Source of the DNA: a virus
Taxonomy: Duplodnaviria; Heunggongvirae; Uroviricota; Caudoviricetes
Virus record (IMG/VR): IMGVR_UViG_2740892369_000021
DNA: 6,219 nucleotides
Reading direction: 5' to 3' (one strand)
In this document: positions 1 through 6,219 of the stretch, piece by piece
Layout of the letters: the number at the start of each line of letters is the position of its first letter
Position numbering within the stretch: position 1 is the first letter of the stretch
Position numbers and translations under genes: made by a program
The notes under the pieces: generated by a model
The model's database searches: none
Told to the model about the DNA's origin: nothing
The model's input: the letters and a program-made list of their open reading frames with translations, nothing else

Positions 1-295
1 AAATAGCCCAGCTATTGCCGCCCTGCAATCCCGCATTACGCGTGGCAGACTCTGCATGTTCCATTACCTGCTCGGTATCCTGACCACTACGCCAGGCGCA
101 GATACCAATGTGGATCATATCGTCGCGATCGAGCATTTTATTGTTCGGCAAGGTATCGACGGCTTTGATTAACTGACCGGCGATGCTCTCTGCCTCTTTT
201 AACGTCCGGTGCGCGGGAATTTTTTCTCTGCGTGAGAGGGGGGGCGGTGTCCGGAGCGATCGTTTTTTTCGCCGGATGATCCCCCCCGGGGCGGG
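1..295 (-). CDS. Partial ORF running off the window start; distal part of a degenerate GGDEF-like domain; start not identifiable; may be host gene fragment
   Basis: Minus-strand frame is open from 295 to 1 with no stop. Translation ...IPAHRTLKEAESIAGQLIKAVDTLPNNKMLDRDDMIHIGICAWRSGQDTEQVMEHAESATRNAGLQGGNSWAI resembles the last third of a GGDEF domain (IGI.. block, then AE.A....GGN where canonical domains have AD.ALY.AK..GRN). No ATG with a Shine-Dalgarno in the window; the bounding in-frame stop at 296-298 is the HNH stop. Plus-strand frame 2 is also open over 2..170, so the strand call is tentative. Confidence 0.3.
238..287. repeat. Homopolymer-rich imperfect inverted repeat: G7 (238-244), T7 (263-269), C7 (281-287), with inner arms TCCGG (250-254) / CCGGA (272-276)
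   Basis: Read directly from sequence. G7 and C7 can pair around the central T7. Lies immediately 3' of the HNH stop. Confidence 0.8.
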
Positions 296-661
296 TCACA
301 GTCCGATGATATCGTCTGCCCTGCCATGACCTCCGGACACCTCCGGCAGCGTCGGGTCCGGCATACCACCCGCCGCTTCACGAGCAGACTTTTGTCGATG
401 GCATTCGGTGCAGAGCGTCCAGAGATTCGTCTCCTCATTACCACCACCGAACTGAAGTGCAATGCGGTGATCGAGTTCACTGTCACAGAGGTCAACCACA
501 CGACCACAGAGACAGCACTGCCCGGCATCCCTCAGCCAGATATGACGCTTGAGGGAAACCCGGGCACTGCCACTGACACGACGCTGTTCCCCCTTCAGAA
601 TATTCACCCGTCGGGTATTCAGTGTTTTGATTCTGCTCTGGAGTGTACGAAGCTCAGCCAT
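296..661 (-). CDS. HNH endonuclease (phage packaging-associated type)
   Basis: 121-aa ORF with HNH signature CCLCGRVVDLCDSELDHRIALQFGGGNEETNLWTLCTECHRQK (Cys pair, DH, N, CxxCH). SD-like GGGGA 8 nt upstream of ATG at 661. Confidence 0.85.
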   Translation of the reverse strand: MAELRTLQSRIKTLNTRRVNILKGEQRRVSGSARVSLKRHIWLRDAGQCCLCGRVVDLCDSELDHRIALQFGGGNEETNLWTLCTECHRQKSAREAAGGMPDPTLPEVSGGHGRADDIIGL

Positions 662-702
662 GTAAAATCCCCGTCATATAACTTGTCACCAGAGGAAAGA
701 AA

Positions 703-903
703 ATGTCATCGAAAAACCGGACCCGCAGAACCACAACCCGCAATATCCGTTTCCCCAATCACATAATTGAACAAATCAACATAGCCCTTGAGCATAAAGG
801 GTCCGGTAACTTTTCAGCGTGGGTTATTGAAGCCTGCAGGAGAAGGCTGGCAACAGATGCAACGCATCTGCGCCCGGCCAGCATGACAAATAACGAGAAA
901 TGA
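703..903 (+). CDS. Small basic ribbon-helix-helix-like DNA-binding protein (66 aa); possibly the small prophage protein family found beside terminase genes
   Basis: Strong RBS GAGGAA 6-7 nt before ATG 703. Basic N-tail (SKNRTRRTTTR), predicted beta strand RNIRFP, helix, GSGN turn, helix FSAWVIEACRRRL matching the RHH helix-B pattern (S..I..A). Only convincing plus-strand gene in the window. The family assignment is from memory only. Confidence 0.55.
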   Translation: MSSKNRTRRTTTRNIRFPNHIIEQINIALEHKGSGNFSAWVIEACRRRLATDATHLRPASMTNNEK

Positions 904-1034
904 ACGTTCGGTTACAGGAGCAGGTACCCACTGTCCTCCAACAATATTTCATCTTCATATCCGACGGAACAAGACTTACCCTGCCGGGATGTACAGAATA
1001 ACAACAGAGTGATAATTAATTTCTGATGAAATAA

Positions 1035-1361
1035 TCAGGGTGCAGAAGGACTAAAGATAAACGTTTTCTTCACGCCTTTACACGGCCTGTCCTTCTCAAA
1101 TCGCCATTTTGCCATCGCCTTTACAACCTGCTCATCAAACAAATGGTGCGGCTCTGAACGGATAAACTCAATTCGGGTGACAGTACCATCAGCACCAATA
1201 TCAAACTTCACATCAACCCGTCCCTTTATATAATTTGCCGCTGCATAGGCCGGATATTGTGGTAATGCCTTAACCAACTGTCGGGGCATATCTGTTTTAT
1301 GTTGCGTACAGCCCATAACCAGAGAAGACAACAAAATAATTAACGGAAGATTTCTTTTCAT
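1035..1361 (-). CDS. Lipoprotein consisting of a TonB C-terminal domain (TonB_C-like), likely phage moron
   Basis: Signal peptide with lipobox MKRNLPLIILLSSLVMGC, then PQYPAYAAANYIKGRVDVKFDIGADGTVTRIEFIRSEPHHLFDEQVVKAMAKWRF, which aligns with E. coli TonB C-terminus [55 protein letters not shown]. Start chosen at ATG 1361 (SD-like GGGAA upstream); the ORF track begins at GTG 1376 and an alternative ATG is at 1367. Confidence 0.7.
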   Translation of the reverse strand: MKRNLPLIILLSSLVMGCTQHKTDMPRQLVKALPQYPAYAAANYIKGRVDVKFDIGADGTVTRIEFIRSEPHHLFDEQVVKAMAKWRFEKDRPCKGVKKTFIFSPSAP

Positions 1362-1381
1362 TTTCATTCCCGGCACAGATA

Positions 1382-1398
1382 AGAATAAGTCTTATTCT
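1382..1398. promoter_or_regulatory. 17-bp palindrome AGAATAAGTCTTATTCT (8-bp arms), operator-like, 20-37 bp upstream of the lipoprotein start; Fur-box-like
   Basis: Perfect inverted repeat read from sequence. Overlaps a candidate minus-strand -10 (TAGAAT, plus 1394-1399) with TTGATG -35 (plus 1419-1424, 19-bp spacer). Plus 1378-1396 GATAAGAATAAGTCTTATT matches the 19-bp Fur consensus GATAATGATAATCATTATC at 13/19. Confidence 0.4.
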
Positions 1399-1665
1399 AA
1401 CAATGCCACCCTGTCGGTCATCAATCCTCTGCTTAATGGCAACGACAATTATCCGACTTAAATCACAAATCAGACACATGACATCACAGAGCTTGCGAGG
1501 TAACACATCGTCCGGTTTCTTCCACCATCGCACCGGACCAGCGACCATGAGGGACAACGCCGCGCTCCGTTAACGCGGTAAACCCCGGTGTGTATCGTTT
1601 TTGATTATCCCGCACACTCTCGTAGAGGAGTCTCCCTGTCGGGCTGCGGTCTCTGTTAATGCGGG

Positions 1666-1698
1666 GATACGGCGACGATACGGCGACGATACGGCGCA
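1666..1698. repeat. Tandem 11-bp direct repeat, about 3 copies (GATACGGCGAC x2, GATACGGCGCA)
   Basis: Read directly. Starts 8 bp 3' of the Rha-family gene stop, inside a 330-bp non-coding gap. The 11-bp period equals one helical turn. Confidence 0.75.
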
Positions 1699-1706
1699 TG
1701 GCTATG

Positions 1707-2258
1707 TCAGGCTGAAATGCCTTTATCAAATCCGGGTAACGCAATCTGCCCCTGCTGCTCCAGCCTGTCCAGCCTTGCCAGCAACTGAGGCTTCTTCACC
1801 CTGCCCCAGCGATTGAGCAAACGACCTGACATACTGGCGACATCTTTCTCTTTCATGTACTCCAGCATTACAGCGTTGCGCTCCGCCTCCAGATTCGCCA
1901 GACCTTGCTGAATAAGCTCAGCCATCCAGTTGAAAGCCTGAATGTACGCTTCCTTAAAGGTCATAGCAGCTTTCCCCGTAAAACCAAATACCAACATCGT
2001 CCAACCGTCTTTTGTCATTCGATATATGGGCTGGGGTTTACCGTTCTGTAACTCATTGTTTTCATAGCAAAGCGCAAAATTGCGCTCTGCAAATTCTTTT
2101 GAGCATTGTTGAACAACGGCTCTTGTTTTCCGCAATACATCTTTGTGTTCTTTGCCAAATGCTACGGCAACCTTTCGGGTATCCGTCACCGGCTCGTTGC
2201 CTGTCACAAAAACAAGATCGCGGAAATCAATACCGTTAACAATCGTCGGATAGTTCAT
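1707..2258 (-). CDS. Rha-family phage regulatory protein
   Basis: N-terminal block VTDTRKVAVAFGKEHKDVLRK and KPQPIYRMTKDGWTMLVFGFTGKAAMTFKEAYIQAFNWM fit the Phage_pRha signature (T.SR.VA..FGK.H.nVLR ... mt.dGf..Lvmgf.g..a..fkeayi..Fn.m). SD-like AAAGG 9 nt before ATG 2258. Confidence 0.75.
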   Translation of the reverse strand: MNYPTIVNGIDFRDLVFVTGNEPVTDTRKVAVAFGKEHKDVLRKTRAVVQQCSKEFAERNFALCYENNELQNGKPQPIYRMTKDGWTMLVFGFTGKAAMTFKEAYIQAFNWMAELIQQGLANLEAERNAVMLEYMKEKDVASMSGRLLNRWGRVKKPQLLARLDRLEQQGQIALPGFDKGISA

Positions 2259-2267
2259 AGCGTCTTA

Positions 2268-2359
2268 CCTTTCAGAAAATTGAGCCTGTCTCACAGAAAA
2301 GCCGCCCCGAGATGGTCGCCACCATATACGACAGTTCTCAGGCTCAACTTTCTGAAAGG
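2268..2359. promoter_or_regulatory. Long inverted repeat: 21-bp arms (2268-2288 and 2339-2359, 20/21 complementary) around a 50-bp spacer; 3' arm of the minus-strand RNA contains the Rha gene Shine-Dalgarno
   Basis: Arm 1 CCTTTCAGAAAATTGAGCCTG; reverse complement of arm 2 is CCTTTCAGAAAGTTGAGCCTG. On the minus transcript the stem ends 9 nt before the Rha ATG and includes GAAAGG. Confidence 0.6.
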
Positions 2360-2369
2360 CTCGGGGATG

Positions 2370-2391
2370 TGATATGCGCGTGAGATGCGCG
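2370..2391. repeat. Tandem 11-bp direct repeat x2 (TGATATGCGCG / TGAGATGCGCG)
   Basis: Read directly; sits between the Rz terminator and the Rha-gene inverted repeat. Confidence 0.6.
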
Positions 2392-2407
2392 ATGAAATTC
2401 AGATATG

Positions 2408-2430
2408 AAAAAGCCAGCGATTAAGCTGGC
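2408..2430 (-). terminator. Intrinsic terminator 4 nt after Rz stop
   Basis: Minus strand: GCCAGC-ttaatc-GCTGGC (perfect 6-bp stem) followed by TTTTTCAT. Confidence 0.55.
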
Positions 2431-2434
2431 TCTG

Positions 2435-2893
2435 TTAATTCAGGCACTGAGTGCGGATATATTCCTGCGCCCCTTCCAGTTGCTTCTGCATTGTCATCAA
2501 CCGCTCTCTGAGGGTGAAATAATCCCGTTCAGCGGTGTCTGCCAGTCGGGGGCCGGTTGCATTATCCATTCCGGAGGTGCCGGTGGCTTCACGCACGGTA
2601 CCGGAGCAGGTGGCGTTGATCCGCAGGCGCTTACGACCAGCGGCAACATCAGCACGCAGAGTTTCATTTTCAGCTCTCGCATCGGCTAATTCCCTTGAGT
2701 ATCTGGCATCAAGCGCAGCAACATCACGCTGGCGCTGCTGCATGTCAGTAATGGTTGCGTTTGCCAGCTCCAGCTCTCTGGCTTTTTTATCGCGCTGCGC
2801 TTTGTAGGTGATGGCGTTATCACGGTAATGGTCTGTTGCCAGCCACAGCGCACTACAGACCACCAGCAGAATAACGGTAAACGCGGAAAGCAT
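2435..2893 (-). CDS. Rz: Rz i-spanin (inner-membrane spanin subunit), 152 aa
   Basis: MLSAFTVILLVVCSALWLATDHYRDNAITYKAQRDKKARELELANATITDMQQRQRDVAALDARYSRELADA...DTAERDYFTLRERLMTMQKQLEGAQEYIRTQCLN closely parallels lambda Rz (AVNHYRDNAITYKAQRD..., PRLADTAERDYFTLRERLITMQKQLEG). Start placed at ATG 2893, not the ORF-track start at 3001. Confidence 0.9.
   Translation of the reverse strand: MLSAFTVILLVVCSALWLATDHYRDNAITYKAQRDKKARELELANATITDMQQRQRDVAALDARYSRELADARAENETLRADVAAGRKRLRINATCSGTVREATGTSGMDNATGPRLADTAERDYFTLRERLMTMQKQLEGAQEYIRTQCLN
2497..2682 (-). CDS. Rz1: Rz1 o-spanin (outer-membrane lipoprotein), embedded in Rz in another frame
   Basis: MRELKMKLCVLMLPLVVSACGSTPPAPVPCVKPPAPPEWIMQPAPDWQTPLNGIISPSESG parallels lambda Rz1 (lipobox, Pro-rich, ...CVKPPPPPAWIMQPPPDWQTPLNGIISPSERG). 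Confidence 0.85.
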   Translation of the reverse strand: MRELKMKLCVLMLPLVVSACGSTPPAPVPCVKPPAPPEWIMQPAPDWQTPLNGIISPSESG

Positions 2894-2904
2894 TCGGTTT
2901 ATGC

Positions 2905-3036
2905 TCACCCCACCAGCCCTGCCGAAGTCAACGCCATCCAGGTTATGGAAAGAAAAAGAGCAACCAGCATTAGTGAAAATGAAATACCGACGATTACACA
3001 AAGGCCCTTCGCCAGCATTATGAGTTTGTCTGACAT
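2905..3036 (-). CDS. Small hydrophobic ORF, 43 aa (MSDKLIMLAKGLCVIVGISFSLMLVALFLSITWMALTSAGLVG), predicted membrane peptide
   Basis: Below the ORF-track size cutoff; found by hand translation. Strong SD AAGAGG 5 nt before ATG 3036. Start lies 2 nt after the stop of the preceding mini-ORF; stop lies 11 nt before the Rz ATG. Confidence 0.35.
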   Translation of the reverse strand: MSDKLIMLAKGLCVIVGISFSLMLVALFLSITWMALTSAGLVG

Positions 3037-3038
3037 CT

Positions 3039-3128
3039 TTACCTCTTAATAGCAGTAATTAACCGGGCAACCACCCATAAAAACGGAATCAGCCAGACCA
3101 GCAAAAATTTCCAGTCCATTTTTATCAT
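3039..3128 (-). CDS. Small hydrophobic ORF, 26-29 aa (MIKMDWKFLLVWLIPFLWVVARLITAIKR), predicted single-TM peptide
   Basis: In-frame ATGs at 3128 and 3119 (M-I-K-M). ATG 3128 is 2 nt after the antirepressor TGA stop, so translational coupling is possible. No good SD of its own. Confidence 0.3.
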   Translation of the reverse strand: MIKMDWKFLLVWLIPFLWVVARLITAIKR

Positions 3129-3130
3129 CT

Positions 3131-3826
3131 TCATGCTGCGGTAGCTCTCCATGCAGCAAGCAGACCAGCAATCCACTGAACACCTTTTGGGGTGAATTTA
3201 ACCTGCGTAAAAGCATGACCATTGCCCGCCTCGCCCGTTTTCACGCTAAACCGCCCCGCATCCAGGTGATGCGAGTAAGGCGTCATTTTTCCAGCGAGGC
3301 GATACATTATTCCGTTCTCCAACAAAAACAGCCGGAAATCGGTTTCTTTGATACCGAGTAACTTAGCAACTTCCCGGAATCCCATCAGACCAGATGCTTC
3401 AACATAGTTATCAACAAATTCAGCCTTCGGCGCTGCTATTGCCAGTTGATTTTCCAGCACTGCTTTCTGTTCAGCCAGTTTTGCCGCAAATCGCAACGCC
3501 TCAGGTAAAGTCCGGGGGATCTGAATACCATGCATCGCTTTGAGTCTTGCCAGCACAGAACGACGAACGGCCTTTGACTCCCTCATGCCAACGAGCATCA
3601 TCTGGTCAAAATCCAGATCATAGTATGCCGTTCTTGTCTGGTTATTGTTTAACCGGAATTTTTTTCCGGTTCCATCAAGCTCTAGCTCATCCTCAATTTT
3701 TGCAAGAAACTTACGCGGTTCATGAGGGACTTCTCCGGCTTCTGCCCGGGCTGGATTAATAATGTTATTCAGAAAATCCAGACTACTCATGGATATTTCA
3801 TGATCGACAGAAATCATCTCTTTCAT
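3131..3826 (-). CDS. Phage antirepressor, KilA-C/ANT-domain protein, inserted between R and Rz
   Basis: C-terminal block FREVAKLLGIKETDFRLFLLENGIMYRLAGKMTPYSHHLDAGRFSVKTGEAGNGHAFTQVKFTPKGVQWIAGLL fits the ANT/KilA-C antirepressor pattern. SD AAGGA 7 nt before ATG 3826. Confidence 0.7.
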   Translation of the reverse strand: MKEMISVDHEISMSSLDFLNNIINPARAEAGEVPHEPRKFLAKIEDELELDGTGKKFRLNNNQTRTAYYDLDFDQMMLVGMRESKAVRRSVLARLKAMHGIQIPRTLPEALRFAAKLAEQKAVLENQLAIAAPKAEFVDNYVEASGLMGFREVAKLLGIKETDFRLFLLENGIMYRLAGKMTPYSHHLDAGRFSVKTGEAGNGHAFTQVKFTPKGVQWIAGLLAAWRATAA

Positions 3827-3960
3827 GGTTGATTCCTTTTAGTGATGAACCCTGCGCACAGGAATAACCAGCCCAAAGAGGGTTAACCAGACCACTGCCG
3901 GTTATCCACCAGGGCTCATCCTGAAAGGTTCTTTGGTTTATTTACGCTTGTGCGAAGCGC

Positions 3961-3989
3961 AGAAATGACAAAGGCACCATTACGGTGCC
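3961..3989 (-). terminator. Intrinsic terminator between R and the antirepressor gene
   Basis: Minus strand: GGCACC-gtaat-GGTGCC (perfect 6-bp stem, extendable) followed by TTTGTCATTTCT. Confidence 0.5.
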
Positions 3990-4099
3990 TCTGCGTGAAA
4001 TAATCTGCCTAACTTTATTCACTTACATTTTGCCAGTTCGCAGGATTTCGTGTTATCCGCCCGCGCTGGCCAACGTCATTTTTCAGCAAAATATTCTGC

Positions 4100-4633
4100 T
4101 TATCTGTCGATTCCCCAGCACGCCAGCGCGCTCTCCTGGTCACGACGGGATACCTGACCATAACAGTTATTTGAGCGAATACGGCAGTCTCTGCCACCGT
4201 CCTTAATCCACCAGCGAATCGCTTCGCAGGCACCTTTTCGATCTCCTGCATTAATTCGTTTATAAAACGTCGACGGGAAACACTTACCTGGGCCAATGTT
4301 GTAAGGACAGAATGACGCAATACCCGCTTTCTGGGGTTCAGTCAGTGGCACTTTGATGTTTTTCTCCACCCATGCCAGCGCCTTATCACGCTCAATGGCG
4401 TTAACCTGGTCGCATTTCCCCTTCGACAGCTTCATGCCAGGAATAACAGGCTTACCATCCACCCGGGTGGCTCCACGGCAGATGGTCCAGATACCCGCAC
4501 CATCACGGTATGCCGTGGTGTGGTTGCCTTCCTTTTCATCCAGAAACTGGTCGAGGATTTCAGGCGCAGAAGCACCTGCGGCAATCAGCGCCAGAACGGC
4601 AGCCGATAAACCATAGCGGAGTTTCCTGCTCAT
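4100..4633 (-). CDS. R: SAR endolysin (T4-type lysozyme, GH24) with N-terminal signal-anchor-release domain
   Basis: N-terminal weakly hydrophobic Ala/Gly-rich segment YGLSAAVLALIAAGASA; catalytic triad spacing E-x8-D-x5-T in EKEGNHTTAYRDGAGIWT; overall likeness to phage 21 R. Starts 4 nt after the S stop. Confidence 0.9.
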   Translation of the reverse strand: MSRKLRYGLSAAVLALIAAGASAPEILDQFLDEKEGNHTTAYRDGAGIWTICRGATRVDGKPVIPGMKLSKGKCDQVNAIERDKALAWVEKNIKVPLTEPQKAGIASFCPYNIGPGKCFPSTFYKRINAGDRKGACEAIRWWIKDGGRDCRIRSNNCYGQVSRRDQESALACWGIDR

Positions 4634-4637
4634 CAGC

Positions 4638-4853
4638 TTACTCTCCCCGTGCCGCCTTACGCCTGTCCTCTCTGATTTTGAAATACAGGTTCGTCAGGTA
4701 CGTCAGCAGACCAAACAGCAGACTCCCCAGCACGCCTATTGCCGCCCACTGAGACGGGGAAACCCTGTCCAGCAACTGCAGGAACCAGTAGCCCGTTCCC
4801 ACCGCTGACGTGGTGTATGACACACCTGTTGTGATTTTTTCCATCTGGTTCAT
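4638..4853 (-). CDS. S: Class II holin / pinholin, S21 type, with dual-start motif (Met1 and Met4)
   Basis: [71 protein letters not shown] is near-identical in its C-terminal two-thirds to phage 21 S (…[51 protein letters not shown]). SD GGAGG 7 nt upstream. Confidence 0.9.
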
Positions 4854-4888
4854 ACCCCGCCTCCCGCAATCCGGAAGCTCACAACATG

Positions 4889-4918
4889 AAAAAGGCCAGC
4901 AGCTGTTTACTGATGGCC
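4889..4918 (-). terminator. Intrinsic terminator upstream of S
   Basis: Minus strand: GGCCATCAG-taaacag-CTGCTGGCC (9-bp stem, one mismatch) followed by TTTTTCATG. Confidence 0.55.
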
Positions 4919-4929
4919 CTGACTCCCCG

Positions 4930-5202
4930 TTACAGCATCATGACCGATTCGGGTTGAGGTTCAGTCGCATCGGCGACCGGTGATTCAGGCTGAACTTCAC
5001 CGCTCTCTGCGGTGGTATCTCCCGCTTCAGTCGGTGGCTCTGCCTGTACACCAAGCAGCTCATCCAGAATGGCATCAACCTCTGCATCAAGACGCGCCTC
5101 AAGATTCTGGCGGAGTTTTTGTTTCAGTGCGCTCAGGACTTCTTCAGAGCGCAGGACTTCCTTCACTGCCTCTGCAGTGACCAGGGATGTAATTTCTGAC
5201 AT
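4930..5202 (-). CDS. Hypothetical acidic protein, 90 aa (amphipathic helical N-half, Pro/Glu-rich C-tail)
   Basis: ATG at 5202 preferred over the ORF-track GTG at 5376 because a separate 59-aa ORF in another frame occupies 5243..5422. Sequence [51 protein letters not shown]... Weak SD. Confidence 0.45.
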
Positions 5203-5242
5203 GGGATTTTCTCGTCGAAAGGTGTGATTAAGAAAGTTGCCG

Positions 5243-5422
5243 CTAAATGAGCGGCTCTTCGGGTTTGCTTCCGGCTGACTGACTGGCGCTGATTTTCTCA
5301 GCGGCCCTTTTGTCAATCTGTCTGCGCCAGAAGTCACGCATGGCCCGGTATCCACCCGAAAGGAGATACAGCACACAGACCACCGTACAGAAGTACAGCA
5401 TTAACTGGTTCAGAAATGTCAT
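5243..5422 (-). CDS. Small membrane protein, 59 aa (N-terminal TM helix, basic then acidic tail)
   Basis: Hand-translated: MTFLNQLMLYFCTVVCVLYLLSGGYRAMRDFWRRQIDKRAAEKISASQSAGSKPEEPLI. SD-like GGAAAG upstream of ATG 5422. One residue under the apparent ORF-track size cutoff. Confidence 0.45.
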   Translation of the reverse strand: MTFLNQLMLYFCTVVCVLYLLSGGYRAMRDFWRRQIDKRAAEKISASQSAGSKPEEPLI

Positions 5423-5440
5423 AATTTCTTTCCGTTATTG

Positions 5441-5469
5441 TTGACAATAAGAACTGTTTTCATTAAAAA
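5441..5469 (+). promoter_or_regulatory. Candidate sigma70 promoter on the plus strand (-35 TTGACA 5441-5446, 17-bp spacer, -10 TAAAAA 5464-5469)
   Basis: Perfect -35 hexamer at ideal spacing; the -10 is weak and lacks the terminal T. Points away from the 59-aa ORF toward the plus-strand terminator. Confidence 0.3.
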
Positions 5470-5475
5470 ACCAGA

Positions 5476-5556
5476 GTACGAAAGTATCGTTCCTTTATTT
5501 TTTCTCCATAGGTATCACCACCGCCAGCGTCCATTCCTGTCGCTGGCGGTTTTTTT
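5476..5556 (+). ncRNA. Candidate small RNA of about 80 nt defined by the promoter and terminator pair; antisense to the region upstream of the 59-aa ORF
   Basis: No plus-strand ORF with a start codon lies between promoter and terminator. The terminator is orphan, on the strand opposite to every surrounding gene. Confidence 0.3.
5520..5556 (+). terminator. Strong intrinsic terminator on the plus strand
   Basis: ACCGCCAGCG-tccattcctgt-CGCTGGCGGT (perfect 9-10 bp GC-rich stem) followed by TTTTTTT (5550-5556). On the minus strand the same hairpin has no U-run after it. Confidence 0.65.
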
Positions 5557-5557
5557 A

Positions 5558-6219
5558 TCATGCCGCAGTGTCTGTGCTGTTCACTTCCACCACAATGCTG
5601 TCTATCAGTACCGGGTAAGTCGCATTCCTGGTAATGTCTGTCACATGCAGTTTATCCGCCGCAAATGCACTGACCGGTGACTGCGTCAGCGTGAACGGTG
5701 TGCCATCCTGACCATCAATAACCGGCGTCACCTGAAGGCTGTTATTCCCGGCAAAGCGGAAAGACAGCGTATGCCATTCGTTATCAAATGCGCCAAAGGT
5801 TCCCAGTTTCAGGTTGTTTGTCGCCACTTTCGCATTGTGGTACATCACATTCAGGTCTTTTGCATCTGTCTGGATGTAGAACGCTGCCAGCAGGTTATTC
5901 CCCCCGTCTCCGGTCAGGGCAACGCCCTGTGGCAGTGAAGATACCGGCCAGTAAAACGCCATAACATACTGGTTCGCAGCCAGCGCTCCCGAAACCTTAA
6001 AGCGGCAGCGAATCTGCCCCCCTTTCTGTAACAGAGCCGCACCGTTGCCCGCGGCGTACTCCAGCACCCAGCTGCTTTTACCGGCTTCCTTGGTCAGCTT
6101 CACTGCCTTACCTCCGGTTCCCTCCGCATCGCTGACCACTTCTGCCCTGCCGCCACTGGCTGACCATCCCTGTACTTTCAGGCTTCCCTCTGACTCGCTG
6201 GCAAGGTAAGAGAGCAGTG
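5558..6219 (-). CDS. C-terminal ~220 aa of a larger protein running off the window end; possible beta-sandwich/lectin-like domain of a cargo protein
   Basis: Minus frame is open from 6219 to the TGA at 5558-5560 (the ORF-track start at 6139 is an internal GTG). Sequence ...WHTLSFRFAGNNSLQVTPVIDGQDGTPFTLTQSPVSAF... Its position upstream of S is where Stx-type phages carry a large nanS-p-like esterase; that identity is a guess from position and composition. Confidence 0.6.
   Translation of the reverse strand, partial: LLSYLASESEGSLKVQGWSASGGRAEVVSDAEGTGGKAVKLTKEAGKSSWVLEYAAGNGAALLQKGGQIRCRFKVSGALAANQYVMAFYWPVSSLPQGVALTGDGGNNLLAAFYIQTDAKDLNVMYHNAKVATNNLKLGTFGAFDNEWHTLSFRFAGNNSLQVTPVIDGQDGTPFTLTQSPVSAFAADKLHVTDITRNATYPVLIDSIVVEVNSTDTAA

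Follow-up and report, generated by a model that had tools for sequence, protein, structure and literature searches.

A breakpoint beside the cos site of a lambdoid prophage joins phage DNA to an internal fragment of csrD

Results

The open frame below the HNH gene

The window, by which we mean the whole stretch of 6,219 nucleotides that was analysed, crosses the late region of an Stx-type lambdoid prophage with genes for holin, lysozyme, antirepressor, Rz, Rha, TonB-like and HNH proteins. Below the HNH gene, the minus strand contains an open frame that begins with the HNH stop codon, TGA at 298-296, and continues through 98 stop-free codons to base 2 at the edge of the window. The other two minus-strand frames contain several stops each and are closed. 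The translation of the open frame, PAPGGIIRRKKRSLRTPPPLSRREKIPAHRTLKEAESIAGQLIKAVDTLPNNKMLDRDDMIHIGICAWRSGQDTEQVMEHAESATRNAGLQGGNSWAI, ends with ...AESATRNAGLQGGNSWAI. The first start codons encountered in this frame are TTG (151-149) and ATG (136-134); a Shine-Dalgarno-like sequence is absent upstream of both. The original prediction was thus accurate in describing a frame that is open to the window edge, is separated from HNH by a stop, and has no start codon or ribosome-binding site of its own. It had also taken the frame for the distal part of a GGDEF domain, and the Pfam GGDEF profile (PF00990) indeed matched the translated frame at profile positions 95-160 of 161, with 30.5 bits against a cut-off of 23.8. 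The best match in NCBIfam was the CsrD equivalog (NF008281, positions 312-380), for which the fragment scored 103.7 bits and thereby falls below the curated cut-off of 663 bits that applies to the full-length protein.

The frame is built from two unrelated parts, namely 82 nt of non-coding phage DNA (295-214) and an internal piece of csrD (213-1). The GGDEF-like sequence therefore does not directly abut the HNH stop, as had been stated, but is set off from it by the 82 nt of phage intergenic DNA. The long open stretch is the reading frame of csrD itself, which by chance is in phase with the HNH stop codon, and the unbroken frame across the joint is fortuitous, resulting from a one-in-three phase match and 27 G+C-rich codons that happen to be free of stops. 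The minus-strand open frame marks a breakpoint within window 1-295 and is no new gene. The coordinates of all features are listed in Table 1.

Table 1. Features at the lower end of the window and domains of the intact CsrD protein.
Feature	Position	Strand	Basis
HNH endonuclease gene (121 aa; TGA stop at 298-296)	296..661	-	ORF list; Pfam HNH (PF01844), 29.7 bits
Start of the phage HNH-to-terS intergenic region, first 82 nt	214..295	-	100% identity to Stx1a phages and O26/O103/O121 prophages
cos cohesive-end sequence CGCCCCCCCT, 3' overhang	237..246	-	PhageTerm result for phage Lys8385Vzw (PMC7946995)
Joint, phage ...AAAAAATTCCCG / CGCACCGGACG... csrD	213..214	.	Base-by-base walk against both parents
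csrD internal fragment, nt 941-1153, codons 314-384 (RTLKEAES...GGNSWAI)	1..213	-	Nucleotide identity; Pfam/NCBIfam
First in-frame ATG (CsrD Met338), no SD-like sequence upstream	134..136	-	Frame reading
Plus-strand open frame, antisense shadow of csrD, no gene	2..172	+	Wholly within the csrD-identical stretch; sense strand is minus
GAPES4 domain	CsrD residues 34-130		Pfam
GGDEF domain	CsrD residues 224-380		Pfam
EAL domain	CsrD residues 403-628		Pfam

The position immediately after HNH is where terS, the gene for the small terminase subunit, sits in HK97-type packaging modules, which is the point in favour of reading the frame as terS or as an unrecognised late gene of the phage. However, no match to Terminase_2 (PF03592) was obtained in window 2-295, although terS of an intact relative does match this profile, and no Pfam profile other than GGDEF matched the translated frame. 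The terS gene of the relatives starts 288 nt past the HNH stop, in sequence beyond the breakpoint and outside the window. Furthermore, window 213-1 matches no phage record, but lies within csrD in every complete E. coli chromosome (5,426/5,426). We consider it extremely improbable that the frame is a phage gene, or that the plus-strand frame, which runs antisense to csrD and had been named as the possible real gene, is one. As it stands, the result bears mainly on annotation, in which neither a gene nor a GGDEF protein nor a terminase should be assigned to the frame in window 1-295. The site is better labelled as a pseudogene fragment of csrD at a prophage breakpoint, pending validation at the level of reads.

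The csrD fragment

Window 213-1 matched all 5,426 complete E. coli genomes over its full 213 nt, inside the gene annotated as "csrD: RNase E specificity factor CsrD", and it is identical at 213/213 nt (100%) to csrD of many E. coli, in the csrD frame. The intact gene (also named yhdA) has 646 codons. Compared with CsrD (NF008281), the window shares the nucleotide identity, the reading frame and the end of the GGDEF domain, and differs in that only codons 314-384 are present. These codons represent the last ~40% of a degenerate GGDEF domain, in sense orientation, and run off the left edge of the window toward the EAL domain. Phage DNA stands in place of the first 313 codons, which encode the GAPES4 sensor, the membrane segments and most of the GGDEF domain, and no usable start codon is left for the 3' part of csrD in the window. 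The gene normally lies in the order acuI - csrD - mreB. On the acuI side, the HNH gene and cos region of the phage take the place of acuI and of the 5' part of csrD, and the mreB side falls outside the window.

The position of the GGDEF signature in intact CsrD is occupied by HRSDF (residues 304-308), which is located six residues upstream of the break, with AALLP in between. A GG(D/E)EF active-site signature is absent from the window, and the signature position is on the far side of the breakpoint. The motif AESATRNAGLQGGN, which the original prediction had quoted as a degenerate C-terminal motif, corresponds to the C-terminal helix region of the domain. Nor is the disrupted gene a c-di-GMP signalling gene, as had been suggested. 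CsrD of E. coli is devoid of the catalytic residues and neither synthesises nor degrades c-di-GMP, nor does it respond to this molecule. The RNase E-dependent turnover of CsrB and CsrC requires CsrD, whose EAL domain is bound by EIIA-Glc (PMC5027483).

The sequence of window 213-1 was found once per genome, except for one genome with a second copy, located on a record classed as a plasmid. Megabase-sized "plasmid" records in PLSDB also contain csrD. The plasmid-classed records with csrD probably represent chromosomes with a wrong label or very large captures of chromosomal DNA.

The phage part and the packaging module

When the minus strand of window 700-1 was compared by BLAST with the phage collection (50,697 records), matches were confined to positions 700-214. 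This segment of 487 nt is 100% identical to four Stx1a-converting phages, and its identity to further phages, among them BP-4795 and 2851, is 92-96%. The whole phage part of the window (214-6219; 6,006 nt) is shared at 100% identity by prophages in several STEC genomes of serogroups O26, O103 and O121, and differs from the RM8385 prophage by two mismatches. The genes in the RM8385 prophage are ordered nanS-p-type esterase, DUF1378, DUF826, holin, lysozyme, antirepressor, lysis protein, Rha, TonB-like, YlcI (on the opposite strand) and HNH, followed by a 288-nt spacer and then by terS, terL, capsid and portal genes. The distance of 288 nt between the HNH stop and the start of terS was the same in every intact relative examined. 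In RefSeq prophages and Stx phages with 100% identity, the HNH gene carries the annotation HNH endonuclease.

PhageTerm analysis of Lys8385Vzw, a phage induced from the RM8385 strain, gave the cos sequence CGCCCCCCCT with a 3' overhang (PMC7946995). The GenBank record of this phage (MT225100) ends with ...CCGCCCCCCCT at window 237 and restarts with CTCACGCAGAGAAAAAATTCCCGTTTCAGGG (CTCACGCAGAG...). On the basis of the PhageTerm result and the record ends, we place cos at window 246-237. The Stx1a lambdoid phages and prophages of O26/O103/O121 STEC, such as Lys8385Vzw (MT225100) and Stx1a_NIID112183 (LC744181), likewise have HNH followed by this cos sequence. They run on through a set of GTTAAC repeats into terS, terL and the head genes, whereas the window stops 23 bp past the cos cut. 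The intact relatives continue after window 214 with TTTCAGGGCAGTTAAC... toward terS, and the GTTAAC repeats, which lie downstream of the breakpoint, are all missing from the window. Of the packaging module HNH-cos-terS/terL, the window thus contains HNH and the cos 10-mer, and lacks terS and terL. The arrangement of an HNH gene beside cos and terminase is of the HK97 type, for which Kala et al. (2014, PNAS 111:6022) reportedly described cos cleavage by HNH and terminase. That study is cited in PMC12315714.

The GTTAAC-centred motif occurs in four or five copies before terS in the intact relatives (for example in the region 6488-6693 of locus L001), and the copies are probably binding sites of the small terminase subunit. 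In an otherwise similar prophage of one genome (GCA_001264175.1; locus L022, 3020-5366), the HNH-terS spacer is interrupted by an IS66-family element with TnpA, TnpB and a DDE transposase, ~75 nt downstream of the position that corresponds to the break in the window.

The original prediction of a truncated remnant without packaging genes holds for the sequence as read. The window is compatible with genes that were lost, with genes that were moved elsewhere, and with an assembly artefact.

Structure and uniqueness of the joint

A base-by-base walk placed the end of the phage identity at window 214 and the start of the csrD identity at 213, which is nt 941 of csrD. The joint reads ...CAGAGAAAAAATTCCCG on the phage side and CGCACCGGACGTTAAAAGAGG... 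on the csrD side. It is blunt, with 0 nt of microhomology and no filler, and lies on the terS side of the cos cut, at a distance of 23 bp and before the GTTAAC repeats. The best local homology between the two parental breakpoints was a decamer with 9/10 matches 45 nt away, which is no better than a reverse-complement control. Comparison with uninterrupted loci, as had been proposed, showed that csrD is split at nt 940/941 and that HNH-cos-terS is continuous in the phage relatives. No intrinsic terminator was predicted between HNH and the joint, and the right end of the window shows no clear repeat boundary.

The joint was not recovered in any of the collections searched. A 39-mer across it was absent from IMG/VR, the GTDB-representative genomes and the JGI metagenome contigs, and no BLAST match spanned it in the 5,426 complete E. 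coli genomes, the 50,697 phage records or the PLSDB plasmids. With window 700-1 as a 700-nt query, no place in the 5,426 genomes was covered to 80%. The joint was also absent from every locus that was fetched, and an exact look-up of three possible edge-truncated products ending in ...GGNSWAI found none of them in the protein collection. The look-up of the HNH protein, which does not reach short contigs, returned only intact HNH-terS neighbourhoods and one IS66 insertion.

Two further origins of the joint were examined and rejected. It is not the end of mature virion DNA, as the window contains the sealed cos site and another 23 bp, and the virion ends correspond to window 237/236 or 247/246. 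It was not produced at a restriction site or by proximity ligation either: the CGCG at the joint arises only through the fusion, as both parents lack it, and the break contains neither GATC nor CCGG.

The original prediction of a prophage-host junction in a GGDEF/EAL gene stands in so far as the phage homology ends 82 nt past the HNH stop and csrD is cut in the middle of a domain, from codon 314. The part that did not stand is the natural boundary, that is, insertion in or beside the gene by ordinary lysogeny at an attachment site inside csrD, with 214/213 as attL or attR. Phage DNA beside a host gene fits the general picture of lysogeny, and Mu-like phages truly do insert into csrD, as described below. 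However, the window phage is of the lambdoid type, and its break falls between HNH and terS, in the intergenic region that contains cos, at a great distance from the integrase and attP. In relatives of the phage, the sequence is continuous here and leads into terS: a query spanning the joint point was covered to 80% or more by 82 of the 93 matching phage records, and among the 10 places listed for the HNH protein, all 10 continue past the joint point, one of them with the IS66 element ~75 nt further on. None of the 5,426 complete genomes contains a prophage at this position in csrD, and there is no duplicated or shared core sequence at the joint. Lysogeny is for these reasons a very improbable source of the junction. 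The joint is a one-off breakpoint and no normal prophage boundary. Its phage and csrD components are both already known, and nothing but the position of the break beside cos is out of the ordinary.

Other disruptions of csrD

A 307-aa EAL-only product that starts at Met338 (MLDRDD...SV) is present in the protein collection and comes from csrD loci that are broken in other ways. The places examined contained small in-situ indels or frameshifts, scaffold gaps, a Mu-like insertion and a contig end formed by an inverted duplicate. The lambdoid phage of the window was found at none of them.

The small indels (loci L007-L014 and L029-L036) fall in a short stretch of csrD, nt ~885-925, that closely precedes the HRSDF position. 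At the direct repeat CTGGCGC-ACTG-CTGGCGC, a duplication and deletions of 11 nt were found, and other alleles have lost 14 or 4 nt or are changed by 1 nt within a short run. Their clustering is at least partly a selection effect, since only frameshifts near Met338 give the 307-aa call, and some of the 1-nt changes may be long-read errors.

The Mu-like insertion (L028, 1-1440; GCA_053188185.1, JBRTGP010000002.1) places the end of a prophage with GemA and Mor genes in csrD at nt ~953, which is 12 nt from the breakpoint in the window, and leaves the same EAL-only 3' part of the gene. It differs from the window in that it represents a true phage end generated by transposition, in a phage 96.5% identical to Escherichia phage PhiKM, whereas the lambdoid phage of the window is broken internally. 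Weaker matches to the Mu-like phage reach within about 50-480 nt of the ends of their records. The inverted duplicate (L037, 1-370; GCA_018490935.1, JAHBJJ010000096.1) is a contig end that consists of an inverted copy of the adjacent csrD, with a palindromic join at nt ~891. The most likely source of this join is an artefact of assembly or amplification, and artefactual csrD junctions therefore exist in public data.

Origin of the joint

Two unrelated DNA ends were joined without homology. We lean slightly toward a real illegitimate recombination that is private to one strain, and hold it to be about an even prospect. The lack of an att site and of homology suggests that such an event would have been a non-homologous end joining of two unrelated breaks, in which a phage end was fused bluntly to the middle of the chromosomal csrD gene, at codon 314 and in the same orientation. 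One route could be the illegitimate insertion of circular phage DNA that was opened at the joint point; another could be an inversion of which one end lay beside cos in the prophage and the other in csrD. Either route would also yield the reciprocal joint, csrD ...GCTGCGCTGTTAC / TTTCAGGGCAGTTAACATG... terS (also written as ...GTTAC / TTTCAGGG). A simple deletion is implausible, because accB and accC, which are essential, are located just upstream of csrD (~1-3 kb). A real event therefore needs an insertion or an inversion, both of which are rarer.

The break is placed 23 bp from cos, whereas positions that close make up only ~0.1% of a ~50-kb phage in which a random break could fall, which hints at a real event. 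In addition, there is no shared k-mer at the joint from which a de Bruijn assembler could have built it out of repeats, and other natural isolates also have a disrupted csrD, among them the one with the Mu-like prophage 12 nt from the breakpoint. On the other hand, the uniqueness of the joint across all collections searched leaves a real event with no independent confirmation, and both halves are 100% identical to common alleles and show no sign of age. A blunt joint with zero microhomology is moreover what in-vitro ligation chimeras give. In E. coli, end joining in vivo more commonly relies on short homologies of a few bases.

The same three features, together with the artefactual csrD contig ends in public assemblies such as the inverted duplicate described above, favour a chimera made outside the cell, in which library ligation or assembly joined a piece of prophage or replicating phage to a piece of csrD, both of them intact in the organism. 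The csrD tail of 213 nt is also about one read length and would look like the tip of a chimeric read, provided that the window is the whole contig. Yet its right end is at no obvious repeat boundary, so the window may be an arbitrary cut, which would remove the argument from the short tail. A random chimera would also fall anywhere in the phage, yet the joint is 23 bp from the cos cut, and it is off the virion DNA ends, so that ligation of mature ends offers no explanation. Assemblers normally discard single-read junctions and short tips, which likewise counts against a chimera. On this evidence, an origin outside the cell is a serious contender, at somewhat under an even chance. What probability remains beyond a real rearrangement and a chimera goes to other causes.

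Truncated (cryptic) lambdoid prophages resemble the window in that the late region ends abruptly on host DNA without an att site. However, the classical examples are old, shared within lineages and diverged, whereas the joint in the window is unique, with both sides 100% identical to current alleles. It is therefore either very recent or not biological.

A more specific form of the real rearrangement would link the break to cos. The break would then have been made or provoked by an HNH-terminase complex bound at cos in an unexcised or replicating prophage, and joined to a break in csrD independently of homology. We regard this as unlikely. If it were true, a packaging nuclease would have caused a chromosomal rearrangement and knocked out the global regulator CsrD, with effects on CsrB/CsrC and thereby CsrA, in a lineage of Shiga-toxin E. 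coli. A real break so close to the cos cut (23 bp) would lend a little support to the idea that packaging nucleases can damage the host chromosome, but a single unconfirmed joint cannot carry that claim.

Predicted consequences of a real joint

If the rearrangement is real, CsrD loses its N-terminal 313 residues and with them the membrane and periplasmic sensor as well as the initial 60% of the GGDEF domain, in which HRSDF is located. As no start codon with a ribosome-binding site remains, the csrD allele should be null. Judging from published work, CsrB and CsrC would be stabilised in such a strain, and CsrA would be more strongly sequestered and its activity lowered (PMC5027483). The resulting shift in the CsrA regulon would affect carbon storage, biofilm and motility and, in EHEC, the control of virulence genes. 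For the phage, the separation of cos from the sequences on the terS side suggests that this prophage copy could not be packaged. Late phage transcription could run into the 3' part of csrD toward mreB, since no terminator is predicted between HNH and the joint.

Other features of the phage part

The cos region contains homopolymers of 7 G (281-287) and 7 C (238-244), and the run length varies among prophages, with 9 G in the prophage that carries the IS66 element (L022). A gene of the YlcI/YnfO family (DUF3950; 66 aa, window 703-903, plus strand) is located directly upstream of HNH, opposite to the late genes, and has the same place in all relatives seen. The right end of the window (5558-6219, minus strand) cuts through the nanS-p-type esterase gene, and the listed ORF 6139-5558 begins after an in-frame stop within the window. 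The gene is labelled "SASA family carbohydrate esterase" in some genomes and "DUF6645 domain-containing protein, internal stop" in others.

Follow-up and report, generated by a model that had tools for sequence, protein, structure and literature searches.

Homopolymer tracts beside the HNH gene of a lambdoid Stx1a prophage and the probable core of an HK97-type cos site

Three runs of seven identical nucleotides lie close together just past an HNH endonuclease gene in a 6,219-nt stretch of DNA from a viral sequence record (the window; all coordinates refer to this whole stretch), which raises the question of what this cluster is. The initial annotation described G7 at 238-244, T7 at 263-269, and C7 at 281-287, with inner TCCGG/CCGGA arms, and we found the three tracts at exactly these places and the arms TCCGG at 250-254 and CCGGA at 272-276. 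The cluster also includes a T6 tract at 220-225, just beyond the three described. Altogether, the window contains five runs of at least 7 nt against 1.3 expected, and three of them fall inside 50 bp. Mononucleotide shuffles never produced three runs within 60 bp (0/2000) and produced two in 1.65% of cases, so that the clustering is not a product of chance. As argued below, positions 214-287 are very probably the cos core of an HK97-type lambdoid Stx1a-converting prophage whose late operon is on the minus strand. The features of the locus are listed in Table 1.

Table 1. Features at and around the homopolymer cluster, in window coordinates
Feature	Position	Strand	Sequence	Remarks
Internal csrD fragment	1-213	-		About codons 314-384 of 646; RNase E specificity factor gene, not phage DNA; 100% identity
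csrD/phage join	213/214			csrD identity runs to 213, phage identity begins at 214; blunt, without microhomology
Phage left end, first 23 bp (+1 to +23)	214-236		Sense strand CTCACGCAGAGAAAAAATTCCCG	Includes A6 tract (window T6, 220-225)
Cohesive end	237-246		Plus strand AGGGGGGGCG; phage sense strand 5'-CGCCCCCCCT-3'	10-nt 3' overhang
Spacer between G-run and cohesive end	247-280			34 bp; holds T7 263-269 (sense A7), a CGATCG palindrome, and the TCCGG/CCGGA arms
C7, the sense-strand G-run	281-287			Upstream G-run element of cos; followed by sense ATCATC (window 275-280)
HNH endonuclease gene	296-661	-		121 aa; last late gene before cos; Pfam HNH PF01844, E 7e-7

From position 214 onward, the window covers the minus-strand late region of a lambdoid Stx1a prophage. 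Stx1a prophages of O26, O103, and O111-type strains, as well as four Stx1a phage records, match positions 214-6219 with 100% identity. The genes are, in order, those for holin and lysozyme, an antirepressor, Rz/Rz1, a Rha-family protein, a TonB_C-domain protein, a DUF3950 protein on the opposite strand, and the HNH protein, which related phages and prophages likewise carry under the annotation HNH endonuclease. The TonB_C-domain gene (1035-1376, minus strand) encodes a small lipoprotein-like product, is located between the lysis genes and the HNH gene, and looks like a moron. The DUF3950 (YlcI/YnfO) gene (703-903, plus strand) is arranged head-to-head with the HNH gene. Further away, an ORF at 5558-6139 on the minus strand lies under a feature that is annotated as a SASA-family carbohydrate esterase in the matching genomes, in a region cut by the window end.

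In intact relatives, the HNH gene is followed by a spacer of 287-294 bp, terS (PF03592), terL (PF03354 and PF20441), and a gene for a protease-capsid fusion. The same placement of terS and terL was seen in all 10 of 10 genomic contexts of the identical HNH protein and also in BP-4795 and RM8385; in the window, the terS side is replaced by csrD. Of all solved structures, the large terminase of an intact relative matched by sequence only that of HK97 (6Z6D, E 9e-10), which together with its PF03354 and PF20441 domains identifies it as a homolog of HK97 gp2. TerS, a Terminase_2 protein, gave no match to solved structures by sequence, and a BLASTP comparison of the HNH protein with HK97 gp74 was not significant (E 0.08), the two having the Pfam superfamily alone in common. 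Orthology of the HNH and TerS proteins to gp74 and gp1 was thus not found, and since TerS belongs to another family and the HNH/gp74 match lacks significance, the system is not a straightforward orthologue of that of HK97.

The nature of the site can be read from a published phage, and its identity as a cos site is in this sense already known. Positions 237-6219 are 100% identical to the induced phage Lys8385Vzw (MT225100), whose GenBank record ends at window position 237 and starts at window position 236. PhageTerm analysis identified Lys8385Vzw as a cos phage with 3' cohesive ends and with the cos sequence CGCCCCCCCT at the genome end (Zhang et al., 2021, PMC7946995). This 10-nt sequence is the reverse complement of window 237-246, which means that G7 forms the core of the cohesive end. 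The leading proposal of the initial annotation, a cos site adjoining the HNH gene of an HK97-like phage, is thereby borne out, as the published cohesive end of a 100%-identical phage coincides with the G7 tract. The left end of Lys8385Vzw continues into GTTAAC repeats and terS, whereas the window has csrD after 23 bp.

These physical ends come from the literature and were mapped in another isolate, by PhageTerm only, within a homopolymer-rich stretch. From them, we infer a nick in the minus strand between 237 and 236 and one in the plus strand between 246 and 247. The register that is common to the compared phages (G-run, 32 bp, and GAC directly followed by the cut) puts the plus-strand nick 2 bp further. 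In these phages, GAC usually directly precedes the overhang, whereas GGAC is found here 2 nt before the reported nick, so that the nick position is uncertain by about 2 nt. Relative to the reported ends, the C7 tract, i.e., the sense-strand G-run, lies upstream, at 34 bp from the nearer nick and 44 nt from the mapped right 3' end.

Two independent draft-genome contigs in IMG/VR (L025 and L029) end 5 and 4 nt, respectively, past the mapped sense-strand nick, with the terminal sequences ...CCCCCCCTCTCAC and ...CGCCCCCTCTCA, and a third IMG/VR contig (L077) breaks inside the G-run. All three ends may be assembly breaks at repeat boundaries or homopolymers, and their coincidence with cos is curious.

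Among characterized systems, HK97 is one of the closest. HK97 has 10-nt 3' overhangs, cleavage of its cos by TerL is stimulated by the HNH protein gp74, and a gene order of HNH-terS-terL is recognized as a hallmark of HNH-assisted 3'-overhang systems. The prophage resembles HK97 in the order of the HNH gene (gp74), cos, terS (gp1), and terL (gp2), in a 10-nt 3' overhang starting with CGCC, in its homologous TerL, and in an A/T tract just inside the left end. Both have a G-run followed by ATCA, which ends 42 nt before the right 3' end in HK97 and 44 nt before it here; in HK97, this is a G9 run followed by ATCAAATC and, further on, an AAAAC patch. The two differ in that TerS of the prophage is a Terminase_2 protein of another family than gp1, and the HK97 TerS site at +15 to +29 is therefore not transferable to this locus. 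In addition, HK97 is without the five GTTAAC-containing repeats that the intact relatives of this phage carry between +33 and terS, around an AT-rich stretch. These repeats are likely candidates for cosB-like binding sites of the Terminase_2-type TerS. A palindrome, GTTAACATGTTAAC, is present among them at +33 to +46 in the intact RM8385 prophage (locus L004, 3365-3500).

Similar features recur in Shigella SfI/SfV/SfII, Klebsiella phiKO2, and Burkholderia phi644-2/phiE125, which have 10-nt C-rich 3' overhangs (TGCCCGCCCC, TGCCGCTTCA, and CGCCCGCTTC; the SfI/SfV cos sequence was taken from PMC3636060, and the ends of phi644-2 are confirmed in PMC2920897). They share with the prophage the GAC before the overhang, a G-rich run 40-43 nt upstream, and an adjacent HNH gene, but differ from it in the overhang sequences, and their TerL proteins are only about 21-23% identical.

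The initial annotation had also noted a loose resemblance of the G7 segment to the lambda cohesive end GGGCGGCGACCT, which turned out to be coincidental: the overhang here is 10 nt long and 3', and the TerL is of the HK97 type. A lambda-type cos was rejected as a candidate, because it combines a 12-nt 5' overhang (GGGCGGCGACCT) with a gpA-type terminase that has no HNH partner, and because only GGGCGG (242-247) is common to both sequences. What the site does have in common with lambda is the overall logic, in which the nicking site has one element upstream of it and terminase-binding repeats downstream (cosQ-cosN-cosB), with the G-run at roughly the cosQ position. The position of cosQ in lambda is known from the work of the Feiss laboratory. 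PMC10359639 cites cosQ without a description of it.

We compared the position of the G-run across 13 sites, i.e., this one and those of HK97, phiKO2, SfII, Edwardsiella EPP-1, Burkholderia phi644-2 and CB2a, Xanthomonas phiL7 and OP1, Agrobacterium Rivra, Gordonia Kita, Arthrobacter Constance, and Paenibacillus Vegas. Records were included if they are linearized at cos or if the cos could be aligned; Methylophilaceae phage P19250A, which is not linearized at cos, was excluded. A run of at least five G or C ending 36-46 nt before the right 3' end was detected in 12 of the 13 HK97-type cos phages, the exception being SfII, which has GGGGAGGGGCGGG at the G-run position. Such runs occur in a background of 3.9% of 37-nt windows, corresponding to a binomial P of about 1e-16, or of 4e-8 if the background is set to 0.2. 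The hosts of the run-bearing phages belong to Proteobacteria, Actinobacteria, and Firmicutes. The window shows the same architecture of G/C run, about 32-34 bp, and overhang, its run ending 44 nt before the 3' end. Directly after the run, HK97, phiKO2, SfII, and EPP-1 have ATCA(A)ATC and the window has ATCATC. Most of the compared phages carry an A-rich patch (GAAAA) after the G-run, which in the window takes the form of the A7 run, and the first bases of the left end, CTCACGCAGAGAAAAAATTCC, resemble the left ends of phiL7, CB2a, and Rivra. Judged from these sequence comparisons, all three tracts map onto a shared HK97-type cos architecture.

The G/C run and the A-rich patch, located 32-34 bp upstream of the nearer nick, may represent a conserved cos subsite that has not been described so far. 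We found no description of the G-run in HK97-type cos sites in the searchable literature, a body that leaves key subscription papers outside its reach. The HK97 cos fragments used for packaging in vitro (-80 to +150 and -312 to +472) already contain the G-run. A comparable arrangement is known from the herpesvirus pac1 element, in which an A/T-rich core is flanked by poly-C/G about 32 bp from the genome terminus (PMC10763189, PMC13595911). The G-run and A-run of the prophage are found 32-34 bp from the nearer nick, a likeness in spacing and composition. In pac1, however, both runs are on the same strand and closely flank the A/T core, and we treat the likeness as a resemblance, without assigning the site to the same class.

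A packaging mechanism can be proposed for the intact form of this site. The HK97-type TerL and the adjacent HNH endonuclease would introduce staggered nicks at cos during packaging, and the cut would leave the 10-nt 3' overhang 5'-CGCCCCCCCT-3' (window 246 down to 237). When a packaging round ends, the sense-strand G-run and A-run could position or pause the incoming translocating motor-nuclease, a role that we infer for them and that would match the one of cosQ in lambda; this module would also occupy the cosQ position. A further-reaching version holds that the G/C run and the A-rich patch form a required subsite that pauses or positions terminase in the manner of cosQ or herpesvirus pac1, that the length polymorphism of the run tunes packaging, and that the csrD join, if real, seeds or ends the packaging of host DNA. 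This version is tentative, and we consider it rather unlikely. Prophages differ in the length of their G-run (6-13 nt), and this speaks against a strictly required length.

Variation within the phage group was analyzed in 53 distinct versions of the spacer between HNH and terS, drawn from 95 related loci. The best conserved part of the spacer in these variants extends from GGACAC through the overhang to about +50. Positions +1 to +23 are nearly invariant, the only changes being C/T exchanges at +6 and +22. The overhang itself varies by substitution at two positions, giving CGCCCCCCCT, CGCGCCCCCT, CGCCCCCCGT, and CGCGCCCCGT, and is 10 nt long in all but 2 of the 53 variants; the two 9-nt versions may be sequencing errors in a homopolymer. 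The commonest form of the overhang interrupts the homopolymer, so that an unbroken G7 is dispensable. The C tract (sense G-run), in turn, has lengths of 6-13 nt across the 53 variants in prophages that are otherwise near-identical, and the T tract (sense A-run) ranges from A5 to A8, with the first A often replaced by T or G.

This variation bears directly on the inverted repeat to which the initial annotation had drawn attention. If the G7...C7 repeat acted as a structure, either as a cruciform in DNA or as a hairpin in the late transcript (a terminator, a stabilizer, or a regulator of terS), a hairpin could be drawn on either strand, and the inner-stem changes found among relatives (TCCGG to TTCGG, CCGGA to TTGGA, and CGC to CGT), all of them C-to-T on the sense strand, would keep G-U pairs in the sense RNA. 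However, folding is no better than that of shuffled sequences: positions 230-295 folded as DNA reach -13.3 kcal/mol (z = -0.19; 86 of 200 shuffles are equally stable), and positions 214-300 folded as minus-strand RNA reach -28.9 kcal/mol (z = -1.36). No terminator-like site was detected on either strand in 1-760, the stem is not followed by a T/U run, and Rfam returned no match at E up to 1 in 1-1000, by which an intrinsic terminator and a known RNA family were both rejected. In the 53 variants, the inner arms change by one-sided C-to-T transitions only, with no compensatory change in any of them, which shows that the palindrome is not conserved as a pairing unit. The outer arm likewise has any length between 6 and 13 nt, and most relatives have its partner interrupted (CGCGCCCCCT) with no compensating change. 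Paenibacillus phage Vegas has a C-rich upstream run as well as a C-rich overhang, which leaves no possibility of a hairpin there. On the strength of the weak folding z-scores, the missing terminator and Rfam matches, and the one-sided changes, we rejected DNA or RNA structure as the main function and consider it very unlikely. The palindrome of about 50 bp thus exists as an inverted repeat but not as a functional unit, given one arm of 6-13 nt and no covariation; it is real and unremarkable as a structure, and an inverted-repeat search did not list the G7/C7 pair among the pairs it reported, returning other short pairs instead. The palindromic appearance arises because the G-run sits upstream of a C-rich overhang on the same strand. 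A different account would see the tracts as contingency loci that change by slippage, or as targets of mobile DNA, without any role in packaging. The length range of the C tract in otherwise near-identical prophages fits this account, as do the changes of about 1 nt in the T tract, the contig break of L077 within the run, and an insertion of ISEc20 (IS110 family) in the C tract of PPompW prophages, at about window 282-285, with C-runs at both IS ends. The suggestion of slippage-prone tracts is accordingly supported for the C tract and, to a mild degree, for the T tract, but not for the G tract, which changes by substitution and keeps its length except for the two 9-nt versions. Moreover, all the tracts lie between genes, the C tract beginning 9 nt from the HNH stop codon, with no promoter-like site nearby, so that changes in their length switch neither a reading frame nor a known promoter. 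Nor would a neutral slippage tract be expected to recur at one fixed distance from the end in phages of three bacterial phyla, and this account has, in our judgment, little chance of being correct.

The remaining alternatives concern the other side of the site, where phage homology does end at 214 and the interior of csrD begins. They take the site as a prophage boundary of the att type, or the join at 213/214 as the real feature, i.e., a chromosomal rearrangement, or as a chimera of assembly or sequencing. The initial annotation had listed both a prophage end and an att-type site. For the former, the end of phage homology at 214 agrees with the proposal, but the phage DNA is joined to the interior of csrD and not to an att site. 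The latter can be dismissed, as every intact relative runs straight on into the GTTAAC repeats and terS, with terL and the capsid genes next, which makes this point an internal one; there is no integrase nearby, and assignment as attL or attR was rejected because what follows beyond 214 is an ORF interior and not attB; the opposite prophage end lies outside the window. Concerning the join itself, its distance of only 23 bp from the packaging cut, where double-strand breaks arise, speaks in its favor as a real feature. Against this, it is blunt and without microhomology, was not found in any collection searched, and is known from one side of one junction. As explanations of the site, we regard these alternatives as extremely improbable, and the reading as an HK97-type cos core is the one that we retain.

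The csrD join nevertheless deserves a description of its own, and it is either a real rearrangement or a chimeric assembly. The csrD fragment is on the same strand as the phage late genes, and a csrD match covering at least 80% of the 235-nt query was present in all 5426 of 5426 complete E. coli genomes. A match spanning the join was obtained by megablast in 0 of these 5426 genomes and in 0 phage records. An exact scan of IMG/VR, the GTDB species genomes, and the JGI metagenomes with the 37-nt junction sequence gave no hit, and a lookup of the two junction-spanning ORFs found none on record. On the K-12 map, the essential genes accBC are located just beyond csrD, in a region that is not known to hold a prophage, which makes a simple deletion unlikely. 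The join falls directly beyond the conserved left-end box, 23 bp into the phage left end, so that the copy in the window retains the G-run, the overhang, and +1 to +23, and has lost the GTTAAC repeats, terS, and terL. In the absence of terS and the repeats, this cos copy is an orphan and probably not a working site for the initiation of packaging. If the join is real, csrD is disrupted and the chromosome carries an orphan cos core next to csrD-mreB; such a core, being nearly complete, could seed or end the packaging of host DNA.

In itself, the site is an ordinary one, at which the DNA of a common family of Shiga-toxin phages is cut for packaging. What the present analysis adds is the conserved G-run architecture, the unexplained csrD join, and the ISEc20 insertion in the C tract of one prophage lineage. 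A G/C homopolymer at a fixed distance in phages of three phyla points to a conserved cos subsite, and if this is true, the polymorphism of 6-13 nt in STEC prophages might tune packaging efficiency. Being highly polymorphic among STEC prophages and also the insertion point of an IS110-family element, the G-run is a weak spot for assembly and a possible marker for prophage typing. The ISEc20 insertion was located at positions 3069-4527 of locus L006 (PPompW_699, LC567826.1), where C-runs abut both ends of the element. On the far side of ISEc20, the PPompW prophages have a tRNA/Q region and not the HNH gene; the lysis genes and HNH have been removed by deletion or by an IS-mediated rearrangement. 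Poly-C runs may be targets of ISEc20.

Lastly, the 3' end of the HNH gene contains a tandem repeat, ACCTCCGG ACCTCCGG, at 329-346. This repeat is 93% complementary to positions 243-256, a segment that spans the cohesive end, and the two were reported as inverted repeat I1; the complementarity is probably due to chance.

What the first reader, a model, noticed from the sequence alone, without database searches (positions are those of the whole stretch)
1035..1361. Prophage cargo gene encoding a lipid-anchored, stand-alone TonB C-terminal domain
The protein is a lipoprotein signal peptide fused directly to a domain that aligns residue by residue with the TonB C-terminal domain, with no TonB anchor or proline-rich spacer. 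It occupies the slot between Rz and the packaging genes where lambdoid phages carry host-modifying cargo, and has its own 300-bp upstream region. A membrane-tethered TonB_C could compete for the TonB boxes of outer-membrane transporters and so block TonB-dependent phages or colicins, or retune iron uptake. That function is my inference; I know of no described phage system of this kind.
Basis: partly seen in the sequence, partly recalled or inferred. Interest (0 to 1): 0.75.

Follow-up and report, generated by a model that had tools for sequence, protein, structure and literature searches.

The report
Phage-borne lipid-anchored TonB C-terminal domain
A Shiga-toxin prophage carries a small gene for an outer-membrane lipoprotein made only of the receptor-docking domain of TonB; the family is common, under selection and apparently unstudied, and most plausibly competes with or modulates TonB-dependent import.

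Summary
Window 1035-1361 (minus strand) encodes a 108-aa protein: a lipoprotein signal peptide, a 7-residue tether, then one TonB_C domain. Evidence: Pfam E=1.3e-14; AlphaFold model 1.0 A rmsd from TonB in the BtuB:TonB complex. It has no membrane anchor and no proline-rich spacer.

It lies after Rz/Rz1 and Rha and before HNH/terminase in an Stx1a prophage, in a low-GC cassette with about 300 nt of its own upstream DNA.

New here:
- About 30% of complete E. coli genomes carry it, in two alleles with dN/dS 0.12.
- The same gene sits in the same slot in phage 21 and in Klebsiella, Rahnella and Sodalis phages.
- Relatives in Pantoea/Erwinia are ordinary chromosomal genes, so the architecture is not phage-specific.
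- Many relatives have strong Fur boxes 30-36 nt before the start codon. The window keeps a degenerate 13/19 version inside a perfect palindrome.

The function is untested. A TonB-box decoy is the best-supported mechanism (about 0.4). I found no published functional study. Databases already call it "TonB family protein", and PHROGs mislabels it as a spanin.

The parts
1035..1361 (-). CDS, 108 aa: lipoprotein signal peptide + stand-alone TonB C-terminal domain (stop codon 1035-1037)
   Evidence: dN/dS 0.12 against the phage-21 allele
1308..1361 (-). Signal peptide with lipobox (MKRNLPLIILLSSLVMG-C18). Cys18 is the predicted lipidation site; +2 is Thr.
   Evidence: Sequence. Cys invariant in 30/30 relatives, +2 never Asp. 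Lipidation itself is inferred from the pattern.
1050..1286 (-). TonB_C domain, residues 26-104, equivalent to E. coli TonB 153-231. Elements: short strand, helix 1, beta1, beta2, helix 2, beta3.
1287..1307 (-). 7-residue tether (TQHKTDM) between the lipid-Cys and the domain
   Evidence: From Cys to the PxYP motif is 15 residues here, and 14-27 across the family (mode 18).
1382..1398 (.). Perfect 8-1-8 palindrome AGAATAAG-N-CTTATTCT overlapping the -10-like hexamer. Candidate operator.
   Evidence: Single copy in a 50-kb phage genome carrying the identical gene. Unchanged in 59 of 67 viral contigs.
1378..1396 (-). Fur-box-like 19-mer AATAAGACTTATTCTTATC (13/19 to consensus), 35 nt before the start codon. 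Relatives have 14-17/19 Fur boxes at this position.
1394..1421 (-). Promoter-like site: ATGACC - 16 nt - TAGAAT, with TG upstream (extended -10)
   Evidence: 9/12; the number of sites in the region is not above shuffles. TAGAAT aligns with a perfect TATAAT in chromosomal relatives.
1362..1700 (-). Upstream DNA that travels with the gene. The cassette boundary is at about 1600-1700. It contains an 11-nt tandem repeat at 1666-1696 and a doubtful annotated 71-aa ORF at 1484-1699.
703..903 (+). Convergent neighbour: YlcI/YnfO-family (DUF3950) gene, the downstream neighbour in 75 of 80 viral contigs

Best explanation
[quoted passage not shown] It holds a copy of the TonB C-terminal (receptor-docking) domain on a short tether, directly under the TonB-dependent transporters.

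Because it keeps the TonB CTD fold but has no inner-membrane anchor, no spacer and no link to ExbB/ExbD, it can dock but cannot deliver energy. The most likely mode of action is beta-strand capture of exposed TonB boxes. These could be TonB boxes of outer-membrane transporters, and possibly of incoming group B colicins. In that way it would compete with genuine TonB and damp or block TonB-dependent import: TonB-dependent phages, colicins and microcins, siderophore-linked antibiotics and, as a cost, siderophores and B12.

The gene is a low-GC cassette with its own upstream region. It lies in the late-operon orientation downstream of the lysis genes, so it should be made at least during lytic growth. 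It may also be made in the lysogen from its own promoter, which may be iron-regulated.

Shown: the architecture, fold, position, distribution, selection, and Fur boxes in relatives.
Inferred: lipidation and outer-membrane sorting, TonB-box binding, the inhibitory outcome, and the expression pattern.
For: (1) Domain and fold. The best structural matches include TonB as seen bound to BtuB (2gsk_B, rmsd 1.0 A, TMt 0.92) and to FhuA (2grx_C, rmsd 1.1 A).

(2) TonB residues are kept. Numbering is query + 127, from the 9ddo_F alignment. P161, Y163, P164, F180, G186, F202, W213 and F230 are identical, and Y215 becomes F. Strand beta3 (model residues 94-103) is present. By established knowledge of 2GSK/2GRX, beta3 is the strand that pairs with the TonB box. 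The protein stops right after beta3.

(3) Lipobox Cys invariant in 30/30; +2 never Asp. By the E. coli Lol sorting rule (own knowledge) this means outer membrane.

(4) The tether is short: 7 residues to the domain. This fits a partner at the periplasmic face of the outer membrane rather than peptidoglycan or the inner membrane.

(5) dN/dS is 0.12 between alleles with dS about 1.5. The gene is in 1616 of 5426 complete E. coli genomes. It occupies the same slot in phage 21 and in Klebsiella, Rahnella and Sodalis phages at 35-72% identity.

(6) Fur boxes of 14-17/19 lie 30-54 nt (mostly 30-36) before the start codon in at least five different upstream sequence types. The background rate of >=16/19 is 5e-5 per position. 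The scan's only strong hit in the whole phage is the known iron-regulated stx1 promoter. This links the family to the iron/TonB regulon.

(7) Precedent: over-production of the periplasmic TonB domain inhibits iron import through TonB-dependent transporters, and a TonB-box pentapeptide reduces colicin killing and phi80 infection (PMC9841981, citing Howard 2001 and Tuckman & Osburne 1992). The phage outer-membrane lipoproteins Llp and Cor already act on FhuA from the periplasmic side.
Against: - There is no experiment on this protein, and no complex model could be run here.
- TonB positions implicated in TonB-box or receptor contact are not conserved: Q160 is L here (Y in phage 21) and R166 is Y.
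- Chromosomal relatives in Pantoea/Erwinia that appear to be Fur-derepressed would be switched on exactly when iron uptake is needed. That is awkward for a pure inhibitor and fits a helper equally well.
- In the window the Fur-like site is only 13/19. In the commonest E. coli allele (phage-21 type) its 3' half is missing.
- The promoter-like match is no better than shuffles give.
- A general block of TonB would be costly to a lysogen.
- Whether the N-terminus of a receptor-bound TonB CTD points so that a 7-residue tether can reach the membrane was not checked on coordinates.
Confidence: 0.4

Rival explanations
1. Positive accessory of TonB-dependent uptake. In this reading an outer-membrane-tethered TonB_C domain, co-induced with the transporters under iron starvation, helps import. 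It might recruit periplasmic binding proteins such as FhuD or BtuF, which are reported to bind the TonB CTD (own knowledge). Or it might hold TonB boxes or plug domains in a primed state. The phage would then give its host better iron acquisition, as a lysogenic-conversion benefit alongside iron-regulated Stx1.
For: Strong Fur boxes in chromosomal and Sodalis-phage relatives. Stable chromosomal copies in non-phage contexts in Pantoea/Erwinia. Purifying selection.
Against: TonB and this protein would compete for the same TonB-box strand, and the only experimental precedent for a free TonB CTD is inhibition. No partner gene co-travels with it; its neighbours vary. The E. coli alleles have a weak Fur box or none.
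Confidence: 0.2
2. It binds something other than TonB boxes. The TonB_C/TolA-III fold would serve as a general periplasmic adaptor for an unidentified partner, such as another outer-membrane protein, an incoming phage or bacteriocin component, or the ExbD periplasmic domain.
For: The contact residues Q160 and R166 are not conserved. Family-specific conserved motifs exist (SEPxHLFD, KWRFExxKP). Related folds (TolA domain III) bind diverse ligands, as the weak Foldseek hits to TolA complexes show.
Against: The conserved motifs coincide with the conserved core of TonB itself. The closest relatives by sequence and by structure are genuine enterobacterial TonB CTDs, at 37-43% identity. A 7-residue tether excludes inner-membrane partners.
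Confidence: 0.2
3. Lysis or envelope accessory. This is what the PHROGs label 'Rz-like spanin' (phrog_1267) implies: an outer-membrane lipoprotein that links to peptidoglycan or takes part in outer-membrane disruption or stabilisation at the end of the lytic cycle.
For: The PHROG hit has E=7.7e-43 with a 'lysis' category. The gene lies directly downstream of lysis cassettes and in the late orientation in five phage lineages. The TonB CTD has been reported to associate with peptidoglycan (own knowledge).
Against: The phage has its own complete Rz (2435-2899, Pfam Phage_lysis E=5e-50) and an embedded Rz1 lipoprotein (2497-2682). The protein has no C-terminal transmembrane segment, no coiled coil and no Pro-rich o-spanin character; it is a globular TonB_C domain. 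Chromosomal relatives have no lysis genes nearby but do have Fur boxes. The tether is too short to reach the peptidoglycan layer. The PHROG name most likely spread from neighbouring genes.
Confidence: 0.06
4. Functionless remnant: a fragment of a host tonB gene picked up by illegitimate recombination and carried passively (old annotations say 'partial tonB-like').
For: The old 'partial' and 'TonB fragment' annotations. Many truncated or frameshifted copies exist in the databases (e.g. P0010, P0013, P0018, P0021).
Against: dN/dS is 0.12 with near-saturated synonymous change. A lipoprotein signal peptide has been added and is invariant in 30/30. The position is conserved across genera at 35-49% identity. 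The gene is present intact in about 30% of E. coli genomes.
Confidence: 0.02

Closest known systems
C-terminal domain of E. coli/Salmonella TonB (PDB 1U07, 1XX3, 2GSK chain B, 2GRX chain C, 8RD6)
   Same: Homologous domain: about 37-43% identity, gap-free alignment of residues 24-104 with TonB 151-231, rmsd 1.0-1.4 A. The PxYP motif, G186, F180, F202, W213 and F230 are conserved, and beta3 is present.
   Different: It has no N-terminal inner-membrane anchor, no Pro-rich spacer and no residues equivalent to TonB 232-239. Instead it carries a lipoprotein signal. Q160 and R166 are not conserved. It scores 74 bits against TonB equivalog cutoffs of 265-448, so it cannot transduce energy.
Engineered periplasmic TonB fragments (Howard, Herrmann, Stratilo & Braun 2001, J Bacteriol 183:5885)
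   Same: A TonB C-terminal domain exported to the periplasm without its anchor. It is reported to inhibit iron import through TonB-dependent transporters (as summarised in PMC9841981). This is the direct laboratory analogue of the proposed mechanism.
   Different: Those were artificial, soluble and over-produced. This one is natural, predicted to be lipid-anchored to the outer membrane, and under selection. I could not read the original paper (not held).
Phage superinfection-exclusion lipoproteins Llp (T5) and Cor (phi80, N15, HK022)
   Same: Small phage-encoded lipoproteins of the outer-membrane inner leaflet that act on a TonB-dependent transporter (FhuA) from the periplasmic side.
   Different: Unrelated fold: no Llp structure appears among the top 50 Foldseek PDB hits, which are all TonB/TolA-type domains. 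Llp works allosterically on one receptor. A TonB_C mimic would target the TonB box shared by all such transporters. The genomic position also differs (by own knowledge, Cor lies near the tail genes).
Bor/Iss lipoprotein moron of lambdoid phages
   Same: An outer-membrane lipoprotein cargo gene in the same slot, between Rz and cos/terminase. In phage 21 and in the E. coli type strain the two genes are neighbours.
   Different: Unrelated protein. Bor/Iss is on the opposite strand and has a known serum-resistance phenotype.
Specialised TonB paralogues (FusB, HasB, TonB2)
   Same: TonB_C-fold proteins dedicated to particular receptors or substrates; FusB CTD is among the top structural hits (7zc8).
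   Different: By own knowledge, these keep the inner-membrane anchor and the ExbBD coupling and do energise transport.

Membership tests
TonB_C domain (Pfam PF03544 / TIGR01352) | Profile score above the curated threshold | tested here: met
   PF03544: 54.9 bits against 24.6. TIGR01352: 54.6 against 27.1.
TonB_C domain (Pfam PF03544 / TIGR01352) | TonB CTD fold (helices packed on a three-stranded sheet) | tested here: met
   Model pLDDT above 96 in the domain. 1u07_A E=1e-8; 2gsk_B rmsd 1.0 A, TMt 0.92.
TonB_C domain (Pfam PF03544 / TIGR01352) | Conserved YP motif and aromatic core | tested here: met
   P34/Y36/P37, F53, F75, W86 and F103 align with TonB P161/Y163/P164, F180, F202, W213 and F230.
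TonB energy transducer (full-length TonB, NCBIfam PRK10819 equivalogs) | Uncleaved N-terminal transmembrane anchor that couples to ExbB/ExbD | tested here: not met
   The only hydrophobic segment is an 18-residue signal peptide ending in a lipobox.
TonB energy transducer (full-length TonB, NCBIfam PRK10819 equivalogs) | Proline-rich periplasm-spanning spacer | tested here: not met
   Seven residues (TQHKTDM) separate Cys18 from the domain; total length is 108 aa.
TonB energy transducer (full-length TonB, NCBIfam PRK10819 equivalogs) | Equivalog score threshold | tested here: not met
   Best score 74.2 bits against cutoffs of 265-448; only the C-terminal third of the profile is matched.
Bacterial lipoprotein (signal peptidase II substrate) | Signal peptide with positive n-region, hydrophobic h-region and a lipobox ending in Cys | tested here: met
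   MKRN-LPLIILLSS-LVMG-C. Cys invariant in 30/30 relatives. Met at -2 is non-canonical under the strictest pattern but fits the broader PROSITE-type rule (own knowledge). No dedicated predictor was available.
Bacterial lipoprotein (signal peptidase II substrate) | Actual lipidation and outer-membrane localisation | not testable with these tools
   +2 is Thr here and S/A/T/V in the family, never Asp. That predicts Lol-dependent outer-membrane sorting by the E. coli rule.
Spanin (PHROG phrog_1267, 'Rz-like spanin') | i-spanin: N-terminal TMD plus coiled coil. o-spanin: short Pro-rich lipoprotein, usually embedded in or overlapping Rz. u-spanin: lipoprotein plus C-terminal TMD. | tested here: not met
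   It matches the PHROG profile (E=7.7e-43) but is a globular TonB_C domain with no C-terminal TMD. The phage has a separate Rz and an embedded Rz1. Chromosomal relatives lack lysis genes.
Llp/Cor-type superinfection-exclusion lipoproteins | Homology or shared fold with Llp | tested here: not met
   The top 50 Foldseek PDB hits contain TonB/TolA-type domains only, and no Llp entry. No direct pairwise comparison was made.
Llp/Cor-type superinfection-exclusion lipoproteins | Blocks infection through a TonB-dependent receptor | not testable with these tools
   Needs plating assays.
Moron (independent cargo cassette in a phage late region) | Composition differs from the flanks, and the gene is present or absent among related phages with mosaic boundaries | tested here: met
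   GC is 39-45% over about 900-1500 against 52-58% in the flanks. Present in 1616 of 5426 genomes. The upstream homology boundary is at about 1600-1700 in 66 of 80 contigs.
Moron (independent cargo cassette in a phage late region) | Own promoter and own terminator | tested here: inconclusive
   There is an extended -10-like TGTTAGAAT with ATGACC at -35, but the site count is not above shuffles. No terminator-like structure lies downstream.
Fur regulon | Fur box overlapping the promoter | tested here: inconclusive
   Window: 13/19 at -35, about 0.14 expected per region. Relatives: 14-17/19 at -30 to -54 in at least 5 upstream sequence types. Phage-21 allele: none.

The most novel reading that the evidence does not exclude
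A widespread, Fur-linked family of outer-membrane-anchored TonB-domain decoys exists in Enterobacterales. Lambdoid phages have captured it and spread it to about a third of E. coli, including Stx phages and iss-carrying prophages of ExPEC. By capturing TonB boxes without delivering energy, it would give lysogens broad protection against TonB-dependent phages, group B colicins and microcins. It could also lower susceptibility to siderophore-conjugated antibiotics such as cefiderocol and albomycin. That would be a generic, receptor-independent exclusion mechanism unlike the receptor-specific Llp and Cor.
Probability: 0.3. Interest if true: 0.8.

Novelty: new variant of a known kind. Interest (0 to 1): 0.6.

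Why it matters
TonB-dependent transporters are the entry route for iron and B12. They are also the entry route for many phages, for colicins and microcins, and for siderophore-antibiotic conjugates.

A natural, mobile, outer-membrane-tethered copy of the TonB docking domain would be a new way for a prophage to retune or shut that route for all receptors at once. It would be present in roughly 30% of sequenced E. coli, including Shiga-toxin phages and prophages that carry the serum-resistance gene iss.

It would also give TonB researchers a natural dominant-negative or docking-only TonB domain. Whether the result is inhibition or assistance, the gene is a compact, easily testable candidate for a lysogenic-conversion function. 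The predicted Fur control in relatives gives a clear regulatory hypothesis.

Tried and rejected
- **Fur box in the window at up to 3 mismatches:** none. Relaxed scoring was needed, and the window site is only 13/19.
- **Palindrome as a phage immunity operator:** rejected. It is a single copy in a 50-kb phage genome, even allowing 3 mismatches.
- **Conservation of the palindrome in other lineages:** phage 21 keeps only the 5' half.
- **Intrinsic terminator downstream of the gene:** none by pattern scan, and folding of 900-1045 is no better than shuffles (z=0.42).
- **PADLOC defence-system models:** no meaningful hit.
- **BFVD viral structure library:** no hit at E<=0.001.
- **The search for related loci with the broad family alignment:** failed because no conserved stretch was long enough. 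Redone with a single protein and with a tighter alignment.
- **First ungapped 'collinearity' estimate:** it put the cassette boundary at 100-200 nt. Gapped BLAST corrected this to about 240-340 nt.
- **Literature:** ten full-text searches found no functional study. Howard et al. 2001 could not be opened.
- **Small upstream ORF as a conserved partner gene:** rejected. The reading frames differ between the window allele and phage 21.
- **Variation inside versus outside the palindrome core:** 2 variable sites in 23 nt against about 8 in 37 nt among 67 contigs. This is too few to claim selective constraint on the element.
Full report
**1. The observation**

The ORF exists at the stated coordinates but on the minus strand. 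From the ATG at 1361 it encodes 108 aa: MKRNLPLIILLSSLVMGCTQHKTDMPRQLVKALPQYPAYAAANYIKGRVDVKFDIGADGTVTRIEFIRSEPHHLFDEQVVKAMAKWRFEKDRPCKGVKKTFIFSPSAP. A GGGAA motif lies 5-6 nt upstream of this ATG. The in-frame ATG at 1367 and GTG at 1376 are less well placed. RefSeq annotates the same CDS as WP_000828068.1, 'TonB family protein'.

Pfam TonB_C scores 54.9 bits (cutoff 24.6, E=1.3e-14), and TIGR01352 tonB_Cterm scores 54.6 (cutoff 27.1). phmmer against PDB sequences aligns residues 24-104 without gaps to E. coli TonB 151-231, at E about 1e-15 to 1e-16 (1u07, 2gsk, 2grx, 9ddo). An AlphaFold2 model built on a 30-sequence family alignment has pLDDT 87 overall and above 96 through the domain. Its best PDB matches are all TonB C-terminal domains. 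They include TonB as bound to BtuB (2gsk_B, rmsd 1.0 A over 79 columns, TMt 0.92) and to FhuA (2grx_C, rmsd 1.1 A).

The scores against full-length TonB equivalog models (74 bits at most, cutoffs 265-448) cover only the last third of those profiles. There is no membrane anchor other than the signal peptide, and no proline-rich spacer.

**2. Anatomy of the protein**

Residues 1-18 form a signal peptide ending in the lipobox LVMG-C. In an alignment of 30 family members the Cys is invariant, and the residue after it is S, A, T or V, never Asp. [quoted passage not shown] Lipidation itself is inferred from the pattern, because no dedicated predictor was available.

Only seven residues separate the Cys from the first residue that aligns with TonB (P26 = TonB P153). 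From the Cys to the PxYP motif is 15 residues here and 14-27 across the family, with a mode of 18.

With the offset query + 127 = TonB (chain 9ddo_F), the following are identical: TonB P161, Y163, P164, F180, G186, F202, W213 and F230. Y215 becomes F. Q160 is L here and Y in phage 21; by my own knowledge, Q160 is the site of classical suppressors of TonB-box mutations. R166 is Y.

The protein ends just after beta3 (model strand 94-103). From the published BtuB:TonB and FhuA:TonB complexes, beta3 is the strand that pairs with the TonB box. The protein lacks the equivalent of TonB 232-239.

**3. Genomic setting**

Window 214-6219 is 100% identical to Stx1a prophages of STEC O103/O26-type strains and to sequenced Stx1a-converting phages. 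On the coding (minus) strand the gene order is:

- stx1AB, then the NanS-p-type esterase
- DUF1378 and DUF826 genes
- S21-type holin, lysozyme, KilAC antirepressor, Rz with embedded Rz1, Rha
- about 345 nt of intergenic DNA, then the TonB_C lipoprotein
- a convergent ylcI-like gene
- HNH endonuclease, terS, terL

GC falls to 39-45% across about 900-1500, against 52-58% on either side. Among 80 viral contigs with the same allele, homology to the window ends at about 1600-1700 in 66 of them, and not at a contig edge. The ylcI-like gene is the downstream neighbour in 75. So the gene travels with about 250-340 nt of upstream DNA as a cassette.

No terminator-like structure follows it. Being co-oriented with the late operon, it should be transcribed late in lytic growth; this is an inference.

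**4. Distribution and selection**

blastn finds the gene in 1616 of 5426 complete E. coli genomes. Nearly all copies are chromosomal, always annotated 'TonB family protein', and fall into two allele groups: at least 95% nucleotide identity in 414 genomes, and about 74% in 1201.

The second group is the phage-21 allele (72% amino-acid identity). In phage 21 and in the E. coli type strain ATCC 11775 it lies after S21-R21-Rz/Rz1 and bor/iss, and before cos/terminase.

Between the two alleles dN/dS is 0.12 with dS about 1.5. The 'partial gene' or 'fragment' wording of old annotations is therefore misleading: the protein is under strong purifying selection.

An exhaustive HMMER search and a profile search define a family of 107-135-aa proteins, each with a lipobox and one TonB_C domain, in Escherichia, Salmonella, Klebsiella, Sodalis, Rahnella, Pantoea and Erwinia.

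In a Klebsiella phage (40% identity), a Rahnella prophage (35%) and a Sodalis prophage (49%), the gene sits in the same place, immediately after the lysis genes and before the terminase.

A sister group, mostly from Pantoea, Erwinia and allies plus one Salmonella copy, is different. These are single genes in varied chromosomal neighbourhoods, with no lysis or packaging genes within 5-6 kb. The architecture is therefore not a phage invention. Phages carry one branch of a broader enterobacterial family.

**5. An unexpected regulatory signal**

I anchored the upstream regions on the true start codon and scored them against the 19-nt Fur consensus. Matches:

| Locus | Match | Position before start |
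|---|---|---|
| Sodalis prophage | 17/19 | -30 |
| Two Pantoea-type loci | 17/19 | -36 |
| Erwinia | 16/19 | -35 |
| P. agglomerans (after correcting an over-long gene call) | 16/19 | -36 |
| Eight further loci | 14-15/19 | -30 to -54 |

These sit in at least five different upstream sequence types. In several of them a perfect TATAAT is embedded in the box. The background rate of >=16/19 over 132 kb of these loci is 5e-5 per position.

As a positive control, the only strong hit in a 50-kb Stx1a phage lies about 110 nt upstream of stxA1, at the classical iron-regulated promoter.

At the homologous position the window has AATAAGACTTATTCTTATC, which matches 13/19. It lies inside a perfect 8-1-8 palindrome (1382-1398) that overlaps an extended -10-like TGTTAGAAT. 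The palindrome is unique in the phage genome, so it is not an immunity operator. It is unchanged in 59 of 67 contigs.

The Klebsiella phage scores 12/19 at -37. Phage 21 has lost the 3' half.

My reading is that the family is ancestrally Fur-controlled, which ties it to the iron/TonB regulon. In the E. coli phage alleles this control is weakened or lost, and whether Fur still binds the window site is open.

**6. Mechanism**

The protein is a docking-competent but energy-incompetent TonB head, placed on a short leash at the periplasmic face of the outer membrane.

The simplest consequence is competition with TonB for exposed TonB boxes. The laboratory precedent is that over-produced periplasmic TonB domain inhibits iron import through TonB-dependent transporters, and that a TonB-box pentapeptide reduces colicin killing and phi80 infection (PMC9841981, citing Howard et al. 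2001 and Tuckman & Osburne 1992). Phage lipoproteins that act on a TonB-dependent transporter from the periplasmic side already exist, namely Llp and Cor. They have a different fold and are specific to one receptor.

I put about 0.4 on the decoy mechanism. The main doubts are these:

- Q160 and R166 are not conserved.
- A general TonB block would be costly to the host.
- Chromosomal relatives that seem to be induced by iron starvation fit a helper role just as well (about 0.2).
- An unknown partner is possible (about 0.2).

The PHROGs name 'Rz-like spanin' is very unlikely to be right (about 0.06). The phage has its own Rz and Rz1, the protein has none of the spanin features, and chromosomal relatives have no lysis genes. 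A dead fragment is excluded by the selection data.

**7. Comparison with what is known, and novelty**

The domain family is known, and the gene has been annotated for years. That includes 'TonB C-terminal domain protein' in the curated phage 21 genome.

Ten full-text searches found no functional work on it, but subscription-only papers are not covered. BFVD contains no structural relative at E<=0.001, and PADLOC has no model for it.

I rate it a new variant of a known kind. It is a phage-borne outer-membrane lipoprotein aimed at the TonB-dependent import machinery. It is built from the TonB docking domain itself, which would make it generic rather than receptor-specific.

The interest is moderate to high (0.6) because the hypothesis is sharp and cheap to test, the gene is very common, including in Stx and iss prophages, and the Fur link and the chromosomal sister group were not anticipated.

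Noticed in passing
window 1-213 (junction at 213/214): The first 213 bases are 100% identical to the core chromosomal gene csrD, which is present in all 5426 genomes. The rest of the window is prophage DNA. No complete E. coli genome in the collection joins the two: the best hits cover only 214-6219. So the junction is either a rearrangement or prophage truncation unique to the source, or an assembly chimera.
   Followed up: partly
L010 5971-5989; L011/L012/L099 about 36 nt before the gene start; L013; L005; L100-L105; L108, L109, L112: Strong Fur-box matches (14-17 of 19) sit at a conserved distance upstream of stand-alone TonB_C lipoprotein genes in Sodalis, Pantoea, Erwinia and relatives. 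This predicts an uncharacterised member of the Fur regulon in these genera.
   Followed up: yes
L011 3208-4290 and 4614-5027, next to an integrase fragment (5131-5739) and the TonB_C lipoprotein gene (6001-6327): In one uncultured Pantoea contig, a pore-forming colicin-family gene (PF01024) and a small adjacent ORF lie beside the integrase fragment and the TonB_C lipoprotein gene. A sister contig (L012) has a different island at the same spot, so the gene borders an integration hotspot.
   Followed up: no
window 3131-3826 (minus) and 1707-2258 (minus): The lysis cassette is interrupted. A KilAC-domain antirepressor gene sits between the lysozyme and Rz, and an Rha-family regulator with an ORF11CD3 domain follows Rz. 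That makes several cargo insertions within 3 kb of the late region.
   Followed up: no
window 1666-1696: Perfect 11-nt tandem repeat (GATACGGCGAC x 2.8) at the upstream edge of the cassette, close to where homology among phages breaks. It lies inside a 71-aa ORF annotated by RefSeq (1484-1699) whose reading frame is not conserved in phage 21.
   Followed up: partly
PHROGs phrog_1267: This PHROG family is labelled 'Rz-like spanin' (category lysis), but it matches this TonB_C lipoprotein end to end (E=7.7e-43). The label looks like an annotation error that will spread into phage genome annotations.
   Followed up: partly
L113 3227-3520 and 4001-4327 (E. coli ATCC 11775); L002 (phage 21): The commonest E. 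coli allele of the gene lies 480 nt from the serum-resistance lipoprotein gene iss/bor, on the opposite strand. Prophages scored as iss-positive in ExPEC/APEC studies will therefore usually carry this gene too.
   Followed up: no
L114 20153-20171: The Fur box of the stx1 promoter (GAAAATGATAATCATATTC on the minus strand, 16/19) lies about 110 nt upstream of stxA1 in the same prophage. So this phage carries one confirmed iron-regulated cargo gene about 8 kb from the TonB_C gene.
   Followed up: yes
window 5558-6139 (minus): This ORF is only the C-terminal DUF6645 part of the 645-aa SASA-family (NanS-p-type) carbohydrate esterase, which runs off the window end.
   Followed up: no

Follow-up and report, generated by a model that had tools for sequence, protein, structure and literature searches.

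A perfect 17-bp palindrome, located upstream of a small phage gene encoding a lipoprotein with a TonB C-terminal domain, overlaps the predicted promoter of the gene, obtains a borderline score with a Fur matrix and lies at the position where non-phage homologues of the gene carry strong Fur sites. It is plausible, with a probability of about 0.4, that the palindrome is a weak, diverged Fur operator, acting on a promoter that belongs to a phage 'moron' gene alone. Its position is the main support for this interpretation.

The window, i.e. the whole stretch of 6,219 nucleotides which was analysed, corresponds to the late region of a lambdoid phage of the Shiga-toxin-1a-converting type; phage Lys8385Vzw (host O103:H11) and four Stx1a phages share its positions 1000-1750 with 100% identity. 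All its main genes are on the minus strand, while the DUF3950 gene is on the plus strand:

5558-6139, minus strand, DUF6645 gene
4638-4853, minus strand, holin gene
4100-4633, minus strand, lysozyme gene
3131-3826, minus strand, KilAC antirepressor gene
2435-3001, minus strand, Rz and Rz1 genes
1707-2258, minus strand, gene for a Rha-family protein
1035-1361, minus strand, gene for a 108-aa lipoprotein with signal peptide, lipobox VMGC and complete TonB C-terminal domain (TonB_C gene)
703-903, plus strand, DUF3950 gene
296-661, minus strand, HNH endonuclease gene

The intergenic region between the Rha-family and TonB_C genes is about 330-339 bp long. The TonB_C gene, together with its upstream region, was detected in 417 of 5426 complete E. 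coli genomes, in every case in the chromosome. Its GC content, flanks included (1000-1400), is 40.6% versus 50.7% window-wide, a low value which is the usual signature of a phage 'moron'.

The 108-aa protein matches Pfam TonB_C (PF03544) with 54.8 bits, over the curated cut-off of 24.6, and the domain is covered: alignment to solved E. coli TonB C-terminal domain chains (E 4e-16) spans residues 4-82 of the 90-residue TonB chain. The N-terminus reads MKRNLPLIILLSSLVMG followed by C, and this Cys is kept in nearly all aligned full-length members; with such a signal peptide, closed by a lipobox and its invariant Cys, the product is a predicted bacterial lipoprotein. The Thr at +2 presumably directs it to the outer membrane. 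Since homologues begin at MKRN, the start codon was placed at ATG 1361-1359. Searches of the available literature returned nothing relevant on TonB-like lipoproteins of phages, whether on how they are regulated or on what they do.

The elements detected upstream of the start codon are:

1382-1398, 17-bp palindrome AGAATAAGTCTTATTCT, i.e. AGAATAAG-T-CTTATTCT (8+1+8), centre T at 1390
1402-1401 and 1399-1394, minus strand, predicted extended -10 element (TG and TAGAAT, TGtTAGAAT), from the promoter scan
1416-1421, minus strand, predicted weak -35 element ATGACC, separated from the -10 element by a 16-nt spacer, from the promoter scan
1368-1371, minus strand, Shine-Dalgarno-like GGGA, 6 nt before ATG 1361

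A sequence-only reading had described a perfect 17-bp palindrome, 20-37 bp upstream of the start codon, which overlaps a plausible -10 element, and a match of the 19 bp from 1378 to the Fur consensus at 13 of 19 positions. The palindrome was found as described, its two 8-nt arms being perfectly complementary around the central T. Its upstream placement also holds, the exact distance being 21-37 nt once the start codon is placed at ATG 1361, and the predicted TAGAAT does overlap it. A recount of the 19-mer from 1378 (GATAAGAATAAGTCTTATT) against the consensus GATAATGATAATCATTATC again gave 13/19. Three 19-mers of the window (at 1005, 1050 and 1378) reach this value, against 0.9 expected from shuffled sequences, and all three are located in or beside the AT-rich TonB_C gene. 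The promoter scan of the minus strand between 900 and 1800 returned a single sigma-70-like site, and the palindrome would cover about -11 to +6 of this predicted promoter, whose start is expected near 1387, thus overlapping its core if the sigma-70 prediction is right.

The palindrome may have no regulatory role, its resemblance to a Fur box being a by-product of AT-richness and the promoter being constitutive or silenced by H-NS; we regard this as somewhat unlikely. The moron is indeed AT-rich. A script scan found no other 8+(0-1)+8 palindrome in the window, where dinucleotide shuffles predict 0.15 per 6.2 kb, so that one such palindrome window-wide (P about 0.14) is compatible with chance; within the intergenic region alone the expectation is 0.011, and the corresponding P of about 0.011 speaks against it.

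In order to score the site, as the sequence-only reading had proposed, a symmetric 19-bp Fur matrix (15.3 bits of information, consensus as above) was built from 25 E. coli K-12 Fur sites, whose coordinates were taken from Chen et al. 2007 (PMC2189734). The training sites score between 10.9 and 22.9 bits. The following matches in the window are relevant here:

1381-1399, best Fur register over the palindrome, 10.1 bits, centre 29 nt upstream of ATG
1378-1396, plus strand, register of the sequence-only reading, 13/19, 7.6 bits, centre 26 nt upstream of ATG
1347-1365, second Fur-like 19-mer, over the TonB_C start codon, 11.2 bits
1005-1023, best Fur match in the window, CAGAGTGATAATTAATTTC, 13.8 bits, 13/19

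The two registers over the palindrome, 3 bp apart, are at best borderline. The palindrome-centred 19-mer, which lacks the consensus G at position 7 and C at position 13, scores below every training site; the footprinted operator of host tonB, however, reaches just 8.2, 8.7 and 9.0 bits with a matrix from which it is excluded, tonB also giving the lowest of the leave-one-out scores, and sites of about 10 bits can therefore be functional, although most are not. Restricting the matrix to footprinted or gel-shifted sites gave 10.0 bits for 1381-1399 and left the other values in the window nearly unchanged. Four other 19-mers of the window score at least as high as the palindrome-centred one. One of these four is GACAATAAGAACTGTTTTC (5443-5461, 11.9 bits), of which an identical copy in Sakai Sp15 shows no ChIP-exo peak. 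In K-12 DNA (143 kb) scores of at least 10 bits occur at 0.47 per kb, and the AT-richness of the region (40.6% GC) inflates the number of Fur-like matches. The 11.2-bit match over the start codon, at a distance of 34 bp from the site centred on the palindrome, could be a further member of a Fur cluster or simply a consequence of the A-rich MKMKRN codons. The best match of the window lies 12-30 nt past the TonB_C stop codon, between convergent genes and with no obvious promoter; it is also found in the related locus L008.

Matrix scores were compared with published Fur data from nine E. coli strains, obtained by ChIP-exo and RNA-seq (PMC10164565), and the matrix agrees with these independent in-vivo data. 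At the CFT073 prophage locus the top site (19.4 bits, centre 1,424,704) falls within peak P53 (1,424,699-1,424,711; PMC10164565). The two top sites in Sakai Sp15, scoring 21.5 and 20.9 bits, are 129-134 bp from P90 and P91, the two iron-replete peaks of this prophage, P91 being the stx1 promoter peak (PMC10164565); the constant offset of about 130 bp in Sakai is probably a shift between NC_002695.1 and.2 coordinates. Sakai prophage DNA (221 kb) contains about 60 19-mer matches of 9-15.2 bits, of which, besides those beside the stx1 site, two are near a peak, and neither of these peaks is purely iron-replete. Isolated sites of 9-15 bits in O157 prophage DNA thus almost never coincide with a ChIP-exo peak, and the fact that most matches at the score of the palindrome are unbound favors the absence of any regulatory role. 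Two terminase-type Fur sites of 22.9 bits (NC_002695.2 centres 1,629,991 in Sp8 and 2,690,008 in Sp14) are also without a published Sakai peak, indicating that some prophage sites escape ChIP-exo detection; binding may be masked in the Sakai dataset by the repetition of prophage sequence.

O157 Sakai is the only EHEC strain with Fur ChIP-exo data. The TonB_C gene was not found in the seven Sakai prophage regions searched (Sp6, Sp8, Sp9, Sp10, Sp12, Sp14 and Sp15), and is carried by other O157:H7 strains, e.g. F7508. Sp6, Sp9, Sp10 and Sp12 (loci L311, L310, L308 and L309, respectively) contain the same Rz - DUF3950 - HNH - terminase module, with a gap of 362-463 bp replacing the gene, the Sp9 and Sp12 gaps being taken from annotation tables. 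The gene thus constitutes a discrete unit of insertion or deletion.

Small TonB_C lipoproteins are also encoded by other Enterobacterales, and eight such non-phage loci were scored with the matrix. The Raoultella and Klebsiella homologues show 44-46% identity and are alignable over their full length. The results, with distances referred to the start codon, are:

Raoultella, three loci: double Fur sites of 16.6-19.1 bits, centres 19-26 nt upstream
K. pneumoniae, plasmid-like: 16.8, 13.1 and 12.6 bits, centres 25, 31 and 28 nt upstream
Pantoea sp. SM3: 13.6 and 9.1 bits, centres 21 and 27 nt upstream
P. agglomerans: 16.7 bits, centre about 28 nt upstream, counted from the likely true start
Salmonella-labelled locus: no Fur site
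Erwinia locus: no Fur site

Six of the eight homologues (Raoultella, Klebsiella and Pantoea) hence carry Fur sites of 13.6-19.1 bits centred 19-31 nt upstream of ATG, and the one of R. lignicola contains a perfect TGATAAT-T-ATTATCA. The window registers, centred at -29 and -26, are inside this zone. When the local 100 nt were shuffled by dinucleotides, 0.3% of the shuffles reached at least 10.1 bits within the same 13 nt, as did 2 of the 522 ORF starts used as controls (K-12 and Sakai DNA). As the zone was taken from other genomes, this positional prior is independent of the choice of the site in the sequence-only reading. The coincidence, rare by chance (0.3-0.4%), argues against a palindrome devoid of regulatory role. 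The Fur interpretation advanced by the sequence-only reading is thus strengthened by the rare position and by strong sites at the same distance in non-phage homologues, and weakened by a score which hardly any validated site falls below and by the lack of the site in other phage clades, described below.

The Raoultella, Klebsiella and Pantoea proteins, annotated as 'TonB family protein', share with the phage product the architecture of a lipoprotein with a TonB C-terminal domain. Their Fur sites differ from that of the window in strength (13.6-19.1 bits) and in being mostly double, with a 6-bp spacing, and their genes are chromosomal or plasmid-like, not phage-borne. No experimental study of these proteins was found in the searchable literature. 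The family-level result, strong Fur boxes about 25 nt upstream of the gene in Raoultella, Klebsiella and Pantoea, is independent of the weak site of the window, and the Fur-boxed homologues provide a testable lead for an uncharacterised family of TonB_C lipoproteins. In two K. pneumoniae contigs (L312 and L313) the Fur-boxed gene adjoins a cloacin-type immunity gene and a PemK/MazE toxin-antitoxin pair, a neighborhood which hints at a link of the family with bacteriocin plasmids.

Within phages, three clades of the gene were compared. In clade A, which includes the window (gene product WP_000828070-like; carriers in O103, O111 and part of O157:H7), the palindrome is kept apart from a C-to-T variant at 1383, which lifts the Fur score to 11.7 bits; this conservation is uninformative, as the 36 haplotypes differ too little and the palindrome varies no less than its flanks. 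Clade B, with proteins about 72% identical, comprises 73 viral-contig loci and the CFT073 gene C_RS07335, the sole allele of this ChIP-exo strain, which is not present in the published Fur pan-regulon tables. The clade retains TGtCAGAATAAGAC, without the 14 nt forming the right arm; no 19-mer upstream of its gene exceeds a Fur score of 4.4 bits. Clade C (L009) has a diverged segment of equal length, without the palindrome and with a Fur score of 0.8 bits. The -10 element at this place is common to all three clades. Among the related promoters, six of the eight non-phage ones thus have a strong Fur site at the same position, and those of phage clades B and C have none.

If the palindrome had no role, its left arm would simply be the -10 element with downstream bases common to all clades, and its right arm would be the product, in the lineage of clades A and C, of a local insertion or of a quasi-palindrome (strand-switch) mutation. 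This agrees with clade B, where the gene is still kept in 73 loci without the 14 nt of the right arm, and less well with the comparison of clades A and C, between which two paired changes partly keep the symmetry.

The same paired changes bear on the possibility, which we rate as very unlikely, that the palindrome works as an RNA stem-loop (7-bp stem, 3-nt loop) in transcripts starting further upstream, e.g. by read-through from the late operon, affecting stability, termination or translation of the TonB_C message. Between the two clades, two pairs change on both sides (G-C to A-U and A-U to G-C) and one becomes U-G, so that all 7 outer pairs survive, on the sense strand only; the clade-A variant similarly turns G-C into G-U. 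The chance probability of this pattern is about 0.13 if only transitions are allowed and 0.02 with a 2:1 transition bias, and the covariation derives from one pairwise comparison. Furthermore, the fold is not better than that of shuffled sequences (z = -1.2), the stem is AU-rich with no proper U-run after it, clade B lost the right arm, and the predicted start falls inside the palindrome, leaving the gene's own mRNA without the left arm. No intrinsic terminator was called between 900 and 1800, and an Rfam search of 1360-1720 returned nothing meaningful.

The shape of the palindrome may instead suggest the operator of another dimeric DNA-binding protein, either phage-encoded or a non-Fur host regulator, recognising AGAATAAG half-sites, a possibility which we consider distinctly improbable. 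Its perfect 8+8 symmetry is typical of dimer operators, and the site lies over the -10 element and the start site. Moreover, the two arms depart from the Fur consensus in the same way, unlike those of a decaying Fur box, which also counts against a Fur operator. Possible candidates are the neighboring Rha-family protein and the DUF3950 protein, which by eye is ribbon-helix-helix-like, but neither shows any tie to the site, and no second copy of the palindrome was found in a related phage context: in a search of viral contigs for a repeated phage operator, the other matches came from one unrelated phage family, where the sequence apparently lies within a conserved gene, and from a few singletons. 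The spacings of ArgR, MetJ, Zur and CRP operators do not fit the palindrome, and a comparison by eye with the consensus sequences for ArgR, MetJ, Zur, MntR, CRP, FNR, DeoR, Fis and P22 c2 revealed just a single DeoR half-site and a loose Fis-like pattern, neither of them convincing. The DeoR operator TGTTAGAA-TTCTAACA is a 16-bp palindrome made of two abutting half-sites; a lone half-site TTCTAACA occurs at 1395-1402, with a mismatched partner position, and coincides with the -10 element.

Returning to the Fur operator, the closest parallel is the one of E. coli tonB, where weak overlapping registers of about 8-11 bits are similarly found at the promoter of a TonB-domain gene. This operator is footprinted and scores 11.5 bits (Chen et al. 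2007, PMC2189734). In a fur deletion, K-12 tonB is derepressed only about 3-fold (log2 1.6). The tonB sites differ in being 6 bp apart, 51-63 nt upstream of ATG, footprinted and accompanied by ChIP-exo peaks, whereas the candidate site of the window is a perfect palindrome 26-29 nt upstream of ATG. A second parallel is the Fur box of stx1, the gene for iron-repressed Shiga toxin 1, likewise a moron of the same kind of phage with its own promoter and a Fur site, which is a candidate one in our case. The stx1 site is much stronger, 20.9 bits against 10.1, and corresponds in Sakai to an iron-replete ChIP-exo peak at a distance of about 130 bp.

Fur boxes are also known in the lysis-to-terminase junction of lambdoid prophages, as for nohA and nohB of the K-12 cryptic prophages Qin and DLP12, the nohA site having been found by Fur titration and gel shift (PMC2189734). 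These sites, of 17-23 bits, precede Nu1-type terminase genes and are not located at a TonB_C promoter. Some 1 kb downstream of the clade-B TonB_C gene there is a site of this type, to which Fur binds in CFT073; the phage of the window has an HNH/Terminase_2 packaging module, without such a site. Strong double Fur sites matching those of nohA and nohB (17-23 bits, 6 bp apart) were observed before Nu1-type terminase small-subunit genes in many lambdoid prophages, among which:

L319 (CFT073), 3190-3214
L305 (Sakai Sp15), 3553-3577
L007, 1473-1497
L009, 1579-1603
L011 and L012, from K-12

In the ChIP-exo data these sites correspond to P53 for CFT073, where the site falls within the peak, and to P90 for Sakai, where the distance is about 130 bp, and the CFT073 genes beside the site, C_RS07340 and C_RS26755, are up 5- to 8-fold in the fur deletion. 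The K-12 homologues of the DUF3950 (YlcI/YnfO) protein, in which a beta-strand followed by two helices can be recognised by eye in a ribbon-helix-helix-like arrangement (703-903, plus strand), adjoin the nohA and nohB Fur sites.

As for the way in which a Fur operator would work here, we infer that the predicted promoter is used, that Fur binds to it and that expression responds to iron. When iron is present, Fe2+-Fur dimers would bind to the overlapping 19-bp registers at 1378-1399, possibly aided by the 11.2-bit site over the start codon, and bound Fur would cover the -10 element and the transcription start, excluding RNA polymerase. Once iron becomes limiting, derepression would extend to the TonB_C gene along with the host TonB-dependent receptors. 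A site of such weakness would give partial regulation, similar to that of the host tonB promoter.

Over-expression of the TonB C-terminal domain blocks TonB-dependent transport, and small outer-membrane lipoproteins of other phages, such as Cor (phi80, N15) and Llp (T5), block FhuA and exclude superinfecting phage. The likeness to Cor and Llp concerns gene function only, the sequences being unrelated; unlike them, the product of the window gene is a TonB C-terminal domain, which may be expected to compete for TonB boxes generally. A wider proposal, speculative and on balance unlikely, would be that Stx1-converting and related lambdoid phages carry, besides stx1, a second iron-regulated moron, encoding a Fur-controlled outer-membrane lipoprotein with a TonB C-terminal domain. 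Induced in iron starvation with the TonB-dependent receptors and competing for TonB boxes, it would blunt the TonB-dependent entry of phages and colicins or tune iron uptake, as part of a wider Enterobacterales family of Fur-boxed TonB-domain lipoproteins. Should Fur control the promoter, Stx1 phages would tie a second accessory gene to the iron-starvation signal of the host. This gene supplies a periplasmic TonB domain in ready-made form, and its product could then be a modulator of iron uptake, or of exclusion, of a kind new for prophages. The promoter itself would be a Fur-regulated one of known type, with added interest from the phage-borne TonB cargo and from the Fur-boxed homologue family; in the absence of Fur binding, the palindrome would be nothing more than a common AT-rich element of a promoter.

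Additional sequence elements were observed in the window. On the strand opposite the genes, 5481-5558 (plus strand) gives a weak match to Esr41, an EHEC small RNA (28 bits for a gathering score of 102, E 0.03); the stretch includes a G+C-rich hairpin with a U-run and may be a mere bidirectional terminator. Further upstream of the TonB_C gene, a non-coding block of about 175 nt (1511-1685, minus strand) surpasses the gene in conservation: it hardly varies between phage clades A, B and C, always following Rz or bor lysis genes. Sakai Sp6, Sp10 and Sp15 have it with about 93-94% identity, and a 109-nt fragment of it in K-12 DLP12 is about 79% identical. Coding is ruled out by the indels in the block, which gave no Rfam match and a fold z-score of -0.7. 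Its upstream edge contains 2.8 tandem copies of the 11-mer GATACGGCGAC (1666-1696), in a number varying by clade. Finally, a GTCRGATAATG block conserved in all phage clades (1446-1457, minus strand, GTCGGATAATTG), about 90 nt upstream of ATG, resembles the left half of the terminase-type Fur box, scores below 5 bits when taken alone and may mark the junction of the moron insertion.

Follow-up and report, generated by a model that had tools for sequence, protein, structure and literature searches.

Conserved mRNA leaders with two predicted pseudoknots precede Rha and other accessory genes in phages and prophages of Enterobacterales

Sequestration of the Shine-Dalgarno sequence (SD) is typical of certain expression platforms and of RNA thermometers such as fourU and ROSE. 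In the repZ and repA genes of IncI-alpha and IncB plasmids (ColIb-P9; Rfam PK-repZ and PK-repBA), translation is decided by a hairpin that occludes the ribosome-binding site (RBS) together with a long-range loop pairing, and this control depends both on a leader peptide being translated and on the antisense Inc RNA. Among phages, the lambda N-leader and the RNase III hairpins of T7 are long irregular hairpins upstream of a cistron, overlapping the RBS and without pseudoknots. Genes of the Rha, Ant or KilA-N type are silenced by RNA pairing at or near the RBS, as seen with c4 RNA of P1 and P7 (Rfam C4; two short complementary boxes), sar of P22 and IsrK of Gifsy-1, a leader-derived RNA just upstream of an ORF. 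Old genetics found that unregulated Rha is harmful and that rha expression must stay low.

The window analysed here, i.e., the whole stretch of 6,219 nt from the viral contig IMGVR_UViG_2740892369_000021, represents the late and lysis region of a Stx-type lambdoid prophage, and its cistrons are on the minus strand. Its sequence matches Escherichia phage Lys8385Vzw and several Stx1a phages at 100% identity. The features discussed below are collected in Table 1. The preferred explanation, which as a whole we regard as reasonably probable, is that the late transcript of the phage contains, at positions 2256–2432 of the minus strand, the 5′ leader of its Rha cistron, that this leader belongs to a large family of portable, self-contained leaders, and that it would act as a cis-acting throttle or switch of translation by burying the SD in a helix.

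Table 1. Genes and predicted RNA elements of the two leaders found in the window (listed 5′ to 3′ along the leader within each copy).
Feature	Position (nt)	Strand	Sequence or remark
Rz/Rz1	2435–2902	−	
Rho-independent terminator	2407–2432	−	GAGCCAGC-UUAAUC-GCUGGC followed by UUUUUC; directly after the Rz stop
P0 hairpin	2376–2390	−	GCGC-AUCUCAC-GCGC; stem covaries (GUGC:GCAC, GCGU:ACGC, GCAC:GUGC)
PK2 5′ strand (P0 loop)	2380–2385	−	UCUCAC; pairs with 2289–2294
PK1 5′ strand	2360–2366	−	CCCCGAG; directly 5′ of the anti-SD; pairs with 2305–2311
P1 5′ strand (anti-SD)	2352–2359	−	CCUUUCAG
J5	2347–2351	−	AAAGU; full pairing with J3 (one G-U) solely in copy 1
P2 5′ strand	2339–2346	−	UGAGCCUG
P3 5′ strand	2329–2338	−	AGAACUGUCG
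P4 hairpin	2312–2325	−	AUGGU-GGCG-ACCAU; a and d types only; AU:21 versus UA:16 at one pair
PK1 3′ strand	2305–2311	−	CUCGGGG; 3′ part of the apical region
P3 3′ strand	2295–2304	−	CGGCUUUUCU
PK2 3′ strand	2289–2294	−	GUGAGA; 6-nt bulge between P3 and P2
P2 3′ strand	2281–2288	−	CAGGCUCA
J3	2276–2280	−	AUUUU
P1 3′ strand	2268–2275	−	CUGAAAGG; SD GAAAGG at 2268–2273
Rha gene	1707–2258	−	Start codon 2256–2258; 183-aa ORF, Pfam Phage_pRha and ORF11CD3; downstream of copy 1
Inverted repeat, first DNA arm	2268–2288		CCTTTCAGAAAATTGAGCCTG
Inverted repeat, second DNA arm	2339–2359		CAGGCTCAACTTTCTGAAAGG
Copy 2, whole leader	3824–3989	−	Divergent, c-type; upstream of the Ant/KilAC gene, AUG 3824–3826
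Copy 2, terminator	3963–3989	−	
Copy 2, P0	3945–3959	−	CGCUU-CGCAC-AAGCG
Copy 2, PK2	3950–3954 with 3855–3859	−	CGCAC:GUGCG
Copy 2, PK1	3930–3936 with 3873–3879	−	CCAAAGA:UCUUUGG
Copy 2, P1	3921–3928 with 3835–3842	−	3′ strand holds the SD
Copy 2, P2	3910–3918 with 3846–3854	−	UGAGCCCUG:CAGGGUUCA
Copy 2, P3	3897–3907 with 3861–3872	−	
Ant/KilAC protein gene	3131–3826	−	Downstream of copy 2
Lysozyme	4100–4633	−	
DUF1378, DUF826, holin, TonB_C lipoprotein, HNH endonuclease		−	Other genes of the window

Two DNA arms of 21 nt, 20/21 (95%) complementary around a 50-nt spacer, were recovered by a repeat search ahead of the Rha gene, exactly where an earlier note on this DNA had placed them. Shuffling the window 300 times with dinucleotides preserved never produced an inverted repeat of this kind (21 nt, at most one mismatch, spacer of 3–100 nt). 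In RNA of the minus strand, the lone mismatch becomes a G-U wobble, so that all 21 positions are paired. The 3′ arm of the mRNA terminates in P1 3′, and its GAAAGG lies 9 nt (UAAGACGCU) ahead of the Rha AUG, in agreement with the positions given before. Folding of the minus-strand RNA from 2240 to 2440, a check that had been proposed, gave −73.3 kcal/mol (z = −5.2 against shuffles), with a predicted probability of ~0 that the Rha SD is unpaired; the same value (~0) was predicted for the SD of copy 2. No U-run occurs 3′ of the stem on the minus strand (beyond 2268), and the terminator scan reports no terminator there, so the structure was correctly described as something other than a terminator. 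A separate hairpin, GC-rich and followed by a U-run, lies directly after Rz and is the sole terminator-like site between 1600 and 2700 in the promoter/terminator scan.

The inverted repeat is one stem (P1-J-P2) of what is predicted, by comparison of related sequences, to be a conserved, doubly pseudoknotted mRNA leader of ~150 nt. The 5′ half of the common plan runs from the terminator (usually present) through P0 (GCGC-N6-8-GCGC), a linker, PK1-5′, P1-5′, J5 and P2-5′ (UGAGCC...) to P3-5′. The 3′ half comprises P4 (a and d types), PK1-3′, P3-3′, a bulge of 5–7 nt that provides PK2-3′, then P2-3′, J3, P1-3′ with the SD, 6–9 nt, and the AUG. In family alignments the terminator, which stands directly ahead of most members, is followed by TTTTTTAT and then by P0. 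The segments are interleaved (x, y, P1a, P2a, P3a, y′, P3b, x′, P2b, P1b), and such an order cannot be that of a DNA cruciform, a simple palindrome or a dyad operator.

If this fold is real, then its strands might be expected to change together among relatives, and the alignments establish by this measure a predicted P0 hairpin, a long irregular hairpin (P1-J-P2-P3-P4), two long-range pairings (PK1 and PK2), and an SD that forms the 3′ strand of P1. In the b-type alignment (76 distinct sequences), 93.1% of the pair cells are standard pairs, versus 25–44% in slid controls, and 10 pairs, five of the six PK1 pairs among them, show changes of both partners, where shuffles give 4.1 (0/500). The corresponding figures for the d-type alignment (55 sequences) are 93.5% versus 33–43%, with 18 doubly changed pairs versus 10.5, and 114 doubly changed cells versus 29 (0/500 shuffles). 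The double changes of d types fall in P0 (3/4 pairs), PK2 (3/5), PK1 (3/6; for example AU:30 with GC:24), P1 (four pairs) and P3 (four pairs). RNAalifold, run unguided on the same d-type sequences, found P0, P1 and P2, with compensatory changes in four of six P1 pairs. Because P1 and P2 hardly vary in a and b types, it is the rarer c–f types that support them; in d and e types both sides change with pairing kept. The arms had been open to refutation by lack of conservation or covariation, and they withstood this comparison, the pairing of anti-SD with SD in the mRNA strand being both conserved and covarying.

Column counts from a MAFFT alignment of a types under-report PK1 and PK2 because of register shifts between subtypes; partner-swap tests and the alignment of d types were used in their place. 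PK1 strands pair better with their own partner (−7.4 kcal/mol) than with that of another haplotype (−5.7 kcal/mol), as do PK2 strands (−5.8 versus −3.5 kcal/mol), and the observed mean was reached in none of 2000 permutations in either case. Sixteen type representatives carry 15 distinct strand pairs for PK2, 10 for PK1, six for P1 and seven for P2, nearly all fully complementary. Examples are UCUCAC:GUGAGA, UCGCAC:GUGCGA, CCCAC:GUGGG, UUCACC:GGUGAA, CUGACAU:AUGUCAG and CGCUC:GAGCG for PK2; CCCCGAG:CUCGGGG, CGAGAG:CUCUCG, GAAAGU:ACUUUC, CGAUA:UAUCG, CGUCGA:UCGACG and CCACAGAG:CUCUGUGG for PK1; and CACAUAG:CUAUGUG and UAUAGAAAU:AUUUCUAUA for the P1 of e types. Even recombinant leaders that mix PK1 and PK2 of different types have both partner sets matched. 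A covariance model built from b types only detected window copy 1 (2257–2400, 52 bits, E = 5.6e-11), the second copy (3830–3973 on the minus strand, 33.8 bits, E = 7.9e-7) and the copy of P22. The pseudoknot sequences of copy 2 are unlike those of copy 1.

The strand of the element was assigned from its linkage to SD and AUG, which always lie at its 3′ end, from single-sided changes (transitions that yield only G-U pairs on the sense strand), and from published P22F reads (see below). Duplex energies were uninformative for this purpose, given the nearest-neighbour asymmetry and the conserved C.A of P1, which is a G-U on the other strand. Two coding explanations were discarded. Short ORFs starting at AUG or GUG in P4 end at or near the SD, but their frames differ by single-base indels and b types have none, which argues against a leader peptide; a plus-strand 'hypothetical protein' annotated in SPN3UB is not conserved.

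Could the repeats instead act as DNA, i.e., as operators, IHF sites or a promoter for rha transcription? Work by Henthorn and Friedman in 1995 reportedly identified IHF as limiting the expression of rha in phi80 and P22, with IHF-consensus sites around the start. Another paper states that IHF 'regulates the rha gene' (PMC4936722), confirming regulation by IHF only. By eye, a single weak WATCAR-N4-TTR-like match to the IHF consensus was seen, inside the coding start of phi80 rha. Weak hexamers resembling TTCACA-N16-TATTAA can be read in some a-type members, but they vary across types, and a scan for sigma-70 promoters (−35/−10 hexamers spaced by 16–18 nt) found 0 sites on either strand between 1600 and 2700. 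A DNA-level element is also at odds with the pseudoknotted order of segments, with the spacing of the P2 arms, which ranges from 45 to 61 nt among members with P3 covarying, with the one-sided changes that give G-U on the sense strand, and with the lack of conservation of the direct repeat. We consider this explanation highly improbable.

The direct repeat itself exists. Its two units, GTGATATGCGC and GTGAGATGCGC, match at 10/11 positions and occupy 2369–2390, one base away from the register (2370–2391) proposed in the earlier note, which had suggested an operator. Unit 1 corresponds to the 5′ stem and loop of P0, and unit 2 to the 3′ stem and the linker. Among 169 distinct relatives the units are not kept as repeats: outside the GCGC stem, the identity of loop and linker has a median of ~0.33–0.44, the window (6/7) being an outlier. 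The P0 loop covaries with the bulge 90 nt downstream (PK2), not with the unit 2 linker. The operator was rejected on these grounds, the tandem repeat being P0 plus linker. The exact 11-nt unit has been deleted in the Stx2a phages of O157 type, with loss of P0 and the 5′ strand of PK2 and the remainder identical. This lineage persists, indicating that PK2 is dispensable at least there.

The leader is widespread. A blastn search with the intergenic region alone returned 151 phage records, in which the conserved part is the ~160 nt between terminator and start codon (78–87%) and the adjoining genes differ. This block is present in P22-like phages, phi80, HK106, HK639, epsilon34, and in phages of Klebsiella, Hafnia and Pantoea. 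Pattern scans of viral contigs (IMG/VR) yielded at least 120 loci in each of three scans, and nhmmer was also used. Together, six sequence types (a–f) were recognised among hundreds of loci in phages and prophages of Enterobacterales, and across these types compensatory changes maintain the pairing of every helix. The a-type includes window copy 1, phi80 and epsilon34; the b-type is shorter and lacks P4; copy 2 of the window is of the c-type, which occurs in 291 phage records, mainly of Stx phages; the d-type includes P22 and many others; and the e and f types are rarer.

A scan of one genome per species gave 49 matches, ~42 of them real, and every real one was from Enterobacterales (Escherichia, Citrobacter, Enterobacter, Pantoea, Yersinia, Serratia, Rahnella, Buttiauxella, Brenneria, Tatumella and others). 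REP-like sequences of Pseudomonas (L277, L279, L284, L285 and L291) were set aside as chance or contaminant matches, as were metagenome-assembled genomes labelled Bacillota, Collinsella and Cellvibrionaceae, whose sequences are near-identical to matches from Enterobacterales. Among 5426 complete E. coli genomes, the a-type is present in 975 (~18%) and the b-type in 545, and RefSeq annotates nothing under these a-type and b-type elements besides the flanking CDS.

The gene that follows the leader varies. It is Rha in phi80, HK639, Sf101 and Klebsiella phages, a KilA-N gene in SPN3UB, and a GIY-YIG/T5orf172 protein gene in epsilon34 and HK106. Overall, the downstream genes specify Rha, KilA-N, Ant-like, GIY-YIG, HNH and tail-tip (J C-terminal-like) domain proteins, as well as several families of unknown function. 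One leader ahead of many unrelated genes is not a device specific to Rha. The earlier reading of the inverted repeat as translational control thus holds in so far as it is a conserved RNA stem of the sense strand whose 3′ strand contains the SD. It was incomplete in other respects: the presumed spacer is structured (P3 and P4), two pseudoknots are involved, the leader also precedes genes other than Rha, and occlusion is modest or weak in many relatives.

Part of the leader has been sequenced as RNA in P22. A small-RNA survey of P22 infection, published in 2026, reported P22F, an abundant 89-nt RNA of the sense strand (AF217253, 21301–21389), at 926 RPM in the cytosol and 2054 RPM in vesicles (PMC13397905). 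The survey presented it as a cluster of reads with a hairpin predicted by Mfold, gave it 'no known function' and likened it to IsrK of Gifsy-1 (PMC13397905). P22F corresponds to P2 through the SD (P2-P3-P4-P2′-P1′/SD) of the d-type leader of P22, its 5′ end being the P1/P2 junction and its 3′ end lying between SD and AUG, 6 nt before the rha AUG. RNA is therefore shown to be made on the sense strand, and the pile-up could equally be a processed, trans-acting RNA or a decay intermediate. It is the sole earlier trace of the family that was found; the family itself, P0, the pseudoknots, the relation to the SD and the distribution over gene cassettes are new relative to that survey (PMC13397905). 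The pR′ moron site, not the leader, is where the anti-sRNAs of Tree et al. (2014) map.

The defined ends and the read numbers of P22F would also suit a processing signal or a source of stable small RNA, an explanation that we think unlikely. The long helix would be a substrate for RNase III (or its flank for RNase E), cleavage would uncouple the cassette or part the SD from the AUG, and a P22F-like core may act in trans, in analogy to IsrK. The location of the element at cistron boundaries in a long operon fits such a role, as do the at least 21 contiguous base pairs of window copy 1, which together with P3 amount to the approximately two turns of double-stranded RNA required by RNase III. Most relatives have interrupted helices instead, P1 and J being short and mismatched, and the ends of P22F lack the 2-nt stagger across one helix expected of RNase III. 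Moreover, read pile-ups at stable hairpins are often decay intermediates, no target complementarity is known, and a mere cleavage site leaves the covariation of the pseudoknots unexplained. Processing is nevertheless compatible with the preferred explanation of a translational throttle or switch, and the two are not exclusive.

The compact double-pseudoknot fold is conserved and strongly covarying, as an aptamer should be, and raises the question of a ligand-sensing riboswitch, in which P0, PK1, PK2, P2 and P3 would bind a metabolite or signalling nucleotide and P1 would be the expression platform. The SD lies inside the closing helix, and one can envisage a pair of alternative states. Loops and junctions, however, are free to vary between types (L, J, the P0-PK1 linker and the P4 loop), and the invariant positions lie mainly in P1 and P2; the small number of invariant unpaired nucleotides would speak to some extent against a small-molecule aptamer. 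The downstream genes have no metabolic theme, and P0 and PK2 are deleted in a successful lineage (Stx2a phages of O157 type). A riboswitch is accordingly judged improbable. Double pseudoknots are also typical of small ribozymes, and the intergenic position in phage genomes and the defined ends of the P22 RNA would suit a self-cleaving ribozyme or another catalytic or architectural RNA unrelated to translation. We rate this as extremely improbable: no Rfam ribozyme model matches at E ≤ 1, the unpaired nucleotides include nothing like an invariant catalytic core, and the 3′ end is strictly linked to SD and AUG.

According to the preferred explanation, the leader would set or gate translation initiation of whichever accessory gene follows, often a toxic DNA-binding protein or nuclease within a very strongly transcribed operon, and may also insulate that gene from its upstream context. 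A throttle and insulator for toxic accessory genes in the late operon is the simplest rationale, and it agrees with the old genetics of Rha. In copy 1 of the window, where P1-J-P2 is an uninterrupted helix of 21 bp, the Rha SD would essentially never be free, and Rha translation would be strongly repressed until the structure is opened or cleaved. Relief could come from a factor, nuclease processing, temperature or a ligand.

The strength of this helix differs between members. P1 plus J has a stability of −15.7 kcal/mol in window copy 1 versus −2 to −9 kcal/mol in typical members. A C.A mismatch in P1 is found in all 76 b-type and in 42 of 43 a-type sequences, so that a C-G at this position is seen in just one of the latter; in Pantoea stewartii the C.A is repaired, but an adjacent A.A mismatch has been gained. 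P1 left imperfect in most members fits a helix that is meant to open, and for window copy 1 the best reading is a uniquely strong helix whose 21 bp probably provide an unusually tight lock. In nested-only folding of a and b types, the SD is unpaired with a probability of 0.18, versus 0.31 in a control with shuffled upstream sequence, and in d types the values are 0.31 versus 0.32, i.e., without occlusion. Such weak occlusion in many relatives implies that sequestration may not be the function of the whole family.

The 5′ strand of PK1 adjoins the anti-SD without a linker, and its partner lies at the hairpin tip, ~28 bp distant. Through PK1 the neighbour of the anti-SD would be tied to the opposite end of the hairpin, and PK1 would either compete with P1, as a switch, or lock it. 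As a switch, PK1 would form only once P1 opens, with the anti-SD strand becoming a pseudoknot loop, giving two states (ON and OFF). As a lock, P3 and PK1 (16–17 bp) would pack beside P1-J-P2 (19–21 bp) with two linker-free crossovers, and PK2 would make a three-way junction at the bend. A correlation between the stabilities of P1 and PK1 (Spearman ~0.7) was discarded as evidence of co-tuning for a switch, because it mostly reflects how the a and b clades differ. More tentatively, and with considerable doubt, the leader may represent a hitherto unrecognised class of riboregulator, a double-pseudoknot clamp that responds to a factor or signal: the 5′ domain (P0 loop and flank) would dock on the P2/P3 hairpin and so decide whether the anti-SD is free to close on the SD. 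Temperate phages of Enterobacterales would then possess a plug-in module to time or condition the expression of toxic, exclusion or anti-defence cassettes, among them Ant and Rha of Shiga-toxin phages.

If the throttle or switch is correct, a widespread and structurally elaborate cis-regulatory RNA lies unannotated in phages that are among the best studied (P22, phi80, HK620-like, epsilon34-like, mEp and Stx phages), and would explain how cassettes for toxic regulators and nucleases can reside inside a strongly transcribed late operon. It would also offer a molecular handle on the old finding that expression of rha has to stay low. Shiga-toxin phages carry two copies, before Ant and before Rha; both proteins are candidates for prophage cross-talk, and the leader may therefore bear on induction biology. 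The module of terminator, leader and gene also hints at the way in which morons move. As the pseudoknots covary, compensatory mutants can test the hypothesis directly, and the Stx2a phages of O157 type supply a natural P0-deletion allele.

No description of the family was found in the literature searched. When the window and eight loci (a-type, b-type and second copies) were searched by cmscan against Rfam 15 (E ≤ 1), no model matched the element, including C4, sar, isrK, PK-repZ/repBA, ribozymes and riboswitches. The closest described systems can be compared feature by feature. As in SD-sequestering platforms and RNA thermometers, a pyrimidine-rich anti-SD (CCUUUC) pairs with an AAAGG SD just ahead of the start codon, and most members have an AU-rich helix that includes a conserved non-canonical pair; unlike them, P1 is the outer stem of a ~130–170-nt fold with two covarying pseudoknots that is common to unrelated genes. 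The repZ/repA leaders likewise combine an RBS hairpin with pairing of a hairpin loop to a distant strand, but the leader described here has no conserved ORF (its frames are broken by indels), its pairing partners and topology differ, and the corresponding Rfam models do not match; we know of no antisense RNA to it. With the lambda N-leader and the T7 hairpins it shares a hairpin in a polycistronic transcript that overlaps the RBS, such that processing can alter translation, and it differs from them in its pseudoknots and in the ends of P22F, which are unlike an RNase III cut. It resembles c4, sar and IsrK in the kind of gene affected and in the location of the pairing, at the RBS or close to it; the latter are trans-acting or antisense RNAs, whereas all pairing partners of the leader are in cis on one RNA, and its downstream genes include nucleases and tail-tip-like proteins. 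The leaders apparently constitute an uncatalogued, well-supported family of structured RNAs: each known system shares one feature with them, and none shares their architecture.

The leader of O157-type Stx2a phages carries an exact 11-nt deletion between two direct-repeat units (L433, the leader of phage Stx2_EH1965, in the table below). This removes the P0 hairpin and the 5′ strand of PK2, the pairing of the P0 loop with the 6-nt bulge, while the remaining leader is identical, making it a natural PK2-less allele. The b-type copy of another retrieved locus (L242) is 5′-truncated, with unrelated sequence in place of P0 and the PK1 5′ flank, possibly the result of an insertion or of a recombination junction.

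Positions of leader variants and other features
Feature	Sequence or strand	Location
11-nt deletion, L433 (LC616032.1)	CGCGCATCTCA	aligned to window 2380-2390
5′-truncated b-type copy		L242 1630-1749
Divergent c-type leader copy	(-)	window 3824-3989
Further 11-bp tandem repeat, ~2.5 units	GATACGGCGAC	window 1671-1697
Region 3′ of pR'/moron site, with terminator-like hairpin		window 5430-5560
Esr41-like Rfam match	(+)	window 5481-5558
P22 leader region		L434 547-697 (AF217253 21246-21396)

The window carries a second, divergent leader copy of the c-type upstream of the Ant/KilAC gene, and within the lysis cassette the inserted Ant cassette (terminator, leader and gene) separates the genes for lysozyme and Rz. 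In several phages (L044/L225, L013, L115, L312, L322 and L250), two leader copies stand at the head of consecutive cassettes. In phi80 (L250), an a-type copy precedes rha and a b-type copy precedes a 243-aa ORF adjoining terminase. The PK2 sequences of such phages are common to both copies in some pairs and orthogonal in others.

MAGs (genome contigs L261, L282, L287 and L292) labelled Cellvibrionaceae, Bacillota and Collinsella carry leaders that are the same or nearly the same as those of Enterobacterales matches from one and the same scan (e.g., E. coli L281); these are probably contaminated or mis-binned. The match in Pseudomonas brassicacearum (L277) was rejected as a chance match of a REP-like palindrome (GTAGGAGTGAGCCTGCTCGCGAT...) to the P2/P1 search pattern, and such Pseudomonas palindromes are a false-positive trap in pattern searches for this family.

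The further tandem repeat lies in the gap separating Rha from the TonB_C lipoprotein gene, a short way 3′ of where the Rha reading frame stops. The Esr41-like match is weak (28 bits, E = 0.03); the convergent anti-sRNAs (AgvB/AsxR family) of Stx-type prophages have been placed at the region around it (Tree et al. 2014).

The annotated start of P22 ORF201/rha is an upstream GTG at 21326. This codon lies within the leader, the 3′ end of the small RNA P22F is at 21389, and an ATG close to the SD follows at 21396; the N-terminal extension given in the annotation is therefore probably not translated in P22.

Follow-up and report, generated by a model that had tools for sequence, protein, structure and literature searches.

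What, if anything, is encoded between the antirepressor gene ant and the spanin gene Rz in the lysis gene block of a Shiga-toxin-type E. coli prophage? The window analysed here, a stretch of 6,219 nucleotides, matches the deposited phage genome Lys8385Vzw at 100% identity, and all genes of its lysis block lie on the minus strand, to which coordinates refer unless otherwise specified. The ant stop codon (TGA, 3133-3131) and the Rz start codon (ATG, 2893) therefore delimit a gap of 237 nt, which is tiled by two short ORFs on the same strand: ORF1 (3039-3134), a 31-aa peptide MKMIKMDWKFLLVWLIPFLWVVARLITAIKR plus stop codon, and ORF2 (2905-3036), a 43-aa single-helix membrane peptide MSDKLIMLAKGLCVIVGISFSLMLVALFLSITWMALTSAGLVG plus stop codon. 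The original prediction that two ORFs fill this gap, with spacings of 2 nt and 11 nt and an AAGAGG Shine-Dalgarno (SD) site, agrees with the coordinates. Read from the ATG at 3128, ORF1 begins 2 nt past the ant stop; its own stop (TAA, 3041-3039) is followed 2 nt further on by the ORF2 ATG at 3036, and the ORF2 stop (TGA, 2907-2905) lies 11 nt ahead of the Rz ATG. Among 20,000 first-order Markov sequences simulating the gap, two ATG-ORFs covered at least 222 of the 237 nt in 0.2% (P about 0.002).

The surrounding genes form a recognizable lysis cassette. The class II holin gene S (4638-4853; PHROG 9876 and PHROG 20) belongs to the P21 family of pinholins according to work on Stx phages (PMC10462455). 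The endolysin gene R (4100-4633; PHROG 7) encodes a 177-aa lysozyme, its RefSeq annotation having been mapped from one related locus (L001); the enzyme has been described as of SAR type (PMC8136144), which is predicted here from its hydrophobic N-terminus. The ant gene (3131-3826) encodes a KilAC-domain antirepressor (Pfam PF03374, PHROG 63), Rz (2435-2893) the i-spanin (Pfam PF03245, PHROG 13), and Rz1 (2497-2682; 'Rz1 family lipoprotein' in RefSeq), nested within Rz, the o-spanin lipoprotein. Two hairpins are terminator-like. One, GGCACCGUAAUGGUGCC followed by a U-rich tail (3961-3989, read from the sequence), lies 3' of R and 5' of the ant/mini-ORF/Rz block, and an analogous, stronger hairpin follows R at loci without ant. 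The other, AGCCAGC...GCUGGCU followed by a U-run (2405-2431), comes directly after the Rz stop; its stem was listed by the scan on the opposite strand and its tail was read from the sequence. The ORF2 stop region can be seen to pair with the Rz AUG in a 6-bp hairpin, a structure that has no support.

ORF2 is very probably a real gene. Its AAGAGG site (3047-3042) consists of the final two codons of ORF1, sits 5 nt 5' of the ATG and forms an anti-SD duplex of -7.1 kcal/mol. Both peptides had been predicted to be transmembrane, and both are hydrophobic, with best 19-aa Kyte-Doolittle means of 2.26 (ORF1) and 2.65 (ORF2), and an AlphaFold2 model of ORF2 consists of one helix spanning residues 2-38 (pLDDT 89.8). 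Conservation and synonymous substitution had been proposed as a check on both frames, and ORF2 comes through it clearly. All 96 of 96 related loci carry it intact, unchanged in length and stop position and represented by 22 protein alleles, and all 276 of 276 phage records match it full-length at 63-100% identity; frameshifted copies occur occasionally. Purifying selection is evident in its own frame, where pN/pS is 0.50 (0.38 across codons 2-26) against 0.90 and 1.09 in the other sense frames, and between the window and 933W there are 15.2 synonymous differences at 34.2 sites as against 14.8 non-synonymous ones at 91.8 sites (Fisher p = 0.002). The membrane core, residues 12-25, is nearly invariant among the 22 alleles and carries a stripe of small residues, C13-G17-S21. 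The ATG and SD site are retained behind three unrelated upstream neighbours, namely ORF1 and its relatives (family A), another mini-ORF (family C) and a P22-type ant gene.

A homologue of ORF2 also has ribosome footprints. The 933W-type version, XECs191, gave 30.0 RPKM in RNA and 12.6 RPKM in footprints, at a coverage of 0.55, in E. coli Sakai grown in LB, and was predicted to locate to the inner membrane; the footprint signal is weak and the cultures were uninduced (PMC5597208 supplements). The 933W-type homologue is likewise annotated, as EDL933_1392, adjoining Rz (PMC4765031 supplement). Tight spacing of stop and start codons had been read as a sign of real translation, and for ORF2 that reading is borne out by conservation, purifying selection, a start and SD site kept in three contexts and the footprints of its homologue; for ORF1 it holds less firmly. 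The caveat that hydrophobic ORFs may arise by chance in T-rich DNA can be rejected for ORF2 and is unlikely to apply to ORF1.

ORF1 is probably a real gene too. It has in-frame ATGs at 3134, 3128 and 3119, yielding 31, 29 and 26 aa respectively, and the longest version opens MKMIKMDWKF. The latter two ATGs are the dual starts originally proposed, giving 26-29 aa from a point 2 nt after the ant stop; they exist, but translation most likely starts, judged from sequence, at the first ATG, 3134, whose bases overlap the ant stop (ATGA). An SD-like GGAGAG (3145-3150) within the 3' end of ant lies 10 nt 5' of that first ATG, with an anti-SD duplex of -6.4 kcal/mol; the other two ATGs reach -2.1 and -1.0, and 10 of 30 related loci have lost the third to an M-to-T change. 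The substitution check is less decisive here than for ORF2: among seven alleles pN/pS is 0.32 in frame versus 0.87 and 0.95 in the other frames, but p = 0.07 on only 14 differences, and the stop codon falls seven codons early in 6 of the 30 loci.

The same observations would fit a frame that is decaying or accidental, a remnant at the junction of the ant module, with ORF2 as the only gene, an explanation compatible with any account of ORF2. Alignment with loci lacking ant places the right-hand junction of the module inside ORF1 codons 1-7; the match to PHROG 6632 is weak (E = 2.6e-4, residues 7-30 only; E = 6e-5 for the version from ant-less loci), and the RefSeq records examined carry no ORF1 annotation. 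Against this, an in-frame ATG and SD site are supplied both with and without the ant module, the frame survives at a DNA identity of about 80%, the ORF1-ORF2 interval is matched over 80% or more in at least 848 genomes, and several depositors have named ORF1 a membrane protein. Together with the low in-frame pN/pS, these points lead us to regard an accidental ORF1 as rather unlikely.

The two ORFs had been described as unannotated, which does not stand except for phage record MT225100.1, where neither is annotated, and for ORF1 in the RefSeq records examined. ORF2 is RefSeq WP_001280922.1, listed publicly as a 'hypothetical' protein, and matches PHROG 4906 (E = 3.3e-24, 85.7 bits, residues 1-43 on profile positions 7-49 of 49). 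The 31-aa ORF1 has been deposited as 'membrane protein' or 'prophage protein' (for example BAI35649.1 and AOM45500.1) and PhiR5_1 carries an annotation for it. Searching the literature by accession number or peptide string turned up no main text that mentions the ORFs, nor do reviews of Stx-phage lysis cassettes mention them.

Of 5,426 complete E. coli genomes, 1,717 match the ORF1-ORF2 interval, often more than once, and E. coli copies number roughly 4,600. A wider query of 1.5 kb from ant to Rz matched 4,851 E. coli genomes, 1,717 of which also have the mini-ORF interval; therefore, Rz-type cassettes probably occur without the mini-ORFs. The K-12 prophage Qin has no mini-ORF equivalent between rrrQ and rzpQ and, to our knowledge, DLP12 likewise has no gap at this place. 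The ORF2 family is found almost only in lambdoid prophages of Escherichia; a scan of one genome per species (GTDB) returned a single 328-bp contig labelled Xanthomonas pisi, which is probably contamination.

ORF1 and ORF2 are two of a group of mini membrane ORFs, families A (ORF1), B (ORF2), C and D, that shuffle in the interval from endolysin to Rz. Across 97 loci the most common architecture is C-B-Rz (46 loci), followed by KilAC ant-A-B-Rz (22), P22-type ant-B-Rz (18) and A-B-Rz (6). In nearly all of the 97, B stands directly 5' of Rz or is separated from it only by C or D, and 7-11 nt part the B stop from the Rz start. At one locus (L018), which has no Rz, C and B are accompanied by a different holin and by a GH108 endolysin without a hydrophobic N-terminus. 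In one complete phage genome, frameshifts or deletions affect mini-ORFs C and D. Paralogy of B and C was rejected, there being no BLASTP alignment between them, and the similarities of C to D (E = 3e-4) and of the A C-terminus to C (E = 0.001 over 14 aa) amount to hints at most. D matches PHROG 4493.

Searches for relatives of known function were negative. Pfam, NCBIfam and PADLOC returned no match for ORF1, ORF2, C or D (for ORF1 and ORF2, PADLOC defence and exclusion models gave none at E up to 1), and the PHROG matches of all four are to uncharacterised PHROGs only; neither ORF1 nor ORF2 resembles any characterised lysis protein in PHROG, Pfam or NCBIfam. A profile search of 1.84 billion representative proteins retrieved 27 clusters; each belongs to one and the same narrow family or is a fragment from it, and none is a characterised distant relative. 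Rfam gave no match within 2800-3200, and the coding strand from 2300 to 4900 yielded no sigma-70-like promoter, the single promoter-like site lying on the opposite strand within ant (3574-3601).

The functions first suggested, an antiholin-like regulator, a small membrane toxin or an exclusion peptide, are candidates that no similarity in these searches supports. Three known classes were compared by sequence, and the ORFs fit none of them. Neither ORF matches a holin family in PHROG or Pfam, as the true holin at 4638-4853 does, and both are genes separate from S and about 1.5 kb away; they are neither a holin nor an antiholin by sequence, nor an extended holin isoform. An i-spanin has an N-terminal membrane helix and a long periplasmic coiled coil, and an o-spanin a lipobox; at only 31 and 43 aa, with no lipobox cysteine motif and no spanin PHROG, the ORFs are not a two-component spanin. 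Nor, on the searches above, do they constitute a type I toxin-antitoxin system, having no toxin family in Pfam or NCBIfam, antisense RNA or promoter of their own.

We tentatively favour, without holding it to be probable as a whole, the reading that ORF1 and ORF2 are genuine late genes of the lysis operon, encoding coupled inner-membrane helices that modulate lysis. Each would contribute one short inner-membrane helix, and translation may proceed as a coupled chain from ant through ORF1 and ORF2 to Rz, a proposal made because stop codons overlap the next start or precede it by 2 nt, and the SD sites are each placed in the end of the gene before. The near-invariant ORF2 core and its small-residue stripe argue for a specific helix-helix contact with another membrane protein. 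That partner may be a membrane component of the lysis cassette: the anchor helix of Rz, the pinholin or the membrane-held endolysin. ORF2 would then be an accessory modulator of envelope disruption, tuning the timing or efficiency of lysis, and ORF1 a second peptide of the same kind, more dispensable. As a second effect, ribosomes ending ORF2 could be passed on to the Rz start 11 nt downstream. Any model with a specific partner is weakened by the cassette at L018, with its different holin and endolysin and no Rz. The reading as a whole is also weakened by cassettes without the mini-ORFs, K-12 Qin among them, by broken copies of C, D, ORF1 and occasionally ORF2, by the weakness of the footprints and by the lack of any similarity to a characterised lysis protein in the searches above.

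An alternative that we consider unlikely is that the ORFs have nothing to do with lysis and are moron-type cargo, expressed in the lysogen or soon after induction as superinfection-exclusion factors, small membrane toxins or host-fitness factors, and that their place in the lysis block is an accident of modular insertion. The ant/mini-ORF block does lie behind the terminator-like hairpin after R, in a region where two types of ant and families C and D come and go; B and C also adjoin an unrelated lysis cassette, and the XECs191 footprints come from uninduced cultures, although spontaneous induction fits their low level equally well. Cargo of this sort is harder to reconcile with the absence of a promoter, antisense RNA or Rfam family in the regions searched, with the lack of any type I toxin (Pfam, NCBIfam) or PADLOC defence match, and with ORFs that are co-oriented with the late genes and overlap them at stop and start codons.

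Less probable again is that the ORFs are translated solely to carry ribosomes from ant to Rz by coupling, the peptides themselves being functionless. Spacings of an ATGA overlap or 2 nt, then 2 nt, then 11 nt would suit such a role, as would the Rz of the window type, which has no SD site at the usual distance; its sole SD-like run, GGGGU, lies inside the last ORF2 codons, and the ORF2 end, GGGGUGA, is kept even where the ORF2 C-terminus varies. However, ribosome passage would not account for amino-acid constraint in codons 2-26 or a membrane core invariant across 22 alleles; 933W-type loci retain ORF2 even though their Rz has a good SD site of its own (AAGAGAG), and the RNA folds at the junctions are no more stable than those of shuffled sequence (z = 0.20 and 0.35). 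Finally, a 73-aa frame on the plus strand (2828-3049), of which ORF2 would be the mirror image, has no stop within the ORF2 region in any allele and a pN/pS of 0.55, but low pN/pS in one antisense frame is the expected mirror of sense-frame selection, and we reject it as a most improbable gene: its extent is not conserved, being shortened or losing its ATG in 933W-type and A-B-C-D-type loci, its 3' end shifts with upstream context, its start would be antisense inside Rz, and no SD site or promoter was identified for it.

A wider and speculative proposition, which we think improbable as it stands, is that the endolysin-Rz interval of Escherichia lambdoid phages, Shiga-toxin phages included, houses a class of accessory lysis regulators not previously recognised. 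At least four families of single-helix mini-proteins (A, B, C and D) would shuffle there as a translationally coupled array, bind pinholin, membrane-tethered endolysin or i-spanin helices, and set the timing of lysis and the release of phage and Shiga toxin. Shiga toxin leaves the cell largely via phage-mediated lysis, so a peptide that shifts lysis timing in an Stx phage could affect the output of both toxin and phage. Both ORFs, already catalogued as hypothetical proteins and so far without phenotype, merit consistent annotation, which they lack in MT225100.1. This is a modest practical outcome, and ORF2 has enough support to be a good candidate for a simple genetic test.

Several known systems invite comparison. 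Phage P2 LysA is a membrane protein encoded between the endolysin gene K and the spanin genes lysB/lysC and affects lysis timing; it shares with the ORFs its position between endolysin and spanin, its membrane location and an accessory rather than essential status, a likeness that is positional only, LysA being much larger with several membrane helices. Dual starts distinguish holin from antiholin in lambda S107/S105, which starts M-K-M, and in phage 21 S71/S68. The M-K-M-I-K-M of ORF1 is reminiscent of lambda S, in that each longer version adds a lysine before the membrane helix, but ORF1 has no relation to a holin family and is far shorter than known holins; moreover, its multiple starts are missing from ant-less versions (MISQLPNWKF) and its third ATG is not constant. 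Type I toxins (Hok/Gef, Ldr, Ibs, TisB) are also short, very hydrophobic single-helix peptides, whereas the ORFs match none of these families, have no antisense RNA or own promoter and form part of an operon whose stop and start codons overlap. By description, ORF2 can be likened to phage Mu gp25 'releasin' (PMC9239132) and other regulators of membrane-tethered endolysins, which are small membrane-anchored accessory proteins in SAR-endolysin cassettes; unlike these, it also occurs beside the GH108 endolysin. The closest counterparts are the families themselves. The 31-aa ORF1, besides its weak match to PHROG 6632, is identical to deposited entries (BAI35649.1, AOM45500.1) and shares the core WKFLLVW...AIKG/R with versions from ant-less loci, its first seven residues being specific to the KilAC-ant context. 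ORF2 is of one family with PHROG 4906, WP_001280922.1, EDL933_1392 and XECs191 (43-48 aa), whose 933W-type members, at 63-70% identity, start one (MISDK) or five codons earlier (MGWLMISDK), overlapping a different ant gene, and share with it the position directly 5' of Rz and a predicted single inner-membrane helix.

Over 1.5 kb the window matches, at 100% identity, a prophage carried by E. coli O103, O111 and related STEC strains; the phage genome Lys8385Vzw and several Stx1a-converting phages match it equally well. Mapping the RefSeq annotation of an identical chromosome across to the window places its lysis genes, all on the minus strand, in the order class II holin S (4638-4853), lysozyme R (4100-4633), KilAC antirepressor ant (3131-3826), a 43-aa 'hypothetical protein' (2905-3036), Rz (2435-2893) and Rz1, embedded in Rz (2497-2682), followed by a Rha-family regulator (1707-2258). 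Stx-phage cassettes of this type combine a pinholin with a signal-anchor-release endolysin (surveys PMC8136144, PMC10462455). Terminator-like hairpins after R (3961-3989, minus strand) and after Rz (2405-2431, minus strand) bracket the block from ant to Rz/Rz1; the former is present in loci with and without ant, and is stronger in those without (AAAAACCCCG...CGGGGTTTTGTTTTT). Elsewhere in the window, an 11-nt unit, GATACGGCGAC, is repeated in tandem about three times immediately downstream of the Rha-family gene (~1665-1700). Between the DUF1378 and DUF6645 genes (5481-5558, plus strand) there is a sequence that weakly matches the EHEC small RNA Esr41 along its full length (RF02676; 28 bits, where the gathering score is 102; E = 0.032) and ends in a strong terminator-like hairpin, CCGCCAGCG...CGCTGGCGG, and then a T-run.

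Two mini-ORFs occupy the 237 nt that separate the ant stop codon (TGA, 3133-3131) from the Rz ATG (2893) on the minus strand. ORF1 (3039-3134) has in-frame ATGs at 3134, 3128 and 3119 and a TAA stop at 3041-3039; ORF2 runs from ATG 3036 to TGA 2907-2905. Both are real features and were correctly described in the original prediction: the spacings it gave hold (2 nt separate the ant stop from ATG 3128, another 2 nt lie between the two ORFs, and Rz begins 11 nt past ORF2), a strong AAGAGG Shine-Dalgarno (SD) site stands 5 nt ahead of the ORF2 ATG, and both peptides are strongly hydrophobic, in keeping with predicted transmembrane segments. AlphaFold2 models ORF2 as one helix (residues 2-38, pLDDT 89.8). 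When the gap was simulated 20,000 times with a first-order Markov model, ATG-initiated ORFs tiled at least 222 of the 237 nt in 0.2% of runs. ORF1 had been expected to encode 26-29 aa from dual starts; the frame stands, and SD strength moves its start to ATG 3134, which overlaps the ant stop (ATGA) and is preceded, at a distance of 10 nt, by GGAGAG (-6.4 kcal/mol; the other two ATGs reach -2.1 and -1.0). Since this is the sole start with a credible SD site, ORF1 most likely encodes 31 aa beginning MKMIKMDWKF. The Rz frame is also open upstream through most of ORF2 (2894-3001, minus strand), where TTG 3001 would give 188 aa, and in several related loci gene callers report a longer 'Rz' or 'lysis protein' starting inside the ORF2 region.

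ORF2 is a real gene. Full-length, ungapped tblastn matches (63-100% identity) occur in 276 phage records, including 933W, Min27, phi191, P27 and many Stx1a and Stx2a phages, and of 5,426 complete E. coli genomes, 1,717 have a match to the ORF1-ORF2 interval. We collected 97 loci for comparison, and in all 96 where ORF2 could be scored it is intact, with constant length and stop position, across 22 protein and 26 nucleotide alleles. Pooled pN/pS is 0.50 in its own frame (0.38 for codons 2-26), compared with 0.90 and 1.09 in the remaining two sense frames. Compared with 933W, the window differs at 15.2 of 34.2 synonymous sites and at 14.8 of 91.8 non-synonymous sites (p = 0.002), with no comparable difference in shifted frames; frame conservation and synonymous substitution thus bear out the expectation of a translated gene. 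An ATG and an SD-like site are retained whichever of three unrelated neighbours lies upstream: ...AAGAGGTAAAG-ATG or AAGGGGTAGCT-ATG following family A (that of ORF1), GAAGGGAGGATTAAGC-ATG after family C, another mini membrane ORF, and GGGGTGGCTA-ATG-ATA after a P22-type ant. The invariant residues (K4, I6, C13, V14, I15, G17, S19, F20, L22, M23, V25, W33, L36) fall mainly within the membrane core. Independent support comes from two papers. In the supplements of Hücker et al. 2017 (PMC5597208), the 933W-type homologue of E. coli Sakai is the novel small gene XECs191, rated 'real' by their classifier, with a predicted one-helix inner-membrane product; in LB it gave 30.0 RPKM of RNA and 12.6 RPKM of ribosome footprints (coverage 0.55), a weak signal from uninduced cultures. 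The same protein is annotated as EDL933_1392, adjoining Rz (EDL933_1393), in the supplement of Neuhaus et al. 2016 (PMC4765031).

An antisense 73-aa open frame opposite ORF2 and the Rz start (2828-3049, plus strand) has no stops across ORF2 alleles and a pN/pS of 0.55. We rejected it as a gene because its ends are unconserved, reading the constraint as a mirror of selection on the sense frame; it is broken in 933W-type loci and in those with families A to D.

The interval from endolysin to Rz is modular and holds four families of mini membrane ORFs: A (ORF1), B (ORF2), C and D. Among the 97 loci the arrangement is C-B-Rz in 46, KilAC ant-A-B-Rz in 22, P22-type ant-B-Rz in 18, A-B-Rz in six, and A-B with C and/or D before Rz in five. 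Family B is the constant element, 7-11 nt from Rz unless C or D intervene, and junctions are tight throughout (TAG-ct-ATG, TGA-ca-GTG, TGA-t-ATG). Family C (38-60 aa, ending ...DDISRALAFAIKWVAVGIAVSPMLYGLAKLVIALKS; PHROGs 1115, 4493 and 3246) stands before B in a 60-aa form or after it in a 38-aa form whose GTG start is 2 nt past the B stop; family D is 28 aa long (MSAELIRAMAFAIRIVAIAVLVWAIRWW; PHROG 4493, E = 3.8e-6). The two look distantly related in sequence (BLASTP E = 3e-4; D shares the match to PHROG 4493). Loci with C or D include L011 (2166-2380), L014 (1714-1928), phage PhiR5_1, and L006, L008, L015 and L016 (~1319-1501). In the complete Stx1c phage genome phiSTEC1589-Stx1c (~2715-2850 of locus L010), C carries a 1-nt frameshifting deletion and D a 39-nt in-frame deletion, with A and B intact, which suggests that C and D are dispensable.

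ORF1 is probably a real gene too, with support below that for ORF2. Its homology to loci without ant sets in precisely at the Trp codon of (D/N)-W-K-F, which places the right-hand recombination boundary of the KilAC ant module inside ORF1, within its first seven codons (3110-3134, minus strand). A rival reading, fairly unlikely, takes ORF1 alone to be an accidental or decaying frame. In its favour, six of 30 loci stop seven codons early, ten lose the third ATG, and the RefSeq records examined leave ORF1 without annotation. Against it, pN/pS in the ORF1 frame is 0.32, while the shifted frames give 0.87 and 0.95 (with no more than seven alleles available; for the window against the allele of ant-less loci, p = 0.07 on 14 differences), and both junction versions supply an in-frame ATG and SD site, yielding MKMIKMDWKF after ant and MISQLPNWKF, with AGGGAG at 9 nt spacing, without it.

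The ORF2 family is narrow: 1.84 billion representative proteins yield just 27 clusters, and named matches are confined to Escherichia or Shigella; family C, too, is found only in Escherichia phage records, and the K-12 Qin cassette has neither ORF. One-genome-per-species data gave a single ORF2 match, a 328-bp contig of a Xanthomonas pisi assembly (NZ_JPLE01000251.1) bearing an E. coli ant end and ORF2, which is probably contamination. An ORF1-like cluster also holds a Veillonella sp. entry and a 443-aa 'acyl-CoA synthetase'; such odd members, like that contig, are likely contamination or clustering noise.

Neither peptide matches Pfam, NCBIfam or PADLOC, or any holin or spanin in PHROGs; Rfam finds no family in the interval, the coding strand has no promoter-like site, and RNA structure at the junctions is nothing unusual. 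On these searches, membership of antiholins, spanins, type I toxins or known defence families is not supported.

Both ORFs are conserved, encode predicted single membrane helices and lie inside the late lysis block, with junctions that overlap or leave 2 nt and each SD site in the end of the preceding gene. They would share the late-operon transcript, with translation coupled from ant through ORF1 and ORF2 to Rz. In window-type loci the Rz start lacks an SD at normal spacing, and the one G-rich stretch, GGGGUGA, forms the conserved end of ORF2; ORF2 translation therefore probably supplies ribosomes to Rz. Our preferred reading, a weak inference, is of a peptide with an accessory role in the inner membrane, which would touch a second membrane protein from the lysis cassette and modulate how the envelope is disrupted. 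Because the peptide gene so persistently adjoins Rz, the i-spanin anchor is the leading candidate partner; the pinholin or the membrane-held endolysin could serve instead. Moron-type peptides produced in the lysogen are an unlikely alternative reading of the pair, and a role in translational coupling only is less likely still, because 933W-type loci keep ORF2 although their Rz has its own AAGAGAG site, and because purifying selection and the invariant core suggest that the peptide sequence also matters. The favoured accessory peptides are nonetheless dispensable in evolutionary terms: many Rz-type cassettes appear without them, C and D are broken in phiSTEC1589-Stx1c, frameshifted B copies occasionally occur, and in E. 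coli Br_190_kylling (1301-2208 of locus L018) a 60-aa C and a 44-aa ORF resembling B accompany a different lysis cassette, with two holins, a GH108 endolysin, a P27-type terminase and no Rz. Downstream there are a 60-aa ORF with a lipobox-like LLVGC (uncharacterised PHROG 7528) and a 98-aa ORF.

The ORFs had been called unannotated, which is true of the phage record MT225100.1 and not of public databases. ORF2 is RefSeq WP_001280922.1, on at least 1,000 contigs, and matches the uncharacterised PHROG 4906 (E = 3.3e-24); the exact 31-aa ORF1 has many database entries, named 'membrane protein', 'prophage protein' or 'hypothetical protein' (e.g. BAI35649.1, AOM45500.1), is annotated in PhiR5_1, and weakly matches the uncharacterised PHROG 6632 (E = 2.6e-4). 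With an ORF2 homologue already reported from ribosome profiling, neither is new. Their conserved position before Rz in Stx phages is of note to the phage-lysis specialist, yet unsurprising. Both fit a familiar kind, small membrane proteins with accessory roles that are encoded in phage lysis or late regions, without resembling any example that has been characterised.

Follow-up and report, generated by a model that had tools for sequence, protein, structure and literature searches.

The question raised by this locus is what a promoter and a terminator could be doing on the plus strand of a prophage late region, directly opposite the gene for a small membrane protein. The window, by which we mean the whole stretch of 6,219 nucleotides that was analysed (IMG/VR virus record IMGVR_UViG_2740892369_000021), has all of its credible genes on the minus strand, and together they make up the late/lysis region of a Stx-type lambdoid prophage. 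An initial annotation had seen in the locus an arrangement like that of a type I toxin with its antisense RNA. The observation behind it, a promoter-terminator unit opposite DUF1378, is confirmed. The explanation that we consider likely is a different one, namely that 5441-5556 (+) is a small RNA gene of the prophage and one allele of a polymorphic cassette between an esterase gene and DUF1378. Its product would be an unnamed, Hfq-dependent, trans-acting sRNA, a paralogue of Esr41 that sits in the slot of EcOnc33 and PasC.

Anatomy of the unit and its place in the late operon

The features that the argument needs, in window coordinates, are the following.

4100-4633, minus strand: lysozyme gene
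4638-4853, minus strand: gene for an S21-type holin, after DUF826
4930..5205, minus strand: DUF826 gene (start ATG at 5205, product of 91 aa), the next late-operon gene after DUF1378 (Pfam; synteny in all loci)
5243..5422, minus strand: DUF1378 gene, 59 aa, N-terminal TM helix and charged tail (Pfam, E 2e-39; PHROG 494; hydropathy)
5441..5446, plus strand: TTGACA, the -35 hexamer of the sRNA promoter; the start codon of DUF1378 is 18 nt away on the opposite strand (read from the sequence)
5464..5469, plus strand: -10-like hexamer TAAAAA at 17-bp spacing, without the consensus final T (read from the sequence; the element recurs in the EcOnc33 allele)
5476..5556, plus strand: predicted sRNA with a length of about 81 nt; this allele is "type 1" of the esterase-DUF1378 slot (fold, Rfam Esr41 match, model R1)
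5478..5490, plus strand: 5' hairpin ACGA/UCGU (RNAfold)
5494..5512, plus strand: single-stranded U-rich stretch with the putative seed UUUUCUCCAUAGG (unpaired in the MFE structure)
5502-5509, plus strand: seed core UUCUCCAU, invariant in alleles 1, 2, 4 and 6 and in Esr41
5511..5519, plus strand: small 3-bp hairpin GGU-AUC-ACC directly before the terminator (RNAfold)
5521..5556, plus strand: intrinsic terminator with a 9-bp GC-rich stem, an 11-nt loop and U7 (sequence, fold)
5521-5529 and 5541-5549, plus strand: terminator stem arms CCGCCAGCG and CGCTGGCGG (arm also given as CGCUGGCGG)
5550-5556, plus strand: T7 run
5558-5560, minus strand: esterase stop codon, abutting the sRNA terminator
5558..6219, minus strand: 3' part of a NanS-p-type SASA sialate O-acetylesterase gene with a DUF6645 domain (Pfam DUF6645, E 4e-75; RefSeq annotation of identical copies)

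The other minus-strand genes of the window encode an Ant/KilAC protein, Rz with an embedded Rz1, Rha, a TonB_C lipoprotein and an HNH nuclease.

The plus strand had been described as carrying a perfect -35, a 17-bp spacing to a weak -10, some 80 nt without an ORF and then a strong terminator, and all of these elements can be read directly in the window. The promoter scores 10/12 in our own consensus scan, and a standard promoter scan of the window does not list it because the -10 lacks its final T. With its 5' end at the predicted position G5476 the RNA would be about 81 nt long, and the transcribed plus-strand stretch contains no ORF of at least 30 aa. An 80-aa ORF with a TTG start (5438..5680, plus strand) was discounted, as it crosses the terminator and runs antisense to the esterase gene. 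A standard terminator scan reports only the inner 5-bp piece at 5537-5549, since its loop limit is 8 and the actual loop has 11 nt. Terminator-like matches over the whole window are at chance level (8 found, 6.2 expected), so pattern matching alone proves nothing. The predicted 81-nt RNA folds at -22.8 kcal/mol (z = -5.2), and none of 200 shuffles is as stable. The earlier assignment of the terminator to the plus strand and not to a minus-strand 3' UTR was correct: a T-run follows the hairpin on the plus strand only, while the late-operon strand has an A-run ahead of the hairpin, which is therefore not the terminator of the esterase gene. The terminator with its U7 and the U-rich internal stretch are both predicted to favour Hfq binding, and the former is the expected Hfq-binding 3' end of the RNA.

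The unit is widespread in this form. Many genomes of O103 and other STEC contain the surrounding 421 bases with 100% identity, and this region is matched in 1014 of 5426 complete E. coli genomes. The unit alone is 99-100% identical in 933W, BP-4795, Stx2 phage I and many Stx1/Stx2 phages, as well as in prophage Sp5 of O157 Sakai (NC_002695.2 1272086-1272169, minus strand).

The membrane protein reported opposite the unit is also real. The ORF matches the DUF1378 family of Pfam end to end, its Kyte-Doolittle mean reaches 1.85 over residues 7-25, which form the one N-terminal TM segment, and its tail is charged (8 K/R, 5 D/E). A single TM segment in a small ORF is a generic trait, common to many phage membrane proteins. 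Pfam and PHROG both list the family as of unknown function. It is restricted to E. coli and Shigella prophages (226 clusters); a scan of contigs from one genome per species gave pattern matches, none of which was confirmed by tblastn. Within its range DUF1378 always lies in an esterase-DUF1378-DUF826 module, even where this module adjoins Mu-like com/mom genes.

Conservation of the frame and exchange of the body

The strongest evidence that the unit exceeds chance comes from comparing its sequence across loci. The comparison set consisted of DUF1378 plus esterase loci from IMG/VR, GenBank phages and assemblies, and included 61 distinct DUF1378 loci down to 51% protein identity. An intact unit lies between the esterase gene and DUF1378 in 59 of these 61, and the remaining two have the unit with a single promoter point mutation each. 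In the intact unit TTGAC[AT] is separated by 17-18 bp from T(T)AAAA, and 50-125 nt further on comes a GC hairpin whose T5-9 run reaches the esterase stop; this terminator has the frame ..GCC.G/C.GGC..-T5-9. The TTGAC[AT] element is kept in all alleles of the slot and also in Esr41, PasA and PasC.

What lies between promoter and terminator behaves otherwise, as the RNA body diverges or is replaced altogether, giving at least eight sequence types. In two loci (L005 and L031) DUF1378 is 99% and the 3' end of the esterase gene 95-97% identical to the window at the nucleotide level, while the RNA body is only 75% and 63% identical, respectively. Near-identical flanks around swapped bodies indicate that the promoter and terminator form a fixed frame and that the transcribed middle is a cassette. 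Identical DUF1378 alleles are found with different RNA bodies, and variants of the DUF1378 start region occur with the RNA types in all combinations. A small hairpin at the start of the RNA is common to the window allele, Esr41 and most other alleles, the exceptions being types 2 and 4, which form a different 5' structure. Type 1 itself is nearly unchanged in hundreds of phages and genomes. Among the related loci fetched, all type-1 copies retain the seed core UUCUCCAU, and differences are confined to a few flanking positions and the length of the T-run, apart from one rare variant with one mismatched pair in its terminator stem.

At the level of structure the terminator stem varies too little for covariation to be informative. 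In a nine-allele alignment of the 9-pair terminator stem the outer seven pairs are nearly invariant and 94.7% of the cells are paired, and we found no two-sided change; the stem hardly varies and MAFFT misaligns its inner part. RNAalifold on ten alleles likewise returned five invariant pairs only and no covariation. Compensatory changes that seemed visible by eye (CCGCCAGU/ACUGGCGG in L011, A-U for G-C in Esr41) came from columns out of register in MAFFT, and we do not claim them.

These data bear on the initial proposal of a hok/sok- or zor/orz-like module, in which the divergent antisense RNA would limit synthesis of a membrane toxin, DUF1378. The likeness to tisB/istR-1, zorO/orzO, shoB/ohsC and hok/sok is one of layout: a small membrane ORF (here 59 aa with one TM helix and a charged tail) adjoins a short, terminator-ended RNA gene on the opposite strand. 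The strict co-occurrence is one point in favour of this reading, as DUF1378 is never found without the unit in the 61 distinct loci, and RNA units occur in places that lack DUF1378, an asymmetry that a toxin and its antitoxin would show. Against it stands the position of DUF1378 as a gene of the late operon, between the esterase and DUF826-holin-lysozyme genes and 37 nt from DUF826. Unlike the toxin genes it has no promoter of its own that we could find; a sequence scan of 5423-5760 gave no minus-strand promoter of at least 9/12, the best being 8/12 with poor spacing. The RNA had been expected to be antisense to the leader of the membrane-protein mRNA. It is indeed perfectly antisense to 81 nt of the intercistronic late RNA just upstream of DUF1378, but its 5' end lies 54 nt upstream of the start codon and transcription proceeds away from that codon, so that the RNA never covers the ribosome-binding site or the ORF. 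When the pairing of the RNA with the DUF1378 start region or ORF was calculated, as the initial annotation had suggested, it was no better than that of shuffled RNAs, 98-99% of which pair at least as well. The free recombination of start-region types with RNA types is a further difficulty for a matched pair. DUF1378 has no match in NCBIfam, PADLOC or the PDB and resembles no known type I toxin or defence family. Finally, relatives of the window RNA are Hfq-bound trans regulators that are kept and active where DUF1378 is missing, namely Esr41 in SpLE1 and PasA/PasC in E2348/69. The classical E. coli type I antitoxins are not known to be Hfq-dependent. We therefore regard a type I toxin-antitoxin-like module as very improbable.

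Relation to Esr41, EcOnc33 and PasC

The only notable Rfam match in the window is to the Esr41 model (RF02676), at 5481-5558 on the plus strand with 28.1 bits (E 0.032). It is full length (model positions 1-74) and falls exactly on the predicted RNA, but lies far below the Rfam gathering threshold of 102 bits. Known Esr41 copies are near-uniform, 687 of 696 records being at least 99% identical, which suggests that the Rfam model is narrow; the low score thus excludes that the window RNA is Esr41 itself, not that it is a paralogue. The relation can also be approached from the other side. A covariance model (R1, alignment A3) built from ten prophage alleles, with Esr41 left out, finds the Esr41 gene (L003 2993-3063) with 23.5 bits and E 0.0016 in a 29 kb test sequence; on the window its match covers 5474-5557. 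Sensitive blastn of the window allele against Esr41 gives 48/62 identities (E 3e-6), and two alleles, one from phage PhiR12_3 (L170) and one from an E. coli assembly (L172), are sequence intermediates between the two.

Esr41 (EcOnc14) is an Hfq-binding sRNA of the EHEC O157 island SpLE1, where it has validated trans targets, and it is reported to act on haem/iron uptake (chuA, cirA, bfr), LEE and motility. Its promoter has the same TTGACA and the same 17-bp spacing, followed by TTATAT where the window has TAAAAA. Both RNAs have a common order of parts, a 5' hairpin, an unpaired UUUUCUCCAU(G/A)GG, a small hairpin, a CGCC.GC/GC.GGCG terminator and U7, and the 48 identities fall over the 3' two thirds. 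The small hairpin is GGGG-UAUU-CCCU in Esr41 where the window has GGU-AUC-ACC, the 5' third of the window RNA is unrelated to Esr41 in sequence, and the window RNA is longer (81 nt as against 72-74 nt). The seed differs at one position, with A in the window for G in Esr41. The genomic sites differ as well, Esr41 lying downstream of iha and the window RNA between the esterase gene and DUF1378; tblastn detected no traces of the esterase, DUF1378 or DUF826 near Esr41 in SpLE1. A suspected DUF1378 remnant, MTYLNLL, upstream of Esr41 was dropped, as its tblastn E of 4.4 is that of a chance match. Zhu et al. (2026) note matches to the Rfam model of Esr41 close to PasD, probably at the locus of the window RNA, which they do not describe.

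A second line of evidence is position. When reverse-complemented, the published Northern probe for EcOnc33 matches this very slot in Sakai Sp6, the spacer between ECs_1527 (NanS-p) and ECs_1528 (DUF1378), and does so on the same strand, antisense to the late genes. In five of five Hfq-CRAC data sets EcOnc33 gave a peak, among the strongest, and it ran at about 71 nt on Northern blots (Tree et al. 2014). It also appears in the RNase E-CLASH hybrid tables with mRNAs such as ECs5359. It shares with the window its -35, an A-rich -10 (T(T)AAAA(A)), a GC hairpin whose U-run directly adjoins the esterase stop, and a similar length. Its body and seed are unrelated (GUCCUGCAUGUUUUGCUUUGGAU... as against ...UUUUCUCCAUAGG), so the targets of the two should differ.

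PasC and PasA of EPEC E2348/69 are sRNAs that are stabilised by Hfq, confirmed on Northern blots and linked by RIL-seq to many partners (Pearl Mizrahi et al. 2021), and were placed between the esterase and the holin by Zhu et al. (2026). Like the window RNA, they lie between a sialate esterase gene and a holin gene, antisense to the late operon. PasC also ends at the esterase stop, with a similar terminator (GCCAGCGUCC...CGCUGGC-U7-AU). Their bodies differ from that of the window, only the PasC terminator resembling it, and their loci lack DUF1378 and DUF826; model R1 gave no match on the PasA/PasC strand of the two loci searched (L001, L002). The PasA seed has been reported to overlap the terminator stem. 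The window unit at 5441-5556, which starts beside the downstream gene and ends at the esterase stop, has the geometry common to EcOnc33 and PasC.

Other prophage sRNAs do not account for the unit. The conserved 3' region of about 42 nt of AgvB/AsxR (RF02702/RF02703) has no match anywhere in the window at E up to 1, and these RNAs are encoded elsewhere, directly after the moron CDS that lies downstream of PR' (stx2AB in Sp5). STnc100 and Sok have no Rfam match in the window. EcOnc10, EcOnc11 and EcOnc12 were considered as occupants of the slot and rejected; EcOnc11 lies downstream of Rz in Sp10, in a segment missing from the window. In the literature searched, no sRNA is named or described between nanS-p and DUF1378.

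Taken by sequence for Esr41, and by position and promoter-terminator framework for EcOnc33 and PasC, three separately described sRNAs are thereby joined, and they appear to represent a single polymorphic slot for cassettes, whose frame is fixed and whose seeds can be exchanged. Such a slot would be a compact example of how prophages diversify their host-directed regulators. If this is true, an Esr41 paralogue as yet without a name is present in the classic Stx phages 933W, Sp5 and BP-4795, a short way downstream of stx and nanS-p. What is new is this link between Esr41, EcOnc33 and PasC as one slot, together with an Esr41-like seed in major Stx phages. The kind of sRNA gene is already known, and no new class of mechanism is opened. 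In practical terms the comparison provides a simple annotation rule for such genes and a defined 81-nt candidate with a testable seed.

The window allele could have the ancestry of a real sRNA cassette and be silent or decaying, poorly or not expressed, so that only the hairpin matters, if anything. The weak -10 and the two alleles with promoter point mutations would fit this. The Sakai Sp5 copy is also missing from the 63 Hfq-CRAC sRNA candidates of Tree et al., though EcOnc33 is prominent in the same strain. In the parts of the CLASH tables searched, no reads with the window-allele sequence were found, which is weak evidence. However, EcOnc33 is driven by the same type of -10, and the type-1 sequence has changed little over hundreds of phages and genomes and retains its seed core in every copy fetched. 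We consider a silent allele quite unlikely, and infer instead that the window allele is expressed, depends on Hfq and has targets in trans.

The putative seed, a candidate target and the late operon

In the mechanism that we favour, the sigma-70 promoter, with its perfect -35 and A-rich -10, would fire in the lysogen against a silent late operon and produce an RNA of about 81 nt with the intrinsic terminator and its U7 tail at the 3' end. Its homology to Esr41 and the position that it shares with EcOnc33 and PasC suggest that this RNA binds Hfq through its terminator and U tail. The unpaired U-rich segment UUUUCUCCAUAGG would then act as an anti-Shine-Dalgarno-like seed, pairing in trans with the ribosome-binding regions of host or island mRNAs and repressing them, and the mRNA of the haem receptor, chuA, is a candidate target.

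The case for chuA starts from the core UUUUCUCCAU, which is common to the window allele and Esr41 and lies in a block, UUUUCUCCAU(G/A)GG, that is unpaired in both folds. Waters et al. introduced the Esr41-M1 mutation (GGG to CUC) in CAUUUUCUCCAUGGGG and restored control with the compensatory chuA-M1. The shared core of the window allele coincides with this validated seed, the position of which we deduced from the published mutagenic primers. The Esr41 seed is UUCUCCAUGGGG, which pairs with the ribosome-binding region of chuA, and its counterpart in the window is UUCUCCAUAGGU, a segment left unpaired by the MFE fold. The predicted duplex of the window RNA with chuA has 10 bp with one mismatch and -13.6 kcal/mol, compared to -23.2 for Esr41. 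All alleles with UUCUCCAU are predicted to pair with the same chuA site, the window allele most weakly and the others at -18.8 to -24.1 kcal/mol, and different alleles extend the match on different sides. EcOnc33, with its unrelated body, reaches only -7.9 kcal/mol at this site. These predictions hint at a common target of the UUCUCCAU alleles. Many hosts of the identical window copy are O103 and other non-O157 STEC, and such phylogroup-B1 strains presumably lack chuA, which counts against chuA as the target.

An action closer to home has also to be weighed, since the RNA is complementary over its full length to 81 nt of intercistronic late RNA and converges on late transcription. It could be a cis-antisense brake on the late operon, comparable to OOP/anti-Q or to exclusion of the STnc6030 kind. 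Its main partner would be the esterase-DUF1378 junction, and cleavage of the duplex by an enzyme such as RNase III would lower leaky DUF1378-DUF826-holin expression in lysogens or that of the late genes of a superinfecting sister phage. Several observations agree with this: none of the DUF1378 loci examined lacks the unit, the sRNA promoter occupies DNA of the DUF1378 start region, PasA forms RIL-seq chimeras with the neighbouring esterase mRNA, and prophage sRNAs acting on late mRNAs are known from a review. For such a brake any sequence would suffice, yet UUCUCCAU is kept across diverged alleles, and it is found in Esr41 as well, without an adjoining esterase gene or DUF1378. Esr41 and EcOnc33 have partners in trans, and the overlap ends 54 nt before the DUF1378 start codon. 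A mainly cis-acting brake is unlikely in our judgement, though the RNA could have some effect on the late transcript wherever the two occur together.

Both kinds of action could also be combined in a dual-purpose cassette, which would work in trans via Hfq and serve as a lysogen-expressed lock on read-through into DUF1378-DUF826-holin, with DUF1378 as a harmful membrane protein and the two forming a type-I-like pair within the late operon. This would explain why DUF1378 is never found without the unit, but we hold it to be improbable as well.

A formal parallel for action on the late operon is the OOP RNA of lambda (77 nt, with its own promoter and terminator), another short RNA that converges on a major phage operon and is complementary to an intercistronic or 3' region; its expression is constitutive. 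The two have no sequence relation, and the window RNA lies in the late region while OOP lies in the cII-O region. In contrast to OOP, the window family has a conserved seed, which points to action in trans.

Module mobility and sRNA cassettes

The gene order in three comparison loci argues that the esterase-sRNA-DUF1378-DUF826 block moves between phage types as a module, since in two E. coli assemblies (L175 and L176) and in an Stx1 phage carrying an inserted Mu-like phage (L007) it lies immediately upstream of Mu-type com/mom genes instead of a holin. In prophage PP2 of EPEC E2348/69 (L001), a further unit was located beside the Hfq-dependent sRNA PasA:

L001 ~2470-2575 (NC_011601 ~743270-743375, E2348/69 PP2), minus strand: second complete unit, between PasA and the esterase stop codon

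In this unit TTGACA and an A-rich -10 are followed, after some 68 nt, by GCCAGCG...CGCUGGC-U7, and its sequence is similar to the 3' end of PasC, another Hfq-dependent sRNA of EPEC prophages. Given a second complete unit beside PasA, PP2 seems to carry two cassettes in tandem; we found no name for the second. PasD2 of the same strain (L001 458-527, plus strand) gave a weak match to the covariance model of slot alleles (16.2 bits, E 0.059), which runs via UAUUCCUUUUAUCAUUUUCCUUGUGAG, opposite GUUCCUUUAUUUUUUCUCCAUAGG in the window allele. This match could reflect a distant relation, or merely a common U/C-rich motif of the Hfq type.

Natural variation was also seen in the promoter of the unit. 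Two IMG/VR loci with type-2 alleles (L070 and L159) have one promoter substitution each with the remaining unit intact, the substituted elements among them being a -10 of TTTAAGAAT and a -35 of TTAACT, and these loci could act as natural promoter-down variants in comparisons.

The DUF1378-DUF826 junction

The ORF list gives a 148-aa ORF with a GTG start at 4930-5376 (minus strand), which overlaps DUF1378 out of frame. Both the Pfam match to DUF826 and the related loci, in which DUF826 is called 22-40 nt past the DUF1378 stop, put the true start at the ATG at 5205 (91 aa). A hairpin lies at this junction:

5239-5255, minus strand: 6-bp GC hairpin GCCGCUCAUUUAGCGGC, spanning the DUF1378 stop codon

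The U tail behind it is only weak. The much diverged type-5 module has, on reading its sequence, another hairpin, CCCCGCUCUGAUAACGGGG, at the equivalent site across its stop codons. The hairpin over the DUF1378 stop may act in processing, in stability or in coupling between DUF1378 and DUF826.

Other sites in the window and in SpLE1

The spacer at 1511-1685, which separates Rha from the TonB_C lipoprotein gene, has 94% identity with the Sakai Sp10 stretch directly downstream of Rz, which adjoins the map position of the abundant, Hfq-bound sRNA EcOnc11; the EcOnc11 segment itself is absent from the window. The top sigma-70-like match in the window (11/12) lies antisense within the lipoprotein gene:

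1207-1234, plus strand: sigma-70-like TTCACA-16-TATAAT

An unannotated reading frame was noted near Esr41 in SpLE1 (L003):

L003 2761-2823, plus strand: 20-codon ORF (sequence reading), about 190 nt upstream of Esr41

It has a good AAGGAG ribosome-binding site and a purely hydrophobic predicted peptide, MPVRLVSIIFPILLALFLLA, and its product may be a small membrane peptide beside Esr41.
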